A stretch of DNA of 64,000 nucleotides, from positions 77,438 to 141,437 of the forward strand of contig JANXCV010000004.1 of NCBI GenBank assembly GCA_025059235.1, written 5' to 3'. The position numbers were made by a program, and so were the translations under genes. Under the pieces are notes generated by a model. It worked only from the letters and a program-made list of their open reading frames with translations. It searched no databases and was not told where the DNA came from. This DNA comes from Candidatus Calescibacterium sp. (GTDB lineage Bacteria; DRYD01). This document shows positions 1-64,000 of the stretch, piece after piece. Every line of letters starts with the position of its first letter. Positions within the stretch are counted from its first letter, which is position 1.

Positions 1-753
1 TATTCCTATTATTTTTGCCTTTTCTTTTATCTTTAATTTATCTAGGGTAGAAATCTGACTAATTTTTTTCTCTATTTCTTCAAATAGTTTTTCTATGTTT
101 TCATCTTTTTCTTCTGCTATAAAGATATTATTGGCTGTTATAATATCTATCTCCAATTTTTGTCCTTTGTTTGTAAGTATATCTATCGATTTATCTTTTA
201 GTTGGATTATTTTGATATATTCGAATGGTGCCAGATCCATTTTTACTATTTTTGCATAGATTTCTTTGGGTTCATCTTCTATATGGATGATCTTATATAT
301 TTTTTCTGGACAATGAATTACTGAGAGAAGTGATTTGTAGGGTATAGAATTACCTTTTATTACATCTCCGTGGGGGTCTACGCATTCGTAGCTATTTTGA
401 TGTTCTGGTATTTTAGTTTCTGCATGTTCCTCTTTTTCAGCTATCGAGTGTATTTCTTCGATGCTTATTGATGTATTTTCAAACAAATATTTTTCTATTT
501 TTCTGTGTTTTTCTATTATTTTTTCTGCTTTTTGAATCCCTTCGCTTGTAAGCTTGACGTTTTCATTATCGTATTTTATTTTTTTTTCTCTAAGAAGAAT
601 ATGAACTATTTTTATTAATCTATCGGGTTTGAGGTTAGAAAATAGTTGAAGATCACTAAATGTTGTTATCTTGTTTTCCTGAAGTTGTTTATATAAAAAT
701 TTTAAGATGTCTTCTTTTTTTTCATTTATCAGTTTTTCTTCTGCCTTTTTCAT
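1..753 (-). CDS. DtxR/MntR-family metal-dependent repressor with C-terminal FeoA-like domain (3' end runs off the window)
   Basis: Missing from the ORF track; translated by hand from ATG at 753: MKKAEEKLINEKKEDILKFLY...LTSEGIQKAEKIIEKHRKIEKYLF...EIHSIAEKEEH...DPHG...TLDKLKIKEKAKIIGI. Open to base 1. HR..E..L, AE..EH and DPHG are DtxR hallmarks. Confidence 0.8.
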   Translation of the reverse strand, partial: MKKAEEKLINEKKEDILKFLYKQLQENKITTFSDLQLFSNLKPDRLIKIVHILLREKKIKYDNENVKLTSEGIQKAEKIIEKHRKIEKYLFENTSISIEEIHSIAEKEEHAETKIPEHQNSYECVDPHGDVIKGNSIPYKSLLSVIHCPEKIYKIIHIEDEPKEIYAKIVKMDLAPFEYIKIIQLKDKSIDILTNKGQKLEIDIITANNIFIAEEKDENIEKLFEEIEKKISQISTLDKLKIKEKAKIIGI

Positions 754-820
754 TACGTTTTTTAATTTTATTAAGAATAATATAAGTACAGATCCTAGAG
801 CAGTTACTAGCAGAATTTCT

Positions 821-1312
821 TCAGTATGCATAGATTTTTTTGGTATCAAAAAGGTATAGTTCTCTAAAAGAATTTCTTTCTCGATTTTGGATTTTATACA
901 TAAAACTATCTATTGTTTTAAGATATTCAGTTATTTTTCTAGTTGTCTTTATTTTGTTTATTTCTCTAATATATAATTCGGGGTATATGTAAACTTTATA
1001 TATTCCTTTTTTAGTGTGTATTTGTAATTCTATCGATAGGTTGTTTAGTTTGCATCTTGATATCGTGTAATTTTTTGGAGTATAGTCATATATTTCCTGA
1101 ATTTTAATAGGTAAGTATAAATTTTGTGTTTTGTTTTTGGATATGGTTTCTATTTTTCTTTCTTCTTTTTCTTGATCTAGTTTCTGATCTATTTTTTGAT
1201 CTACAGGGGATGTTAAAAGAGTAAATATGAACGATAAGAGAACAAATGTAATTATGATTGAGAAAAAAGAAAAGAGTAATTTAGCTTTTGGACGATTTAA
1301 ATTATCTTTCAT
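821..1312 (-). CDS. Hypothetical protein with one N-terminal membrane anchor
   Basis: 163 aa ORF overlapping the secY stop by 1 nt; hydrophobic LLFSFFSIIITFVLLSFIFTLL segment. Confidence 0.6.
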   Translation of the reverse strand: MKDNLNRPKAKLLFSFFSIIITFVLLSFIFTLLTSPVDQKIDQKLDQEKEERKIETISKNKTQNLYLPIKIQEIYDYTPKNYTISRCKLNNLSIELQIHTKKGIYKVYIYPELYIREINKIKTTRKITEYLKTIDSFMYKIQNRERNSFRELYLFDTKKIYAY

Positions 1313-2760
1313 TATTGGTATCTTGTTTTTACTTTGAAGACTTCTCTGGGGTTAACAGCTACGAGATATGCATTCATTTGTTTTAGTAAATCAAGTACAA
1401 CTCCTACTATGATTAGCATAGAACTTCCACTTATGTACATTCCTACTAAACCACCTAGCGACAATTCTTGAATTCCAGTTATCTTAGATATGACAAAGTT
1501 AATGATATACATTAGGTAAGGAGGTAGTATAGTTATCATCGATAGTGCTAGGCCACCGATAAAGGCCAATTTATAAAGGGTATTTTCTAGAAAATTCTTT
1601 GTTGACTGACCTGGTTTAATTCCTCTTATCACTGCTCCTGACTTATTTAGGTAATCTGTTAAATCATCTACGTTTATCACTATAAAGGTATAGAAATACG
1701 AAAAAGCTATTATGAGAGAAGCGTATACTATCGAGTGCCATATGTTCCAACCAAGTGTTATAAGAAACGTTTTCAGTATTTCAGGTCTGAGTTCAGTTGG
1801 TATGACTAGGTTAGGTGGTACTATTGTTTGATAGATGAACTTTAGAACAGGATTAGTTGAAAATGTTTCCTGGTTTATTCCTAGGGCTTGTAGTATTGTT
1901 ATAGGGAAATATAGGAGGGCAACGGCAAATATTATCGGTAATACTCCTGCAGCTATAAGGGGTAGTGGTAGGAATGTGCTCTTTTGTTGAACAACTTTGT
2001 TTCCTGCTACTATCCTTTGGGTTAACATTATCGGTATTTTTCTTATCGATAACGTAAGAAATGAAACTATTGCTACAAAGAATAAGAAGAATAGAATTTG
2101 TACTCCTATGATTATAGTGCTATTCAGTAAACTTCCACCGAGGTTGAAAGTTTCTATGATATATGAGGGTAGTCTAAAGAGTATTGAGACGAAGATTATT
2201 ATTGAACTTCCATTTCCTATGCCTTTTTCATTTATTTGGTCTGCTAGCCACATAATGAAAGCACTACCGGCTATTAGTGATATTACTACGACCATGAATC
2301 CTAAAGGTGAGTTATCTGCGAATATTACGGGGTTTGTTTTTTTCAGAGCTGAGGTAGCAAAGAAAGCTTGTAACGTAGCTATGGCTATAGCTAACCATTT
2401 AGTGTAGAAATTTATTTTTCTTCTGCCTTCTTCTCCGTAATCTTTTTGTAAACTTTTTAGTTTAGGTACTCCTGCTATTAATAATTGCATTATGATTGCG
2501 GCATCTATGTATGGAATGATTCCGAGTGATATGATCGAAAAATTATATAGTGCTCCACCAGTAAAGATTCCGAATAAAGTAAACAGACTTCCCTGGGTTT
2601 TTATAAAATCTCTCCAAACTTCGAGGTTTATTCCTGGAACAACTATGTTTGTAAGCACAACAAATGTCAAGACGGCTACTATTAGAAATCTAATTCGATC
2701 TACTAACTCTTTGTACTGAACACTTTCATATATTTTCTGTAGTTTTACGTTTGTTGTCAT
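1312..2760 (-). CDS. secY: Preprotein translocase subunit SecY
   Basis: Motifs FSIISLGIIPYIDAAIIMQLL, GIGNGSSIIIF, GIKPGQST and GSSMLIIVGVVLD; about 10 TM segments. Confidence 0.95.
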   Translation of the reverse strand: MTTNVKLQKIYESVQYKELVDRIRFLIVAVLTFVVLTNIVVPGINLEVWRDFIKTQGSLFTLFGIFTGGALYNFSIISLGIIPYIDAAIIMQLLIAGVPKLKSLQKDYGEEGRRKINFYTKWLAIAIATLQAFFATSALKKTNPVIFADNSPLGFMVVVISLIAGSAFIMWLADQINEKGIGNGSSIIIFVSILFRLPSYIIETFNLGGSLLNSTIIIGVQILFFLFFVAIVSFLTLSIRKIPIMLTQRIVAGNKVVQQKSTFLPLPLIAAGVLPIIFAVALLYFPITILQALGINQETFSTNPVLKFIYQTIVPPNLVIPTELRPEILKTFLITLGWNIWHSIVYASLIIAFSYFYTFIVINVDDLTDYLNKSGAVIRGIKPGQSTKNFLENTLYKLAFIGGLALSMITILPPYLMYIINFVISKITGIQELSLGGLVGMYISGSSMLIIVGVVLDLLKQMNAYLVAVNPREVFKVKTRYQ

Positions 2761-2781
2761 TCTTTACCCTCATTTATCCTG

Positions 2782-3693
2782 TTAGGAATCCTGAATAAAA
2801 TCTATTTTCGATAGTTCCAATTTATTAAGTTCTATCAAGTATATTGTTAGTCCTTCAAGTAATGTCAACAGTGATATTATTACTTTTTCTTTTTTTATTT
2901 TCCTAAGTAAGTATGTGGCAAAATCTAAGGCTTTTTTTATGCTTTTTTCTCTTCCTATTAACGCTGGATATCTTATTATTAACTCGTTATCTTTTAGGTT
3001 GATTATTGAGTTGTAGAAATTCTCTATTATTGCAGTTTCAAGAATATGAAAGAAAATTTTTTCTGTTTTTATGTTTTCTATTGATAGTAAAGTTGATATG
3101 AAACTACCTCCCATGAGTATTAAATCCAATTCATTTTGTAGATTTGAGTAGTAATCTAAGAAGTCTTTGGTGAAAGTGTATTCATTCGTTTCTGATAGAC
3201 ATCCAAAGGGGTATAGAAACCTTGCGTGTTTGTTTCCGTGTTTCACAGTTATTTCTGTACTTCCTCCTCCTAGGTCGATAGCTATATACTCTCTGAAGAA
3301 AAAATCTATTACTTTTGAAGAATAATACGATTCTTCCTCTTGGGTTAATACTAAAAAATTTGTATTAACTGTATTTAGGTACTTTTTATTTAATTCTATT
3401 ACTCTTGGTGTTATGGTTTGGGTATGTCTATAGAATTCTGTTCCTACTGCTAAAGTTATGAATTTATCGGTATTATATTTCTTCTTTAGACTTGTTATGG
3501 AATAAGTTATTTGATTGAATAGAATTGCTAATTTTTTTTCGTAATCTTCAATATTTTGCTCTTTTTTAATTCTATGAATGACTGATCCTTTTTTTATAAT
3601 GTATAGTTTTTGATCTTTATATAGCGATATTAGGTACTTATTCGAATTACTTCCAAAATCGATAGTCAAAAACAATGCCCTTGTATTTTCCAC
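2782..3693 (-). CDS. Ppx/GppA-family phosphatase (ASKHA fold)
   Basis: TIDFGSNS and IDLGGGSTEI motifs, plus EESYY; GTG start. Confidence 0.75.
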   Translation of the reverse strand: MENTRALFLTIDFGSNSNKYLISLYKDQKLYIIKKGSVIHRIKKEQNIEDYEKKLAILFNQITYSITSLKKKYNTDKFITLAVGTEFYRHTQTITPRVIELNKKYLNTVNTNFLVLTQEEESYYSSKVIDFFFREYIAIDLGGGSTEITVKHGNKHARFLYPFGCLSETNEYTFTKDFLDYYSNLQNELDLILMGGSFISTLLSIENIKTEKIFFHILETAIIENFYNSIINLKDNELIIRYPALIGREKSIKKALDFATYLLRKIKKEKVIISLLTLLEGLTIYLIELNKLELSKIDFIQDS

Positions 3694-3825
3694 AAATTTA
3701 GTATTTAAACTTTATCTTTGCAATACCTTCTTCTTAAATTTTTCTTCTGAATTTTTCAGAAGGAGATTTCCAGGTTGATATAAAATAATCTACTATATAA
3801 AAGAGAAAAGAGGAGGAATAAAGAT

Positions 3826-4674
3826 ATGATAAGAAAAATACTGAGTGTATTTATAATATTGTTGGTAATCTGTCTTATACTTAACTCTTCTTCAGCCAAA
3901 AATTATTATAGCTACAATATAGTAAACTATCAAGAAAACAAATATTCTATAAGCTTAGGTATTTGGAATACCGATTTGAAAGGAGATACTTTCGCCCCTT
4001 CGACCGTCTTTACCACTGATTTAGAGGATGATCTGGGATTTGGAAATAACAAAGCATTTGTTTCTTTTGACTTTAACTATATGTTATCTAACTTGAACAG
4101 TGTTGGTTTTTCATTTTTTACAGGTTCTCACAAAGCTGTCAGGACTCAAACTAGAAATATTACTCTTCCTGGAGAACCAAGTGATGTTAATGTACCTGCC
4201 GGAACAACTGTATTCAGCGAAATAAAATATAGTGCGTTTGATCTCTATTATAGAAGATATTTCTCTACTGAATCAAATTACAGCTTTTACAGTTTGATTG
4301 GAACGAGATTTAACAATCTGAAAGCTGATTTTTCTACTAGTACCACTGACTTAGCTTCTGTTTTTTCTACTAGTACCACTGACTTAGCTTCTATCGATTT
4401 TAATGTTCCTGTTGTTTATGTAGGTATCGGTGGTGACTTTAGGATTTCAGACAGTATTAAAGCTTTTTACCAAATTCAAGGTATCCCTATTTCTATCAGT
4501 GGTGAAAAAGTAAACTATATCGAATACAAAATTGGTTTTGACTACAAGTTTACAGAAAATTGGGGATTAAGCATAGGTTATAGATATAATTCTACTAAAG
4601 CTGAAGATGATTTTTCTAGATCGTTAAAAACCAGATATCAGGGATTTACCGCTGGCTTAAATGGAAAATTTTAA
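3826..4674 (+). CDS. Putative outer-membrane beta-barrel protein
   Basis: Signal peptide, alternating amphipathic strands, C-terminal Phe (GLNGKF), AGGAGG RBS. Confidence 0.6.
   Translation: MIRKILSVFIILLVICLILNSSSAKNYYSYNIVNYQENKYSISLGIWNTDLKGDTFAPSTVFTTDLEDDLGFGNNKAFVSFDFNYMLSNLNSVGFSFFTGSHKAVRTQTRNITLPGEPSDVNVPAGTTVFSEIKYSAFDLYYRRYFSTESNYSFYSLIGTRFNNLKADFSTSTTDLASVFSTSTTDLASIDFNVPVVYVGIGGDFRISDSIKAFYQIQGIPISISGEKVNYIEYKIGFDYKFTENWGLSIGYRYNSTKAEDDFSRSLKTRYQGFTAGLNGKF
4329..4392 (+). repeat. In-frame tandem duplication (31 bp identical, 33 bp period)
   Basis: TTTTTCTACTAGTACCACTGACTTAGCTTCT at 4329-4359 and 4362-4392; encodes FSTSTTDLASV/FSTSTTDLASI. Confidence 0.95.
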
Positions 4675-4713
4675 TAGAAAAATTTTGAGGAATACAAATG
4701 GGAGGGAGAAAAT

Positions 4714-5592
4714 ATGGAACTAGTATACAGAATAACGATAGTCATCATACTTCTTGTAATACTGATTAGTTTCAAATCAACGTATGCTTATGAAGGGAGT
4801 TCTTCTTTGTACAAAGGGCTAGAATTAGAAGTCAAAGCATGGGCTTCAAAATTGACTGGAAGTACTTCCTTCGATCCAAATGCGAGCTACCTTACTCAAA
4901 GGGGAACAGAATTCTCATCCCCCAATACGTTTGACCTAGAAGATGTCTATGGATTTGGAGGAACCAAGACCTCCCTTCAAATCAATCTAAGAAAGGAAAT
5001 CAACGAAAAATCCTTCGGATATATTTCATATTTTACTGATAGCAGAAAATCACAAGTTAATTTATCTAGTCCAGTTGCTTTTGTTTGGAACAAACCATCT
5101 CAACAGAACGATAGTACTCCCGGTATAACTTATCTACAATCAGACGATAATTTATCTACTGCAGTGAAGATAAACATTTTTGACATAGGTTATGGATATT
5201 ACATCGGTAAGAAACATGAAAAAGGATTTGTTGCAGCAGTAATAGGTTTAAGATTCAATAATCTTGCAGTTGACTGGACTTATACGGGAAGCATCAACGG
5301 AAGTGATATATACAGAAAAAGAGGAGCATCGGGTTTTATAGGTATAGAAGGTAGATATAATTTGAGTAATAATGTAAATAGCTACTTGAAAGTTAATGGA
5401 GGAGTTGTAGGGGGTTCTGGAAACAGAGTCGGAACATTTGAATATGAAGTAGGAACAAACCTGAAGCTAACAAATTCTTTACACCTAGAACTGGGATACA
5501 AATATGCAGATATAAGGGCTAGAGAAGATATAGGAAGTAAACTGAGCTTGAAACTGCAAGGAATTAACGGAGGTTTGGTATTTAAGTTTTAA
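4714..5592 (+). CDS. Putative outer-membrane beta-barrel protein, paralogue of 3826-4674
   Basis: Signal peptide, terminal GGLVFKF; shares DLED..G, G.RFNNL and GY.Y motifs with the upstream gene. Confidence 0.6.
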   Translation: MELVYRITIVIILLVILISFKSTYAYEGSSSLYKGLELEVKAWASKLTGSTSFDPNASYLTQRGTEFSSPNTFDLEDVYGFGGTKTSLQINLRKEINEKSFGYISYFTDSRKSQVNLSSPVAFVWNKPSQQNDSTPGITYLQSDDNLSTAVKINIFDIGYGYYIGKKHEKGFVAAVIGLRFNNLAVDWTYTGSINGSDIYRKRGASGFIGIEGRYNLSNNVNSYLKVNGGVVGGSGNRVGTFEYEVGTNLKLTNSLHLELGYKYADIRAREDIGSKLSLKLQGINGGLVFKF

Positions 5593-5622
5593 ATTAAATT
5601 TTCTGAATGGGGTATCATTTTT

Positions 5623-5991
5623 ATGCATGAGTTTGCTTTAGCAAAGGCTTTGAAACAGACTATTACAAGCAAATATAATGATCATTCAAAATTCATTGTG
5701 TATATTGGTCAAATCCAAAATATTGAGTTAGAGGTTTTCAAAGCGGCTCTTTCTGAAGAAGTTCATGATTTGAATATTAGTCTAATTTTTCAGGAAGTCC
5801 CGGCAAAAATAAGATGTAACATTTGTGGATATGAATTTTTATATAATAGTTTGGGACTTTCTGACGATCAGCAAGAAGATATTCACTTTTTACCAGAAGC
5901 AATCTATGTTTACGTCAAATGTCCAAAATGTAAATCGAATGATTTTGAAGTAGTGGAGGGTAGGGGAATATTTATTGCTCCCTATAATTGA
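5623..5991 (+). CDS. hypA: Hydrogenase nickel metallochaperone HypA
   Basis: N-terminal MHE, CNIC...CPKC zinc site, EDIHFLPE insertion and EVVEGRGI. Confidence 0.92.
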   Translation: MHEFALAKALKQTITSKYNDHSKFIVYIGQIQNIELEVFKAALSEEVHDLNISLIFQEVPAKIRCNICGYEFLYNSLGLSDDQQEDIHFLPEAIYVYVKCPKCKSNDFEVVEGRGIFIAPYN

Positions 5992-6712
5992 CATAAGAGT
6001 ACAAGCCTTAAAAGAGAGAATAAGAAAAATTAAAAAGATAGTGGTTGTTTGTAGTTCGAAGGGTGGAGTTGGAAAGTCTACCGCTGCCTATATCCTCTCC
6101 TGTATTCTATCAAAGAGTAAAAAAATCGCTTTATGTGATTTTGATTTCACAGGACCTTCTCTTCATTTACTCCTTGATACAAATAAGACATTTACCGAAG
6201 AAAACGGTATAAAGCTACCTGAGGTATCGCAAAATTTGTTTTTTCTTTCAATCGTCTTCTTTACCCACGATAAACCCCTAGCATTGAGAGGTAACAACAT
6301 TTCTAACATTATTCTTGAATTATTTACAATAGCAGATTTTGAGAATATAGAAATTCTTATTATAGATACTCCTCCTACTACCAGTGATTTGATACTGGAT
6401 ATTCTAAAATATCTAGAAAATGCAGATTTCTGGGTTGTATCCTCTAATTCATTATTGTCATATCACAGCGTGAATAATTTTGTAGAAGTAATATCACAAA
6501 GAACTAGGAATCTAGAACTACTTATTCTGAATAAGATTTTCCCAGATGATCCGGAAAGTTTCAAAATTTTTGAAAAATTGAAATCAAAATTTAGAAGGAT
6601 AATTTCTTTACCGTATATAAATAATATACACGGATACTACGGAAAAATAAAAGAAGTAAGGAGCTTAGATTTCATTGAACAAATTGAAAAAGATATAGTG
6701 GATTTCATGTGA
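5975..6712 (+). CDS. Mrp/NBP35-family P-loop ATPase, probably ATPase-type HypB
   Basis: SKGGVGKST deviant Walker A, DFDFTGPS, LRGNNIS and IIDTPP; overlaps hypA. Confidence 0.8.
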   Translation: MLPIIDIRVQALKERIRKIKKIVVVCSSKGGVGKSTAAYILSCILSKSKKIALCDFDFTGPSLHLLLDTNKTFTEENGIKLPEVSQNLFFLSIVFFTHDKPLALRGNNISNIILELFTIADFENIEILIIDTPPTTSDLILDILKYLENADFWVVSSNSLLSYHSVNNFVEVISQRTRNLELLILNKIFPDDPESFKIFEKLKSKFRRIISLPYINNIHGYYGKIKEVRSLDFIEQIEKDIVDFM

Positions 6713-8253
6713 AGGTCTTTAAGATAAATTCAGTTGAATACTCTACAGAAGAGGACATAACTATCCTAGATTTTCTCAAGAAGATAGGTATATATATACC
6801 CGTTTTATGTTATCATCCTTATTTGAAACCTGTTGGAAAATGTAGAATATGCGTTATAAAAGATAGGGGTAGATATAGGAATTCCTGTACCACAAAGATT
6901 GAACACGGTATGGATATACAAACACATACTCCAGAACTAATTGAAATGAGAAAATGGATGATTCAGTTTCTATTTGGCGAAAGGAATCATTATTGTATGT
7001 ATTGTCCCATTACAAACGACTGTGAGTTTCAGAACTTGGGTTACTATACTGGATTGGATCACTTTCATTTCTCCACCTATGAAAATATTTTTGATACGGA
7101 TAATTCACACCCCTATATTCTTTTTGACAACAATAGGTGTGTTTTGTGTACTAGATGTATTAGAGTCTGTTCAGAAATTGCTGGGCATTCAGTGTTATCT
7201 GAGAAAGGTAAGGGAATTCATTCGATTATCGTAGCTGACAACGGTGTTCCTCTAGGGGAATCTTCGTGTACTTCCTGTGGTTTATGTGTTCAGGTCTGTC
7301 CTACAGGAACATTTGTAGATAAAATTTCGATGTATCAGGGTAGATCCTGGGAAACTAATAAATTCAACTCTTTCTGTTTCTCTTGTCCCGTAGGATGTGG
7401 AATAGAAGTATATACACGAGGTAGTAACATAGTAAAAATATACAGCGACTGGAATTCTTTCACCAAAGGATTAATATGTTACAAAGGGAGATATCAAGCT
7501 GTCATAAATTATAGAAAAAATAGAAGAAGAGAATTAAATTCGATAGATGATGTTATAGAGAAAGTAAGGAATTTAATCGATGAGAATTCAGTAGCTGTCG
7601 TAGATGGTACCCTTTTTAACGAAGAACTTGAAAAAATAAAAACTACTTTCCCAAAAACTTTTACTCTATACGAAGTTAATCCCAAAATACTACAAAACAA
7701 TATCAAAATTGATCAGCTTGAAAATTATCAAACTTTTATCATAAGTGGATGGGACTTGGATAAAGAATATGGATCTCTAGGATCGATAATAAAGAGAAGT
7801 AAACTTCATAGAAACTGTAGAGTAATTCACCTAGATAAAGAAGAAATTCAATTTAATCCACAATTAACCGGAAAAGCAATCTTTATATACAAGAATTTCT
7901 GCCCCAAACAAAATCTGAATATTAATGAACTAGAGATTGACGAGTTAGTTTTGCCTATTAATACTAATGATATTGGTTTATTGAAGATAATAGGAAACCA
8001 ATCAATTAGCAGCGAATCAAATCTAAATACTTCCAATCTATTTGTTTTTAGCAGAGATCTTAAAGTAATCAATGACAGATTCATAGAAAAATCTCAGAGA
8101 AAGTTCTTATTCACGTACAATTTAAACGGTAATACGGAAATGTTTGACCATGTTTTTGGAATAGTTTCAGAATTTGAAACGAATGGTAGTTTCTATAATT
8201 TATTTAACGAACTAATTTATTTGGAAAGAGTTTTTGAAAAGGAGGTTGTATGA
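6709..8253 (+). CDS. NuoG/HoxU-like multi-Fe-S subunit with degenerate molybdopterin-fold C-terminus
   Basis: 2Fe-2S motif (LCYHP...GKCRIC...C), HYCMYC..DC, CVLCTRCIRVC, CTSCGLCVQVCPTG and a further CFSCPVGC...LICYKG cluster. Confidence 0.85.
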   Translation: MKVFKINSVEYSTEEDITILDFLKKIGIYIPVLCYHPYLKPVGKCRICVIKDRGRYRNSCTTKIEHGMDIQTHTPELIEMRKWMIQFLFGERNHYCMYCPITNDCEFQNLGYYTGLDHFHFSTYENIFDTDNSHPYILFDNNRCVLCTRCIRVCSEIAGHSVLSEKGKGIHSIIVADNGVPLGESSCTSCGLCVQVCPTGTFVDKISMYQGRSWETNKFNSFCFSCPVGCGIEVYTRGSNIVKIYSDWNSFTKGLICYKGRYQAVINYRKNRRRELNSIDDVIEKVRNLIDENSVAVVDGTLFNEELEKIKTTFPKTFTLYEVNPKILQNNIKIDQLENYQTFIISGWDLDKEYGSLGSIIKRSKLHRNCRVIHLDKEEIQFNPQLTGKAIFIYKNFCPKQNLNINELEIDELVLPINTNDIGLLKIIGNQSISSESNLNTSNLFVFSRDLKVINDRFIEKSQRKFLFTYNLNGNTEMFDHVFGIVSEFETNGSFYNLFNELIYLERVFEKEVV

Positions 8254-8792
8254 AGAAGAAAACGGTTGCTACTATTTGGTGTGAAGGTTGTTCCGGATGT
8301 CACATGTCTTTTCTTGACATGGATGAAAAATTACTGGATTTAATAAAAAAGGGTATGACTTTCAGTGCTAGTCCTCTTACCGATCTAAAAATCCCTCCTC
8401 ATGGCACCGACATAGGAATAATTGAAGGATCTGTCGCCACTGATACCCAGGAAGAGGAAGTAAAAATGATGAGAGAAAGATGTAAGATAATCGTTGCTAT
8501 TGGTAACTGTGCCGTATTCGGTGGCATCCCCACAATGAGAAACAAGTATAAGGTTTCAGAAATTCTAAGCAGAGCATATGAAAACGCTGAAACAAATTAT
8601 AATTCTCATATTCCATCTGCGGAGGATATAAGTAAACTTCTCGAGAAAGTAAAACCTGTGGATAAAGTAATCAAGGTTGATTATTATATTCCGGGTTGCC
8701 CACCAAAGCCAGAAGCCATATATGAAACGCTTTTAAAAATTATAGAAGGGGAGAAACCAGAATTAAAAGGTAAACTACTGTCATATGACTAA
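8250..8792 (+). CDS. hoxY: [NiFe]-hydrogenase small subunit, HoxY-like (group 3)
   Basis: CEGCSGC, GNCAVFGG and PGCPP motifs; 180 aa, no Tat signal. Confidence 0.85.
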   Translation: MKKKTVATIWCEGCSGCHMSFLDMDEKLLDLIKKGMTFSASPLTDLKIPPHGTDIGIIEGSVATDTQEEEVKMMRERCKIIVAIGNCAVFGGIPTMRNKYKVSEILSRAYENAETNYNSHIPSAEDISKLLEKVKPVDKVIKVDYYIPGCPPKPEAIYETLLKIIEGEKPELKGKLLSYD

Positions 8793-10206
8793 CCAAGAAA
8801 AGATAACTATATACCCAGTTACTAGAATAGAAGGGCACGCAAAAATAACTATTCATCTTGATGAAAAAAAGAAGATAAGTAAAGTTCTCTTTCATGTCGA
8901 TCAATTCAGAGGCTTTGAAAAATTTATTGAAGGAAGATATTTTGAGGAAGCCCCAATAATAACTGCTAAAATATGTGGTATATGTCCTGTGAGTCATATC
9001 TTGGGTGCTGTTAAAGCAGGAGATATGATCATGAACGTTCAGATACCGTATACAGCAAAACTTCTTAGAATGCTTGCTCACTTGGGTCAAATTATTCAAT
9101 CACACTGTCTACACTTTTTCTATTTAGCTTCGCCAGATTTGTTGTTAGGATGGAATGCTGATCCCGCTATAAGAAATGTAGCCGGATTAGTCGAAAAGTA
9201 TCCCGATTTTGCAATGAAGGGAATAAAACTTAGAAAATTTGGACAAACTATAATTGAGTACGTAGGCGGAGCTAGAATAAATCCCAAAAATTTCATACCG
9301 GGAGGCATTGCAGCACCTCTCGACCCCAAACACCGCGACATAATTATATTTCAAATAGACGAAATGATATCTTATTGTCTTGAAGGACTGGAGTTTATAA
9401 AACACTATATCGAGAAGAATAAACTTTTTGTTGAAAGGTATGCAAATTTTAAAACAAACTTCCTAGGATTAGTAAATGATGGAAATTGGGAAGTATACGA
9501 TGGGAAAATAAAAGTCATAGATCAAAATGGAAATCTATTGTACCATTTCGATTCTGTAGATTATAATTCTTATATCGCAGAGTACATAGAGGATTGGAGT
9601 TATCTAAAGTTTCCATTTTTGAAAAAGCTTGGCTATCCTGAAGGTGTATACAGGGTCGGTCCCTTGGCTAGGTTGAATGTTTCTGATAGGCTTCCAACCC
9701 CGTTAGCCGAGCGAGAATTTATGATATTCAAACAAATAGGTAATCCTATTCATGAATCATTTTACTATCATTATGCTAGAATGATAGAGGTATTGCATTC
9801 GCTGGAAAGGGTTAGAGAAATTCTTCTGGATCCTGAAATCCTTAGCAAGGACGTTTTCGTGAAAGGTAGGGTGGAAAACGAGCAAGGTATTGGTATCATA
9901 GAGGCTCCGAGGGGAACCCTGATACATCACTATTGGGTTGACGAAAAAGGAAAAATTACTAAGTGTAATATGATAGTTGCTTCAGGTAACAACAACTGGG
10001 CTATGTCTAAAGCAGCAGAATTGATAGCTAGAGAATTCCTTGATCCAGAAGATATAAAAGAGGAGCAATTGAATCTGATTGAAGGTGGTATAAGGTGTTA
10101 TGATCCTTGTTTATCCTGTTCTACCCACGCTATCGGTCAAATGCCTATAAGGATAGAGGTTTATGATCACAAGAGTCAGTTACTCAATGTTTTTCAAAGA
10201 GAATGA
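8785..10206 (+). CDS. hoxH: [NiFe]-hydrogenase large subunit, HoxH-like (group 3)
   Basis: RIEGH, L1 KICGICPVSH, EAPRGTLIHHY, L2 DPCLSCSTH followed by a cleavable tail. Confidence 0.9.
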   Translation: MTNQEKITIYPVTRIEGHAKITIHLDEKKKISKVLFHVDQFRGFEKFIEGRYFEEAPIITAKICGICPVSHILGAVKAGDMIMNVQIPYTAKLLRMLAHLGQIIQSHCLHFFYLASPDLLLGWNADPAIRNVAGLVEKYPDFAMKGIKLRKFGQTIIEYVGGARINPKNFIPGGIAAPLDPKHRDIIIFQIDEMISYCLEGLEFIKHYIEKNKLFVERYANFKTNFLGLVNDGNWEVYDGKIKVIDQNGNLLYHFDSVDYNSYIAEYIEDWSYLKFPFLKKLGYPEGVYRVGPLARLNVSDRLPTPLAEREFMIFKQIGNPIHESFYYHYARMIEVLHSLERVREILLDPEILSKDVFVKGRVENEQGIGIIEAPRGTLIHHYWVDEKGKITKCNMIVASGNNNWAMSKAAELIAREFLDPEDIKEEQLNLIEGGIRCYDPCLSCSTHAIGQMPIRIEVYDHKSQLLNVFQRE

Positions 10207-10670
10207 GAATAGCTGTTATTGGCATTGGGAATGATTTACGTGGTGATGATGGTGTAGGTCCTGAGTTCGTCAGAACTTTGAAAGAAAACAACATACACAA
10301 GATAATCTCACACTTTCCCGATTTATCTTTAGCCGAATTAATCAAAGACTACGACCTGGTTATTTTTGTTGATGTTTCTATCAATAGTAATAAAGTAGAA
10401 ATAGAGGAGATAAACCAACCAAAAACATACACTCTTTCTCATCATTTTTCGATTGAAAATGTTTTTTGGGTCTGCAAAAAAATGTATAATCATAATCTAA
10501 AGGGGTATATCCTGAAGATACCAGGATATGATTTTGGTTACAAAAAAACTATAAGTCAAGAAGCTAAAAAGAATATGGAACAAGCAATAAAAGTTCTTGA
10601 ACTTTTTATCCAAAACTTCTACTTGCAGAGAGGTGATAAAGGTGGCAGAGAGGAGAATTTTTGTGGATAA
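10203..10670 (+). CDS. Hydrogenase maturation protease
   Basis: GIGNDLRGDDGVG, FVD and LSHH motifs; directly after the large subunit. Confidence 0.9.
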   Translation: MRIAVIGIGNDLRGDDGVGPEFVRTLKENNIHKIISHFPDLSLAELIKDYDLVIFVDVSINSNKVEIEEINQPKTYTLSHHFSIENVFWVCKKMYNHNLKGYILKIPGYDFGYKKTISQEAKKNMEQAIKVLELFIQNFYLQRGDKGGREENFCG

Positions 10671-12579
10671 GCCTATTTGTAAGGACTGCTTGAATGAAAT
10701 GCTTACACAAACGAGCAGAAGGTATTTTTACCCGTTTATAGGTTGTAATAATTGTGGGTCATTTTTTTCTTCTTTGTATAGAGGTTCTGATGTGTATTTT
10801 AATCTTTGCACAGAGTGTAGAAGTGAATACAACGACGTCTCCTCTCCAAGAAAAGGTTACGAGTTTATTTCGTGTTGTATATGCGGACCTAAAGTCTTCC
10901 TAGTTGATAATCAAAGAAATGAGCTGGTTTTTTCAAGTTATGCAGATTTGTTTAGGAAAGTTTGCGATTTTATTCTACAAGGGGAAGTTCTGATTTTAAA
11001 AACTTCGAATATCTTTTACTTGATTTGTGATGCTACAAATAGAGAAGCTTTAGATAATTTAAGAAAGATTAAAAAAACTTTTAAACCTTTACCCGTTATG
11101 TTTAAAGATAAAGAAATGTTATCTAAGTATGTTAGAACAAGGGAAGATTTTAAAGAGAGTTTTGATATAAGAATTCTTGAGGTGGATGAGGTTTCCTTGC
11201 CATCGGAAATAGGTTTTGATCGATATTTAGGTGTTTCTATTGCTTCTGATCCCTTCTTTGTCTTATTGTTTGAGTTTTTAGATAGACCAATAGTATATAC
11301 AAGCGCTAACATTTCTTCTGAGAGCCCATATATTTCAAATAATGAGATATTCGAAAAGTTTTCTGATAAGGTTAAGTATTTTGTTCTGAATAATTTTGAT
11401 ATAAAAACCATCCAGGATTTTTCAATAGTTTATAATTCTCTAGGAGTTTGTATTAGGAGAGGAATTGGTAGGGTGGGGCAGATAATAGAAACAGACTATA
11501 ATTTTAGAGATTGTATTTGTCTTGGTCCTGAATTGGAAAGCTCTGTAACTGTTTGCTCAAAAAATAGAATATTTATTTCCTCTCGATTAGGGCATTTGAT
11601 AAATGAACATGTATTTAAGAATTATGAGAAACTTATAGATGATATGTTGTATTTATTTAGTTTAGAGCCTGAAGTTGTTGTGTCTGATCTACATCCTTAC
11701 TATTTGTCTACTGAGCTAGGTAGAAATCTATCAAACTCTAAGAGAATAGAATTCGTACAAGTTCAGCATCATAAGGCACATGTATATTCTTTGATCCTCG
11801 ACAGACAAATACAGGGGAAAATTATTGGATTTTCTTTTGATGGAACAGGTTATGGCGAAGATGGAAAAATATGGGGCGGAGAAGTATTCGTGGGAGACTT
11901 TTATAATCTCGACAGGGTAGCTCACTTTAAGTATATACCAATAGTAGCCGGTGATAGTGCTATAGAAAATCCTATACTTATTGCTTTGTCCTTCGTCTGT
12001 AAATTTTTACCAGATAGAATAGATCTGTTTAGACAAATGAACAAGTTACAACTAGATATAGTCACTAGACAAATTCAGACAGATACAAACGTATATTACA
12101 CTTCTTCGGTTGGTAGGTTGTTTGATATTGCTGCAGTTTTGTTAAAGGTAAGAGGAGATCAGAAGATAGCTTTTTCTGGTCAGGCTGCTATAGAACTTGA
12201 AAAACTAGCTACACGATCAAACGTCTCTGGTTATCTACCTTTCGAAATATTCCTTGAAAACAGTACTTTAAATATAGATCTCTTGAATGCTTTTAGATAT
12301 ATTCTAGATAGGAGAGACTTTGAAAATTACACTGATATTGCCAGAAAATTTCACAATACCATAGTCCAAGCAATGTACAAAGTAGCAATTCTAGTCAGAG
12401 ATAAGTACGGGATTAATAAGGTAGGTTTCTCGGGAGGAGTTTTTCAAAACAAAATACTCTGTCATGAAATATTAAAAGTTTTTCATGACTTTGAAGTTTA
12501 TTTTCATAGAGATATTCCCCCAAATGATAGCGGTATATCTCTAGGACAGCTACAGGGAGCATTAATAGGAGGCAGATAG
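10642..12579 (+). CDS. hypF: Carbamoyltransferase HypF lacking the N-terminal acylphosphatase domain
   Basis: Zinc fingers CKDC/CNNC/CTEC/CCIC, DLHPYY, QHHKAH, DGTGYGEDGKIWGGE and PPNDSGISLGQ. GTG at 10642 follows an AGAGGTG RBS; the track start 10597 is probably too far upstream. Confidence 0.88.
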   Translation: MAERRIFVDKPICKDCLNEMLTQTSRRYFYPFIGCNNCGSFFSSLYRGSDVYFNLCTECRSEYNDVSSPRKGYEFISCCICGPKVFLVDNQRNELVFSSYADLFRKVCDFILQGEVLILKTSNIFYLICDATNREALDNLRKIKKTFKPLPVMFKDKEMLSKYVRTREDFKESFDIRILEVDEVSLPSEIGFDRYLGVSIASDPFFVLLFEFLDRPIVYTSANISSESPYISNNEIFEKFSDKVKYFVLNNFDIKTIQDFSIVYNSLGVCIRRGIGRVGQIIETDYNFRDCICLGPELESSVTVCSKNRIFISSRLGHLINEHVFKNYEKLIDDMLYLFSLEPEVVVSDLHPYYLSTELGRNLSNSKRIEFVQVQHHKAHVYSLILDRQIQGKIIGFSFDGTGYGEDGKIWGGEVFVGDFYNLDRVAHFKYIPIVAGDSAIENPILIALSFVCKFLPDRIDLFRQMNKLQLDIVTRQIQTDTNVYYTSSVGRLFDIAAVLLKVRGDQKIAFSGQAAIELEKLATRSNVSGYLPFEIFLENSTLNIDLLNAFRYILDRRDFENYTDIARKFHNTIVQAMYKVAILVRDKYGINKVGFSGGVFQNKILCHEILKVFHDFEVYFHRDIPPNDSGISLGQLQGALIGGR

Positions 12580-12581
12580 GA

Positions 12582-12806
12582 ATGTGTCTCGGCGTACCTA
12601 TGAAAATCATACAAAAAAAAGACAACGAAACTGCAGTAGTTGATATGGGAAGTACTAAATTGGAGATATGTACTTTTCTAACACCTGAGGTAAAAGAAGG
12701 AGATTACGTTATCGTTCATGCTGGCTTCTCTATATCTATCCTCTCTGATGAAGAAGCAGAATATATACTAAAGACTATACAGGAAGGAGAAAGATCACCG
12801 ATTTAG
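12582..12806 (+). CDS. hypC: Hydrogenase assembly chaperone HypC
   Basis: MCLGVP N-terminus and GDYVIVHAGF. Confidence 0.95.
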   Translation: MCLGVPMKIIQKKDNETAVVDMGSTKLEICTFLTPEVKEGDYVIVHAGFSISILSDEEAEYILKTIQEGERSPI

Positions 12807-12835
12807 TAAGGTTGAACGTTAAGGAGGATATAGGT

Positions 12836-13939
12836 ATGACTAATCTAGCAATTACTAAGAAATTGACGAAAATAGGTAAGGAAGAAGTTAAATTTCTTAT
12901 AGAGCAGATACATAAGCTAGCTTCCGATAGGGAATACTGTATTATGGAATTTTGTGGTACTCACACTCACGAGATATCCAGGTATGGTATAAGAAGTATT
13001 TTACCCAAGACTTTGGATTTGAAGTCTGGACCTGGTTGTCCCGTTTGTGTCACTGCTGCAGAAGATATCGATTATCTCATTACTATTGCCGAGAAGTACG
13101 ATCTAGGTGTAATAACTTTCGGTGATATAGTGAATGTTCCTGGTTCCCGAGGGAGTTTAAGTTATCTCAGGGCCAGAGGAAAGGAAGTAAGGGTAGTATA
13201 TAGTCCTATAGAATCTTTGAAAATAGCAAAGCAAAACCCTACCAGAAATTATATTCTGGTGGGGATAGGTTTTGAGACTACTGTTCCTGGGCTTGCTTAT
13301 ACAGTAAAGAAAATAGTTCAGGAAGGCATAAAGAATCTGTTTTATTTTTCTTTACATAAGTTAACACCGCCTGCAATGAAGGCACTTTTGGACGCTGGTG
13401 AAATAAAACTAGACGGAATAATAGGTCCAGGGCATGTATCTACAGTTATTGGAATCAAAAAATGGCAGGAATTTATTGGTAATTATCAGATACCTTTTGT
13501 TATTATGGGTTTTGAACCGGAAGACATTATATACGGTATTTATATCTTAATGCAGAAGATCAAAAATAAAGAGTATGGAGTTTTTAACACTTATTTTAGG
13601 AGTGTAAGATTTGAAGGTAATGTTTTTGCTCAGAAGGTTGTTGATGAAGTTTTTGAGGTCTCTGATTCTAATTGGAGAGGTCTAGGAGTAATCCCACAAA
13701 GTGGCCTAGAATTAAGAAAAGAATATTCTCATTTGGATGTTAAAAAGATATTCAAATTGGATGAACCGATTAAGGTAAAAAAGACAGGGTGTAGGTGTGG
13801 TGAGGTTTTAAGAGGAGTTATAAAACCATACGAATGTCCCTTGTTTGAAAAAGTTTGTAGGCCTGATAACCCTAAGGGGCCATGTATGGTTTCTTCTGAA
13901 GGAACTTGCGCAGCTTACTATCTATACGAAAAAGAGTAA
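12836..13939 (+). CDS. hypD: Hydrogenase maturation protein HypD
   Basis: MEFCGTH, GPGCPVCV, GFETT, GPGHVS and GPCMVSSEGTCAAYY; ATG at 12836 follows AGGAGG. Confidence 0.95.
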   Translation: MTNLAITKKLTKIGKEEVKFLIEQIHKLASDREYCIMEFCGTHTHEISRYGIRSILPKTLDLKSGPGCPVCVTAAEDIDYLITIAEKYDLGVITFGDIVNVPGSRGSLSYLRARGKEVRVVYSPIESLKIAKQNPTRNYILVGIGFETTVPGLAYTVKKIVQEGIKNLFYFSLHKLTPPAMKALLDAGEIKLDGIIGPGHVSTVIGIKKWQEFIGNYQIPFVIMGFEPEDIIYGIYILMQKIKNKEYGVFNTYFRSVRFEGNVFAQKVVDEVFEVSDSNWRGLGVIPQSGLELRKEYSHLDVKKIFKLDEPIKVKKTGCRCGEVLRGVIKPYECPLFEKVCRPDNPKGPCMVSSEGTCAAYYLYEKE

Positions 13940-14021
13940 ATTTTAATCTCATTTCTTGGAAGTATCCTAATACTCAGGAATTCTACACATATTCTTCTTT
14001 TTCAAATTTTTTTAGATTTTA

Positions 14022-14330
14022 ATGTCAATTTTTACATTTTTTGACAAAAAAATAGGAAAAACTGCCGGGGCAATAATAGGAAGCGTAGCAGAGAGAAAAC
14101 AAATCAGTTCCCTACCTCCGGAAACAGTAGAGGTTAAGATTAAGGAGCCCATTTACGAAACAAAAGAAATAGATAAAATTCCCTAAAGATCAATATGTTC
14201 CAAGATGGAATTCGGGTTTGGTAAACACTAATCCTAGATAGGGTAAGTCAATTATTAGATATGATACTAGAGAGCCAAAGGAGCCCGTTTTTAAGAGATA
14301 TACCCAAATGTAGAATTTTCAATGTGACCT
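14022..14330 (+). pseudogene. Decayed gene fragment of unknown family
   Basis: 54-codon ORF 14022-14186 (MSIFTFFDKKIGKTAGAIIGSVAERKQ...EPIYETKEIDKIP). After a frameshift it continues as protein-like KDQYVPRWNSGLVNTNPR*GKSIIRYDTREPKEPVFK. Confidence 0.35.
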
Positions 14331-14737
14331 CGTAAAAAAAGGATTTTTTTCGAAATGACGGTTGGAGCTTTTGTAGTTGGATTAGTAAGCTGTGTAGTAG
14401 GAGTATACATACAGAAAAGATATTGCAACAACTCATTTATCATTTAATACTAAACTAAAAGAAGTATAAAGAACCTGTTTTATCAGTTTCTAAAGATATA
14501 TTCAAACATTATAAACCAACCAGATGAACCCAGATGTAAAATTGGATTTTCATTCACCATCATAAGTTAGGTCTAAAAGGAATACAAAACTGATTGGGCA
14601 AGAAAAGTAAGAAGGGTTTTAGTTTTGCTGATAGTAATTAGTGGCAATATTTTTCATGGATCAAAAGAATCGGGAATCCGGAAATAAGGATACTAAAATT
14701 CTGTAGTCATCCTTACTATCGGTGATCATATAAGGAT

Positions 14738-15400
14738 TTGATAGTGTTGAGGCTAAATTTTGACAGTAGTTTGGATAGCAGTTTTGGCGATGAAGGTGGA
14801 GTTGTTTTTCAATAGCATCGCAGAGCTTAATTATGAAAAATGAGGTAATTAGAATCAGATCAAAGTGCGAGAGTATATGCTACTTGAGAAGGCTAAAGAT
14901 GGAGATCTATCAGTAAGGGCACCTCTTTCGCCATTAGAAGTAAAGTTTTACTTATCAAAGGTTGACATCCTTGAGTTAATAGTATAATTTACAAAAACAA
15001 GAAGTAATGAATTAGGTAAGGATTATAGTATCGAAACTAGACGAGAATGGTAGTTTTGATAGGAGCTCTAGTAGAGATGTTATATGGTATTAGACATGAA
15101 CGTTGGTGATCAAGTCGAAGTTATTCTTGATTAACAATCTAGTTTCTAACAGACATGATTTAAATTAATCACATTGGATCAACAAGAAAAGATTTATGTC
15201 TGGCTATGACTTTCTATCTATTGATAAGGTTATAACGGGAATGCTAAATTAGACAGTAGTTTCAGTAATCAAGTTAAAGTCGTATTTGATAATATTGAAA
15301 GTATTGACACTGGTATTGGCTTTTTAATAGTTATAGACTGGAATTAATTCTGACGGTTTATAAACCTCTATAGTTTTAGAAATGGATACTTTATGATACT
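14738..15400 (+). pseudogene. Remnant of a delta-60 (DUF5122-like) repeat beta-propeller gene
   Basis: Three interrupted repeats: IVLRLNFDSSLDSSFGDEGGVVF (14741), IIVSKLDENGSFD (15022), and ITLDQQEKIYV...LDSSFSNQVKVVFDNI (15168-15296), separated by stops and frameshifts. Confidence 0.6.
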
Positions 15401-16059
15401 TTATGGGTTGGAAAGTTGGCTAAAAATCATTTATGATCCGGTAGTACTCAAGATACCAAAATGAAAAATAATACTTGTTGAGATAATGTATCATATTGAA
15501 CAAAAAATTATTACCATAGAAATTATTACAATGTTGACAGAACTTGTTTCATATAAAGACTATGATAACATCTGGTGTGTTTTGAAACCAAAAAGAGAGC
15601 TGTTTCATGGCTTTCCCTTGAAAACAATTGGGATTGCTAAAATTCATATCCTATTTTAATACTTATTAGAGTGTCTAGAACATATCGGTGAAAGTAGTCT
15701 TGGCTTATCTGAAAGAAAACTAACGTAGAGAAATCTCAATTGAGTGCACAAGTAAGATAAAAAAGGATTTCCTATCAAAGTTCTTGTTATTTTTTGATTA
15801 TGTTGTTGATAACATATCTGTGAATATGATGCAGTAAATAGAGTTTATATCTTTATTAGAGCTTCTACTCCTGTAGAAATTTATAAAAGTTCTCTTAGTT
15901 ATCATTTTTTCAGCATTTTTGTTAGTAGCATTTATTGATAAAAGTTCAGAATTAAATTATAGAATAGAATTAAATTGTTTTGAGTTTTGATTGTGTTGCT
16001 TTAGGTGTTACTGGTTATCTGGGTGATAGATTTAGTTCTTGCATAGAATAAGCTTGGAG

Positions 16060-16950
16060 CTAATCGATTATCATCCATACTCCGTATCTTAGTGTGGGTT
16101 GGATTTTGTTTACGATATTAGAACCTAGTAACCTCTCGAGAGGACTTCTTCTGTAAAGCTTTATCTCAACAAATTTTATATCTTTATCTTTCAGGATCTG
16201 TTTTATTTTTTCTTTGGCATTCTGTAAGACTCCGACTTCATCTACAAGCCCGTATTTCATAGCTGTGTATGATGAAAAGACTCTTCCGTCTGCTATTTCA
16301 TAGAGTTCCTTTATTTGTTGAGTAGTTTTTAAGTTTCTATTTTCTGCAACATCTCTTACAAATTGGTAATAATATTCCATGACGAGGTTTTGAAGATATT
16401 CGATTTGATCTTTTTGTAATGGTTTGAATGGGCTCAAAGAGTCTTTATATTTTCCACTTTTTATATTGATTACTTGTATTCCTATTTTGTCCATAGCTTT
16501 GTATATTTGTGGGACTGAAATTATTACTCCTATGCTTCCCACTATAGCTTGAGGATTAGAAACTATATAACTTGAGGCAGATGATATATAATAAGCACCT
16601 GAAGCACCAAGGTTTTGAATATAAGTGACAACAGGTTTCTTTTTCTTGATAGATCTTATTTTGTATGTTACTTCTAGGCTAGGAGCTGCCATTCCACCTG
16701 GACTATCTACTATTAACAATAAAGCCTTATACTTATTATTTTTCTCTATGTTATCCAGAGCGGATAATACCTGAGTGGTATCTATCGTTCCTTCCTCTCC
16801 TTCATAATTAACTATTATTCCCTGTAATCTCAATACAGCGACTAGATTTCCATTTTCATTTCCTCTAGCCAAAAAAATCAAAAACAAGATGATGGAACAG
16901 GATATTAACACGGTAAAAACAAGTAAAAAGAAAGTTTTTATCAATTTCAT
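16060..16950 (-). CDS. sppA: Signal peptide peptidase SppA (36K type)
   Basis: DSPGG, GASGAYYIS, IVGSIGV and KSGKYKD motifs; N-terminal anchor. Confidence 0.92.
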   Translation of the reverse strand: MKLIKTFFLLVFTVLISCSIILFLIFLARGNENGNLVAVLRLQGIIVNYEGEEGTIDTTQVLSALDNIEKNNKYKALLLIVDSPGGMAAPSLEVTYKIRSIKKKKPVVTYIQNLGASGAYYISSASSYIVSNPQAIVGSIGVIISVPQIYKAMDKIGIQVINIKSGKYKDSLSPFKPLQKDQIEYLQNLVMEYYYQFVRDVAENRNLKTTQQIKELYEIADGRVFSSYTAMKYGLVDEVGVLQNAKEKIKQILKDKDIKFVEIKLYRRSPLERLLGSNIVNKIQPTLRYGVWMIID

Positions 16951-16966
16951 TTCTTCACCTCCGAAA

Positions 16967-18145
16967 CTAGTTTACAAACGTTTTTACATCTAATTTCATA
17001 TTCAGTATTTGTTCAAGTTCTTTTATTATTCTACCCTTTTTCCCGATTATGTCTTTTTTATGTTTTTCATTTACCCAGATTATTGCGTATCTAGGATTAA
17101 TAAGATCGATTTTAAACTTTTTGTTTCCTAGAAAAGCTTTTATATTTTCTTCTAATTTTTTGATTATTTTTTCGTTGTTTTTTTGAATGTTTTGTGCTAT
17201 TGGTACAATTATTGTTTGTTCTCCGAAGGTGTATATTTCATACTCTAGAGTATTATCTAGGAAGTTTCTTACTTCTACGACTGGTCTGGCTAGTCCAGGA
17301 TCTACCATACCCTCAGGCACTTTAACCAAGATATTTAATGCTAATACTTTAGATATTTTTCCCTTATCGACAAAAATCACTGTATCTATTACAGAAGGAA
17401 TAATTCCCAATTCTATTCTGTGTACGAATCTTTGGATTGCTGCAAATGGGGAGGTTGAATGGACCACACCTACCATTCCTACTCCTGCTAACCTAAGATC
17501 TATATATAGATTAAAATCCTCATCATTTCTCATTTCATCAAATATAACATAATCAGGTCTTGAAAGTAACAATATGTCGTATATCTCTGATATATTAGCG
17601 TAGTTCTTAGAGTACTGAGCTATATCTGCTTCAACATATAGATCTCTAGGTGATTCTAGAGTTTTTACTATTTTTTTGTTATTTGCGAAATATTCTGTTA
17701 ATGCTTGGGCGAAGGTGGTTTTTCCTTGTCCTGGAGCACCAGCTATTAATAATCCTTCAACTTTTGCATCTATACGATCTTTCAATTTTTCTAGGAATTC
17801 CTCTCCATGCTCTTTAAATTCCTTCCAGTAATCCTCTAATGATAATCTTTTTATAGGCTTTACTATCGTTATTTCTGTGCTATCGGATACTGGAGGTTGA
17901 ACTATAACTATTCTATATCTATCTAGCTGTACTACTTTTGTATATGGTCTTTCTATTTCCACTACTGCTTTTGGAGAATTGAGAATTTCTTGTATTAATT
18001 GATTGGTTTCTTCTTGGGAAAAATTTGTATTTTCTTTTATGAGACTCCAATTTCCTGGTGTTCCAACTTTTTTTAGCAGATATTTATCTGCTTTTATATG
18101 TACACTTGTAGTTAATCCTTCAAATAATTTTTCAAGAATACCCAT
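16967..18145 (-). CDS. PINA-like (COG1855-type) ATPase with KH domain, lacking the PIN domain
   Basis: SVHIK..KVGTPG, Walker A GAPGQGKTT, TLESPRDL, LLLSRPDY..FDEMR, DLRLAGVGMVGVVH, AIQRF, and C-terminal IIGKKGRII KH motif. Confidence 0.8.
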   Translation of the reverse strand: MGILEKLFEGLTTSVHIKADKYLLKKVGTPGNWSLIKENTNFSQEETNQLIQEILNSPKAVVEIERPYTKVVQLDRYRIVIVQPPVSDSTEITIVKPIKRLSLEDYWKEFKEHGEEFLEKLKDRIDAKVEGLLIAGAPGQGKTTFAQALTEYFANNKKIVKTLESPRDLYVEADIAQYSKNYANISEIYDILLLSRPDYVIFDEMRNDEDFNLYIDLRLAGVGMVGVVHSTSPFAAIQRFVHRIELGIIPSVIDTVIFVDKGKISKVLALNILVKVPEGMVDPGLARPVVEVRNFLDNTLEYEIYTFGEQTIIVPIAQNIQKNNEKIIKKLEENIKAFLGNKKFKIDLINPRYAIIWVNEKHKKDIIGKKGRIIKELEQILNMKLDVKTFVN

Positions 18146-18147
18146 CC

Positions 18148-18954
18148 CTACAATTCTTTCTTACTGAATATCAGATTGCATAGACTCAGGAAAAAGATTA
18201 TATAGCAGATCCCGTAGATAAATGCGAAGAATACATACCAAGGATTAATCGGAGTTCCTGCCGCAAATACGACACCTTGTGTTATATTCAAGTAGTCAAA
18301 GTACGGGAGGAATAATTTGGTGTACAGAAGTATTTTTTGTAGTATTCCTTCTGATATCGTAGAAACATACAATACTGATAATTCGCAAAATGTATAGAAT
18401 AATAACGTAAGGGTTATATTAACTGGTGAGGAGACGAAGATTGATAGTAGCATACAAAAAGCAAGAATTATCATAGATTTTATTAGTTGTAAACCTAAAG
18501 CAGCAAAAATAATAAGCACTAATTTTTTTGTGTAAAAATAAACAATGAGAAAACATTCTATACTGAATAGGAGATAGGCAAAAAAGAGGAAAAAAGATGT
18601 TCCTAGAAACTTACCGACGAAGTATTCATCTCTCGAAATGGGCTTACTTAAAAAAGTATAGACTATTCTTCTTTCGATTTCATGAGCTATGTTTGATATT
18701 CCCAAGCTTATAGCAAGAATAAGTAGAAATATTCCTATTAGCGTTAACGATATGTCATAAAATACTCTTTCTTGGAATCTCATTCCAAAAAAGTTAAAAC
18801 TTGAACTTATTCCCACAAATACTAATCCTAGAAAGACTATTGTATGCGGAAGAAATCTTCTGAATTCAAAGTCTATGGTGTACTTTGCTATAGCTATAGT
18901 TTTGCCTAATTTATTCAACATAATCTCGGTCTTTATAATTTTCTTCGATCCCAT
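18148..18954 (-). CDS. ABC-2-type transporter permease
   Basis: EIERRIVYTFLSKPISRDEYFVGKFLG and about 6 TM segments; ATG at 18954 follows AGGAGG (the track start 19248 overlaps uppP). Confidence 0.75.
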   Translation of the reverse strand: MGSKKIIKTEIMLNKLGKTIAIAKYTIDFEFRRFLPHTIVFLGLVFVGISSSFNFFGMRFQERVFYDISLTLIGIFLLILAISLGISNIAHEIERRIVYTFLSKPISRDEYFVGKFLGTSFFLFFAYLLFSIECFLIVYFYTKKLVLIIFAALGLQLIKSMIILAFCMLLSIFVSSPVNITLTLLFYTFCELSVLYVSTISEGILQKILLYTKLFLPYFDYLNITQGVVFAAGTPINPWYVFFAFIYGICYIIFFLSLCNLIFSKKEL

Positions 18955-18969
18955 ACTATATGATCCTCC

Positions 18970-19000
18970 TTGACGAGGTTGAGAAATCTCAGTGTATAAT
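18970..19000 (+). promoter_or_regulatory. Candidate sigma70 promoter for uppP
   Basis: TTGACG (18970-75), 19 nt spacer, TATAAT (18995-19000), 18 nt before the uppP ATG, in a divergent intergenic gap. Confidence 0.4.
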
Positions 19001-19018
19001 TTAATAAGAGAGGAGTAA

Positions 19019-19789
19019 ATGGAGATTTGGCAAGCTATTATTTTAGGAATAATAGAAGGGATAACAGAATTTCTTCCCATATCTTCAACAGGACACCTAA
19101 TTCTGGCTACACATATAATGAATATACACCATACCTCTTTTGTTAAAACTTTCCAAATCTTTATACAGTTAGGGGCAATCCTTGCAATTCTTAGTATATA
19201 CGGAAAAAGATTGATAAGGGATTTAGAAATTTGGAAAAGGATAATCATAGCCTTTATACCAACCGGTATATTGGGATTTACACTGTATAAATTTATAAAA
19301 AACTACCTGATTGGAAATGATTTGGTAGTAGTGATATCTCTTATTTTGGGAGGAATAGTCTTAATTTGGGCAGATAAGAGGGCAGAGAAGTTCGGAAATA
19401 TATATAATCCTTCTCAACTGAGTTATACAAATTCTTTTGTGATTGGTTTATTTCAAAGTTTAGCTATGATACCAGGAGTATCTAGATCTGGTGCGACTAT
19501 TATAGGTGGAATGTTTATGGGATTAAGCAGAAAAGCTGCTGCTGAATTCTCTTTCTTACTAGCCATACCAACTATGTTAACTGCTACCTCTTTTGATCTT
19601 TACAAATCTATACACACTATCCAAAAAGATGAATGGACAATACTTTTTGCAGGTTTTGTCGTATCATTCTTATCAGCTATAATAGCAGTAAAGACTTTAC
19701 TTAATTTTCTATCAAATCATTCATTTATAGCATTTGGAGTGTATAGGATTATAATAGGATTAGTTTACGCAAATTTCTTCCTAACATAA
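19019..19789 (+). CDS. uppP: Undecaprenyl-diphosphatase
   Basis: EGITEFLPISSTGHL and PGVSRSGATI motifs. Confidence 0.95.
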   Translation: MEIWQAIILGIIEGITEFLPISSTGHLILATHIMNIHHTSFVKTFQIFIQLGAILAILSIYGKRLIRDLEIWKRIIIAFIPTGILGFTLYKFIKNYLIGNDLVVVISLILGGIVLIWADKRAEKFGNIYNPSQLSYTNSFVIGLFQSLAMIPGVSRSGATIIGGMFMGLSRKAAAEFSFLLAIPTMLTATSFDLYKSIHTIQKDEWTILFAGFVVSFLSAIIAVKTLLNFLSNHSFIAFGVYRIIIGLVYANFFLT

Positions 19790-19792
19790 TAT

Positions 19793-20155
19793 ATGGTTGG
19801 CATTAGAATGTGTATATTTTGTAGGAATAAATTTCATCAAGACCAACTGTTTAGAATTTTCCTATTTAAAGACTCTTTAGTTTTCAAATATAAATCAAAT
19901 TTCATAGATATATTTCACATGAAAAACTTAAAAAATCACAGGGAAATACTTAGGAATAAGAGCAGAAGTTTATATTTTTGTTGTGATTGTTCTAAGAAAT
20001 ACTTACTAAACATCGATGATTTTAAGAAGAAGCAGCTTGTTTACAAAGTATTTAAGTATCATCTTTCTAAACTCAAAGGGTATAACCATAACATAGATAG
20101 TCTTATTTATTCTCTTAAGAGTATTATCTATGAAATATTCTATTGTTGGCATTGA
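19793..20155 (+). CDS. YlxR/DUF448-like protein
   Basis: IRMCIFCR...QLFRI and RSLYFC.DC resemble the YlxR zinc-ligand pattern. Confidence 0.5.
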   Translation: MVGIRMCIFCRNKFHQDQLFRIFLFKDSLVFKYKSNFIDIFHMKNLKNHREILRNKSRSLYFCCDCSKKYLLNIDDFKKKQLVYKVFKYHLSKLKGYNHNIDSLIYSLKSIIYEIFYCWH

Positions 20156-20726
20156 TCTAGCTGGTAGTGAGAAAAGAAACACAGGAGTTTGTTATCTAGA
20201 AAATCATATATTAAAAACTACGATTCTGAAAAAAGACCAGGACATATTGAATCTAGTAGTCAGCTTAAAACCTGAATTATTGTGTGTTGATGCTCCTCTG
20301 TCTATACCAGCTGGTAGAAAAAACCTAGAGGATAGAAGTGGAGAACATCTAAGAGAATGCGATAAATTACTATTGAAGATGGGAATAAAATTTTTCCCTG
20401 TAACACTTGGTCCCATGAGAATGTTAACTAAAAGAGGAATAAAGCTGAAAAACAAGCTAGAAAAGATGATTAAAGATATAGAAATAATCGAGGTTTTCCC
20501 TGGGGGATTTTATGATATCCTAAATCTACAGAGAAAAAACAAGAAACAAATAGTAGATTACTATAACGTTCTTCTTCAGGAATTTGGATGGAAGATAGAG
20601 AAGATTGATCTTTCTCAAGATGAGTTAGATTCTATAACATGTTTCCTTACAGGGATTTTCTATCTATCTGGTAAGGCTTTTGTTCTTGAGGGAAAAGATG
20701 GAAAAATTGTTCTACCTAAAAAATAA
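20130..20726 (+). CDS. DUF429-family predicted nuclease (RNase H-like fold)
   Basis: GIDLAG...TGVC, DAPLS, LRECD, IEVFPG and DELDS motifs. Confidence 0.7.
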   Translation: MKYSIVGIDLAGSEKRNTGVCYLENHILKTTILKKDQDILNLVVSLKPELLCVDAPLSIPAGRKNLEDRSGEHLRECDKLLLKMGIKFFPVTLGPMRMLTKRGIKLKNKLEKMIKDIEIIEVFPGGFYDILNLQRKNKKQIVDYYNVLLQEFGWKIEKIDLSQDELDSITCFLTGIFYLSGKAFVLEGKDGKIVLPKK

Positions 20727-20738
20727 TCTCATGTAATA

Positions 20739-21242
20739 CTACTTTATAGAGAACACTAAATTTGGTCTAATGTAAAATTCTCTATTTTCAGAAAGGATAT
20801 CAGTAAAACCAAATTTAATTGTAAAGGAATCTGATAAATTTAGCCTTACGGCAGTATCTAAATTTAATTTTTTTCTTCTTTTTGCTAAACTTATTTCTAG
20901 TTCGTAGTTATGAATTGTTCTGGAGTATGTAAGATTTTTCGTATCTTTGCCGAGAATAAAAAATATTTTTTCCTTTCTGTTTGGAAGATAGAATATTGTT
21001 GTTCCTATATTTAGTTCTTTTTTAAACAGATCTTCATTGAGATCTACATTGTTAAACATCAATCTTACAATATACTTCTCAGACAGTGTATAAGATATAG
21101 ATATATTTTGAATTGTTCTTACAGTTCTGGTTCTCATATCGATCTCATATCCTACTTTGATTTTGGAAGCATAAGAAAAATTTTCTATAAGAAATAATAG
21201 ATATATGAAAAGGAGTATTGAAAATCTCAAAATTTTAAACAT
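20739..21242 (-). CDS. Hypothetical exported protein
   Basis: 167 aa, signal-peptide-like N-terminus, beta-strand pattern. Confidence 0.55.
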   Translation of the reverse strand: MFKILRFSILLFIYLLFLIENFSYASKIKVGYEIDMRTRTVRTIQNISISYTLSEKYIVRLMFNNVDLNEDLFKKELNIGTTIFYLPNRKEKIFFILGKDTKNLTYSRTIHNYELEISLAKRRKKLNLDTAVRLNLSDSFTIKFGFTDILSENREFYIRPNLVFSIK

Positions 21243-21330
21243 TCTTTGAAATATCTGTAGTATAATATTTAGACCCTCTATCTTTGAGACCTGCCAGAAG
21301 ATAGTTTTCGGGTTTATTTTTAGTTTAGTT

Positions 21331-22320
21331 TTAGTTTAGGAGGTCATTTTCGTTTATGTTATCTACAGCCATGTCGACCGATGGAGCGATAGCTCCTAGT
21401 AATCGTGAAACTATATTGCCTGTACTTATCGAAATCACTTTTATTGCCATTTTTTCTATGTTTTTCCTTGCTTGATTTTGAAGTTGATCTTCTAGTGTTT
21501 CGTGTTTTGTTCTTTTTTCGGGGATAATACTTTCATTTATATTAGTTATTGATACTTTGCCGTTTTCTTGTAGGAACTTTGAAAAATCTCTTGCTTTTAT
21601 AACTAGGGTTTCAGCAAATTTGGTTGCAGCAGGTTTTATTAGTTCCTTTATTTCTTGTCTAATTTCGTTTTTGATAGATTGAAGATCTCTAGTTTTTTGA
21701 AATCTTTGTTTTGCTTTTATTAGGGTATCATATATATTTACGTTACCTGCAATGTATAATTTCCCTTCTGGTAATGGAATAGGTAATTTTAAAGCATCTG
21801 TTGATATACTTGTTCTGAAAGAAAGACTACCTTCGTTTATATCAAGCCTAGTGTTTGAATTGTATGGGATACTGAAAGAAGGGGTAAAAGATAGATTTTT
21901 TGAGGCTGCCAATGATAGTCCGCCGTATATTTCTGCTTTTTCGGATTTTCCTACTGCTTCTAAATCTAGCTTTGCTTCGGCATAAGCTGACAGAGGACTA
22001 ATACTTGCTCCGACGTTTGCTTCTATTGTATGTGGATTTATTCTTCTAACTCCTGTTCCGTAAATCTCTGGTACACTATAACCTATGCTTGCACCTACTC
22101 TAACTCTTGTTTCCCTGTTTTCTCCTTCTTCTTTTTTAGTTTCTACTTCTACTCCTACTTCTCTATCTGTTTTGTATATCAAGTCTTTCTTCAAGTATAT
22201 ATCTAGTTTTTCTTGATTTGGTATGTATTTATCTTCATATACATTTGTTGGAGGGTAGATATTTGAGTTGGTATTATTGATATTCGTTCTGTCAATCCTA
22301 TATATTATTTTGCTGATCAT
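21331..22320 (-). CDS. Hypothetical protein
   Basis: 329 aa ORF with normal composition; no motif recognised. Confidence 0.6.
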   Translation of the reverse strand: MISKIIYRIDRTNINNTNSNIYPPTNVYEDKYIPNQEKLDIYLKKDLIYKTDREVGVEVETKKEEGENRETRVRVGASIGYSVPEIYGTGVRRINPHTIEANVGASISPLSAYAEAKLDLEAVGKSEKAEIYGGLSLAASKNLSFTPSFSIPYNSNTRLDINEGSLSFRTSISTDALKLPIPLPEGKLYIAGNVNIYDTLIKAKQRFQKTRDLQSIKNEIRQEIKELIKPAATKFAETLVIKARDFSKFLQENGKVSITNINESIIPEKRTKHETLEDQLQNQARKNIEKMAIKVISISTGNIVSRLLGAIAPSVDMAVDNINENDLLN

Positions 22321-22569
22321 ATTATTTTTGATATCTATTGATAGTCAAGTGGCAATATATATATATCAATTCATGTATGAAAAATTGAGCTTTATTCTAT
22401 GGTTTTTAACATAAATTTTACAATTCAGGGAATTAATGCTCTACTGTTTATAAAAGTTTAGCTGTGCAATTCTTGAAATGCTTAAATTGATTTAGTTATA
22501 ACTATTAAAAGCATAAATTTTTTAAATTAGAGATTTTTTTAGATTAGAGATGCAGGTATTAGGAGTGGG

Positions 22570-22974
22570 TTATCTTTCTTTTATCATTTTCTTAGATTCA
22601 TACTTAACTATTCCTATTTCTCCGTAATTTTGATGGTAATAATTTATTTTTGCTTCTAGCTCTTGTATTTTTTTTTCGTATTTTTCTTTTAGCTGTTCTA
22701 TTTCTTCCAAGAGTTTCATTATCACTTCTATACCTGGAGTGTTTATTCCCATATCTTTTGATAGACTGGTAATGATTTTGAGTCTAGCTATATCTTTAAG
22801 ATTATACATTCTTCTTCCTGTTGGTGTTCTAGATGGTTTTATTAATCCTTGTTTTTCATAATTTCTGATTGTCTGTTCGTGTATTTTTAGTATTTCTGAA
22901 ACCGTTCTTATTGAGAAGTAATTGCCTTCCAATGGATAATTCTCAAGAAACATTTTTATAATCTTTTCTACCAT
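22570..22974 (-). CDS. hspR: MerR-family regulator, HspR-like
   Basis: SIRTVSEILKIHEQTIRNYEKQGLIKPSRTPTGRRMY, GINTPG, coiled-coil tail; directly downstream of a J-domain gene. Confidence 0.75.
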   Translation of the reverse strand: MVEKIIKMFLENYPLEGNYFSIRTVSEILKIHEQTIRNYEKQGLIKPSRTPTGRRMYNLKDIARLKIITSLSKDMGINTPGIEVIMKLLEEIEQLKEKYEKKIQELEAKINYYHQNYGEIGIVKYESKKMIKER

Positions 22975-23004
22975 ATCAATCCCACCTTTGTAAATATTTC
23001 AAAA

Positions 23005-23919
23005 TCATCTATTTACTTTTGTAATTACCTGGTTTATTTTTTCTAAATAATCCCTGGTTTTGGGTATATACGGAACAGGGATTATGATTAGATCTCCTGC
23101 TAATTGTTTACTATCAACTAAACCTAATGATTTAAATATTACTTCTTTGTATAATTGATCAATACTTATATGTGTTTTAAGTTTTTTGTTATTTGGAAGA
23201 ATGACTGTTATTTCTTCATTATTTAGAATTTTTTCGATTTCTACCGGTAGGATCAACAATAAGTTTTTTTCTTGAATAATCTTATAGTTTGATTGTTTGA
23301 TTTTTACTTTTATCTTTACAGGGCCGTACGGAGTATTGACTGTCACTTTTGAATTTTCTTTTATTCTTGGTGGCAAATTTATATTCAGATTTACATTCCT
23401 GCCGTTTATACTAAGAGTAATGACTTTGTTCACACCGTTGTATATTTCCTGTAGGTCAAATGAGATTTCTACTTCCGGAATATTATCAGATACTTGTTGT
23501 TTATTAAATGTATCTGAAATATCGAAATCAAAGAATATATTTTCAAAGAAGGACCTTCTGGATTTGGATCTACCAAATGAACCAAATATTTCTTGTAATA
23601 TTTCTTCTAAATCCTTAGAAGCTTTGGATTGATAAGTAGTATATCCCTGCTGGTAGAATTTTTCAGGATCATATCCTTTTTTCATTGCTTCATACATATT
23701 TTTCCAGTTTTCACCATATTTATCGTATAATTTTCTTTTCTCAGGATCACTGAGAACTTCATAAGCTTCATTTATTTCTCTAAAAATTTTTTCACTTTCT
23801 TCTCTATTGGATGGGTTTAAATCGGGATGATATTTTCTTACCAATCTTCTATATGCTTCCTTTAGTTCTTTTTCTGTTGCGTTCCTACTTACCCCAAGTA
23901 TAGAATAATAATCTTTCAT
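23005..23919 (-). CDS. DnaJ/CbpA-class J-domain co-chaperone (no zinc finger)
   Basis: KDYYSILGV...HPDLNP...[24 protein letters not shown]; divergent C-terminal domain. Confidence 0.85.
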
Positions 23920-24029
23920 ATTTTATCACCTCTTTGTTAGAAAATTCTCTATATTAATTTTTATACAAACATTATCAAAAATCCTTATAACAGAAGATCA
24001 AGTTTTTTACATACTAGGTATATTTTAGC

Positions 24030-24896
24030 CTATCTATAGGAATATATCTTTTTGAGTATTCCGAGAAATGAGATTGATATAACGAAGATGATGAGTATAG
24101 AAAACACTGTCAACGAACTAGCATAACCGATATCTAGGTACTTGAAGAAGTTTTCATATATGTACATTGGTAGTGTTTTTGTTGAATTAGCGGGTCCACC
24201 ACCAGTTAAAACGTACGGTAAATCAAAAACCACCATTGCATAAAGTAATCTGAATAAAAGAGCACTAGATATAGCTGGTATACATAGTGGAAGTATAACC
24301 CAGAAAACTTTATGGTGCCAACTGGCTTTTTCTATATCTAAAGCTTCGAAAAGTTCTTTGTTTATACCTTTCAGAGCTGAATAAAACATTATCACTATGA
24401 AGGGTGTGGTTTTCCAAACATCTATTATCACCATCCATATAAAAGCCCATACAAAATTAGATAAGAAGATGTTTTCGATATTGAAAAAATCAAAAAATTT
24501 AGGTATTATACCGTACTCTTCATTTAGCATGAATCTCCACGAAAGAGCTATTATTGCAGTAGGTAAAGCCCAAGGGATCAGTATACTTATTCTCAGTAAC
24601 TTGTTGTTCTCGTTTTTCCACATTAACAAAGCTATTAAAAACCCCAATATTACCTGAATTGTAAAGGTAGCAAAACTGAATTTTAAACTGTTGTATAGAG
24701 AATTCCAGTAATTGCTATCCGTAAGTATGTAGTAGTAATTATCTAAAAATACAAACTTTTTCAAATCCAAATATATCACTTCTGTATAGAAAGAAGATAC
24801 GAATATTTTTATGAAGGGATATATAACAAAGACAAATAATAAAGTCAGAGTGATTATGTTTATGATCAGAACTATGAGATCCTTTTTAACTTCCAT
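24030..24896 (-). CDS. Carbohydrate ABC transporter permease (MalF-like)
   Basis: LIPWALP, WKTTPF, EA..I..A (EAA loop) and TGGGP motifs. Confidence 0.88.
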   Translation of the reverse strand: MEVKKDLIVLIINIITLTLLFVFVIYPFIKIFVSSFYTEVIYLDLKKFVFLDNYYYILTDSNYWNSLYNSLKFSFATFTIQVILGFLIALLMWKNENNKLLRISILIPWALPTAIIALSWRFMLNEEYGIIPKFFDFFNIENIFLSNFVWAFIWMVIIDVWKTTPFIVIMFYSALKGINKELFEALDIEKASWHHKVFWVILPLCIPAISSALLFRLLYAMVVFDLPYVLTGGGPANSTKTLPMYIYENFFKYLDIGYASSLTVFSILIIFVISISFLGILKKIYSYR

Positions 24897-24907
24897 TTTT
24901 CATCAAC

Positions 24908-25777
24908 TCAGTTTTTATGTATATCTCTATGTTCAATTATTACTTTAGTGTTTTGATGTTTTTTCCTTATATGTTCTCCTAGATATTCTGCTACGAATAC
25001 GGACCTATGTTTTCCTCCGGTACATCCTACTCCTATCTCTATAAAATTTTTAACATTACCAAGATAGGAAGCAATGATGTAATCGATATAATCTATTGTC
25101 TTTTCGATAAATTCTTTGGTTTTAGGATCACTAAGTAAATATTCTTTTACTTCTGGATCTGAACCGTTCTTGTTTGTAAGTTGACTTACATAAAATGGAT
25201 TCCTTAGAATCCTTGTATCTATAACAATATCGCTGGATATAAAACCATGCTTATAACCAAAGGAAATGAGTTTTACAATATACATTTTCTTAAGGAGTAT
25301 TATTTCAGATATTTTTAGAGATAAGTCATAGGGTGATAAATCTGAGGTATCTATTACATAATGAGATTTTTCTTTCAGTTTTTGCAGAAGCTCTTTTTCC
25401 AACTTTATTCCTTCTAGTAAGTTCTCCCTATTTAACGGATGTATTCTTCTGTTAGAGTTATATCTCTTTATTAGGTTTTCTTCATTACAATCGAGGAAGA
25501 TGATTTTTATATCATTTTTTTTGGATAAATATAGTGTTTTATCAATCAATTTATTGATGAAATATTTTATTTTCATTGGATCTTTTTTGGAGACGAATAT
25601 TATACGTGGATCGATGATGAAAGCTATATCCGAAATATTACTATTTCTAGCTATTTCTATTATTTTTGGAATCAAGTCTAATGGAGCGTTGTCTATACAG
25701 TAAAAATTATTATCTTCCAGTATCCTTAGTGCGGTGTTTTTACCTGCCCCTGATATGCCGGTTATGAATATTATCAC
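24908..25777 (-). CDS. rapZ: RNase adapter RapZ/YvcJ
   Basis: TGISGAGK, CIDNAP, SFGYKHG, NPFY and GCTGGKHRSV motifs. Confidence 0.92.
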   Translation of the reverse strand: MIIFITGISGAGKNTALRILEDNNFYCIDNAPLDLIPKIIEIARNSNISDIAFIIDPRIIFVSKKDPMKIKYFINKLIDKTLYLSKKNDIKIIFLDCNEENLIKRYNSNRRIHPLNRENLLEGIKLEKELLQKLKEKSHYVIDTSDLSPYDLSLKISEIILLKKMYIVKLISFGYKHGFISSDIVIDTRILRNPFYVSQLTNKNGSDPEVKEYLLSDPKTKEFIEKTIDYIDYIIASYLGNVKNFIEIGVGCTGGKHRSVFVAEYLGEHIRKKHQNTKVIIEHRDIHKN

Positions 25778-27243
25778 TCTTTTAAAATACTCAGTATGTT
25801 GTTTACTTTTTGTTTAGCTTCTTCAAGGGTATTTGCTTCGGAGTATATTCTTATGAGTGGTTCTGTTCCCGAAGGTCTTAGGGCAATCCAATTTCTATCA
25901 TCTTCTTCTATTTTTATATAGTCTTTTATTTGCAATTTTCCCCTGTCTATTTCAACTATCTTGTTCTTTATTTCTTCATATTTTTTCTTTTGTTCTTCAA
26001 TGGATTTAAAATGTAGGTCATACCTATAGCAATAAGAAACCCCTGTAAAAGAATGCAGATAATCAATAATATCTATGGGCTTTATATTTAGATCACACAT
26101 TATTTCTAGTATATACAATGCATTCAGTAAACTATCTCTTTCCGGAATATGATTTTTAAAACCTATTCCTCCACTTTCCTCTCCACCTATGAGAATATTA
26201 TCTTTTACGAATAAATCTGCTATATATTTAAATCCTACTGGTGTTTCTATGGCTTCTAAATTCATCTTTTCTGCTAGTCTTTTTAATTTTGTCGAGGTAG
26301 GTAGTGTTCTTACGACTTTTCCTTCCCATCCTTTATTTTTTATCAGATGTAGAGCTAGCAATGGTAATATTTCATGGGGAGTTATCCATTCTTTGTAGTT
26401 TGTTGCAAATATTCTATCACCATCTCCATCAAAAGCAAATCCTATAGAATTAGTACCTAACATTCTAACTATTTTTCGTAAATTTCCCAAGTTCTGAGGG
26501 ATAGGCTCTGGAGAAGTTCCATTGAAGTAAGGATTCCTTTGATTGTTTAATTCTATAATGTTTTGAGAACTTATTAAATATTTAAAGCTTCCCGATAATA
26601 CTCCGAACATATAATCGACAACTATAAAGATGTTATTCTTTTCGATAAAACTTCTTATTTTTTCTAAATCAACCTTATTTTGTATAGATTTTATGTATTC
26701 TGCTTGAACATCTTGTGATTTATCTATTAGTTCTATGTATGGAGTTATGTTACTTATTGGCTCTTTGAGAAAGTTTTCTATTATTTTTGTCATTTCTGTT
26801 GTAGCCGATCCTCCGTATTCTGCTTTGTATTTTATACCGTTGTAGAAGTATGGATTATGAGAAGCTGTTATCATTATTCCTGCTGCATGTCCTTTTGATA
26901 CCTTTAATGACAGAGCTGGAGTAGAACATGCAGTGCTCGACAGGATCACAGGTATTTTAAAACTGCTTAAAACTTCTGCTACTTTATAAGCAAAATATTC
27001 TGACATGAATCTGTAGTCGTATCCTATCACTACACCTGCTTTGTAATCTCTGTATTCTACCTTATATGAAGAGTTAGGATGTTTGGAGTAGTCTATGTTA
27101 TAAATATCAAGTTTTCTTCTTTCATCTGATTTTATTAACTTAGCTATTGCTGTGGATACTTTTTCTACATTTTCTATTGTGAAGTCTTGTGCTATTATAG
27201 CTCTCCAACCATCTGTTCCGAAATTTATCATATTACTAGGCAT
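25774..27243 (-). CDS. Phosphoglucomutase/phosphomannomutase family protein
   Basis: FGTDGWR, ITASHNP, DGDGDR, GGEESGG and RPSGTEP motifs. Confidence 0.92.
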   Translation of the reverse strand: MPSNMINFGTDGWRAIIAQDFTIENVEKVSTAIAKLIKSDERRKLDIYNIDYSKHPNSSYKVEYRDYKAGVVIGYDYRFMSEYFAYKVAEVLSSFKIPVILSSTACSTPALSLKVSKGHAAGIMITASHNPYFYNGIKYKAEYGGSATTEMTKIIENFLKEPISNITPYIELIDKSQDVQAEYIKSIQNKVDLEKIRSFIEKNNIFIVVDYMFGVLSGSFKYLISSQNIIELNNQRNPYFNGTSPEPIPQNLGNLRKIVRMLGTNSIGFAFDGDGDRIFATNYKEWITPHEILPLLALHLIKNKGWEGKVVRTLPTSTKLKRLAEKMNLEAIETPVGFKYIADLFVKDNILIGGEESGGIGFKNHIPERDSLLNALYILEIMCDLNIKPIDIIDYLHSFTGVSYCYRYDLHFKSIEEQKKKYEEIKNKIVEIDRGKLQIKDYIKIEEDDRNWIALRPSGTEPLIRIYSEANTLEEAKQKVNNILSILKE

Positions 27244-27664
27244 TTATCCTTATTAGAGCTTGTGGAGCGCAGTCTCCTCTTCTAAATCCTACTCGATATA
27301 TGCTGAAATATCCACCTTTTTCCTTATTTTTAGAATTCAGTAAAGAACCGATATCTATTGCACTTTTTACTAATTTTCTGTTACCTAAGTAGGTGTATAT
27401 TTTTCTAGATAAATTCACAAGTTCTGTCTTTAGTTTTTCCTTTTTATCTTCTGGAGCGGTATTAATTAAGCTTTTTATTTTAGCTGCTTTTCTGCAATAT
27501 GTTAGAATTTTGGAGGCAAATTTGGATAGAGATTTTGCCCTGGCTAAAGTTGTAACTATCTCTAGTCTGGGGCTTGCTATAATATTCTTAAATAGGTTTT
27601 TTAGCATTGAAAGTCTATGTTCTGTGTATCTTCTTAGTTTTTTGTATCTTTTTCTGTGTCTCAT
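27236..27664 (-). CDS. rplQ: 50S ribosomal protein L17 with internal insertion
   Basis: MRHRK..KKL.R..EHR.SML.NL, IVTTLARAK, GGY..I.R.G.RRGD.A; AGGAGG RBS. Confidence 0.9.
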   Translation of the reverse strand: MRHRKRYKKLRRYTEHRLSMLKNLFKNIIASPRLEIVTTLARAKSLSKFASKILTYCRKAAKIKSLINTAPEDKKEKLKTELVNLSRKIYTYLGNRKLVKSAIDIGSLLNSKNKEKGGYFSIYRVGFRRGDCAPQALIRINA

Positions 27665-27675
27665 CGTTGTCCTCC

Positions 27676-28239
27676 TTAAAGTATTTTTAATCCCCTTAGT
27701 TTATTTTCTACTATATCCTGAAAGTTTTTAAGTAACTTTTCTAAATCTTTTTTTACTGAAAGATCTAAAATTAAATTATCACTTATCATTATTATTCCTC
27801 CTATTATTTCCTTCTCTATGTTTATGCTTTTTACTTTTATTTTTAAACCAATTTTTTCTTGCAGGGTATTGATCAATTTTGTTAGATCTTGGTTGTCAAT
27901 TTCAAATGCAGACTTTATTTCTACTTCTATTATGTTATGAAATTTGTTATACAAAGATTTGTAATAGTAAAAGATTTTATTTAACAATTTTTGTCTTTTT
28001 TTGTATAGAATTAATTTCAGAAAATTTTTTGTGGTATCAGTAAAGGCTATCTTATCGAGTATAAGCCTTTCCTTTTCTGTATAAGGCAATGATAATGAAT
28101 TCCATAATTCTAATAATTCTTTATTTCTTGATAGTAACTGTATGAAGTTATCAAGTTCGTTAAGAACTATATCAAGTTGATTTTTTTCTTTTGCTTTTTC
28201 AAATAGAGACAGAGCATATCTGGAAGCTACTGAAAGCAT
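27676..28239 (-). CDS. atpH: ATP synthase F1 subunit delta
   Basis: VASRYALSLF, IIGGII and DLSVK motifs; position after atpF. Confidence 0.9.
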   Translation of the reverse strand: MLSVASRYALSLFEKAKEKNQLDIVLNELDNFIQLLSRNKELLELWNSLSLPYTEKERLILDKIAFTDTTKNFLKLILYKKRQKLLNKIFYYYKSLYNKFHNIIEVEIKSAFEIDNQDLTKLINTLQEKIGLKIKVKSINIEKEIIGGIIMISDNLILDLSVKKDLEKLLKNFQDIVENKLRGLKIL

Positions 28240-28243
28240 GTGT

Positions 28244-28741
28244 TTAATTCCTCTTTATTTCATTTAATTTTTGTTGGGTAACTTCTATTATTTTCTTATT
28301 GATGTTTGGGTCTACTATTTCTTTGAGTACTCCTCTTGCAAGAGAACTGACGATTTCTATATAGGTATTCTTTATTTCATCTATTACTTTTTTCTGAGCT
28401 AATTCGATTTCTTTCAATGCTTTGGTTTGGATCTCATTTGCCTTATTTTGTGCTTCTTCTATTATATAATTCTTTATGTTTTCTGCCTCTTTCATCGATT
28501 CTTGAATTATTCTCTCTCTTTCTTTGTATATTTCATTCAACTTAGCTTCCAGTTCCTGTTTAATCTTCTCGACGTCCTTTCTTATTTCTTCTGCAGTTTG
28601 AATGTTTTTATGTATAATATTTCTTCTTTCTTCAGTTATCATCTTGAAGGGTTTATAAAACAAAAAGTAAGCTAGTATGGAAAAGACTATGAAATTTATT
28701 ATTTGTAGCAGTAAGGTCCAACCGCTTAATATTTCTGACAT
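28244..28741 (-). CDS. atpF: ATP synthase F0 subunit b
   Basis: QIINF..F YKP...EERR, followed by a long coiled coil. Confidence 0.9.
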   Translation of the reverse strand: MSEILSGWTLLLQIINFIVFSILAYFLFYKPFKMITEERRNIIHKNIQTAEEIRKDVEKIKQELEAKLNEIYKERERIIQESMKEAENIKNYIIEEAQNKANEIQTKALKEIELAQKKVIDEIKNTYIEIVSSLARGVLKEIVDPNINKKIIEVTQQKLNEIKRN

Positions 28742-28754
28742 ATATTTTCACTCC

Positions 28755-29084
28755 CTATTTTGCAAAGAACAATTGAAATACGAAGAAAAGAGTATATAGG
28801 ACCTGAGCTTCTATCAATGCAAAGGCTATAAAATACCATACTAACATCTTATTTGTTGTTTCTGGATTTCTGTAAATTCCTTCTATAAAGGATTTTGAGA
28901 GTAAACCTATACCTATCGCTCCTGCTCCTGCTGCAAACCCAAGTCCAGCTACTCCAATTGCTTTAAAAAGCTTATCAGATAAAACATAGGACGAATCTTT
29001 TAGGGTAGTTTCTCCAAAAGCTGTGGCTAATATAAAAAATGATAATATCACGAGTATAGTTGTTATAATGATTATCCTACTCAT
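28755..29084 (-). CDS. atpE: ATP synthase F0 subunit c with N-terminal hydrophobic extension
   Basis: GAGAIGIG, RNPE and ALIEAQVLY motifs; ATG at 29084 follows AGGAGG. Confidence 0.92.
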   Translation of the reverse strand: MSRIIIITTILVILSFFILATAFGETTLKDSSYVLSDKLFKAIGVAGLGFAAGAGAIGIGLLSKSFIEGIYRNPETTNKMLVWYFIAFALIEAQVLYTLFFVFQLFFAK

Positions 29085-29106
29085 ATTTACCCTCCTTCTT
29101 TCATTT

Positions 29107-29946
29107 TTAGTGAGACTCTTCATGTGGTAAATACAAAGATATGTATATGGCACTCAGAACTTCGAATATAAGGGCTTGTATTATTGATGCAGCTAAGCCA
29201 AGGAACATAACAAAAAAAGTCAGTAAATATAAGAAAATCTTTATAAAAACTGCAGAGCTTTCTACTATTTGTCCTACAAATTTCTCAACCATAAGATGCT
29301 CTGAGAATATATTTGCAAACAATCGCAAAGATAAAGATAAAGTCCTGGCAAAGATGTCTACTATGTTCAAAAGGAAAAATAATGGTAAAAGGATTATGCC
29401 GATCAATATCGTGAATTTTTCCTTGCTTATTTTAAACATATAGGGTATGGGAAAAATGAAGTGTTCTAACCAGTTTTTTAAGCCAGTTTCTCTTACTGCT
29501 ATTAAATTATAACTTACAACCGATACTACTGTTAGTGCTAGGGTAGTACTCAGATCAGAGGTTGGAGGAACAAGTAAACTTTGACCTTCGTACTTCAGAA
29601 TGGGAGGAATATAACCAAAAAGATTTGAGAAAAGTATGAAAATAAAGTATGAAACTAATAAAATCATATATCTATCCGCTATTCTTGCTCCCAATACACT
29701 ATGATTAATATTATTTATTGCTTCTATTATCATTTCAAAGATATTTTGTATGCTTATGGGTTTGGGAATTAAAACTTCAGACCTATATGGATAAGACTTC
29801 AATTCTTTCAGAGCTTTTAAAACTGAAATTCTATATAGTACTCCAAAAAATAGTATTATAGCCATTACAATCCATGTACTTACTATAGTATTCAAGTGTA
29901 TTTCTATACCATTTATGTTATACTTTATAAAGCTTCCGAGAAACAT
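29107..29946 (-). CDS. atpB: ATP synthase F0 subunit a
   Basis: PTSDLSTTLAL, RTLSLSLRLFANI and IQALIF..L..IYI motifs. Confidence 0.92.
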   Translation of the reverse strand: MFLGSFIKYNINGIEIHLNTIVSTWIVMAIILFFGVLYRISVLKALKELKSYPYRSEVLIPKPISIQNIFEMIIEAINNINHSVLGARIADRYMILLVSYFIFILFSNLFGYIPPILKYEGQSLLVPPTSDLSTTLALTVVSVVSYNLIAVRETGLKNWLEHFIFPIPYMFKISKEKFTILIGIILLPLFFLLNIVDIFARTLSLSLRLFANIFSEHLMVEKFVGQIVESSAVFIKIFLYLLTFFVMFLGLAASIIQALIFEVLSAIYISLYLPHEESH

Positions 29947-29952
29947 GGTGGT

Positions 29953-30333
29953 CTATTGGCATTTACAGTTACAGTTACCTTTTTTGTGGTTGTGATTTTG
30001 GTTTTCATCTATTGATGAACAACAACAACATCCAGAAGATGAGTAGAAATCTGCTTCTTTGCTATTCAAAACGAAAAATATTTCCCCTTCTTTTTCTACC
30101 ACATCTATGGATATGTCTTTGAGGAATGGGTAGGAAAAGTCATCGATTACTACCTTAAAATCTTCTGCGTCTATTAAAATATCTGTACTTTCTATTTCTT
30201 TAGTTAGTTCTATTCCAAAGTCTAAGCCACAACATCCAGAAGGAATAGCGTAAATCCTTAGGTAGTAACCTCCTCCTTCTTCGATTATCATCTGCTTAAT
30301 TTTTTCTTTAGCTTTTTCAGTTAAACAAATCAT
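29953..30333 (-). CDS. HesB/IscA-family protein
   Basis: I.LTEKA..KIK, LRIYAIPSGCCGLDF and KVVID motifs; Cys/His-rich tail. Confidence 0.75.
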   Translation of the reverse strand: MICLTEKAKEKIKQMIIEEGGGYYLRIYAIPSGCCGLDFGIELTKEIESTDILIDAEDFKVVIDDFSYPFLKDISIDVVEKEGEIFFVLNSKEADFYSSSGCCCCSSIDENQNHNHKKGNCNCKCQ

Positions 30334-30496
30334 TGGTGTATATCCTCTCCTTTTGTTTTTCCTTTACACATAGATATAATTATATTTGATTCTCAATATT
30401 CCTTTTTTGTATTTCACCTTAAGAACTTTCTTGTAAATTTTAACATTATTTTAACAAAAATAAGTAGAGAATTATCCTTGCTTTTAAGATTATAGA

Positions 30497-31660
30497 ATGG
30501 GGGTAGAAATTATTATGAATATACAAAAAATCGATATTTCCAGAAGTAACTACAAAAGTAGTAACAGATTGAAATTCCTTAATTCTGAGGAAGTAATATC
30601 TACCGAAGTCGATATTATTCTAAAAGCCAAGGAAACTATACACATAGCCAAATATAGTTTCAACAGTATGTTATTGGCAAACCTTTTAGTTCAGAAGGCA
30701 AGAGAAGGAGTTAAGGTCAGAGTTGTTATAGATCCCTTTTCTCTTATAAGCGGCGGTAAAGAATGGGAAAAAAGGAAATATGTAGTAGAATATTTGAAGT
30801 CTAATGGTGTAGAAGTTCAAATTTTCCCAGTTGTCCCTGTGAGAAATTTTGTCTCTCCTATGGAAACAAACACCTATGTTTTACAAAGTGATAATGAAAG
30901 TAAACAAGAGGACTATGAGACTAAGAATAATTATCAACTTATGCACGCTAAATATGTTTCTGTAGATGGAAAGAGAGCTGTAATTTCTGGAGTGAATTGG
31001 TCAGATAATAGTTTTAAAAATACTGATGCAGGAATATTCGTTGAAGGAAAAGTTATAGATGATTTGGAAAAGTTCTTCTGGGTTTTATTTAAGAAATCAG
31101 GAGGTACAGATTTTGAATATATCCCAAGAGCTGAAGAAGTAGGAAATTCAAATGCTTCTCTTTTAGTTGCAGACAAAGATATTCCAAATACGAACTATGC
31201 TGAAGCAGTATATAATGCAGTAAAAAATGCTCAGAAAATGATACATGTTAGTGCTTTTGTTCTATCAGACCCCTATCTTATAAAATTACTGATTGAAGCT
31301 CATAATAGAGGAGTAGAAGTTAAAGTTATAATGGATCCAAACAATTCACCCTCATATACTAATCCCAATTACAATACAGAAAAAAAGCTAAAGGAAGCAG
31401 GTATTATCCCACGTTGGTATAAGGTACAAAGCTATAATACTAGCTTGGGTAACTTCTTACACACTAAAATGCTAATAGCAGATAATACTCTAATAATAGG
31501 TAGTGGAAACTTTTCGTATCGTGGTCTTAGAATTAATCACGAAGTTGGAATACAAACTGACGATCCAAATACAGTTTCGGAAGCTATTAAGTACTTCCTA
31601 AAAATATGGAAAGAAAATACTACCATTGTACCTATGAATTACGATGTTAACTATTCTTAA
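30497..31660 (+). CDS. Phospholipase D-superfamily protein (two HKD motifs)
   Basis: HAKYVSVD...SGVNWS and HTKMLIAD...GSGNFS; true start may be ATG 30515. Confidence 0.88.
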   Translation: MGVEIIMNIQKIDISRSNYKSSNRLKFLNSEEVISTEVDIILKAKETIHIAKYSFNSMLLANLLVQKAREGVKVRVVIDPFSLISGGKEWEKRKYVVEYLKSNGVEVQIFPVVPVRNFVSPMETNTYVLQSDNESKQEDYETKNNYQLMHAKYVSVDGKRAVISGVNWSDNSFKNTDAGIFVEGKVIDDLEKFFWVLFKKSGGTDFEYIPRAEEVGNSNASLLVADKDIPNTNYAEAVYNAVKNAQKMIHVSAFVLSDPYLIKLLIEAHNRGVEVKVIMDPNNSPSYTNPNYNTEKKLKEAGIIPRWYKVQSYNTSLGNFLHTKMLIADNTLIIGSGNFSYRGLRINHEVGIQTDDPNTVSEAIKYFLKIWKENTTIVPMNYDVNYS

Positions 31661-31709
31661 AATAAAATTAAGAAGGAAGAAGGGGAAAAGTGTAGAAGTT
31701 TTAAAAAAA

Positions 31710-31784
31710 GGGGACGTAGTTCAGCCCGGTCAGAACGTTGGCCTGTCACGCCAAAGGTCGCGGGTTCAAATCCCGTCGTCCCCG
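31710..31784 (+). tRNA. tRNA-Asp(GTC), CCA not encoded
   Basis: Acceptor GGGGACG/CGTCCCC, anticodon arm TTGGC-CTGTCAC-GCCAA, T-loop GGTTCAAATCC, discriminator G followed by CTC. Confidence 0.97.
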
Positions 31785-31798
31785 CTCACATATACCTA

Positions 31799-32095
31799 AT
31801 GAAAGATAATAGAAAAAAAGATCATAAAAATAAGCAAGATAACCAAGATAAACAAACAAAAGAACCAAAAAAAGACGTAAAAATAGTCAAGGATTTCCTG
31901 GAAACTGAAGGAGAAGTAGTAGAAGCTCTGCCTAACGGAGTATTCAAAGTAAAGCTCGATAATGGTAATACTGTAATAGCACACCTATCCGGAAAAATGA
32001 GAATAAATTTCATAAAAGTCTCTGTCGGTGATAGAGTAGTAGTACAACTATCCTTATATGATTTAACAAAAGGAAGAATTGTATACAGAAAATAG
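31799..32095 (+). CDS. infA: Translation initiation factor IF-1 with charged N-terminal extension
   Basis: [29 protein letters not shown]....[20 protein letters not shown]. Confidence 0.95.
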
Positions 32096-32128
32096 TCTAT
32101 AAGAATATATCTCATCATCACCAAATCA

Positions 32129-32812
32129 ATGAAAATCTATGAATTCCTAATAGGCTTTTTTGTGGGAATTCTTGTAATATCAAACGTAGTTACTATAAAA
32201 GTTTTTCAGATCAAACTCGGTGATTTGGAACTGGTATTCGATGGAGGTGCTCTGATATTTCCAATATCTTATGTACTTGCCGATATTTTTACAGAAGTCT
32301 ATGGATATAAAAAAGCGAGAAAAATAATATGGATAGGCTTTTTTGTATTAATCATTTTTAACGTAATACTTTATTTAACTATTATTTTACCTCCTGAACC
32401 TAATTGGAACTCTAGCATAGGCCAAGAAAATTTCGAAAAAGTGCTGGGAATCAGCCCAAGAATAGCATTAGCAGGAATAATCGGATATTTCTGGGGAGAG
32501 TTTACTAACTCCTTTATCTTAGCTAAGATGAAAATTAATACCAAGGGAAAGTATCTGTGGCAAAGGGTAATATTCTCTACTCTCTTAGGACAATTGGTTG
32601 ATACTATAATTTTTTGTACCATAGCTTTTGGGGGAATACTAGATACTAAAACCCTGATTAACTATATAGTAACAGGATATTTCTATAAAGTAACCATTGA
32701 GGTTCTCCTGAGTCCGCTTACTGTAAAAACCATAAATCAGATAAAAAAAATAGAAAATGTTGACCATTATGATTACAACACTAACTTCAATCCCTTCTGG
32801 ATAGGTGATTGA
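32129..32812 (+). CDS. Queuosine precursor transporter (YhhQ/VUT family)
   Basis: ISNVVTIK, D..TEVYGYKKAR, RIALAG..G, and R...STL.GQLVDT motifs. Confidence 0.88.
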   Translation: MKIYEFLIGFFVGILVISNVVTIKVFQIKLGDLELVFDGGALIFPISYVLADIFTEVYGYKKARKIIWIGFFVLIIFNVILYLTIILPPEPNWNSSIGQENFEKVLGISPRIALAGIIGYFWGEFTNSFILAKMKINTKGKYLWQRVIFSTLLGQLVDTIIFCTIAFGGILDTKTLINYIVTGYFYKVTIEVLLSPLTVKTINQIKKIENVDHYDYNTNFNPFWIGD

Positions 32813-33539
32813 AATGAGAAAAATTTATCATTCTAACAGAAACACGTTTATGATTATAAAAGACGAACCTAAAAATTTGGAATATCTAATAAGTAATATA
32901 GATGGAATCATTTTTATCGATAAAATCCTGAATAATACTGTGTTCTTTGATCTATTCAACAGGGATGGTAGTAGAGCAGAAGTTTCAGGAAATGGATTAG
33001 CTTGTTTGACCTACCTTTTATCCAAACTCTTAAAATACCAAGAATACATATTAATTAACTCATTCTTTCCCGACAAAGTTTTTTACTCCAAAGTCTTGGA
33101 AAATGAAATTATCGTTGGATTTGATTTGTCTTACGTAAGAGTTGAAGAAATAATTATTGCTTCTGACAAGATGTACAGATTGTCTATCCCAAATCCTCAT
33201 ATAGTTTTCCCCATGTTTCAATCAAAGGAAGATAGGGCTATTAAAAAGGCTGAGGAAATATACAATTATTTTAAAAAATCAATAAATGTTCATGCTTTTG
33301 ATGTATCGAGAATGTATATGTATACTTTTGAAAGGGGAGTCGGCTGGACAGAATCTTGTGGAAGCGGAGCAATTGCTTGTGCGTATATATACCAAAATCT
33401 CCTCTCAAACAACACTCAACATTTTGTACTAACCATAAGATCACAAGGAGGAGAAATAAAAATAACTATTGAAAATAATACCTATTGGATGAGTTCAAAT
33501 CCGCACGAAATACAAGAGGAATCCATCTCTATGCTATAG
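32805..33539 (+). CDS. dapF: Diaminopimelate epimerase-like protein (first catalytic Cys replaced by Ser)
   Basis: NRDGSRAEVSGNG, IPNPH and ERGVGWTESCGSGA, then SQGG. Confidence 0.75.
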   Translation: MIEMRKIYHSNRNTFMIIKDEPKNLEYLISNIDGIIFIDKILNNTVFFDLFNRDGSRAEVSGNGLACLTYLLSKLLKYQEYILINSFFPDKVFYSKVLENEIIVGFDLSYVRVEEIIIASDKMYRLSIPNPHIVFPMFQSKEDRAIKKAEEIYNYFKKSINVHAFDVSRMYMYTFERGVGWTESCGSGAIACAYIYQNLLSNNTQHFVLTIRSQGGEIKITIENNTYWMSSNPHEIQEESISML

Positions 33540-33565
33540 AAATACAAAAAGGACGGGGGTACAAG

Positions 33566-33781
33566 ATGAAAAAAGCAAAAAAAGTTAAACTTAAAACAAA
33601 AAGAAGTATCGTCAAAAGGTTTAAAATCACAGCTAAAGGAAAAATATTACACAAGCAAACTAATACCGGCTGTGGACACCTAAGAAGAAAAAAAAGTAAA
33701 GCAACTAAAAGAAGACAAAAATTGTACGTAGAAGTACCAAAATACGCATATAAAAACCTAAGAAATATTCTTCCTTTGTAG
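33566..33781 (+). CDS. rpmI: 50S ribosomal protein L35
   Basis: KLKTKRSIVKRFKITAKGKI...HLRRKKS; ATG at 33566. Confidence 0.9.
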   Translation: MKKAKKVKLKTKRSIVKRFKITAKGKILHKQTNTGCGHLRRKKSKATKRRQKLYVEVPKYAYKNLRNILPL

Positions 33782-33782
33782 A

Positions 33783-33824
33783 ATACCGCTTGTTGGGCAA
33801 AGCGGTATATAAATAGCCCAACAA
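33783..33824 (+). ncRNA. Candidate H-type pseudoknot RNA element, copy 1
   Basis: Stem 1 ATACCGCT (33783-90) with AGCGGTAT (33801-08); stem 2 TGTTGGGC (33791-98) with GCCCAACA (33816-23); linker TATAAATA. Confidence 0.6.
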
Positions 33825-33836
33825 AAAAAGGTAAGT

Positions 33837-34178
33837 ATGCAAAACGTAGATAAATCTTCCTACAGAGTTGTCTATATAACGTGCCCGAATATCAATGATG
33901 CAGAAAATATTGCCCGTATACTAGTTAACAATAGGATAGCAGCGTGTGTAAATATCCTTCCAAACGTCAGGTCAGTATACACATGGCGAGATAAAGTAGA
34001 AGAAGCAGAAGAGGTAATCCTGATAATAAAAACCGTCGAGGATAACCTAGAACTCTTAGAAGAAACCGTAAAAAAATATCATCCCTATACTGTACCTGAA
34101 ATCATATCCTGGCCCATCAAATCAGGAAATATAGAGTACTTAAAGTGGATGAATGAAGTCACAAATGTATCTGTATAA
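33837..34178 (+). CDS. cutA: Divalent-cation tolerance protein CutA
   Basis: LAACVN-like IAACVNI, SVYTW..KVEE..E and HPYTVPEI motifs. Confidence 0.93.
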   Translation: MQNVDKSSYRVVYITCPNINDAENIARILVNNRIAACVNILPNVRSVYTWRDKVEEAEEVILIIKTVEDNLELLEETVKKYHPYTVPEIISWPIKSGNIEYLKWMNEVTNVSV

Positions 34179-34719
34179 AATATTCATACTGATCCTATTC
34201 TCGCTGGTTTATGCAAACATAGAAGATGAATATAACTCGGTTTATAAAAAACTACAATACGAAAAAGGTAAATATGGAAACTCAAACAAATATGTCGATC
34301 TAACCTACGAACACCAAGGTATAAGCAACAGCATAAGACTATATATCGACAATAGCAACAACGAACAAGAATTGATTTTATGGAATCTGGATGAAAACTG
34401 GCAAAATAACAGAATTCAAGTAAGTAAAAAGGTTCAGGAATTCTGGGGATACATCAATAACTACGGAATATTCCTAATCTATAAAAGATCTGATGACATA
34501 TTTTGGAAAATATATAGGACCAATAATGGTCAAGAAATAGTGGGTGGTTTCCTTACAACCGAAGACACCATCAAAATGAAATTAAAAGATACATATTTCG
34601 CATCCTATAAGAAAGGAGTTTTCTGCTCGTTGATCTTCTACGATAACCTAGGAAAACAGAAATATACCATATACTATCTCGATATCTGGGGAAGACATGA
34701 TTTAATAACTCAAAAATGA
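34153..34719 (+). CDS. Hypothetical exported protein
   Basis: Signal-peptide-like IFILILFSLVYA; start may be ATG 34165. Confidence 0.55.
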   Translation: MKSQMYLYKIFILILFSLVYANIEDEYNSVYKKLQYEKGKYGNSNKYVDLTYEHQGISNSIRLYIDNSNNEQELILWNLDENWQNNRIQVSKKVQEFWGYINNYGIFLIYKRSDDIFWKIYRTNNGQEIVGGFLTTEDTIKMKLKDTYFASYKKGVFCSLIFYDNLGKQKYTIYYLDIWGRHDLITQK

Positions 34720-34955
34720 AACTAGATTATATAAAAAATCACACATTCTTTCATGAGCAGAAAGAAGAATACACAGAGAAGATCATAGAGATTTCTTCAC
34801 CAGAAGCATTCTCAAAAGATCATAGAATAACAAATGAGGGCTTTGGGGACGATAAGTTTTTCACCATCGTATCTGGACCAGTTGAAGCCAAATCTATGGA
34901 TATACCTTTGCAAGTTCTAAGAATGATTTGGTCATCGCTAATACCAAATAGATGA
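34716..34955 (+). CDS. Small hypothetical protein or gene remnant
   Basis: 79 aa ORF overlapping the upstream stop (ATGA). Confidence 0.4.
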   Translation: MKLDYIKNHTFFHEQKEEYTEKIIEISSPEAFSKDHRITNEGFGDDKFFTIVSGPVEAKSMDIPLQVLRMIWSSLIPNR

Positions 34956-34978
34956 AAATTATTTCTATTACATAGGGA

Positions 34979-35344
34979 GTGGTACTACTGAATATTATAG
35001 TACTAGCAATAGGTTTTGTAGCAGGTATATTGAGTGGAATGTTGGGGATTGGAGGTGCTACTATTGTTATACCGGGCTTAGTATACCTAGTAGGACTTGA
35101 TCAAAAGACTGCTCAGGGAACCTCATTGGCACTACTTATGCTACCCGTCGTCATAACAGCCTTTATTAATTACTATAAAAATGGATTCTTCCACAAAGAA
35201 TACGCTATAACGTTAATATTAGTCTTCCCCATTGGAGCATATATTGGATCTTTACTTGCCGTCTCAATCGATTCAATAATCCTCAGAAGAATATTTGGTA
35301 TCTTTCTCATTCTTGTAGCTATTAAAATGATAATCAGTAAATAG
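34979..35344 (+). CDS. Sulfite exporter TauE/SafE-family protein (half size)
   Basis: AGILSGMLGIGGATIVIPGL, QKTAQGTSLA and GAYIGS motifs. Confidence 0.85.
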   Translation: MVLLNIIVLAIGFVAGILSGMLGIGGATIVIPGLVYLVGLDQKTAQGTSLALLMLPVVITAFINYYKNGFFHKEYAITLILVFPIGAYIGSLLAVSIDSIILRRIFGIFLILVAIKMIISK

Positions 35345-35357
35345 GTAGGTGTAAAGT

Positions 35358-36290
35358 GTGAGTATTATTAACAGAATAAGAGAAGGATTAAAAAAAACAA
35401 GAGAAATACTATTTACCGACATTAGAGATCTTATCAAAAGAAAGAATGTAGAAAATATATCTCCTGACTTTTGGGACCAACTAGAAGAAAAACTCATAAT
35501 CGCTGATGTGGGGGTTAATATTACTAAGCACATAGTTAATATCCTGAAAAATGCTACAAAGAAAAAAGACCAATCTTCAATCTGGCAGGAAATCGAAAAG
35601 GAATTGGTCTCTTTACTAGAAATACCGTATATATATGATCAAAAATACTTTCCTTTAAGGAATCCTCTGGAAGGATATCCTTTAGTTATTATGGTTGTTG
35701 GTGTGAACGGCACCGGTAAAACTTCATTCATAGCTAAGCTTGCTAATTACTATAAGACTATGGGATTAAGTGTAATTTTGGGAGCTGGGGATACATATAG
35801 ATCAGCAGCTATAGAACAACTATCACACTGGGCAGAAAAACTTTCGATACCTATAGTTAAGCAAAATATAGGAGCAGATAGTGCAGCTGTAGCCTATGAT
35901 ACAGTTAATAGCGCTATATCCAAAAATATTGACATAGCCATAATAGATACTGCAGGTAGGATGCATAACAAAAATAACCTCATACAAGAACTACAAAAAA
36001 TCCAAAGAGTAATTAAGAAACATCATGTTGAAATGCCACAGGAAAAAATACTAATACTAGATGCTACTTATGGACAAAATAGTATTCAACAAACTAAGGT
36101 TTTTGCTGAAGCTATAAACATAACCTCTGTCTGTGTTACAAAGATGGATACTTCATTTAAAGCTGGTTTTGTTTTCTCTATAACCTCAACCCTCGGTGTA
36201 CCCATAAAATTTATAACATTTGGAGAAAAATTAGAAGATATTCAACCTTTTAACCCAAGAGATTTCGTCAGAAATTTATTAGAGGACTAG
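35358..36290 (+). CDS. ftsY: Signal recognition particle receptor FtsY
   Basis: GVNGTGKT, DTYRSAA, DTAGR, TKMD and GEKLED motifs. Confidence 0.95.
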   Translation: MSIINRIREGLKKTREILFTDIRDLIKRKNVENISPDFWDQLEEKLIIADVGVNITKHIVNILKNATKKKDQSSIWQEIEKELVSLLEIPYIYDQKYFPLRNPLEGYPLVIMVVGVNGTGKTSFIAKLANYYKTMGLSVILGAGDTYRSAAIEQLSHWAEKLSIPIVKQNIGADSAAVAYDTVNSAISKNIDIAIIDTAGRMHNKNNLIQELQKIQRVIKKHHVEMPQEKILILDATYGQNSIQQTKVFAEAINITSVCVTKMDTSFKAGFVFSITSTLGVPIKFITFGEKLEDIQPFNPRDFVRNLLED

Positions 36291-36293
36291 AGA

Positions 36294-37571
36294 ATGAATA
36301 GAAAAAAAACTATCCAAGAGTTCATATACCTTCAGGAAAGAGATACACATGTTTTAGCTTACCCCTTTAAAGTAATATACAAAAAAGTTAATAATCCTAT
36401 AAGCTTTATTGCTTTTTTTACCAAAGTAGGATCAATTTATGAGAAGGATGATATAAAAGGGATATCTCATCTTATAGAACACTGTGTTTTTAGGGGATCT
36501 AAGAATTACCCCAGTGGTATATCCAAACTAATAAATAATCTTGGTGGATATACAAACGCTTATACATCATACGACCAAACTGTGTATTATATAAATTTAC
36601 CCACGTCTTCACTTTTCCAAGCAATCGATATACTATGGGATATGGTTTTTAATCCTATTTTTGACGATGAAACTATAGAATCAGAAAAGAATATTATTTA
36701 TCATGAGATAGAGATGAGAGATGATGAACCCATGGTAGTCCTATTCGAAGAAACCCTAAAGAAAATGTATACTAAGAATCCGATAAGGGATCCGATTATA
36801 GGCTACAAAGAAACTCTTGAAAATATAACCCAGAAACACATATGGGATTTTTATTCTTACTATAAAAATCCAAACAACTCATTTTTTGTTATTGTTACAG
36901 ACGAAGATTTAAATCGGGTAAGAGAAAAACTCGACAAGGTATTTCAAAATTTTGACTACAATCATAAAGAATTTGATCTAAAATATGACGGGAACGACTA
37001 TGTTAATCAAGGAAGGTTAGATCTAAAAGGAAACGTAAACAAAACCTATCTGATGATTTCTTACAAAGCCCCGACACTAACTGAAAAATATAAAGATATA
37101 GAAAAGTCCTATTATCTTTCGATGGCAAGCTATATCTTAGCAGGATCTTCCTATAGTATCTTAAATCGCATTCTTAAAAATGATCTGAAAATCGTCGATA
37201 CTGTCTCTTTTGATATCTATTCAACTAATCAACTACCAGGAATAATATATTTTGCAGCAGTTTTAGATTCTAAAAATATCCAAAAAGTAATAGAAAATTA
37301 CTCTAAGATAATAAAAAACTTTAGATCCTATGTTGAAATCTCCTATTTTGATGTTGTAAAAGAAAATTTTTATAGTTCGACGTTTTGGAATTTTGAGACT
37401 TCTTCAAACCAAGGGATGCTAATAGGCTCAAATGAACTTTTTAAAAGCTATAGAGAAGCTTATACCTATTTGAGTAAAATAGAGAAAATACAATTAAAAG
37501 ATATGTACGATGTTTTTTACGAATATGTTGACCCGGATAACTTTTTCTTATCAATATATGAAAAAACTTGA
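36294..37571 (+). CDS. M16-family zinc metallopeptidase (active subunit)
   Basis: GISHLIEH (HxxEH), NAYTSYDQTVY, and EK.II..E motifs. Confidence 0.9.
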   Translation: MNRKKTIQEFIYLQERDTHVLAYPFKVIYKKVNNPISFIAFFTKVGSIYEKDDIKGISHLIEHCVFRGSKNYPSGISKLINNLGGYTNAYTSYDQTVYYINLPTSSLFQAIDILWDMVFNPIFDDETIESEKNIIYHEIEMRDDEPMVVLFEETLKKMYTKNPIRDPIIGYKETLENITQKHIWDFYSYYKNPNNSFFVIVTDEDLNRVREKLDKVFQNFDYNHKEFDLKYDGNDYVNQGRLDLKGNVNKTYLMISYKAPTLTEKYKDIEKSYYLSMASYILAGSSYSILNRILKNDLKIVDTVSFDIYSTNQLPGIIYFAAVLDSKNIQKVIENYSKIIKNFRSYVEISYFDVVKENFYSSTFWNFETSSNQGMLIGSNELFKSYREAYTYLSKIEKIQLKDMYDVFYEYVDPDNFFLSIYEKT

Positions 37572-37573
37572 TT

Positions 37574-37611
37574 TACCGCTTGCCTAGGTGGCGGAATATA
37601 AATAACCTAGG
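37574..37611 (+). ncRNA. Candidate H-type pseudoknot RNA element, copy 2
   Basis: Stem 1 CCGCT (37576-80) with GGCGG (37590-94); stem 2 CCTAGGT (37583-89) with ACCTAGG (37605-11); linker TATAAATA. Confidence 0.6.
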
Positions 37612-37635
37612 AATTAAAAAATAAGGAGAGAGAAT

Positions 37636-38205
37636 ATGGACAACGACCCAAAACAAATAATAAACTCGATGAAAAAACAAATGGACGAAGCTATAAACTA
37701 TCTCATAAAGGAATATAGATCCTTAAGAACTGGAAGGGCTTCACCTTCCCTAGTTGAAGATCTAAAAGTAGAATACCACGGAGCAATAGTTCCTCTTAAA
37801 AGCCTGGCTTCCATCTCCATTCCTGATCCCAGAATGATAGTCATTCAACCATTTGATAGAGGTTCTATCTCAGCTATAGAAAAGGCCATACAAAAGTCTA
37901 ACCTCTCCCTTAACCCACAAGTAGAAGGAAATCTAATAAGAATAATAATACCTAGGTTAACCGAAGAAAACAGAAAACAACTATCAAAAGTTATCTCACA
38001 AAAAGCAGAAGAAATAAAACAATCAATAAGAAACGCAAGAAGAGATGCAATGGAAAAAATAAAAGATCTAGCAAAAAAACAAAAAGTCATATCCGAAGAC
38101 GAATCCAATCGATACCAAAAAGAAATAGAAAAAATAACAAAAGAATACCTAGATAAGGTAGAAAAACATACTGAAGAAAAAAATAAGGAAATACTAAATA
38201 TCTGA
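37636..38205 (+). CDS. frr: Ribosome recycling factor
   Basis: LRTGRASP, IQPFD, PRLTEENRK and IRNARRD motifs. Confidence 0.97.
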   Translation: MDNDPKQIINSMKKQMDEAINYLIKEYRSLRTGRASPSLVEDLKVEYHGAIVPLKSLASISIPDPRMIVIQPFDRGSISAIEKAIQKSNLSLNPQVEGNLIRIIIPRLTEENRKQLSKVISQKAEEIKQSIRNARRDAMEKIKDLAKKQKVISEDESNRYQKEIEKITKEYLDKVEKHTEEKNKEILNI

Positions 38206-38210
38206 TCTGG

Positions 38211-38240
38211 AAAAGCTTGAATCTAATACCAAAGCTTTTT
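38211..38240 (+). terminator. Weak hairpin after frr, possible intrinsic terminator
   Basis: AAAAGCTT/AAGCTTTT inverted repeat with a 13 nt loop, ending in a T-run; the stem is AT-rich. Confidence 0.3.
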
Positions 38241-38318
38241 ATAACTTGTTGATTTTCAAAAGGAAGTCCTTCAAAATAGAAGAAACTTTAATGAAGACGG
38301 AAAAACATTATAATAAAG

Positions 38319-39368
38319 ATGTTGAAAATTGAAAATCTGAACAAATTTTTTGGCAAACAACAGGTTCTATATAACATAAATTTTGAAATCAATAAGGGAG
38401 TTTTTTTAAGTATCTTGGGACCATCAGGTTGTGGGAAGACAACACTACTCAGGTGTATTGCAGGTCTGGAAGAAGTACAAAGCGGAAAAATCTATATTAA
38501 TAATAGAGATGTAACACATCTACACCCCTCTAAAAGAAATATAGCAATGGTTTTTCAAACATATGCCCTCTATCCTCATATGACTGTCAGAGATAATATT
38601 ACGATTGGACTAAGGATCCAAAAGCTGGATAAGAAGTTAATACAGGAAAGGTTAAACAAAGTAGTCGAATTTCTCAATATACAAGATATCTTAGATAAAT
38701 ATCCTGGACAAATATCTGGGGGTCAGAGACAAAGAGTTGCTATAGCAAGAGCTCTGGTAAAAGAACCTGACATATTTTTATTCGATGAACCGCTTAGCAA
38801 TCTGGATGCTTTACTCAGAGAAAAAGCCAGAGAAGAGATAAAGAAGATACTTCTCAGTCTCAATGCTACCGCTGTTTTTGTTACTCACGATCAAGTTGAG
38901 GCAATGAGCCTGTCTGACTATATCATCGTCATGGATAAAGGTAAAGTTATGCAATTTGGAACTCCAGAGGAAATATATAACAATCCTCAAAATTTCTTTA
39001 CAGCTTCTTTTGTCGGTAGCCCGCAAATCAATTACTATAAATGTATAGTTACTGAGGAAAATATTATCCTCGAGAACAAGTTGAAACTCGAAAAGTTTGC
39101 TAACTTTCCGCAAGGAAATTACATATTAGCTATTAGGCCAGAAAAAATTACTTTTGGACATCCTGATTCAAACTCCATAAAACTCGAAGGGAAAGTTTTA
39201 TTCTATGATAACCTGGGCTCCCAATTTTTGATAAGTGTTATACTAGAAGGCTTAATATTTAGGTTTATAAGTAAAGAAAAGATAGAAAAAAATACACAGG
39301 TACAAATATTCTTACCTATACATCAAATTCTTTTCTTCAATCAGCAGGGGGAAAGAGTAGAAAAATAA
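38319..39368 (+). CDS. Sugar ABC transporter ATP-binding protein (MalK-like)
   Basis: GPSGCGKT, ISGGQRQR, FDEPLSNLDA and VTHDQVEA motifs. Confidence 0.93.
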   Translation: MLKIENLNKFFGKQQVLYNINFEINKGVFLSILGPSGCGKTTLLRCIAGLEEVQSGKIYINNRDVTHLHPSKRNIAMVFQTYALYPHMTVRDNITIGLRIQKLDKKLIQERLNKVVEFLNIQDILDKYPGQISGGQRQRVAIARALVKEPDIFLFDEPLSNLDALLREKAREEIKKILLSLNATAVFVTHDQVEAMSLSDYIIVMDKGKVMQFGTPEEIYNNPQNFFTASFVGSPQINYYKCIVTEENIILENKLKLEKFANFPQGNYILAIRPEKITFGHPDSNSIKLEGKVLFYDNLGSQFLISVILEGLIFRFISKEKIEKNTQVQIFLPIHQILFFNQQGERVEK

Positions 39369-39383
39369 TATTGAAGGAGGTAA

Positions 39384-40940
39384 ATGTTAATGGATTCCCT
39401 ATGGGAAAAACTGTTGAAGAAACCTAAGAGAATTTTTGATAATTTAAGTGTAGCTGAGTTGTACGAACATACAGTAATAAAGAACTTGGGAGTTATCTCT
39501 TCTTCAGGTTCACTGATTGTTAACACATCTCCCTATACCGGTAGATCTCCAAAGGATAAGTTTATAGTTTATGATGACTATACCAAAGATTTAGTCTGGT
39601 GGGGAAATGTTAACCATCCCATTGAAAGACCAGTATTTAACAATATCTTAAATAAAGCCTTAAGCTATCTGGAAGGTAAGGATATCTACAGGTGGGATGG
39701 ATATGTAGGGGCTAATCCAGATTATACATTGACTGTAACATTACTTTCCGAAATTCCCTATCATGTTATTTTTGCAAATAATCTATTCATAAGACGTAAT
39801 GAATTAAAACCTAATAGGATTATCGGTAAGATAAATATCTTGCATTTACCAAATTTGAAACTAGAAGGTCCTAAGGATGGTGTAAACAGTGAAGTTGCAA
39901 TCATCTTAGATCTTTATCCAGAACCGTTTATTTTTATTGCTGGTACTCTTTATTGTGGTGAAATAAAAAAAGCAGTCTTTACGTTCTTAAATTACTTCTA
40001 CTTAGAAAAGTTTGATATTTTACCTATGCATTGTGGAGCAAATAGAGATTTAAATTCTATGAGTACAGCTTTGTTTTTTGGTCTGTCTGGTACAGGTAAA
40101 ACTACTCTTTCTACAGATCCTTCACGTAGATTAATAGGGGATGACGAACACGGATGGACAGAAAACGATGTGTTTAATTTTGAAGGAGGATCATACGCTA
40201 AAATTATAAAACTCGATTTCTACAAAGAAAGAGAAATATATTTAGCAACTAATAGATTCGGAACAATCGTAGAAAATGTAGTGTATGATCCTATAACAAG
40301 GGAAATAGACTTTTCCGATAGTAGTATTACAGAAAATACAAGATCTGCTTATCCAAATAAATACATAGAAATCATGGAGCAAACTTTGAGGGGAGAAATT
40401 CCTGAAACTATTTTTTTCCTGTCTGCTGATGCTACTGGATCTTTACCCCCTATCTCAATCCTAGAAGGTCAACAGATTTTAGAATATTTCTTACTTGGAT
40501 ATACTTCTAGGCTTGCAGGTACAGAAAGAGGTGTAAAGGATCCTGAACCTACCTTCTCCGAAGCTTTTTCAAAACCTTTTCTACCTCTTAATCCCATAAG
40601 ATATGCAAATAAACTCTACGAGAAAATAAGAAAATATAATACCACAGTTTATCTGATCAATACTGGTTGGATAGGAAACAAATATCCCCTATCCAATAGA
40701 ATACAACTAGAATATACACGACACATCATAAGAAGTGCTTTATCAAAAAAGATAGATAAGAAAAACTCATATATTCATCCAGTCTTTGGTTTTAGGGTAC
40801 CTATAGTAGAAGGATTACCTTTAGAATTATTCAGACCACACAACCTATGGCAAAATGAAAAAGAATACTACGAACAAGCAAATACTCTAAAAAATCTGTT
40901 CGAAGAAAATCTTAAAAGATACAGAAAATTAATAGGCTAG
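39384..40940 (+). CDS. pckA: Phosphoenolpyruvate carboxykinase (ATP)
   Basis: TGRSPKDKF, MHCGAN, GLSGTGKTTLS, IGDDEHGW and FNFEGG motifs. Confidence 0.95.
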   Translation: MLMDSLWEKLLKKPKRIFDNLSVAELYEHTVIKNLGVISSSGSLIVNTSPYTGRSPKDKFIVYDDYTKDLVWWGNVNHPIERPVFNNILNKALSYLEGKDIYRWDGYVGANPDYTLTVTLLSEIPYHVIFANNLFIRRNELKPNRIIGKINILHLPNLKLEGPKDGVNSEVAIILDLYPEPFIFIAGTLYCGEIKKAVFTFLNYFYLEKFDILPMHCGANRDLNSMSTALFFGLSGTGKTTLSTDPSRRLIGDDEHGWTENDVFNFEGGSYAKIIKLDFYKEREIYLATNRFGTIVENVVYDPITREIDFSDSSITENTRSAYPNKYIEIMEQTLRGEIPETIFFLSADATGSLPPISILEGQQILEYFLLGYTSRLAGTERGVKDPEPTFSEAFSKPFLPLNPIRYANKLYEKIRKYNTTVYLINTGWIGNKYPLSNRIQLEYTRHIIRSALSKKIDKKNSYIHPVFGFRVPIVEGLPLELFRPHNLWQNEKEYYEQANTLKNLFEENLKRYRKLIG

Positions 40941-40947
40941 GGATTTA

Positions 40948-42246
40948 ATGACCATGGAAGAAAGAAGGATTAGAGGAAGATTTACAAAAGAAGAAGAGAC
41001 GAAAAGAGAAGAAATTCTAGAAAAAGAAGAATTATTAGATATAGCAAGAGAAGCAGCAAAAACTAAAGCAAAAGCAAAGAAACAAACTAAAGAAGTAGGA
41101 ATTTTACCAGATGCTGGAATACAACTAGGTGGTAAAGTAGGACTAAAAGATTTAGCAGTACTTACCAGTCAATGGGCTATAATGGTAGAAGCAGGTTTGG
41201 ATCTAAAAAAATCAATGGTTATTCTATATAACCAAACTGAAAATAGGAAATTAAGAAAGATAATAAATGATGTCTATCAGGAAGTTGTAAAAGGTTCTAG
41301 TATACATAAAGCATTATCTAAATATGAGAAAGATCTTGGACCGTACTTTTTAGGGATGGTCGAGGCTGGTGAAAAATCCGGTTTACTGGATAAAAATCTC
41401 AGACAGTTAGCAATCAGTTTGGAAAGACTTTCTAAAATACAAGCAAAAGTCAAATCCTCTCTTACATATCCATTTCTCATAATTTTCTTTGCACTACTGG
41501 TCTCTTTTATAGTTTTTCAGTTTGTTCTTCCACAGATATTTATTGTTATAAAGGACTTGAATGTTCCTTTGCCATTAATTACTCAAATCCTGATTTATAT
41601 TACCGATTTTATGAAAACACCGTACTTTTATATCTTACTCATAGCAACATTAGTAGGAGGATTTATTTTTTATAATAATTTTTCTAGAACAAAACAAGGA
41701 AAGATAATTCTTGATGTTTTGAAGATTAAGATTCCAATATTCGGTAGAATAATTAAATCATATTTAGTTGTAACTTTTTTCTCAACTCTTTCTTCTCTTT
41801 TATCCACAGGTACTCCACTAGCAAAATCATTAGAAATAACTAAGAAAGTAATAGGAAACTATATCTTTGAAAAGATAATAGATTACTGCATTATAAAAAT
41901 CAGTGAAGGAATTACTCTGGGTGATATATTTTTCAAATTCATAAAAGGGCAGTATAATCCAAAAACCACTATACTTACTGAGGAGGATAAAGAAATAATT
42001 TCGATAATAAGAGATATTTTTGATCCTATGGCAAGACAAATGGTAAGCATAGGAGATGAAACAGGTAAGGTAGAAGAAGTTTTGAGAAAATATGCAGATT
42101 TCCAAGAAGAGCAATTGAATAGAACCATTGAAACGATATCTACAATTATAGAACCCCTTCTAATAGTGTTCGTTGGTATTTTTGTCGGTATAATACTTTT
42201 GGCTGTCATGATTCCTCTATATAGTTTAATAACTACGGCTGATTAA
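40948..42246 (+). CDS. Type II secretion F / PilC-family platform protein
   Basis: AGEKSGLL, YP..II, QMVSIGDETG and IEPLLIV motifs; two-repeat T2SSF layout. Confidence 0.9.
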   Translation: MTMEERRIRGRFTKEEETKREEILEKEELLDIAREAAKTKAKAKKQTKEVGILPDAGIQLGGKVGLKDLAVLTSQWAIMVEAGLDLKKSMVILYNQTENRKLRKIINDVYQEVVKGSSIHKALSKYEKDLGPYFLGMVEAGEKSGLLDKNLRQLAISLERLSKIQAKVKSSLTYPFLIIFFALLVSFIVFQFVLPQIFIVIKDLNVPLPLITQILIYITDFMKTPYFYILLIATLVGGFIFYNNFSRTKQGKIILDVLKIKIPIFGRIIKSYLVVTFFSTLSSLLSTGTPLAKSLEITKKVIGNYIFEKIIDYCIIKISEGITLGDIFFKFIKGQYNPKTTILTEEDKEIISIIRDIFDPMARQMVSIGDETGKVEEVLRKYADFQEEQLNRTIETISTIIEPLLIVFVGIFVGIILLAVMIPLYSLITTAD

Positions 42247-42249
42247 TAA

Positions 42250-43089
42250 ATGTTAGCTTCTATCGTAATACCGACTTATAATCGTAGTGATGTACTACTC
42301 AAGACTTTTCGGTATTGGGAAAAGCAGACAATAAGGGATTTTGAAATTATTATTATAGACGATAATTCCAGTGATGGAACTTATGAAAAAATAAATGAAT
42401 ATCTTAATGAGAATAGAAGCTTAAACATAAGAGTAATAAGGAACAATATGAACATGGGTTCTGCAGATGGGAGAAATAAAGGAGCTTTATACTCGAAATC
42501 GGAAATAATAATCTATACAGATGATGATGCTTTTCCAACCCCGAACTTTGTGGAAAGACACATTTATTATCATAGAAAATATCCAAATGCAATTGTTAGG
42601 GGTCCGATAATTAATTTTTCTGATCTATCTTTCCTAGAAATTTTCTTTCTTCCAAACCATGAGATAAAGAGAAAAATATTTTTAGCTATGAAAGGATATT
42701 CTGGGAATTATTTCTGTACTGCTAATGTCTCGATTAGGAAAGAATTGATATACAAAGTCGGTTTTTTTGATTTAGATTTCAATAGATGGCAAGATACAGA
42801 ATTTGGATACAGATTGAGAAAAATGGGTATAGTGAGATTTTTCGATTTTCAGGCTTGGGTATTACATTATAAACAGCAATACTCTGATCCATATAGACAT
42901 TTCTATAATGAGGGTAAGTATGCAGCAAAGCTTCTGAAATATTATCCCAACCTAAGTGTTAAATTGAGAACAGGTTATTTCCCTTTTTTTCCAATATGGC
43001 AAATTTTCTACAATGCCGAAATTTTTACATATAACAAACATCCTAAATTAGGATATATAAAAGGTTTTTTAGAAGAATACAAAAAATAA
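42250..43089 (+). CDS. Glycosyltransferase family 2
   Basis: SIVIPTYNR, IDDNSSDGT, YTDDD and QDTEFGYR motifs. Confidence 0.92.
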   Translation: MLASIVIPTYNRSDVLLKTFRYWEKQTIRDFEIIIIDDNSSDGTYEKINEYLNENRSLNIRVIRNNMNMGSADGRNKGALYSKSEIIIYTDDDAFPTPNFVERHIYYHRKYPNAIVRGPIINFSDLSFLEIFFLPNHEIKRKIFLAMKGYSGNYFCTANVSIRKELIYKVGFFDLDFNRWQDTEFGYRLRKMGIVRFFDFQAWVLHYKQQYSDPYRHFYNEGKYAAKLLKYYPNLSVKLRTGYFPFFPIWQIFYNAEIFTYNKHPKLGYIKGFLEEYKK

Positions 43090-43126
43090 CAAGGTTTTAT
43101 TTTTTCAGTGAAGAATTTTTTTTAAT

Positions 43127-45508
43127 ATGAATCTTTCAAAGAGAAAAGTTAAAGTAAAAAATTTATTTTACTCCGAAAAGTTTATAAAAAAAGTTGTAGA
43201 TAAGTATTACTCTTCTGATAAATCAAGGGTCAAGTTTGTTGGACAGGATAGAGCAATCGAAGCTTTAAAATTTTCTGTATCGATTAAAAAAGACAAGTAC
43301 AATGTTTATGCTGCTGGTTCATTTGGACTTGGAAAAAGAACAATAATTCAACAGTTACTTGCCGAAATAGCTAAAAATAATACCCCCCCTGATGATTGGA
43401 TTTACATCTACAACTTCGATAATCCCGATGAACCCCTATGTATTAGGTTGCCAAATTCGTTAGGAAAGATTTTTAAGGAAAAATTTGAAGAGAATATCAA
43501 AAATTTAAGACAAAATCTTAAGAAAGCTTTTGAAGAAGATAAACACATCCAAATTAAGGAACAGCTTATAAGGGAATATTCCAGAAAGAAGGAAAAGATA
43601 ATATATGAGATGCAACAAGAAGCTAATAACTATGGTTTTATCCTACAACCAACTAGCAGTGGATTTTTCCTATCCCCGACCATAGGTGGAAAACCCATAT
43701 CAAATGAAGAACTGCAAAACCTAGATGAAAATATACGTAAAGAAATTGAAACAAAAGAGGAGATAGTAGAACAAAAAATAGAAGAAAAAATAAGAGAATT
43801 GAGAAAGCTTGATAAAGAACTCTTTGAAAAGTTAAAACATCTTGACAGAGAATTAGCAAATAAATGGATTTCGTTTTACATAGAAGAGTTCAAAAAAGAA
43901 ATTTCTAACCATCCTAAGTTTAAAGACATAACCGAGGAAAATTTAAAGAAAATCAATAATTATTTGGATGAAGTATGTAAAGATATAAACGATAACATCG
44001 AGCTATTCTTAAAGTTTAAGAATAGCGATGATAGTATTCCTAATAGGTATAGGATTAACTTGTTTGTGGACAACAGTAAAGTTGAGGGTGCTCCTGTTGT
44101 TTTCGAAGAATTTCCAACTCTAGAAAATCTGGTTGGTAAGATAGATAAGGAAGTAATTCAGGGAATACTTGTTACTGATTTTACGATGATGAGTCCTGGT
44201 GCTTTCCATAAAGCCAACGGGGGATACCTTATCCTAAATATAGTGGATGTTTTGCGCGAATTTTTTGCATACGATGCCCTCAAAAGAACTATAAAAAACA
44301 AGAAAATAATTATGGAAGATATTCATAGTAGAGTCGGTATATCTACAAGGATATTAAAACCAGAACCTATACCTTTTGAAGGTAAGATAATACTAATTGG
44401 ACCACCCATAATATACCACTTGCTATATGAATACGATGAAGACTTTAGAGAATATTTCCAAGTAGTTTCGTACTTTGAAGAATACCTAGACTTTAACCAA
44501 ATAAAGATTTTTGACAAAGTAGATACTAAAAAAGTTGTAGAGGATTACATTCATGGTATTCTATATATTTTGGCTAGAAACTGTAGTAAAAAGATTGACT
44601 ATCAAGCGGTTAATCTTTTAATGTATTATCTGCATAGAATGGCTAATAGTTTAAATAAACTTCCTCTTAAGATGTCTGAGATAGAGAATATCTTAGTAGA
44701 AGCTGCAAGTTTATCAAAAGGTGATACTATCACCGTTGAAGATATAAAGAAATCAATAGAAATGTGGGAGTATAGAAATTCTTTTTATAGAGATAAAATT
44801 CAGAAACTAATACTGGAGGATACTATTCATATATCTACTGAGGGTTCTGAAGTTGGAGTGGTTAACGGTTTAGCGGTTATACAAATTGGTCAGCTTTCCT
44901 TTGGTAAACCATCGAAAATTACTGCTACAGTTGGATTAGGAAAAGAAGGGGTAATATCAATAGAAAAGGAAGTTGGATTTTCTGGACAGATTCATAACAA
45001 AGCGATAATGATTATCACTGGTTATTTGATAGAAAAGTATTCTCAGGATTTTCCGTTAACATTACAAGCAAGGATAACCTTCGAACAGAACTACGGTATA
45101 ATGGAGGGTGATAGTGCTTCATGTGCAGAAGTCTTAGCAATCATCTCTCAGTTATCTGGGGTTCCTGTTAAGCAATCTATAGCAATAACTGGCTCTATGA
45201 ATCAAAAGGGAATGGTTCAACCTGTGGGAGGAATAAAAGAAAAAGTGGAGGGCTTTTTCGATATTTGCAAATATAGGGGAGTACTTGGTCCAGAAGTCGG
45301 TGTTATTATCCCTCATCAGAATATCGATAATCTAATACTAAAAACAGAGGTGATAGAGGCAATTGAAAAAGGTAAATTCAGTATCTATATTGCAAAAACC
45401 ATAGATGATGTTATAGAGATTGCTACAGGGGAAAAAGCAAGCAAAGTTCACAATAAAGTCTACAAAAAATTGAAAGAGTATTTTGAAAAAGTAAGGAAAT
45501 CTAGATAA
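43127..45508 (+). CDS. LonC-type (Lon-like AAA/S16) protease
   Basis: GQDRA..AL, PGAFHKANGG, VNGLAV, GDSAS (Ser) and GGIKEK (Lys); degenerate Walker A GSFGLGKR. Confidence 0.88.
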   Translation: MNLSKRKVKVKNLFYSEKFIKKVVDKYYSSDKSRVKFVGQDRAIEALKFSVSIKKDKYNVYAAGSFGLGKRTIIQQLLAEIAKNNTPPDDWIYIYNFDNPDEPLCIRLPNSLGKIFKEKFEENIKNLRQNLKKAFEEDKHIQIKEQLIREYSRKKEKIIYEMQQEANNYGFILQPTSSGFFLSPTIGGKPISNEELQNLDENIRKEIETKEEIVEQKIEEKIRELRKLDKELFEKLKHLDRELANKWISFYIEEFKKEISNHPKFKDITEENLKKINNYLDEVCKDINDNIELFLKFKNSDDSIPNRYRINLFVDNSKVEGAPVVFEEFPTLENLVGKIDKEVIQGILVTDFTMMSPGAFHKANGGYLILNIVDVLREFFAYDALKRTIKNKKIIMEDIHSRVGISTRILKPEPIPFEGKIILIGPPIIYHLLYEYDEDFREYFQVVSYFEEYLDFNQIKIFDKVDTKKVVEDYIHGILYILARNCSKKIDYQAVNLLMYYLHRMANSLNKLPLKMSEIENILVEAASLSKGDTITVEDIKKSIEMWEYRNSFYRDKIQKLILEDTIHISTEGSEVGVVNGLAVIQIGQLSFGKPSKITATVGLGKEGVISIEKEVGFSGQIHNKAIMIITGYLIEKYSQDFPLTLQARITFEQNYGIMEGDSASCAEVLAIISQLSGVPVKQSIAITGSMNQKGMVQPVGGIKEKVEGFFDICKYRGVLGPEVGVIIPHQNIDNLILKTEVIEAIEKGKFSIYIAKTIDDVIEIATGEKASKVHNKVYKKLKEYFEKVRKSR

Positions 45509-45510
45509 GG

Positions 45511-46719
45511 GTGAGCAAATTTATGTTGGAACAGATAATAAAAGAAAACAAAACAAGATTAATATTGTTTGTTTTGGATGGCTTGGGTGATTTACCCAAT
45601 TCAGCCTATGGTAATAGAACTCCTTTGGAGGTTGCAAGAAAGAAAAATATTTTGAAACTATTGCCAAAATCTGTACTTGGAATGGCGTACCCTATTTCTT
45701 TGGGAATCACTGTTGGGAGTGGACCTGGACATACAGCACTCTTTGGATTTGATCCATTGAAATATCAAATAAAAAGAGGTATATTGGAAGTTATGGGTAT
45801 GGATATGGAGGTTTATTCCAATTCGGTAGCTATCAGAGGAAACTGGGCTAAAGTTCAGAAAGAATTAGACAGTTTCGTAGTTATCGACAGAAGAGCTAAT
45901 AGATTAGAAACTTCTATCAATCAGCAGTTAGTAAAAAAAATAGAACCAATAATAAAACAGATTCAAGAAGAATTTAAGGTTAAGATTGATATTAAAAGTG
46001 GTTTAGAACATAGATTGGGGATAGTGATAACCCCAAAAGAAGGTAAATTCGATGTTGATATCTCATCGAATGATCCACAGAAAGAAGGATTAAAGGTAAT
46101 AAACTTCCCATCTACATCAAAACTAGGTATAATTTTGGAAAAACTGAACAATATGATTTTCGATATGTTGAAAGATGATGATGCTAACTATATTTTGATG
46201 CGAGGTATAAGCGATATTCCAGAATTACCGAATTTTTCAAAAATCTACAAAGTAAAACCATTAGCTATAGCTCAGTATCCAATGTATTTAGGTATTGCAA
46301 AGCTTTTCGGATTTGATACTATTAAAATAGACAACTATGACAATCTCGTAGATTACTTTAGAGATTATGATTTTATCTTTATTCACTACAAGTATACGGA
46401 TATGGCTGGAGAAGACGGTGATTTTGAAAGAAAGGTTGAACATATAGAGAAAGCTGATGAAATAATTGGTCAAATTTTAAGATCTGATCCCGATGTATTG
46501 GTTATAACTGGTGATCATAGTACTCCATGTATATACAAATCCCATGGTTTTCAACCGACTCCCTACATGCTTTATTCGAAGGATGGGGATGTTTTTTCTA
46601 TATGTCAAGATTTTACAGAGAGGGAATGTTACAGAGGAGAGTTGGGAATATTTCCATTAACTTTGAATATGCAGTTAATGTTGGCTTACGGAAAAAGATT
46701 ACAGAAATTTGGTGCATAA
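45511..46719 (+). CDS. apgM: 2,3-BPG-independent phosphoglycerate mutase, archaeal (ApgM) type
   Basis: LDGLGD, TPLEVA, GSGPGH, DMAGEDGD and TGDHSTP motifs. Confidence 0.88.
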   Translation: MSKFMLEQIIKENKTRLILFVLDGLGDLPNSAYGNRTPLEVARKKNILKLLPKSVLGMAYPISLGITVGSGPGHTALFGFDPLKYQIKRGILEVMGMDMEVYSNSVAIRGNWAKVQKELDSFVVIDRRANRLETSINQQLVKKIEPIIKQIQEEFKVKIDIKSGLEHRLGIVITPKEGKFDVDISSNDPQKEGLKVINFPSTSKLGIILEKLNNMIFDMLKDDDANYILMRGISDIPELPNFSKIYKVKPLAIAQYPMYLGIAKLFGFDTIKIDNYDNLVDYFRDYDFIFIHYKYTDMAGEDGDFERKVEHIEKADEIIGQILRSDPDVLVITGDHSTPCIYKSHGFQPTPYMLYSKDGDVFSICQDFTERECYRGELGIFPLTLNMQLMLAYGKRLQKFGA

Positions 46720-48073
46720 AACGGTTATCCTTTTACCTTTAGACAACAGACCTTGTTCCTACAAGTATTTTAGACTCATATGTCAAACTTTTGATATTCC
46801 CTTTTCAATATTTTTTTCGTTTGATGATCTGAGAAGAATATCTAGAAAAGAAAATTACTACATTATTTCGCTTGATAACATACTTTTTGGTGGAATAGTT
46901 AACTCAAGGAGATTGGAATTTTTAGTCAAGAAATCAAATAGAACGATTATGGAGGATTTTTTAGATTTTATTGAAAACAATCAAAAGAGTTATTTTTGCA
47001 TTTATGTATCTGTTCCTAGATTGTTACTGAACTATATGCAGGAAATTGACAAGATTTTGTCTATAAATAATTATTTTTATCATATTTTTAGACCTCATCA
47101 GGAGGATTTGCTAAATGCATATGAGAGATGTTCGCACTTTTCCAGTTCAGAGGAAAATTATATTTTCAATGTTAGAAAGGAAAAATTAAAGATTATAGAT
47201 TATTTCTTAAGCCAGGTTTGTTCAAAGAAGATAAAAAATATAATTGATTTTTTGGTAGTTATTGACGATTCTCAATTTAAGGGATTGAATTTTCTTGAAG
47301 CTAGTTTTTTAAAGAAGAAATATAGTAAAAAAATTAGGAATTTTTACTTAATGATTGGTTTAGATGAAATTCATTTACTGATATTATCCAAGCTGATAAG
47401 TAGGGAGGCAAATATTTATTTTTCATCAAACACTGAATTATCTTTCAAAAGACCGAGGTATGAAGGTATCACTGTAAAGGAATTACTCAAGTATTATAGA
47501 AAGTATTTGATGATTGATTTTTACCGGGTTGAAAATAGTGTTTATCATTGGAAAATTTTTGAAAGTAAAAGGCAGGAGGAGTCGGTTAACCAGTTAGAGG
47601 GCTTCAATAGTTTTGATAAGTTTATTAAACATTTTGAAGCGATTCCAATTTATCCGATCGATAGCAATACTCAGTTTTTTGTTGATCTGTCATATGCGAA
47701 TGGAGCTAGTTTAGAAGTTTTAAAATTTTTGCTAACAAATAAAGAAATACTACTGAATTTAAAATCTTTTTGGTCTTGGAATACGTTTGCTAATAGTCTA
47801 GGTTCAAGCTTGTCGCATTTTCTCATACACAGATCTATAAACAAGTTTGATCGGGAAATAAATACTAAACTCGTTTTAGAAAATTTTTTAGAATCAATTT
47901 ATCAATCTATCATAAGATATTTTGCAAAAAAATTTTCTTGGACTAATTCCGAAATACAAAAAGCCTTCAAAATTATACTAGATCACTTTGAAATTAGAGA
48001 CTTTGATATAATAAAGATAGATTTACCGTGGGAAAGGTATTTTGAGATTGACGTTGAAATAAGACTCAAGTAG
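46709..48073 (+). CDS. DUF4127-like protein
   Basis: LLPLDNRP, SLDNILFGG.V.SR, GLDE, DLSYANG and WSWNTFANSLG motifs. Confidence 0.6.
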   Translation: MVHKTVILLPLDNRPCSYKYFRLICQTFDIPFSIFFSFDDLRRISRKENYYIISLDNILFGGIVNSRRLEFLVKKSNRTIMEDFLDFIENNQKSYFCIYVSVPRLLLNYMQEIDKILSINNYFYHIFRPHQEDLLNAYERCSHFSSSEENYIFNVRKEKLKIIDYFLSQVCSKKIKNIIDFLVVIDDSQFKGLNFLEASFLKKKYSKKIRNFYLMIGLDEIHLLILSKLISREANIYFSSNTELSFKRPRYEGITVKELLKYYRKYLMIDFYRVENSVYHWKIFESKRQEESVNQLEGFNSFDKFIKHFEAIPIYPIDSNTQFFVDLSYANGASLEVLKFLLTNKEILLNLKSFWSWNTFANSLGSSLSHFLIHRSINKFDREINTKLVLENFLESIYQSIIRYFAKKFSWTNSEIQKAFKIILDHFEIRDFDIIKIDLPWERYFEIDVEIRLK

Positions 48074-48085
48074 GGAGGTATAATC

Positions 48086-48940
48086 ATGAACTATACTGCT
48101 TTAGGATTATCCATTTTTTTAACGTTTGCTTTTTTCTTATATCTAATATTTAATAATTCTGAGGGTATAAGTATACTCTATGATAAGCCTAGGTTTTCGC
48201 TATTGGATTCTAAAACTTTCTATCAGTTATACTATAATGAACGTGATACTGTAATAATAGATCTAAGAAGCTATGAAGATTACAAAAAATCTCATATTGA
48301 CGGATCTGTATATTTCAACATAGAAAACCTATTTGAAACTTATTTAGGAATTCCAAGAAAAATAAGAAAAGTAGAGGGATTACTATATACTCTTTCTGAG
48401 GTAGGTGTGGGAACGTATAATAATGTTGGTATATACTCAAACAGAATAGAGGATAGTATAGTTTTTGCATCTATCCTATATATACTTAAAGTCAGGGGGA
48501 TTTATGTAATAAGGGATGGTTTTGAAGGATGGAAAAATAATAATCTTCCAATTTCAGATAAAGTAAAAATTGTTGAAAAAGGTTATTTTTCTTATAGGAT
48601 TTCTAAGTCTTCTTACAGTAATTCGATCTTGGATTTGAAAGAAGTAAGGGAAAGAATGGATAGATATTTACTAGTTGCTGTATCTTCTTCTAAGATTCCG
48701 TATATTCCCAGAAGTGTCCATGTAAAGCCAAAAGTCGGGTTCGATAGATATGTATTAGGAAGTTACTACAACTCACATGATATCTCTAAGAACAAAAATA
48801 TACTACTGTATGGAAATGATAATTATGAAGTTTTACAAGTTTATTTTATTTTGAGATTGTTTTTGGATTATCCACATGTAGTGATTTTCAATGGTGGTAT
48901 AAACGAGTGGGTAGCAAATTCTCTACCCGTTAGTCAGTAA
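48086..48940 (+). CDS. Membrane-anchored tandem rhodanese-domain protein, probably non-catalytic
   Basis: IIDLRSYEDY..SHI.GS, DGFEGW and V.IFNGG..EW motifs; LLYG at the position of the usual active-site YC. Confidence 0.7.
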   Translation: MNYTALGLSIFLTFAFFLYLIFNNSEGISILYDKPRFSLLDSKTFYQLYYNERDTVIIDLRSYEDYKKSHIDGSVYFNIENLFETYLGIPRKIRKVEGLLYTLSEVGVGTYNNVGIYSNRIEDSIVFASILYILKVRGIYVIRDGFEGWKNNNLPISDKVKIVEKGYFSYRISKSSYSNSILDLKEVRERMDRYLLVAVSSSKIPYIPRSVHVKPKVGFDRYVLGSYYNSHDISKNKNILLYGNDNYEVLQVYFILRLFLDYPHVVIFNGGINEWVANSLPVSQ

Positions 48941-49049
48941 ATATAGTTGACTATTTTGCTTGCTTTGAGAGTATCTGGGTATTTAAATTGCTTTCTGGTA
49001 AGTTTTATCTTTAAAAAGAGGAGTGAACATATAATTCAGAAAATCTTAT

Positions 49050-50348
49050 ATGGAAATGGTTAAGTATGTGTTATTTTTATTCTTTTCCCTTATATTTAGC
49101 TATTGCTACGATATAAAAGAATTTGATAGAGCATGGGAAAGGTTTTTATATTCTGATGTATTTGTAATGAAGACTAATTCTTATGTTACGAGTTTGAACG
49201 TGATCTATCCTTTGGGGTTAGTAGATGAAAATAGAAACAAAGTTGGAATTAGATATGTATTTTTCTACTCTCTATCTAAAAAAATTGAACAAGAGCTTAC
49301 TAATAATGATTTGTTTTGTAAAGTTAGGCTTGAGGTATCAAACGACTATGTTCATTTGAAAATTTCTATTCCATACAATTACGATTTGTTAAGGATTTTA
49401 AATTTACTTAAAAATTACATGGATTTTGGAAGTTTTGAATTAGACAGAGATTTATTAGAATTTTTGGAGGTAGAGGTTAGAGACTATTACTCTCAATCGT
49501 TAAATTCCATTTTATTTTATTTCAGGCAAAACGTCTTTTCTTCTCACCCCTACTCCTTTTTATCATTTGGAAATCCAAAGAACTACAGACATTTTGATGT
49601 GAAAGATTTAGAAGATTTTATAAAAGGTAGAGGGATAGTTTATTACTTCCTTGTCTTGCTTGATAAAACAAAGGATGACTCCGAAGTTTATAGATACATT
49701 GTTAGGAATTTTAAAAAAAACTCAAACGATTATCCTAAAAGGTTGTACTCGTTAGCCAGTTTTACAGGCGAGAGATATTATTATAGGAAAGTTGATATAG
49801 TTAAAACTCGTACCTTTACATTTAACATAAAATCAGAGGCTTCTTATTTTCTATACATATTTACAGCTCCTGAGTTTTACAAAAACTTTGATGAATATAT
49901 TTGTATGTTGATAATAGATAATCTACTGAATGATACTATGGATGGAATAATTTGGAGGGAATTACGTCAAAGGAGAGGATTGGTGTATTCTATCTATTCT
50001 GAATATCCTCTTCTAAGATGGACATCTTACTACGTTATCTTTACCTCTTGTTATCATACAAAACAAGGAGAAGTAAAGAGGATAATGAATAAGATTATAG
50101 AGAACCACTTTTTAAACGATGAGGAAATAATGTATTCAAAGCAAAAATTATATGAGAGAACTAGTTTAGGTTTTATATCATCTGAAATGTTAGCAGATAA
50201 CTTAGTTCAGGCTCTAATATACAAAGATAAACGCATAACTCCTTTTTACCTAAAAAATTATATTTTTTCTGTAACTGAAGATCAGGTAAGAAATGTATAT
50301 AAGAAGTACTTTATGAATTACTATTTGTTCATTTTTCAAGGGGGGTAA
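49050..50348 (+). CDS. M16-family peptidase-like protein, inactive subunit
   Basis: HPYS...FG, LRQRRGLVYSI and VT..QV motifs; no HxxEH. Confidence 0.7.
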   Translation: MEMVKYVLFLFFSLIFSYCYDIKEFDRAWERFLYSDVFVMKTNSYVTSLNVIYPLGLVDENRNKVGIRYVFFYSLSKKIEQELTNNDLFCKVRLEVSNDYVHLKISIPYNYDLLRILNLLKNYMDFGSFELDRDLLEFLEVEVRDYYSQSLNSILFYFRQNVFSSHPYSFLSFGNPKNYRHFDVKDLEDFIKGRGIVYYFLVLLDKTKDDSEVYRYIVRNFKKNSNDYPKRLYSLASFTGERYYYRKVDIVKTRTFTFNIKSEASYFLYIFTAPEFYKNFDEYICMLIIDNLLNDTMDGIIWRELRQRRGLVYSIYSEYPLLRWTSYYVIFTSCYHTKQGEVKRIMNKIIENHFLNDEEIMYSKQKLYERTSLGFISSEMLADNLVQALIYKDKRITPFYLKNYIFSVTEDQVRNVYKKYFMNYYLFIFQGG

Positions 50349-50354
50349 AGTATT

Positions 50355-51539
50355 ATGGTTAGGGACAAATTTGAATTTATATCTCAGGAGTTAGAAAATT
50401 TGAGAAAAGAAGCAAGATACAACAAAATAAGGGTAATTCAAAGCCCCCAAGGAGCTTGGATTACGATAGAAGATAGAAAAAAGTTGAATCTATGTTCAAA
50501 TAACTACTTAGGTTTGGCTAACCATCCAGAAATAATTCAATTCTGTATAGAAGGGATAAAAAAATATGGTGTTGGCCCCGGAGCCGTTAGAAGTATAGCA
50601 GGGACAAATATACTGCATGTTGAGCTAGAAAGGAAGCTATCAGAATTCAAAGAAGTTGAGGATACTATTCTGCTACAGTCTGGTTTCAATGCTAACCTGG
50701 CTGTAGTTCCAACTTTACTAGATAGCCCTGAAGATGCTGTTATATCGGACGAATTAAATCATGCTTCTATTATTGACTCCATTAGACTTTCTAAAGCAAA
50801 AAGGTATATTTATAAGCATCTGGATATGGAAGATCTGGAGAATAAGCTAAAAGAAGCTAAAAATGCGAGAAGAAAGATGGTCATAACCGATGGTGTTTTT
50901 TCGATGGATGGAGATATTGCTCCGTTACCAGAAATAGTTCGTTTATGTAAAGAATATGATGCAATTTTAGTTGTAGATGATGCTCATGGAGAGGGAGTAT
51001 TGGGAAGAAAAGGTAGGGGAGTAGTTGATCATTTTAACCTTCATGGGAGTGTAGATATAGAAGTGGGAACTCTATCTAAGGCCTTTGGGGTGGTCGGAGG
51101 GTTCGTTTGCTCTAATTCCATAGTTGTTGAGTTTTTAAAACAGAAATCAAGACCATTCCTGTTTTCCTCTGCTATGACTATTCCGGATACCCTTGCAGCT
51201 ATAAAAGCGATAGATATAGTTCTGAATACTGATATCGTTGAAAGGCTTTGGGAAAATACCAGTTATTTTAAGAAGGAAATGAGAAACCTGGGTTTTGATC
51301 TAGGTAATAGCCAAACTCCTATTACCCCTGTTATGCTTTTTGATGAAGCCTTAACTCAGGAATTTGCGTCAATGCTTTTCGAAGAGGATATATTTGCTAT
51401 GCCGATATTTTATCCTACAGTTCCAAAAAATAAAGCTAGGATAAGAGTAATGATATCAGCTATACATACCAAAGAAGATTTAGATTTTGCACTGGAAAAA
51501 TTCTACAAGGTAGGGAAAAAACTAGGTGTAGTAAGTTAG
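50355..51539 (+). CDS. kbl: Glycine C-acetyltransferase / 8-amino-7-oxononanoate synthase family (PLP)
   Basis: [36 protein letters not shown] and GTLSKAFG motifs. Confidence 0.85.
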
Positions 51540-51543
51540 TCCT

Positions 51544-51807
51544 ATGGATCTGGAAAATAGAATAGCAAATATATGTAAAGAGTACAACCTAGAAGGTATA
51601 GCGATATTTTTTTTGGAAAGTTTAGTTCCTTTTCGGAGAATAATTGGTCATATCATTGTTTTTTCTGAACCATTCTTGTCTATCTTTCTAAACACTAGAA
51701 TTATAGAAGAGCTGTATGAACTTTTCTATGACGAAAAAAGGTATAACAAGCTATACCAAATGTTGATCGATAAGGATAAAGGATGGAACAATTTAAAAGA
51801 CCAATAA
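51544..51807 (+). CDS. Small hypothetical protein
   Basis: 87 aa ORF tightly packed within the operon. Confidence 0.55.
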   Translation: MDLENRIANICKEYNLEGIAIFFLESLVPFRRIIGHIIVFSEPFLSIFLNTRIIEELYELFYDEKRYNKLYQMLIDKDKGWNNLKDQ

Positions 51808-51820
51808 ATAAAAAGCGCAT

Positions 51821-53203
51821 ATGCAGATATTAGATATAATCAATAAAATAAAGGTAAAGGATACTTCATTTTTGATAAAAGATATTGAAATAGAGAATAG
51901 GATAGATTGGATAGATCTCGATGTAAGAAAAGTTGTAAATAATATAAAGTATAGGTTGTCAAATATAGATGATTATGAGAATGTTATCTTGTTGGGTATG
52001 GGAGGTTCTTCTCTGGCACCTCTGGTTTTCACCACCTTATATCCGGCTAGAAAAAGGGTTTTTGTACTGGATACTATAAATCCTGATGAAGTAAAGAGGG
52101 TATGCGAAAAAATAGAAGGGAAAAGAAATATTTTTATAGTTTCAAGCAAATCGGGCACGACGTTGGAAACGATAGTCCTGTACAAGTATTTTAGACAAAA
52201 TTTTCAAGATGGGATTTTTATTTTTATTACCGATGAGGGTACCCCTTTAGATAAGCAAGCGAAGAGTGAAGGTAAAGTGGTTTTCAATCCGAATCCCAAC
52301 ATAGGTGGAAGATACTCTGCTTTTACTGAATTTGGTCTTGTACCTACATTTCTGGCAGGCATAGATATCAATAAAATAGCAGATGAAGTAGAAGAAGTTA
52401 AACAAAATATCTATCAATTCATTGATCAGAAATTTGAACATATTTATAAGTTAAATAAAATATCGGATCAGAATGATATTTATTATATACTTTTTAGGTA
52501 TACAAGCCAGGATTTTGTGGTTGGTTTGTGGTTGGAACAACTGATAGCTGAAAGCACGGGAAAGTCGGGTAAAGGAATATTGCCAGTTATATACAAAGGA
52601 ACCCTAAAATTTAGTATTCCCGAAAAGCTTCTACTAGGTGAATTTGAGTTAAAAAATTTCTTGAATGATCTACCCAAATGGATGTATCTATGGTTTTTTT
52701 ACACTGTTATTGCCTCAAGTTATTTAAGAGTAAATCCATTCAATCAGCCTGATGTACAGTTATCAAAGGAAGTTACGAATAAAATAATATCACAGAATTT
52801 TAAGTTGGATGAACATTATGAAATTATGGATGATCTGGAATCATTGGATGATAGAATTTTGAATTTCGTTAAAAAGCTGGATAATCTATCATACCTGGCT
52901 GTTCAGTTATATTCCTCTTTCGATTACTTTGACTTCTTAGAAGGACTAAAAAATAGGATTATGGATAATTTGGGTGTTATAGTTGTAACTGGTTTTGGTC
53001 CAAGATATCTTCATTCCATAGGACAACTATACAAAGGAGGTCCAAAAAATGGTATATTTATCCAAATAATCATCGAACCAGAAAATGAGCTGGAAGATAT
53101 AAACAGATATTTCATCTCTCAAGCAATAGGAGATCTTATAACTATGAAGAATTTAAAAAAGAAGATAAAAGGCTTTTATGTTAAAGCCAAGAATAAAGCA
53201 TAA
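51821..53203 (+). CDS. pgi: Glucose-6-phosphate isomerase (Tal-Pgi-like)
   Basis: LGMGGSSL, SSKSGTTLET, IGGRYS, EQLIAESTGK, NPFNQPDV and GPRYLHSIGQ motifs. Confidence 0.88.
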   Translation: MQILDIINKIKVKDTSFLIKDIEIENRIDWIDLDVRKVVNNIKYRLSNIDDYENVILLGMGGSSLAPLVFTTLYPARKRVFVLDTINPDEVKRVCEKIEGKRNIFIVSSKSGTTLETIVLYKYFRQNFQDGIFIFITDEGTPLDKQAKSEGKVVFNPNPNIGGRYSAFTEFGLVPTFLAGIDINKIADEVEEVKQNIYQFIDQKFEHIYKLNKISDQNDIYYILFRYTSQDFVVGLWLEQLIAESTGKSGKGILPVIYKGTLKFSIPEKLLLGEFELKNFLNDLPKWMYLWFFYTVIASSYLRVNPFNQPDVQLSKEVTNKIISQNFKLDEHYEIMDDLESLDDRILNFVKKLDNLSYLAVQLYSSFDYFDFLEGLKNRIMDNLGVIVVTGFGPRYLHSIGQLYKGGPKNGIFIQIIIEPENELEDINRYFISQAIGDLITMKNLKKKIKGFYVKAKNKA

Positions 53204-53729
53204 AGTTTCTGAACTAGAAGAAAAGAGAGAATATAAAAGTAGAAAGAACACGGTTTTTTTACTTGTTTTTATTTCCGGATTGTTTTTCCTGGGAATATTT
53301 ATTAATAACTATATTAATCAAACAATTTTTTACGAAGATTCTAGAGTAGAATATAAAGGTTTAGTATTCAAATTACAAACTGACAAGAATAATTATCTTC
53401 AAGGTGAGAAGGTTATAATAAAGGTTATTATATATAACCCAACGAATAGAGTTATAAATATAGATTTTTTAACTTCTGAAATGGTTTATTATACTGTGTA
53501 TTCTTATGTAGATTTAGGGATAACAAAGTTTTACTATAAGGTTTGGACTAATAAACCAGTTGTACCACCTGTTCCTAAGACGTATAGGTTATCTATAGGT
53601 CCTAAGCAAACAATAAACTTAGTTAAGGTTTGGGATCAGGTTGATATGAATGGTAATCCAGTTAAGACTGGAAGGTATAAATTTAGAGTGGAATTAAATA
53701 CTCCGTATAAGTTAAGTTTATTGAAGTAG
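53178..53729 (+). CDS. Membrane-anchored BsuPI-like Ig-fold protein
   Basis: LQTDK..Y.QGEKV.I...N and WDQVDMNG.PV.TG.Y motifs. Confidence 0.6.
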   Translation: MLKPRIKHKVSELEEKREYKSRKNTVFLLVFISGLFFLGIFINNYINQTIFYEDSRVEYKGLVFKLQTDKNNYLQGEKVIIKVIIYNPTNRVINIDFLTSEMVYYTVYSYVDLGITKFYYKVWTNKPVVPPVPKTYRLSIGPKQTINLVKVWDQVDMNGNPVKTGRYKFRVELNTPYKLSLLK

Positions 53730-53818
53730 GAGGGGTGGCCGAGCGGTCGAAGGCGCTCGACTGGAAATCGAGTGTATCCCCAAAAGGGATACCGCGGGTT
53801 CGAATCCCGCCCCCTCCG
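53729..53818 (+). tRNA. tRNA-Ser(GGA), long variable arm, CCA not encoded
   Basis: Acceptor GGAGGGG/CCCCTCC, anticodon arm CTCGA-CTGGAAA-TCGAG, variable arm GTATCCC/GGGATAC, T-loop GGTTCGAATCC. Confidence 0.97.
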
Positions 53819-53827
53819 CTCTACCAA

Positions 53828-54118
53828 ATGTTTATATTAGCAGCAAAAATAACAATCTTCCTCAATGATAGACCCAAAAACCTCAAAGAAAAAAGATCCA
53901 TAATATCTTCACTCAAACAAAAATTATTCAATAAATTTAAAGTATCAATAGCAGAAATAGAAAATAATGACAAACTTCACATAACTACTCTTGGTATAGC
54001 CATTGTATCAAACAATAAAAACATACTTAATCAAACAATAAACAAAATAGAAGATTTTTTAACCAGTATTGCGAACATATGTATACTTGAAACTACAGTA
54101 GACTATTACTCACAATGA
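53828..54118 (+). CDS. DUF503 (YlxP-like) protein
   Basis: LKEKRSII.SL..KL..KF.VSIAE and LGIAIVSN motifs; ATG at 53828 (the track start lies inside the tRNA). Confidence 0.85.
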   Translation: MFILAAKITIFLNDRPKNLKEKRSIISSLKQKLFNKFKVSIAEIENNDKLHITTLGIAIVSNNKNILNQTINKIEDFLTSIANICILETTVDYYSQ

Positions 54119-54966
54119 TGAATAAATTAACTTTATCTATAGGAAAAGTTGCTTCATTCTATGGAGGATATATATACTTAAGGTATAGATACAACGATTT
54201 TATCAAAAATAGTCTATATCTGAATGTGGGTAATTTTCTTGTTGTTTCATCAATCAATGAAAATAACTACATCTTAGCCCAAATAGTTGATATTTATGAT
54301 GCTGTTATCGAAAAAGAAGAAAACTTAAGAATATCTATTGCAAATGATGGAAGCATAACTTCAACAGAAATAGATATATATCTGTTTATAGAATTGAAGT
54401 TAAAACCTCTCTTTGAATTTAATGCAAAAGAGCTAGTTACTAAAAAAAGTATGTTTACTACCAGATTGAAGGATGTATTTCTCTTTGATGGTGATTTGAA
54501 AAAAGATTTCTATAAAGTTTTCTTCAGTATTAATCCTAAAGCTCAAGTTGTTAATCTTAAGTTTGCAGAAGATGTGTTAGTTTATGGTGTAGTATTTTTG
54601 TTGGGTATTGATGACTTTCTGGGTATACCTGAAGATAGTTATGTAACAATTTTTGATTATCAAAAGTTCAGTAAAAGAATACCAAAAAAAAGAAAAGCTT
54701 TTTTTATAAGTCCGTCTGTTTTTTTAAATAACTATTATGATTTGAAAAATTTAGATGGGGTAGTTTTTGTAAAAATATCAAATAGAATGGAATTAATCAA
54801 GTTAGCAAACAGGTACTTAATCCCACATTTCATTGTTGGAAGAAATCTATTGAGAAGTGATTATGACATTATCTGTAGGTTAGTTGGGATTAGAAATGAT
54901 TACTTATCCTGTTTTTCTTGGTGTAATTATTACCTTATTCATAAAGGGGTAATATTCTGCTATTGA
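54115..54966 (+). CDS. Hypothetical protein, N-terminus resembling a HAS barrel
   Basis: IGKV...G, VGNFLVV and ILAQIVDI recall HerA N-termini; no Walker A. Confidence 0.45.
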   Translation: MMNKLTLSIGKVASFYGGYIYLRYRYNDFIKNSLYLNVGNFLVVSSINENNYILAQIVDIYDAVIEKEENLRISIANDGSITSTEIDIYLFIELKLKPLFEFNAKELVTKKSMFTTRLKDVFLFDGDLKKDFYKVFFSINPKAQVVNLKFAEDVLVYGVVFLLGIDDFLGIPEDSYVTIFDYQKFSKRIPKKRKAFFISPSVFLNNYYDLKNLDGVVFVKISNRMELIKLANRYLIPHFIVGRNLLRSDYDIICRLVGIRNDYLSCFSWCNYYLIHKGVIFCY

Positions 54967-54983
54967 AAGGAGGCGGAAATTAA

Positions 54984-56069
54984 ATGAGATATCGAATAGG
55001 ATTGATCATTGGTGTTTTTATTCTAGTTTTTGTTTTTGGTATGCTATTGGGTAGAGCTAAGATTCAGGTTCAATCGCTGTATTCATTACAGGAAGAAATA
55101 AGAAGAATAATAACTGAAGCTAAACCTTCAATTGTTAGTATTCTTTCCAGTCCATCAAGTATCGATGAAAGTCTGAAAAGATACTATGAATTTTTCAGGG
55201 GTACTCCTTTTGAAGAGTATTTTAATTATCAATCTAGGATTGTTGGCAGTGGGATAGTTGTTTCGAATGATGGTCTAATTATCACGAATGCTCATGTTGC
55301 TACAGGTGCACCAACTATTACAGTTAAGGATTTTGAGGGCAAAGTTTACGACGACGTTTCTATTCTGGCTATAAGCAACCAGTATGATCTAGCATTATTA
55401 AAAATAAATCGTCTGAATAAAAATTTGAAGCCTATCGACTTTACAAACTCAGATAATGTAAGAGTTGGTGATATAGTATTTGCTATTGGTAATCCATTTG
55501 GGTTTGAAATGACTGTGACAATGGGGATAATTTCTGCGAAGAATAGAAAGCTAAAGGTGATACAGGGGTACAGTTATTCGAATTTAATTCAGACGGATGC
55601 TGCTCTTAATCCCGGTAATTCTGGTGGAGCTCTTGTCGACATTTACGGAAGGTTGGTCGGTGTAAACACCGTTATAGCTTCCACTAGTGGTTCGAATAGT
55701 GGAGTGGGTTTTGCTATCCCCTCAAACATCGTCAGAGAATTTATCGAAAAAAATAAGAGTAAAACCTCAAGAAGTACTTCTGGACAACCTTTCCTAGGAG
55801 TAAGAGTAGCTGATATACCAGAATACCTAAAGAGTTATCTCGGAATAGATTATGGCGTAATAGTAGTTGAAGTTATTCCTAACAGCTCTGCAGAGAAATA
55901 CGGTATAAAAACCAATGATATAATACTTGAGTATAATGGTGAAAAGATAGAAAATGCAAACCACTTTATTGATCTGATTTTACAAACAAATCCTGGACAA
56001 AAAGTCAATATGAAATTAATCAGGAAAGGAAAAATAATCGATATTCAAGTTGTTATGGGTAAAAAATGA
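54984..56069 (+). CDS. HtrA/DegP-family serine protease with one PDZ domain
   Basis: GSG..VS.DG.IITNAHV, DLALLK, IQTDAALNPGNSGG and FLGV (PDZ) motifs. Confidence 0.93.
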   Translation: MRYRIGLIIGVFILVFVFGMLLGRAKIQVQSLYSLQEEIRRIITEAKPSIVSILSSPSSIDESLKRYYEFFRGTPFEEYFNYQSRIVGSGIVVSNDGLIITNAHVATGAPTITVKDFEGKVYDDVSILAISNQYDLALLKINRLNKNLKPIDFTNSDNVRVGDIVFAIGNPFGFEMTVTMGIISAKNRKLKVIQGYSYSNLIQTDAALNPGNSGGALVDIYGRLVGVNTVIASTSGSNSGVGFAIPSNIVREFIEKNKSKTSRSTSGQPFLGVRVADIPEYLKSYLGIDYGVIVVEVIPNSSAEKYGIKTNDIILEYNGEKIENANHFIDLILQTNPGQKVNMKLIRKGKIIDIQVVMGKK

Positions 56070-57028
56070 ACAAAATTTTCTTATTCTTTCTGTTTGTCAT
56101 AATCTTTCCCTTTGCTGTTCAAAAATATAGAGAAAGTATAATTATTAACTATGTGCTTGATGACTTTTATACAGGAAGAATCGATGGAAAGCTATTTATT
56201 GGTAAAAATTTATTTCTTGCAAATAGCCTTATTTTAGTTCCTAATATACATAATTTTTCTGAGGGTATATCCATACATAAAATGAATAATTCTAGGTACT
56301 TTTTGTTATCGAATACAAACAGTTTTGGATTCTATGATTGTTTACTGGTAGTTTTTTTCTCAAGAGATCTTTCGATAATGAATACTAGTATTTTTAAAAC
56401 TTCATATCCATACAATCTCATCAAAGTTTTCGAATGTTATGAAAATAATATGAAAAAATTTTATCTGTTAGGATTGATAAAAGATTTGTTTGACTTTGAA
56501 ATATGTATTAGCAGATATGACGGTGATAAGATAGAAGAATCAGTAAAGTTGGGTACAAATTTTATCGACTATCCCATATATTTTTCTGAGTATGAGAGTG
56601 ATAAATTTAAAGGATATGTTCTATTAAGTTTATGTGTGAAAAGTACTTACGTTAATTTTATAGATATCAGATTCAATATGGATATAAAAAGGTTTAACAC
56701 AGATTCTATGTTAGTTTGTTTTATTGATCAAGAGATGAAAATTTCAAAATATTTTGTTATAAGGTTTCCAAGTAATATCATAGATTATTCTATAGTGAAA
56801 AGATCAATAGATTCAGTATTACTCAGGGTGGATTTTATCGACAAAATATATGGTTATCATTTAACTAACAATTTCATTCATATCGATTTTAATGATGTCC
56901 GTTTTGCAGGTTATAGGCATAAAGAGTTATATGTAGATAATTTCTTTTATTTCAAGCATAGCTCAGTTGATTTTTCCAAGATAGATGTAAAGATAGTTTT
57001 CAATAAAGTTGAGGAAAGATTGAGATGA
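56066..57028 (+). CDS. Hypothetical exported or membrane-anchored protein
   Basis: 320 aa, hydrophobic N-terminus, 4-nt overlaps with both neighbours. Confidence 0.55.
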   Translation: MNKIFLFFLFVIIFPFAVQKYRESIIINYVLDDFYTGRIDGKLFIGKNLFLANSLILVPNIHNFSEGISIHKMNNSRYFLLSNTNSFGFYDCLLVVFFSRDLSIMNTSIFKTSYPYNLIKVFECYENNMKKFYLLGLIKDLFDFEICISRYDGDKIEESVKLGTNFIDYPIYFSEYESDKFKGYVLLSLCVKSTYVNFIDIRFNMDIKRFNTDSMLVCFIDQEMKISKYFVIRFPSNIIDYSIVKRSIDSVLLRVDFIDKIYGYHLTNNFIHIDFNDVRFAGYRHKELYVDNFFYFKHSSVDFSKIDVKIVFNKVEERLR

Positions 57029-57873
57029 ATGTACTATTTGATTTTGATGGTGTTTTGTTTGACTCCTCATGGGAAGTGACAGTTATAATAATTCTTACGT
57101 ATATGAAAGCTTTTCCTGACTCTAAGATTTCTCTTCACCAGAGTACATTGAAGACCTCTGAGATTCTACGTCATTTGAATAGATACGATCCGAACTATGC
57201 TTTTAGAATTGTACAGAAGCAGAACAAAAAGCTAAATAATTGTATAAAAAAATTAAGAACTTATTGTATAGATGTAGACGATTTTTTTATTGTTTCCAGT
57301 CTAATAGATCAGAATTACCCTAATTTAGAAAATTTGACATATAAAGTAATAAATCATAAATTTTATTACTCATACAAGAATGATTTAATCCAGAAAAGAA
57401 GAAGGGATCTAGATTTGTTTATTGATTCATTTTATGAATCAAGAAAATACATAAAAGAAGCGAATAGAGAATTTTGGCTGCTTTTGACGCCACCCTATGA
57501 AAATCAAATAAAGTTTTTTACCCAAATTTGTCAAAAACATGAAGTAGGTATTTTATCTACAAAACAAAAATACGCAATACTTTCAATTCTTCAGTATTAC
57601 GGTATTAATATTGATCCTAATAAAGTTTTTGCAAAGGAGAATAAATTTATTGATAAGGGTAAGAAGATAAAGGAAATAATGAATTTATGGGCTGCTAGAG
57701 ATAATGAACTACACTTTGTAGATGATTTACTAGAGAATTTACTAAAAGTGAAATCTTGTTTGCCAAACGTAAGCTTGTACATGGCTTCATGGGGATATAA
57801 TAATTATTATCACAGATTGATAGCTAAGAAATCTGGAATAAAAATAATTGATACACTAGCTATATTTACATAA
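57025..57873 (+). CDS. HAD-superfamily hydrolase
   Basis: FDFDGVLFDS, ILSTK, K, FVDD and ASWGY motifs. Confidence 0.85.
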   Translation: MNVLFDFDGVLFDSSWEVTVIIILTYMKAFPDSKISLHQSTLKTSEILRHLNRYDPNYAFRIVQKQNKKLNNCIKKLRTYCIDVDDFFIVSSLIDQNYPNLENLTYKVINHKFYYSYKNDLIQKRRRDLDLFIDSFYESRKYIKEANREFWLLLTPPYENQIKFFTQICQKHEVGILSTKQKYAILSILQYYGINIDPNKVFAKENKFIDKGKKIKEIMNLWAARDNELHFVDDLLENLLKVKSCLPNVSLYMASWGYNNYYHRLIAKKSGIKIIDTLAIFT

Positions 57874-57888
57874 AAAGGGAGGGTAAAA

Positions 57889-64000: not shown

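What the first reader, a model, noticed from the sequence alone, without database searches (positions are those of the whole stretch)
33783..33824. Unrecognised H-type pseudoknot motif (copy 1) between rpmI and cutA
Seen in the sequence: ATACCGCT pairs with AGCGGTAT, and the enclosed loop TGTTGGGC pairs perfectly with GCCCAACA downstream, across an A-rich TATAAATA linker. This is classical H-type geometry with an A-rich loop 3. It is a GC-rich island in an AT-rich spacer and ends 3-4 nt before the cutA RBS (AAGG). From memory it matches no riboswitch consensus (preQ1-I, SAM-II/V, guanidine-III, NAD+-II) and no ToxI repeat. Inference: a lineage-specific cis-regulatory or nuclease-blocking RNA.
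Basis: partly seen in the sequence, partly recalled or inferred. Interest (0 to 1): 0.8.

Follow-up and report, generated by a model that had tools for sequence, protein, structure and literature searches.

The report
Multicopy RNA pseudoknot before start codons
The sequence between rpmI and cutA is a real RNA pseudoknot. It is one of about 20 copies per genome of an undescribed motif that one family of hot-spring bacteria (Calescibacterium and relatives, which lack ribosomal protein S1) places just upstream of the start codons of abundant housekeeping genes, where it most likely helps those genes to be translated.

Summary
Window 33782-33823 (+) holds an H-type pseudoknot.

It is not a singleton. 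The consensus is A(-4)NNW-CCGCY-[S2a]-RGCGG-WAUAnAARW-[S2b]. It occurs 18-23 times in this 1.39-Mb Calescibacterium MAG and 11-23 times in each of 10 genomes of the same family (two genera). It is absent from the sister family, and 30 other genomes give 0-1 hits each.

Stem 2 differs in every copy but stays complementary, with compensatory changes also among orthologous cutA copies. Stem 1's fifth pair is U-A, C-G, G-C or U.G and never C.A, so the fold is in the sense-strand RNA.

There is no Rfam match, no fixed promoter, no terminator and no pairing with the RBS.

The pseudoknot ends 9-22 nt before the ATG: mode 11-13 nt without a Shine-Dalgarno (SD), 17-19 nt with one. The genes served include S2, S4, L5, L7/L12, L31, L32, frr, tig, ssb, recA, rpoZ, acpP, fba, mdh and cutA.

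The family also lacks bS1, uses SD rarely, and places tRNA genes 6-13 nt before SD-less starts. The sister family shows none of these traits.

Best reading: a cis-acting leader that promotes translation initiation. The mechanism is inferred, not shown. It is an undescribed RNA family.

The parts
33567..33781 (+). rpmI (ribosomal protein L35), the upstream gene; stop TAG at 33779-33781
   Evidence: ORF; Pfam Ribosomal_L35p, E 2.3e-11
33782..33782 (+). Conserved A at position -4 relative to stem 1
   Evidence: A in 95 of 101 copies. No other upstream position is conserved.
33786..33790 (+). Stem 1, 5' strand (CCGCU). In this copy it can extend to 33783.
   Evidence: CCGC is invariant in 100 copies. 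The fifth pair covaries: UA 60, CG 22, UG 17, GC 1, and no C.A.
33791..33798 (+). Loop 1 (U33791) plus stem 2, 5' strand (GUUGGGC)
   Evidence: It is complementary to 33816-33823. Orthologous cutA copies read GUUGGGU/ACCCAAC, GUGGGG/CCCCAC and GCUGGG/CCCAGC.
33799..33800 (+). Loop 2 (AA), the junction between stem 2 and stem 1
   Evidence: Length is 0-10 nt in the family and 0 in 36 of 101 copies.
33801..33805 (+). Stem 1, 3' strand (AGCGG)
   Evidence: GCGG is invariant, and the first base covaries with 33790.
33806..33815 (+). Loop 3 (UAUAUAAAUA), the conserved A-rich strand WAUAnAARW. It is expected to lie in the minor groove of stem 1.
   Evidence: Positions 8 (R) and 9 (W) were not imposed by the search pattern and are 100% R and 100% W. 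Length mode is 10 nt. The minor-groove role is inferred from H-type geometry.
33816..33823 (+). Stem 2, 3' strand (GCCCAACA)
33824..33836 (+). 13-nt A-rich spacer holding a weak SD, AAGG(U), at 33828-33832
   Evidence: The sequence. The spacing falls in the 11-13 nt mode of copies that lack a strong SD.
33837..34178 (+). cutA (CutA1 divalent-ion tolerance protein), the gene served by the element
   Evidence: Pfam CutA1, E 1.9e-37. The motif precedes cutA in both genera of the family.
37572..37611 (+). Second window copy, upstream of frr (ATG at 37636): CCGCU-UG-CCUAGGU-GGCGG-AAUAUAAAUA-ACCUAGG
   Evidence: Orthologous frr copies show compensatory stem-2 changes.

Best explanation
The element is a compact H-type RNA pseudoknot. 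It has a 5-bp G/C stem 1 of near-fixed sequence, a free-sequence stem 2 of 5-9 bp and a conserved A-rich loop 3.

It is transcribed as part of the mRNA and acts in cis on the gene immediately downstream, here cutA. It belongs to a family of about 20 copies per genome found only in the Calescibacterium family.

The most likely function is to promote translation initiation of abundant proteins. The pseudoknot sits directly against the 5' edge of the ribosome-binding region: 9-15 nt from the AUG when there is no Shine-Dalgarno, and just upstream of the SD when there is one. From there it either docks on the 30S platform or holds the short A-rich start region open and in register. This lineage has lost ribosomal protein bS1 and rarely uses SD.

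Shown: the structure, the strand, the copy number, the phyletic range, the position relative to start codons, the gene set, and the co-occurrence with bS1 loss.

Inferred: that it binds or positions the ribosome, and that it raises expression.
For: 1. RNA structure.
- Stem 2 is complementary in 100/100 copies, with a mean of 6.8 bp against 4.6 bp for permuted partners.
- 396 double-change cells against 121+-10 in shuffles. Covariation score is 0.613 against 0.134 shuffled and 0.04-0.15 for slid partners.
- Compensatory changes occur within 17 orthologous groups, including cutA.
- Rare copies have a wholly different but still complementary stem 1, GCACC/GGUGC and GCGCU/GGCGC.

2. Sense strand.
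- The fifth pair of stem 1 shows U.G 17 times and C.A 0 times.
- G.U extends stem 2 by 71 bp in 38 copies, against 28 bp in 20 copies for A.C. The two are equal in the permuted null.

3. Position.
- The distance from stem 2 to the ATG is 9-22 nt for most copies. The mode is 11-13 nt in SD-less copies and 17-19 nt in SD-bearing copies of genus 1.
- The upstream stop is unconstrained, from -39 to +58.

4. Gene set.
- Genes include ssb, recA, rpoZ, mdh, rpmE, fba, acpP, rpsD, frr, rplL, ilvE, acs, GH57 and cutA.
- In relatives the set also includes rpsB, rplE, rplQ, rpmF, tig, gap and ppdK. Those seven names were read by eye from the N-terminal peptides and not checked against a family library.
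- The motif is conserved on the same genes across genomes.

5. Lineage context.
- The motif is in 10/10 genomes of the family and 0 in the sister family.
- bS1 (TIGR00717) is absent from the same 10 genomes. It is present in the sister family and in all 10 outgroups. The only S1 domains in this genome are in two open frames: one of 571 aa that also matches RNase E/G and one of 696 aa, probably PNPase (read from its size, not tested).
- SD use is low: 40% against a 20% background.
- tRNA genes also abut SD-less starts. The counts within 25 nt are 29/42 here (27 of them within 6-13 nt), 14/31 in genus 2 and 3/27 in the sister family.
- The sister family has short strong-SD spacers before rpsD and ssb.

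6. Stability.
- At 75-85 C each hairpin alone is marginal, from about -0.1 to -4 kcal/mol. The habitat is about 80-84 C (PMC4791363, PMC11696919). Both stems plus a loop-3 triplex are therefore plausibly needed for a stable fold.
Against: - No expression, ribosome-binding or structure-probing data exist.
- The link to bS1 loss rests on a single evolutionary event.
- Motif-bearing genes are not poorer in SD than the genome average: about 45% against 40%. The element is therefore not simply an SD substitute.
- The short distance to the ATG could partly reflect genome compaction.
- Strong sequence conservation of stem 1, loop 3 and A(-4) across paralogues suggests recognition by some partner. That partner could be a protein other than the ribosome.
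- frr in one genome of the same genus lacks the element (L004), so it is dispensable at individual genes.
Confidence: 0.42

Rival explanations
1. Operator of a regulon. The invariant stem 1, loop 3 and A(-4) are the binding site of one trans-acting RNA-binding protein (a global translational repressor or activator, or a free ribosomal protein). That protein would co-ordinate synthesis of ribosomal proteins, translation factors and central-metabolism enzymes.
For: Sequence, and not only structure, is conserved in stem 1, loop 3 and A(-4) across about 100 paralogous copies, whereas stem 2 is free. The gene set looks like a growth-related regulon. The site lies next to the RBS.
Against: No candidate protein has been identified. 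The set also includes cutA, a nitroreductase, an amidohydrolase and two unknown proteins. No autoregulatory logic is evident. The conserved residues can equally be explained by tertiary contacts within the fold or by contact with the ribosome.
Confidence: 0.2
2. Processing, punctuation or stabiliser element. Like the tRNAs that abut start codons in this lineage, the pseudoknot would mark a site where polycistronic RNA is cut. It would then either remain as a protective 5' (or 3') cap or leave a short-leader, near-leaderless mRNA that needs no bS1.
For: 84% of copies follow a co-directional gene at very short range, and some overlap its stop codon. tRNAs occupy the equivalent position 6-13 nt before SD-less starts. 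Stem 1 plus stem 2 makes about 12 stacked bp, the length of a tRNA acceptor/T arm. RNase Y and RNase E/G are present.
Against: Co-directionality is no higher than the genome baseline: 84% against 76%, p=0.04. RNase J and RNase Z are not detectable. There is no CCA-like or conserved nucleotide after stem 2. Aragorn and Rfam do not call it tRNA-like. In about a quarter of copies, cutting 5' of the element would remove the upstream gene's stop codon.
Confidence: 0.2
3. Riboswitch or RNA thermometer. Under this reading a ligand or temperature stabilises or melts the pseudoknot to switch expression, as in preQ1-I or SAM-II type H-type pseudoknot riboswitches.
For: The architecture resembles preQ1-I: a 5-bp P1, an A-rich 3' tail, and a P2 formed with the P1 loop. 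A conserved core could form a pocket.
Against: There is no Rfam hit even at E<=10. The roughly 30 gene families served have no common metabolic theme. Stem 2 is long and G/C-rich, and so constitutively stable. The SD and AUG lie outside the fold, and neither strand of stem 2 is complementary to the RBS (-1.75 against -2.15 kcal/mol permuted). No terminator follows.
Confidence: 0.06
4. DNA-level signal. Under this reading it is an internal promoter (with the TATA-like WATAnAA as a -10 box) or a protein-binding palindrome.
For: TATAnAA resembles a -10 hexamer. The genes served are highly expressed. The element often lies at the end of an upstream gene, where internal promoters sit.
Against: The CCGC-to-TATA distance varies by 10 nt (loop 6-16 nt). 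The T at -10 position 6 is missing. No sigma-70-like site is called. A promoter does not explain free-sequence compensatory pairing across the TATA box, nor the G.U over A.C strand asymmetry.
Confidence: 0.04

Closest known systems
Standby-site pseudoknot of E. coli tisB +42 mRNA (Romilly, Lippegaus & Wagner 2020, PMC7708055)
   Same: It is a 5'-UTR pseudoknot whose stem 2 was proven by compensatory mutations. It is needed for 30S binding and translation rather than for repression.
   Different: tisB's pseudoknot works through protein S1 and acts about 100 nt from a sequestered RBS in a single toxin mRNA. Here bS1 is absent, the RBS is open, the element is 9-22 nt from the AUG, and it is a conserved family of about 20 copies on housekeeping genes.
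preQ1-I riboswitch aptamer (Rfam RF00522) and other H-type pseudoknot riboswitches (SAM-II, SAM-V)
   Same: The topology and size match: a 5-bp stem 1, the loop of stem 1 pairing with a 3' segment, and an A-rich 3' strand able to lie in the stem-1 minor groove.
   Different: There is no covariance-model match. Stem 2 is long, variable and does not contain the SD. There is no queuosine or SAM gene association. The element occurs in many copies per genome.
Luteovirus-type frameshifting pseudoknots (e.g. BWYV), as a structural class. This comparison is from my own knowledge.
   Same: Both are compact H-type folds with a G/C-rich 5-bp stem 1 and an adenine-rich loop in its minor groove. Such folds are mechanically and thermally robust.
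   Different: Those lie inside coding sequence, 5-9 nt after a slippery site. Here the distance from the upstream stop is unconstrained and read-through would not join the two ORFs (58 nt from stop to ATG).
tRNA punctuation and plant-mitochondrial t-elements. This comparison is from my own knowledge.
   Same: A compact structured RNA sits between cistrons, immediately before the next start codon. In this lineage real tRNAs occupy the same position.
   Different: The pseudoknot is not detected as tRNA-like. It lacks a T-loop and a discriminator/CCA. RNase Z is not detectable. Cleavage has not been tested.

Membership tests
H-type RNA pseudoknot (structural class) | Two helices in crossing order S1a-S2a-S1b-S2b, both supported by covariation | tested here: met
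   Stem 2 has 9 of 10 pairs with double changes. Stem 1's fifth pair covaries, and rare whole-stem variants exist.
H-type RNA pseudoknot (structural class) | Loop lengths compatible with coaxial stacking: loop 1 spans the deep groove of stem 2, loop 3 spans the minor groove of stem 1 | tested here: met
   Loop 1 is 0-3 nt for a stem 2 of 5-9 bp. Loop 3 has a mode of 10 nt for a 5-bp stem 1. That both helices form at once has not been shown experimentally.
Any Rfam 15 family (preQ1-I/II/III, SAM-II/V, guanidine-III, fluoride, pistol, ribosomal-protein leaders and others) | A covariance-model match at or near the gathering score | tested here: not met
   Only two tRNAs were found in the 64-kb window at gathering thresholds. 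There were no hits at E<=10 in 33500-34000.
preQ1-I riboswitch | Association with queuosine biosynthesis or transport genes, and SD inside or next to P2 | tested here: not met
   The downstream genes are housekeeping genes of many pathways. The SD lies outside stem 2, and there is no S2b-RBS pairing.
Pistol self-cleaving ribozyme | P2 and P3 helices with a G-U cleavage site 3' of the pseudoknot strand | tested here: not met
   Stem 2's 3' strand is followed directly by an A-rich spacer and the start codon. There is no Rfam hit.
S1-dependent standby site (tisB type) | Ribosomal protein S1 as the binding partner | tested here: not met
   TIGR00717 is absent from all 10 genomes that carry the motif. 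The only S1 domains lie in two open frames, one of which also matches RNase E/G.
Intrinsic terminator | A G/C hairpin followed by a U-tract | tested here: not met
   No terminator-like site was found in 33300-34300. Stem 1 is followed by WAUAnAA.
Sigma-70 promoter | -35 and -10 hexamers at 16-18 bp spacing, with A2 and T6 of the -10 | tested here: not met
   No site on the + strand. No conserved upstream positions other than A(-4). Internal spacing is variable and T6 is missing.
tRNA-like structure or t-element | Recognition and cleavage by RNase P or RNase Z | not testable with these tools
   Not called by ARAGORN or Rfam. RNase Z was not found. A cleavage assay is needed.

The most novel reading that the evidence does not exclude
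In the Calescibacterium family, which has lost bS1 and mostly lacks Shine-Dalgarno sequences, start sites may be marked by a compact, stable RNA body. This body would be either this pseudoknot or a tRNA, encoded 6-15 nt upstream of an A-rich spacer and the AUG. If so, this is a previously unknown bacterial initiation signal. It could work in one of two ways. The cis helix stack could dock where the SD duplex or S1 normally act. Alternatively, a mitochondrion-like punctuation could produce near-leaderless mRNAs.
Probability: 0.25. Interest if true: 0.9.

Novelty: new variant of a known kind. Interest (0 to 1): 0.7.

Why it matters
A sequence-conserved pseudoknot is reused about 20 times per genome, in front of ribosomal-protein, translation-factor, DNA-maintenance and central-metabolism genes. 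No such element is in Rfam, and my paper searches found no description of it.

It occurs in a deep-branching hyperthermophilic lineage. That lineage has also lost ribosomal protein S1, uses Shine-Dalgarno pairing rarely, and places tRNAs directly against start codons.

If the element recruits or positions ribosomes, it would show how a bacterium selects start codons without either of the two canonical mRNA-binding devices. It would also supply a small, thermostable, portable expression element. If it proves to be a protein operator or a processing signal instead, it still defines a new regulon-scale RNA family in an uncultivated phylum.

Tried and rejected
1. Known RNA family: no Rfam match at gathering or permissive thresholds.

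2. A second identical copy: none exists. The family is recognised only through stem 1 and loop 3.

3. A promoter at the rpmI end (TAGAAT at 33779-33784). It has no -35 partner and is not called. No -10/-35 signal lies at a fixed distance in 101 copies. A start from it would also exclude the 5' strand of stem 1.

4. A special dependence on an upstream co-directional gene, or a fixed 4-nt distance from its stop. All 20 copies in this genome follow a co-directional gene, but the genome baseline is 76% against 84% for the motif. Stop positions range from -39 to +58. I dropped this idea.

5. SD sequestration by stem 2 strands: none. The nested 37 C fold that pairs UACC with the GGUA of the SD is specific to this copy, weak, and gone at 70 C and above.

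6. A 5'-exonuclease block: RNase J is not detectable.

7. tRNA-like processing by RNase Z: RNase Z is not detectable.

8. Complementarity to the 16S 3' tail. The tail is canonical (GGAUCACCUCCUUUCU), and I saw no match to loop 3 by eye. This was not computed. A partial likeness of GCGGUAUAC to the 16S 530-loop GCGGUAAUAC was noted and judged to be chance.

10. SD depletion of motif-bearing genes: not found. The figures are about 45% against 40% genome-wide.

Full report
**What is at the site.** Window 33776-33842 reads UUGUAG-AAUA-CCGCU-U-GUUGGGC-AA-AGCGG-UAUAUAAAUA-GCCCAAC-A-AAAAAAGGUAAGU-AUG.
- The rpmI (L35) ORF ends with TAG at 33779-33781.
- The cutA ORF starts at 33837.
- The 41-mer is unique in the window and genome.
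- Rfam 15 finds only two tRNAs in the window at gathering thresholds, and nothing in 33500-34000 even at E<=10.
- No sigma-70-like promoter or intrinsic terminator is called on the + strand within 33300-34300.

**It is one member of a family.** A scan of the whole 1.39-Mb, 33% GC assembly for the same crossing-helix geometry turned up a second locus. It had the same stem 1 and linker but a different, still complementary, stem 2.
- Searching for stem 1 plus linker gave about 20 copies.
- The consensus is A(-4)-N-N-W-CCGCY-[loop 1, 0-3 nt]-[S2a, 5-9 nt]-[loop 2, 0-10 nt]-RGCGG-WAUAnAARW(N0-4)-[S2b].
- The strict pattern CCGCY-N6-16-RGCGGWATANAA gives 18 hits here. It gives 11-23 in each of the 9 other genomes of the same family (two genera). 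It gives 0 in the one genome of the sister family and 0-1 in each of 30 other genomes. The reversed-pattern control gives 0 in the family.
- Record titles of close relatives identify the lineage as Candidatus Calescibacterium (Calescamantes) from hot springs. These organisms live at about 80-84 C (PMC4791363, PMC11696919).
- A relaxed scan adds two or three plausible copies whose stem 1 has a different but still complementary sequence: GCACC/GGUGC, GCGCU/GGCGC and CCUGA/UCAGG. That scan's control, the reversed genome, gave 18 hits, none with CCGC.
- The window holds two copies: this one, and one before frr at 37572-37611.

**The fold is real, and it is RNA of the sense strand.** I collected 101 non-identical copies from seven genomes, with three further orthologous frr loci.
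- Stem 2 is complementary in every copy. Its mean is 6.8 bp, against 4.6 bp when loops are paired with other copies' downstream sequence.
- I made a structure-fitted alignment (A1). On it the pair counter gives 396 cells changed on both sides, against 121+-10 in shuffles. The covariation score is 0.613, against 0.134 shuffled and 0.04-0.15 when partners are slid by 1-3 columns. Because the alignment was fitted to the structure, the permuted-partner and slid controls are the relevant yardsticks.
- Independent of that fitting, 17 groups of orthologous copies show compensatory changes. For cutA, this genome reads GUUGGGC/GCCCAAC. The relatives read GUUGGGU/ACCCAAC, GUGGGG/CCCCAC and, in the second genus, GCUGGG/CCCAGC.
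- Four pairs of stem 1 never vary.
- G.U lengthens stem 2 in 38 copies (71 bp), while A.C does so in 20 copies (28 bp). In permuted pairs the two are equal. This asymmetry is expected for RNA of the + strand, and not for DNA or the antisense strand.

- The three extra A-U pairs that make stem 1 eight pairs long in this copy use loop-3 positions that are invariant in the family. Their 5' partners are not conserved.
- The family core is therefore a 5-bp stem 1 with a 10-nt loop 3.
- With U33791 as loop 1 and a 7-bp stem 2, the geometry is that of a classical H-type pseudoknot.
- At 75-85 C each hairpin alone is only marginally stable, from about -0.1 to -4 kcal/mol. This fits a need for both helices, and probably for loop-3/stem-1 minor-groove contacts. 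That last point is inferred.

**Position in the genome.**
- All copies point towards a start codon.
- The distance from the end of stem 2 to the ATG is 9-22 nt in most copies.
- Within genus 1 it is bimodal. Copies without a recognisable SD cluster at 11-13 nt, with a purely A-rich spacer. Copies with an SD cluster at 17-19 nt. In both cases the pseudoknot sits directly against the 5' edge of the ribosome-binding region.
- This copy has 13 nt and only a weak AAGG.
- In contrast, nothing upstream is conserved except A at -4 (95/101). No -10 or -35 signal lies at any fixed distance.
- The stop codon of the upstream gene lies anywhere from 39 nt before to 58 nt inside or beyond the start of stem 1.
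- I first thought the element might depend on an upstream co-directional gene, since 20/20 copies here follow one. The genome baseline is 76% against 84% for the motif (p=0.04), so this reflects compaction and is not a property of the element.
- The shared 4-nt stop-to-element distance of the two window copies is coincidence.

**Which genes carry it.**
- In this genome: ssb, acs, a nitroreductase, recA, rpoZ, mdh, a STAS protein, an ACT protein, rpmE, fba, a GH57 enzyme, acpP, an amidohydrolase, rpsD, cutA, frr, ilvE, rplL and two unknown proteins.
- In relatives the same genes recur. Additional ones, read by eye from the N-terminal peptides and not checked against a family library, are rpsB, rplE, rplQ, rpmF, tig, gap, ppdK, sufC, an aspartyl/asparaginyl-tRNA synthetase, jag/khpB and others.
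- This is a list of abundant housekeeping proteins, not a metabolic regulon.
- The element can be absent from an orthologue. frr in one genome of the same genus lacks it (L004).

**Tests of alternative mechanisms.**
- A switch that hides the RBS is not supported. Neither strand of stem 2 pairs with its own RBS region better than with those of other copies (-1.75 against -2.15 kcal/mol). The weak UACC/GGUA pairing in the 37 C nested fold of this copy is not a family feature and vanishes at 70 C and above.
- A block to a 5' exonuclease is not supported. RNase J is not detectable, while RNase Y and RNase E/G are present.
- A promoter does not explain compensatory pairing across the TATA-like box, the 10-nt variation in internal spacing, the missing T6 or the strand asymmetry.
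- There is no U-tract for a terminator.

**Lineage context.** I tested this.
- TIGR00717 finds only a single-domain hit of about 40 bits, in a roughly 700-aa open frame (probably PNPase), in 9 of the 10 genomes that carry the motif, and no hit in G001. It finds multi-domain S1 proteins in the sister family and in all ten outgroups.
- The only S1 domains in this genome lie in that 696-aa frame and in RNase E/G.
- SD use is low genome-wide: 40% of 331 unambiguous starts, against 20% in a control window. Motif-bearing genes are not poorer in SD than that.
- The anti-SD of 16S is canonical.
- Following a second note, I found that tRNA genes are placed like the pseudoknots. In this genome 27 of 42 tRNAs are followed by a same-strand ORF start only 6-13 nt away, without an SD. 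Within 25 nt the counts are 29/42 here, 14/31 in the second genus and 3/27 in the sister family, where tRNAs are followed by T-runs or by strong-SD leaders.
- The sister family also has short, strong-SD spacers and no pseudoknot before rpsD and ssb.
- Four traits therefore co-occur in one family: bS1 loss, sparse SD use, a compact structured RNA immediately 5' of start codons (a tRNA or this pseudoknot), and the pseudoknot family itself. This is one evolutionary event, so it is suggestive, not proof.

**Interpretation.**
- The best-supported reading is a cis-acting leader pseudoknot that promotes translation initiation of abundant proteins. It would do so by docking at the 30S platform or by keeping the short A-rich start region open and in register (confidence about 0.4).
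- The invariant residues would be fold-internal contacts or ribosome contacts.
- Serious rivals are an operator for an unidentified RNA-binding protein (0.2) and a processing or punctuation element analogous to the start-abutting tRNAs (0.2).
- Against the punctuation reading: RNase Z is not detectable, there is no CCA-like tail, and in about a quarter of copies cleavage would remove the upstream gene's stop codon.
- A riboswitch or thermometer, and a DNA-level signal, are unlikely.

**Comparison with known systems.**
- The nearest functional analogue is the tisB standby pseudoknot (PMC7708055). It works through S1, at long range, on one toxin mRNA.
- The nearest structural analogues are preQ1-I-type aptamers and luteoviral frameshift pseudoknots. 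Defining features of those families were tested and not met.
- The element is an undescribed RNA family. The kind of thing (a 5'-leader pseudoknot acting on initiation) is known. Its multicopy, sequence-conserved, housekeeping-gene deployment in an S1-less lineage is not.

**Limits.**
- There are no transcript or probing data.
- All the genomes are incomplete MAGs (71-90% complete).
- The alignment used for pair counting was built by fitting stem 2.

Noticed in passing
whole genome G000 and relatives G001-G009, compared with G010: Ribosomal protein bS1 (rpsA) is not detectable in any of the 10 genomes of this family. It is present in the sister family and in all outgroups tested. The only S1 domains in G000 lie in a 696-aa open frame (probably PNPase) and in RNase E/G.
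   Followed up: yes
window 31710-31799 (tRNA-Asp then infA) and 53729-53830 (tRNA-Ser then DUF503); genome-wide: tRNA genes sit 6-13 nt upstream of SD-less start codons of same-strand protein genes. This holds for 27 of 42 tRNAs in this genome. Within 25 nt the counts are 29 of 42 here, 14 of 31 in the second genus and 3 of 27 in the sister family. The arrangement resembles tRNA punctuation.
   Followed up: partly
whole genome G000: Shine-Dalgarno use is low. Only 40% of 331 unambiguous starts have an SD-like tetramer at -18..-4, against 20% in a control window, although the 16S anti-SD is canonical.
   Followed up: partly
window 31799-32095: IF-1 (infA) carries an N-terminal Lys/Asp/Asn/Gln-rich extension of about 25 residues that is not typical of bacterial IF-1.
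   Followed up: no
G000 C11:245747, C11:306762(-), C11:122798(-), C11:80443(-), C22:135209(-), C24:96023, C25:14847: In these copies the upstream gene's reading frame runs into the pseudoknot and its stop codon lies inside stem 2, loop 2 or loop 3. Terminating ribosomes must therefore unfold the element.
   Followed up: partly
G000 C25:23128-23200 (rpsD leader); also L045, L051, L055, L056, L070: Some copies have an extra small hairpin between the pseudoknot and the SD. An example is CCCCACCAAAAAGUGUAGGGG before rpsD. It may be a gene-specific (S4?) regulatory add-on.
   Followed up: no
G000 C11:226036, C22:244940, C24:76617: These are probable family members with a different but complementary stem 1 (GCACC/GGUGC, GCGCU/GGCGC, CCUGA/UCAGG). 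They show that stem 1's sequence is preferred, not obligatory.
   Followed up: partly
window 33567-34178: rpmI is followed by cutA rather than by rplT, so the usual infC-rpmI-rplT arrangement is broken here.
   Followed up: no
G000 whole genome: RNase J and RNase Z are not detectable, while RNase Y and RNase E/G are present (88% complete MAG). Most tRNA genes do not encode CCA, so the route of tRNA 3' maturation is unclear.
   Followed up: partly
G000 contigs C28 and C29 (1.5-1.7 kb): These small contigs carry rRNA fragments whose sequence differs from the main 16S copy on C22, for example in the 16S 3' end region on C29. They probably come from other organisms in the bin.
   Followed up: no
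G000 C24:96077 (398 aa) and C24:254918 (237 aa): Two conserved proteins with no Pfam match carry the motif in four genomes each. They are therefore probably abundant, lineage-specific proteins of unknown function.
   Followed up: no

Follow-up and report, generated by a model that had tools for sequence, protein, structure and literature searches.

The window examined here, a 64,000-nt stretch of contig JANXCV010000004.1 from a Candidatus Calescibacterium genome assembly (GCA_025059235.1), contains two short intercistronic elements on the forward strand, the same strand as the four genes that flank them. Copy 1 lies between rpmI (positions 33566–33781; ribosomal protein L35, an ORF supported by a Pfam Ribosomal_L35p match on an identical gene) and cutA (33837–34178; CutA1 family), the gene that it would serve. 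Copy 2 lies between a gene for an M16-family peptidase (36294–37571) and frr (37636–38205; ribosome recycling factor [RRF], Pfam RRF), which it would serve in turn. The initial annotation of this DNA had placed both elements next to translation genes, namely rpmI upstream of copy 1 and frr downstream of copy 2; the other two neighbors are cutA and the peptidase gene. Both sequences read as that annotation had quoted them, and in each the segment TACCGCTTG begins 2 nt past the upstream stop codon: at 33784 after TAG (33779–33781, the rpmI stop) and at 37574 after TGA (37569–37571, the peptidase gene stop).

Each copy can be divided into the parts of a compact pseudoknot. Copy 1 has an A at 33782, 4 nt 5' of stem 1, followed by the 5' arm of stem 1 (CCGC, 33786–33789, invariant and partnered with 33802–33805), the 5' arm of stem 2 (TTGTTGGGC, 33790–33798, of which the first 2–3 nt may instead belong to loop 1), loop 2 (AAA, 33799–33801), the 3' arm of stem 1 (GCGG, 33802–33805), loop 3 (TATATAAATA, 33806–33815), and the 3' arm of stem 2 (GCCCAACAA, 33816–33824). 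An A-rich 12-nt spacer, AAAAAGGTAAGT (33825–33836), then leads to the cutA start codon. In copy 2, the corresponding parts are CCGC (37576–37579), loop 1 (TTG, 37580–37582), the 5' arm of stem 2 (CCTAGGT, 37583–37589), a single G as loop 2 joined to GCGG (37590–37594, with GCGG at 37591–37594), loop 3 (AATATAAATA, 37595–37604), and the 3' arm of stem 2 (ACCTAGG, 37605–37611). The A-rich spacer is longer here (24 nt, 37612–37635) and contains a Shine–Dalgarno sequence, AAGGAGAGAG, at 37623–37632. In both copies, the arms of stem 2 were assigned by complementarity and covariation.

The source family consists of uncultivated hyperthermophiles from hot-spring streamers at about 80 °C. A genome-wide motif search recovered 22 copies of the pseudoknot in the 1.39-Mb Ca. 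Calescibacterium genome (G000), and 12–29 copies per genome were found in all 10 genomes of the Calescibacterium family. The family consensus is ~45 nt long and reads A-NNN-CCGC-U..[P2 5' arm]..A-rich-GCGG-WAUAHAAAUA-[P2 3' arm]. A reversed-pattern control of the search gave 0 matches, the matches in 20 outgroup genomes were at background level, and the sister family gave 1–2 non-member matches. A pattern scan of the sister-family genome G010 gave no true members; its recA sits at a contig end, with an upstream region that is not comparable. The genes following the pseudoknot include rpsB, rpsD, rplE, rplL, rplQ, rpmE, rpmF, frr, and rpoZ, together with recA, ssb, acpP, khpB, gap (where the pseudoknot is carried in genome G005), fba, mdh, and cutA, so that one motif is common to ~25 unrelated genes. 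Genes for conserved unknown proteins carry the pseudoknot as well, as does that for KhpB/Jag. It is missing upstream of all 48 tRNA/tmRNA genes. Membership shifts among genomes, with rplE, rpmF, rpsB, rplQ, gap, and sufC having either the pseudoknot or a strong Shine–Dalgarno sequence instead; at orthologous jag, cutA, recA, acpP, STAS, rpsD, and frr genes, the pseudoknot is kept with differing stem 2 sequences.

No match to the pseudoknot was obtained when the window was compared to Rfam at the gathering threshold, and a permissive threshold added only tRNAs and chance matches (E about 1–6). One candidate, the preQ1-I riboswitch (RF00522), was rejected because it scored 12.5 bits where the gathering score is 39. 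Another, the SBRMV1 UPD-PKf pseudoknot of a viral 3' UTR (RF01107), was rejected at 14.2 bits against 39 (E = 2) as a chance likeness in GCCGCU..GCGGAUUAUAAAU. Searches of the literature on Calescibacterium/Calescamantes and on pseudoknot enhancers turned up no account of the motif. The pseudoknot is a well-supported new RNA family missing from current databases, and its nomination in the initial annotation as a candidate for an undescribed system was a good one.

The element is genuinely an H-type pseudoknot, and its stem 2 covaries. Its constant core comprises stem 1 (CCGC/GCGG) and loop 3 (WAUAHAAAUA), and stem 2 is gene specific, with 5–10 bp. Every copy has a stem 2 sequence of its own with complementary arms, both in G000 and in all 53 copies from its relatives, and this copy-specific complementarity was equaled by 0 of 20,000 permutations. 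In the 77-row model alignment, stem 2 is paired in 95.6% of cells, all eight modeled pairs vary on both sides, and covariation is 0.611 versus 0.138 for shuffled controls (0/500) and 0.04–0.15 when the arms are slid. The initial annotation had recognized this covariation from the two window copies; the pairing goes far beyond chance, and the observation is correct and understated. Stem 1 behaves differently: CCGC/GCGG is unchanged in 74 of the 75 aligned copies, and the remaining copy has a double change to GCGC/GCGC. Other compensated variants (GCAC/GTGC and CCTG/CAGG) occur in two divergent candidate copies, which came from a scan with strict rules. Stem 1 does not extend into its flanks, where complementarity at −1/+1 and −2/+2 is no higher than chance. 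Upstream, an A occupies the position −4 from stem 1 in 71/75 copies, copy 2 in the window being among the four without it, and conservation ends abruptly at this nucleotide. The distance from CCGC to loop 3 ranges from 9 to 18 nt. At about 80 °C, stem 1 and stem 2 have calculated energies of +1.4 and −0.3 kcal/mol, respectively; because each helix alone is marginal at this temperature, a stabilizing partner may be needed. The 3' end of the 16S rRNA is ordinary (...CACCUCCUUUCU) and, judged by eye, shows no special match to the conserved pseudoknot parts.

All 75 analyzed copies lie on the strand of the downstream ORF. The end of stem 2 is separated from the start codon by a median of 19 nt (IQR 15–23), with 59/75 copies falling within 9–24 nt, and where a Shine–Dalgarno sequence is lacking, ATG follows 9–21 nt downstream in 34 of 40 copies. 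The spacer after stem 2 is 50% A, and long spacers hold an additional hairpin. Neither the Shine–Dalgarno site nor the start codon is ever inside the fold, and no terminator follows it. An intrinsic terminator (a G+C-rich hairpin followed by a U-tract) was rejected as an identity for the element: the sequence that follows is A-rich, and neither window copy has a terminator-like site.

The distance to the start codon is a conserved spacing, unlike the distance to the upstream stop codon. In 19 of the 22 G000 copies, the stop lies somewhere between 33 nt inside the pseudoknot and 10 nt before it (−33 to +10 nt relative to CCGC), including seven in which it falls within loop 2 or loop 3, and in the other three it is 23–158 nt away. 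In the sister genus, the stop is 10–45 nt 5' of the pseudoknot or undetectable. Because the genome is compact, stops are variably close to the pseudoknot; 83% of upstream neighbors in the G000 background are co-directional, with a median spacing of 4 nt. The exact 2-nt spacing in the initial annotation therefore describes both window copies and does not hold genome-wide. Its proposal that a terminating ribosome reads the fold rested on a fixed stop distance and is unsupported because that distance is not conserved, leaving the original interpretation partly supported.

The relation between the pseudoknot and Shine–Dalgarno strength was examined in orthologue pairs, because a genome-wide comparison is affected by uncertainty about the true starts of background genes. 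The paired test comprised 16 orthologue pairs from 11 genes, in which only the orthologue in the relative has the pseudoknot. The pseudoknot-less orthologues always have a very strong Shine–Dalgarno sequence (dG −9.5 to −17.5, median −12.3), a strength reached by just 20–28% of the ORFs in the genome. In 16/16 pairs, the pseudoknot-bearing orthologue has a weaker sequence or none (median −5.7; Wilcoxon p = 3e-5); the comparison is limited to 11 genes, and in its cross-genus pairs base composition (24% vs 33% GC) is a confounder. The within-genus subset agrees in 6/6 pairs, and control pairs with the pseudoknot in both orthologues show no difference (n = 18, p = 0.65). A second feature of the family concerns ribosomal protein S1. 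A multi-domain S1 protein (rpsA) was found in 0/10 family genomes, and the only S1 domains in G000 are two single ones, carried by PNPase-like and RNase E/G-like ORFs. The sister family and 7/7 outgroups do have S1. The association of S1 loss with the pseudoknot is a correlation over one evolutionary event (n = 1).

From the comparative sequence data, the explanation we lean toward, though tentatively, is that the pseudoknot acts in cis as a lineage-specific enhancer of translation initiation, located in the mRNA leaders and intercistronic spacers of highly expressed housekeeping genes. The pseudoknot would be transcribed within the mRNA, directly 5' of the ribosome-binding region, with loop 3 probably lying along stem 1, and would be followed by the short, unstructured A-rich spacer and the start codon. 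Once folded, it may favor independent initiation at the downstream cistron in one of two ways: the pseudoknot could dock on the 30S subunit close to the mRNA exit/platform, or it could hold the A-rich start region in an open, presented state. In so doing, it would replace the very strong Shine–Dalgarno sequence of pseudoknot-less orthologues and the help given elsewhere by S1. The structure, its distribution, its spacing from the start codon, the Shine–Dalgarno trade-off, and the lack of S1 are observations, whereas a positive effect and the ribosome as partner are what we infer. Two points sit uneasily with an enhancer: ending 9–21 nt before the start codon would suit a repressor operator equally well, and a pure docking or insulating role leaves the A at −4 and the strict conservation of loop 3 unexplained. 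Searches with RRF and CutA for short, transcript-like Logan contigs returned only genomic contigs of 22–25 kb.

Several other functions could place a structured RNA at these sites. One, which we consider unlikely, is operon maturation or stability, where a hypothetical cut by RNase Y or the RNase E/G-like enzyme just upstream, near the A at −4, would leave the pseudoknot as the protective 5' end of a more needed downstream cistron and/or as a 3' block for the upstream one. In the cggR-gapA operon of Bacillus subtilis and the sae operon of Staphylococcus aureus, RNase Y processing involves a downstream structure that guides the enzyme or remains on the distal mRNA and stabilizes it. The likeness to cggR-gapA and saePQRS is that an intercistronic structure sets the expression of the distal, more abundant product, but the structures in those systems are simple hairpins with no family-wide sequence conservation. 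Consistent with maturation, each of the 22 G000 copies comes after a gene in the same direction, leaving no space for a promoter or terminator, and the products of acpP, rplL, frr, rpoZ, ssb, recA, and gap are typically needed in larger amounts than those of their upstream neighbors. The sharp end of conservation at the A four nucleotides 5' of stem 1 would fit a defined RNA end, and the genome encodes RNase Y (518 bits) and an RNase E/G-like protein (282 bits). However, a genome search found no RNase J, the 5'-to-3' exonuclease, which weakens the earlier suggestion of an exonuclease-resistant end, although the other two RNases are present. A stabilizer would also need no fixed distance from the start codon, and the Shine–Dalgarno trade-off is not directly predicted. 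At recA, a tRNA-type promoter identified by eye (TTGGGT-17-GAGAAT), about 21 nt upstream, would add about 14 nt to the 5' end. Alternatively, the pseudoknot may be the operator of a post-transcriptional regulon. A lineage-specific protein that binds RNA or, as in a riboswitch, a small ligand or an ion would recognize the core (the A at −4, stem 1, and loop 3), and translation of growth-related genes would be co-regulated, probably by repression; we give this a minor chance. Operators such as the IRE are recognizable by invariant loops together with a helix that is free to vary, and the conservation of the core far exceeds the needs of base pairing. Small pseudoknot riboswitches such as preQ1-I have the same architecture, the marginal helices make a stabilizing partner plausible, and a position 9–24 nt before the start codon would permit steric repression. 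The targets (ribosomal proteins, RRF, RpoZ, RecA, SSB, ACP, and glycolysis) also resemble a growth-rate regulon, yet their changing membership is better suited to an interchangeable expression device than to a conserved regulon. Because the pseudoknot includes neither the Shine–Dalgarno site nor the start codon and is not followed by a terminator, an expression platform is not apparent. No binding protein emerged as a candidate, and the targets are too varied to suit a metabolite riboswitch.

The remaining explanations fare worse. Coupling of termination to reinitiation, in which a ribosome completing the upstream gene would unfold the pseudoknot and refolding would then aid handover to the downstream start, as in plasmid repBA/repYZ, is improbable and retains a place only as a minor reading of the translational coupling raised in the initial annotation. 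Many of the downstream genes have no Shine–Dalgarno site, stops cluster around the pseudoknot, and pseudoknot-dependent coupling with reinitiation has a precedent in Praszkier and Pittard 2002, as cited in PMC8053102. Against this, stop spacing is unconserved (0–158 nt in G000), the proximity of stops is the default for the genome, and the product of reinitiation cannot exceed that of the upstream gene, although the targets typically encode the more abundant protein. A signal in DNA, with loop 3 as the −10 box of a promoter or the element as a transcription-factor binding site, is very hard to sustain. Loop 3 (TATAWAAAT) does resemble a −10/TATA element about 30–45 nt before the start codons of highly expressed genes, but it has no register with the TAnnnT of a −10 box and stands at a variable distance from CCGC. 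The tRNA promoters are of a different type (a G-rich −35 plus TAGAAT), and their genes have no pseudoknot. A promoter consensus scan was empty at both window copies, and there are no conserved upstream hexamers, of which a sigma-70-type promoter would need two at 16–18 bp spacing. Complementary, copy-specific stem 2 arms around loop 3 have no rationale at the DNA level. Least credible is a small mobile or selfish intergenic repeat (REP/MITE-like) with no function for the host gene. The pseudoknot is indeed multicopy, intergenic, and built from inverted repeats, but terminal repeats and target duplications are absent, and orthologous copies are retained across two genera with compensatory change. 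The initial annotation had associated a mobile repeat with copies in either orientation; the orientation found is always that of the downstream gene, with a stem 2 unique to each copy.

Returning to the putative enhancer, its closest counterparts are leader pseudoknots that control initiation. In Escherichia coli tisB mRNA, 30S binding and standby initiation require a 5' pseudoknot (PMC7708055; PMC6690012; Romilly, Lippegaus and Wagner 2020), a role shown by compensatory stem 2 mutations (PMC7708055). The tisB structure is also an H-type pseudoknot beside a single-stranded stretch in an mRNA leader, but it is a single copy that works through S1 and is separated by about 100 nt from a ribosome-binding site that is sequestered; the element described here has 12–29 copies per genome, lies 9–24 nt from open start regions, and occurs in a lineage without an S1 gene. 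Pseudoknots positioned just 5' of a ribosome-binding site at a stop-to-start junction are found in repZ/repA of IncI1, IncB, and IncK plasmids (Asano and Mizobuchi 1998 and Praszkier and Pittard 2002, as cited in PMC8053102), and initiation of RepZ translation depends on one (PMC8053102). According to the account in PMC8053102, the plasmid pseudoknot is a long-range structure that forms upon translation of a leader peptide and that an antisense RNA blocks, whereas that of Calescibacterium is compact and local, with no known antisense partner and an unconserved stop distance. The preQ1-I riboswitch (RF00522) is similar in size and topology, with a short stem 1, the 5' arm of stem 2 in its loop, an A-rich loop 3, and a location just 5' of the start codon. 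The conserved nucleotides differ, being in stem 1 and loop 3 here and in stem 2 and loop residues in preQ1-I. Further differences are that the Shine–Dalgarno sequence here is outside stem 2 and that the targets are housekeeping genes rather than genes for queuosine biosynthesis or transport. Protein-bound, autoregulatory leader pseudoknots near the start site are also known from E. coli rpsO/S15 (PMC3858243, PMC3985624) and T4 gene 32 (PMC3014915), where they control initiation from a position on or close to the 30S platform; that of gene 32 is followed by an A/U-rich unstructured stretch (PMC3014915). Each of those serves as the operator of one gene and represses that gene, in contrast to one motif at about 25 unrelated genes.

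A bolder version of the enhancer, possible but doubtful, is that the loss of S1 was followed in this family by the evolution of a compact, IRES-like pseudoknot, which docks on the 30S subunit without an intermediary and sets the start codon about 20 nt downstream, making both the Shine–Dalgarno sequence and S1 dispensable. Selection of start sites in bacteria is usually attributed to Shine–Dalgarno pairing, to S1 acting on A/U-rich leaders, or to leaderless initiation. If this version is true, the pseudoknot would represent a third, structure-based path to canonical (non-leaderless) bacterial initiation, serving the genes with the highest expression across the chromosome. Should the element prove instead to be an operator or a processing signal, it would define a new global post-transcriptional regulon. 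As a ribosome-docking enhancer, it would provide a 45-nt thermostable part for controlling expression and would show how translation can be organized without S1 at high temperature.

Both pseudoknots in the window could be read directly from the + strand. Copy 1 extends from CCGC at 33786–33789 to GCCCAACAA at 33816–33824 and lies between rpmI and cutA, and copy 2 extends from CCGC at 37576–37579 to ACCTAGG at 37605–37611 and lies between an M16 peptidase gene and frr; the upstream stop codons are TAG (33779–33781) and TGA (37569–37571), respectively. The sequences quoted in the initial annotation match the window exactly, and each copy does adjoin a translation gene (rpmI for copy 1, frr for copy 2). 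At 32805–34178, rpmI (L35) lies between a dapF-like gene on its upstream side and cutA on its downstream side; the standard infC-rpmI-rplT order is missing there, and rplT is not adjacent to rpmI.

The whole assembly (30 contigs, 1.39 Mb, G+C 33%) was searched with the pattern (CCGC/GCGC)-N7–20-(GCGG/GCGC)-[ATG]ATA-N-A[AGT], giving 22 matches. Genomes within the genus contain 13–29 matches each (seven genomes) and those of the sister genus 12–15 (three genomes), and the reversed pattern found none across these ten family genomes. Counts were at background in the next family of the order and in 20 outgroup genomes, and the sister-family genome G010 gave two matches, both without stem 2. A covariance model built on six copies retrieved the known copies from the assembly and little besides. 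At the gathering threshold, Rfam recognized two tRNAs in the window and nothing for the element; a permissive scan of copy 2 gave chance-level matches only, to a viral pseudoknot (14.2 bits) and preQ1 (12.5 bits), against gathering scores of 39. The motif is absent from Rfam 15 and from the literature searched, in keeping with its initial selection as a candidate undescribed system, and the pseudoknot is a new RNA family. Outside the window, contig C11 carries a pseudoknot-like sequence (201595–201642, − strand) of the form CCGC-TAGGTTTGGG-TAAG-AATATAAATAA-CCCCAAGCTTA, without the GCGG arm; it is antisense within a 667-codon ORF, has no gene downstream, and could represent either a degenerated copy or an antisense RNA. 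Contigs C28 and C29 (1.5–1.7 kb) hold G+C-rich rRNA and tRNA fragments, among them another 16S 3′ end whose flank differs, and look like contamination from another organism.

Structure was analyzed in 75 copies, comprising the 22 from this genome and 53 fetched from three relatives. In every copy, 5–10 nt between CCGC and GCGG are complementary to the segment after loop 3, and the sequence of the resulting stem 2 is different each time. Complementarity was lost when loops were re-paired with the tails of other copies, and 0 of 20000 permutations reached the observed mean. The pseudoknotted structure was also counted on a model-based alignment of 77 matches, itself fitted to stem 2, where 95.6% of cells pair (66.9% when shuffled) and the covariation score is 0.611 (0.138 when shuffled; 0/500 shuffles); sliding the partners by 1–3 columns left scores of only 0.04–0.15. 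Both sides had changed in all 8 modelled stem-2 pairs. Across genera, the jag stem 2 reads GGGGTTTT, CGGGGT, GGCTGGTTAA, and GCTGGTT, and cutA, recA, acpP, STAS, and rpsD follow the same pattern, with quite different stems between genera. The covarying stem 2 proposed from two copies is thus confirmed by the 75 copies, the permutation test, and the 77-match alignment. Stem 1 is nearly invariant and therefore little informative alone; one copy shows the double compensation GCGC/GCGC, and a scan under tighter rules added two divergent copies, GCAC/GTGC and CCTG/CAGG, that are typical in other respects. In full, the consensus reads A-NNN-CCGC-U-(loop 1, 0–5 nt)-stem 2 5′ arm-(A-rich loop 2, mostly 0–5 nt)-GCGG-WAUAHAAAUA-stem 2 3′ arm. 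An A occupies position −4 in 71 of 75 copies, and no conservation was found further upstream. Single-helix energies at 80 °C are marginal (+1.4 and −0.3 kcal/mol), and folding probably requires a partner or tertiary contacts between loop 3 and stem 1.

The initial annotation had stressed a 2-nt gap between the stop codon and TACCGCTTG, and proposed that folding may report on termination or recycling. The gap is real in both window copies and is not kept elsewhere in the genome or in the sister genus. In 19 of the 22 copies, the upstream co-directional ORF ends between 33 nt inside the element and 10 nt before CCGC, seven of these ORFs having their stop in loop 2 or loop 3; for the remaining three, the ORF ends 23–158 nt away. 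The nearest stop in the sister genus is 10–45 nt upstream or not detectable. Genes in this genome are tightly packed (83% follow a co-directional neighbor, and the median spacing is 4 nt), so any element directly ahead of a start codon will nearly always abut the preceding stop. Stop proximity thus reflects compactness, which removes the basis of the termination-sensing idea, and upstream ribosomes must unfold the seven canonical copies that contain the stop. A divergent GCAC/GTGC copy outside the window (C11:226030–226075, + strand) overlaps the 743-codon ORF before it by a few final codons, with the TAA of that ORF inside loop 3, and is followed by an 85-aa ORF.

All 75 copies are on the strand of the downstream ORF. 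The distance from the 3′ end of stem 2 to the start codon has a median of 19 nt (IQR 15–23) and falls within 9–24 nt in 59 of 75; the spacer is 50% A. Longer spacers, as in rplL, rpsD, acs, and sufC, hold an extra hairpin. This small hairpin directly follows the pseudoknot in the rplL, rpsD, and acs leaders of this genome and in the long spacers (33–64 nt) of loci L034, L056, L066, L067, L070, L076, and L077 from relatives; such hairpins could serve as operators specific to single genes, S4 or L10/L12 being examples. The great majority of the downstream genes encode abundant housekeeping functions, including ribosomal proteins (rpsB, rpsD, rplE, rplL, rplQ, rpmE, and rpmF), translation, transcription, replication, and repair (frr, rpoZ, recA, ssb, and khpB/jag), metabolism (acpP, gap, fba, mdh, acs, sufC, ilvE, a GH57 enzyme, and a nitroreductase), and others (cutA, a STAS protein, and an ACT protein). 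None of 48 tRNA/tmRNA genes is preceded by the element; their upstream regions have another signal, a G-rich −35 with TAGAAT. In these regions (window 31650–31710 and others in the genome), a GGAGGG/GAAGGGG block stands ~14–18 nt before a TAGAAT-like −10 hexamer, which suggests that the lineage's housekeeping promoter has an unusual −35 element.

Shine-Dalgarno strength was compared in 16 orthologue pairs (11 genes) with the pseudoknot in the relative and none in the genome of the window. The orthologues lacking it all have exceptionally strong sites (dG −9.5 to −17.5, median −12.3); only 20–28% of ORFs in this genome attain −9.5. Sites of the pseudoknot-bearing orthologues are weaker in 16/16 pairs (median −5.7; Wilcoxon p = 3e-5), including 6/6 pairs within the genus, and pairs with the pseudoknot in both members show no difference (n = 18, p = 0.65). 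About half of pseudoknot genes have no Shine-Dalgarno site, and in 34 of these 40 the ATG is 9–21 nt past stem 2. The trade-off between orthologues suggests that a given gene can be equipped with either the pseudoknot or a very strong Shine-Dalgarno site, one replacing the other. A gene for ribosomal protein S1 was found in none of the ten family genomes: in nine the rpsA model matched just one S1 domain, carried by a PNPase-like ORF, and in the tenth it matched nothing, and the Pfam model found only two domains in the genome of the window, one each in the PNPase-like and RNase E/G-like ORFs. Multi-domain S1 is present in the sister family (G010) and seven outgroups, and the correlation of S1 absence with the pseudoknot represents a single evolutionary event. 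For a lineage of free-living hyperthermophiles, losing bS1 is unusual in its own right.

A DNA-level promoter is unlikely: CCGC-to-loop 3 spacing varies (9–18 nt), no register of loop 3 contains a TAnnnT hexamer, upstream hexamers are not conserved, and stem-2 covariation across loop 3 has no rationale in DNA. Prediction returned no promoter or terminator at either window copy, and the placement of most copies shows that they are intercistronic, with no room for either. Orientation, unique stems, and retention at orthologous genes exclude a mobile repeat. At the RNA level three functions are left, of which the trade-off and S1 absence favor a translation enhancer, as judged from sequence comparison, over a processing or stability element and an operator for a trans-acting factor. 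Processing or stability is a rather improbable reading, suggested by the invariant A at −4 where conservation ends abruptly, the intercistronic setting, and the encoded RNase Y (518 bits; C26:13718–15214) and RNase E/G-like ORF (571 aa; 282 bits against a family cut-off of 326). The exonuclease-resistant end proposed earlier requires RNase J, which was not detected in this genome (best match 23 bits). An operator for a protein or ligand, consistent with strictly conserved loop 3 and stem 1 beside a free stem 2, is similarly doubtful; a classical riboswitch is disfavored, since the set of target genes shifts from genome to genome and the element has no expression platform.

The best explanation, put forward tentatively at somewhat under even confidence, is that the pseudoknot is a cis-acting enhancer of initiation, which would promote translation without S1 and partly bypass Shine-Dalgarno pairing. 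This reading draws on the trade-off, the absence of S1, and precedents in the tisB standby-site pseudoknot (PMC7708055) and the repZ pseudoknot (PMC8053102), both of which aid initiation or binding of the 30S subunit. The presumed mode of action here, through a leader pseudoknot that influences initiation, is of an already-known kind. What is new is the scale, with one motif before about 12–29 core chromosomal genes, and the setting, an S1-less hyperthermophile in which the motif trades off against Shine-Dalgarno strength.
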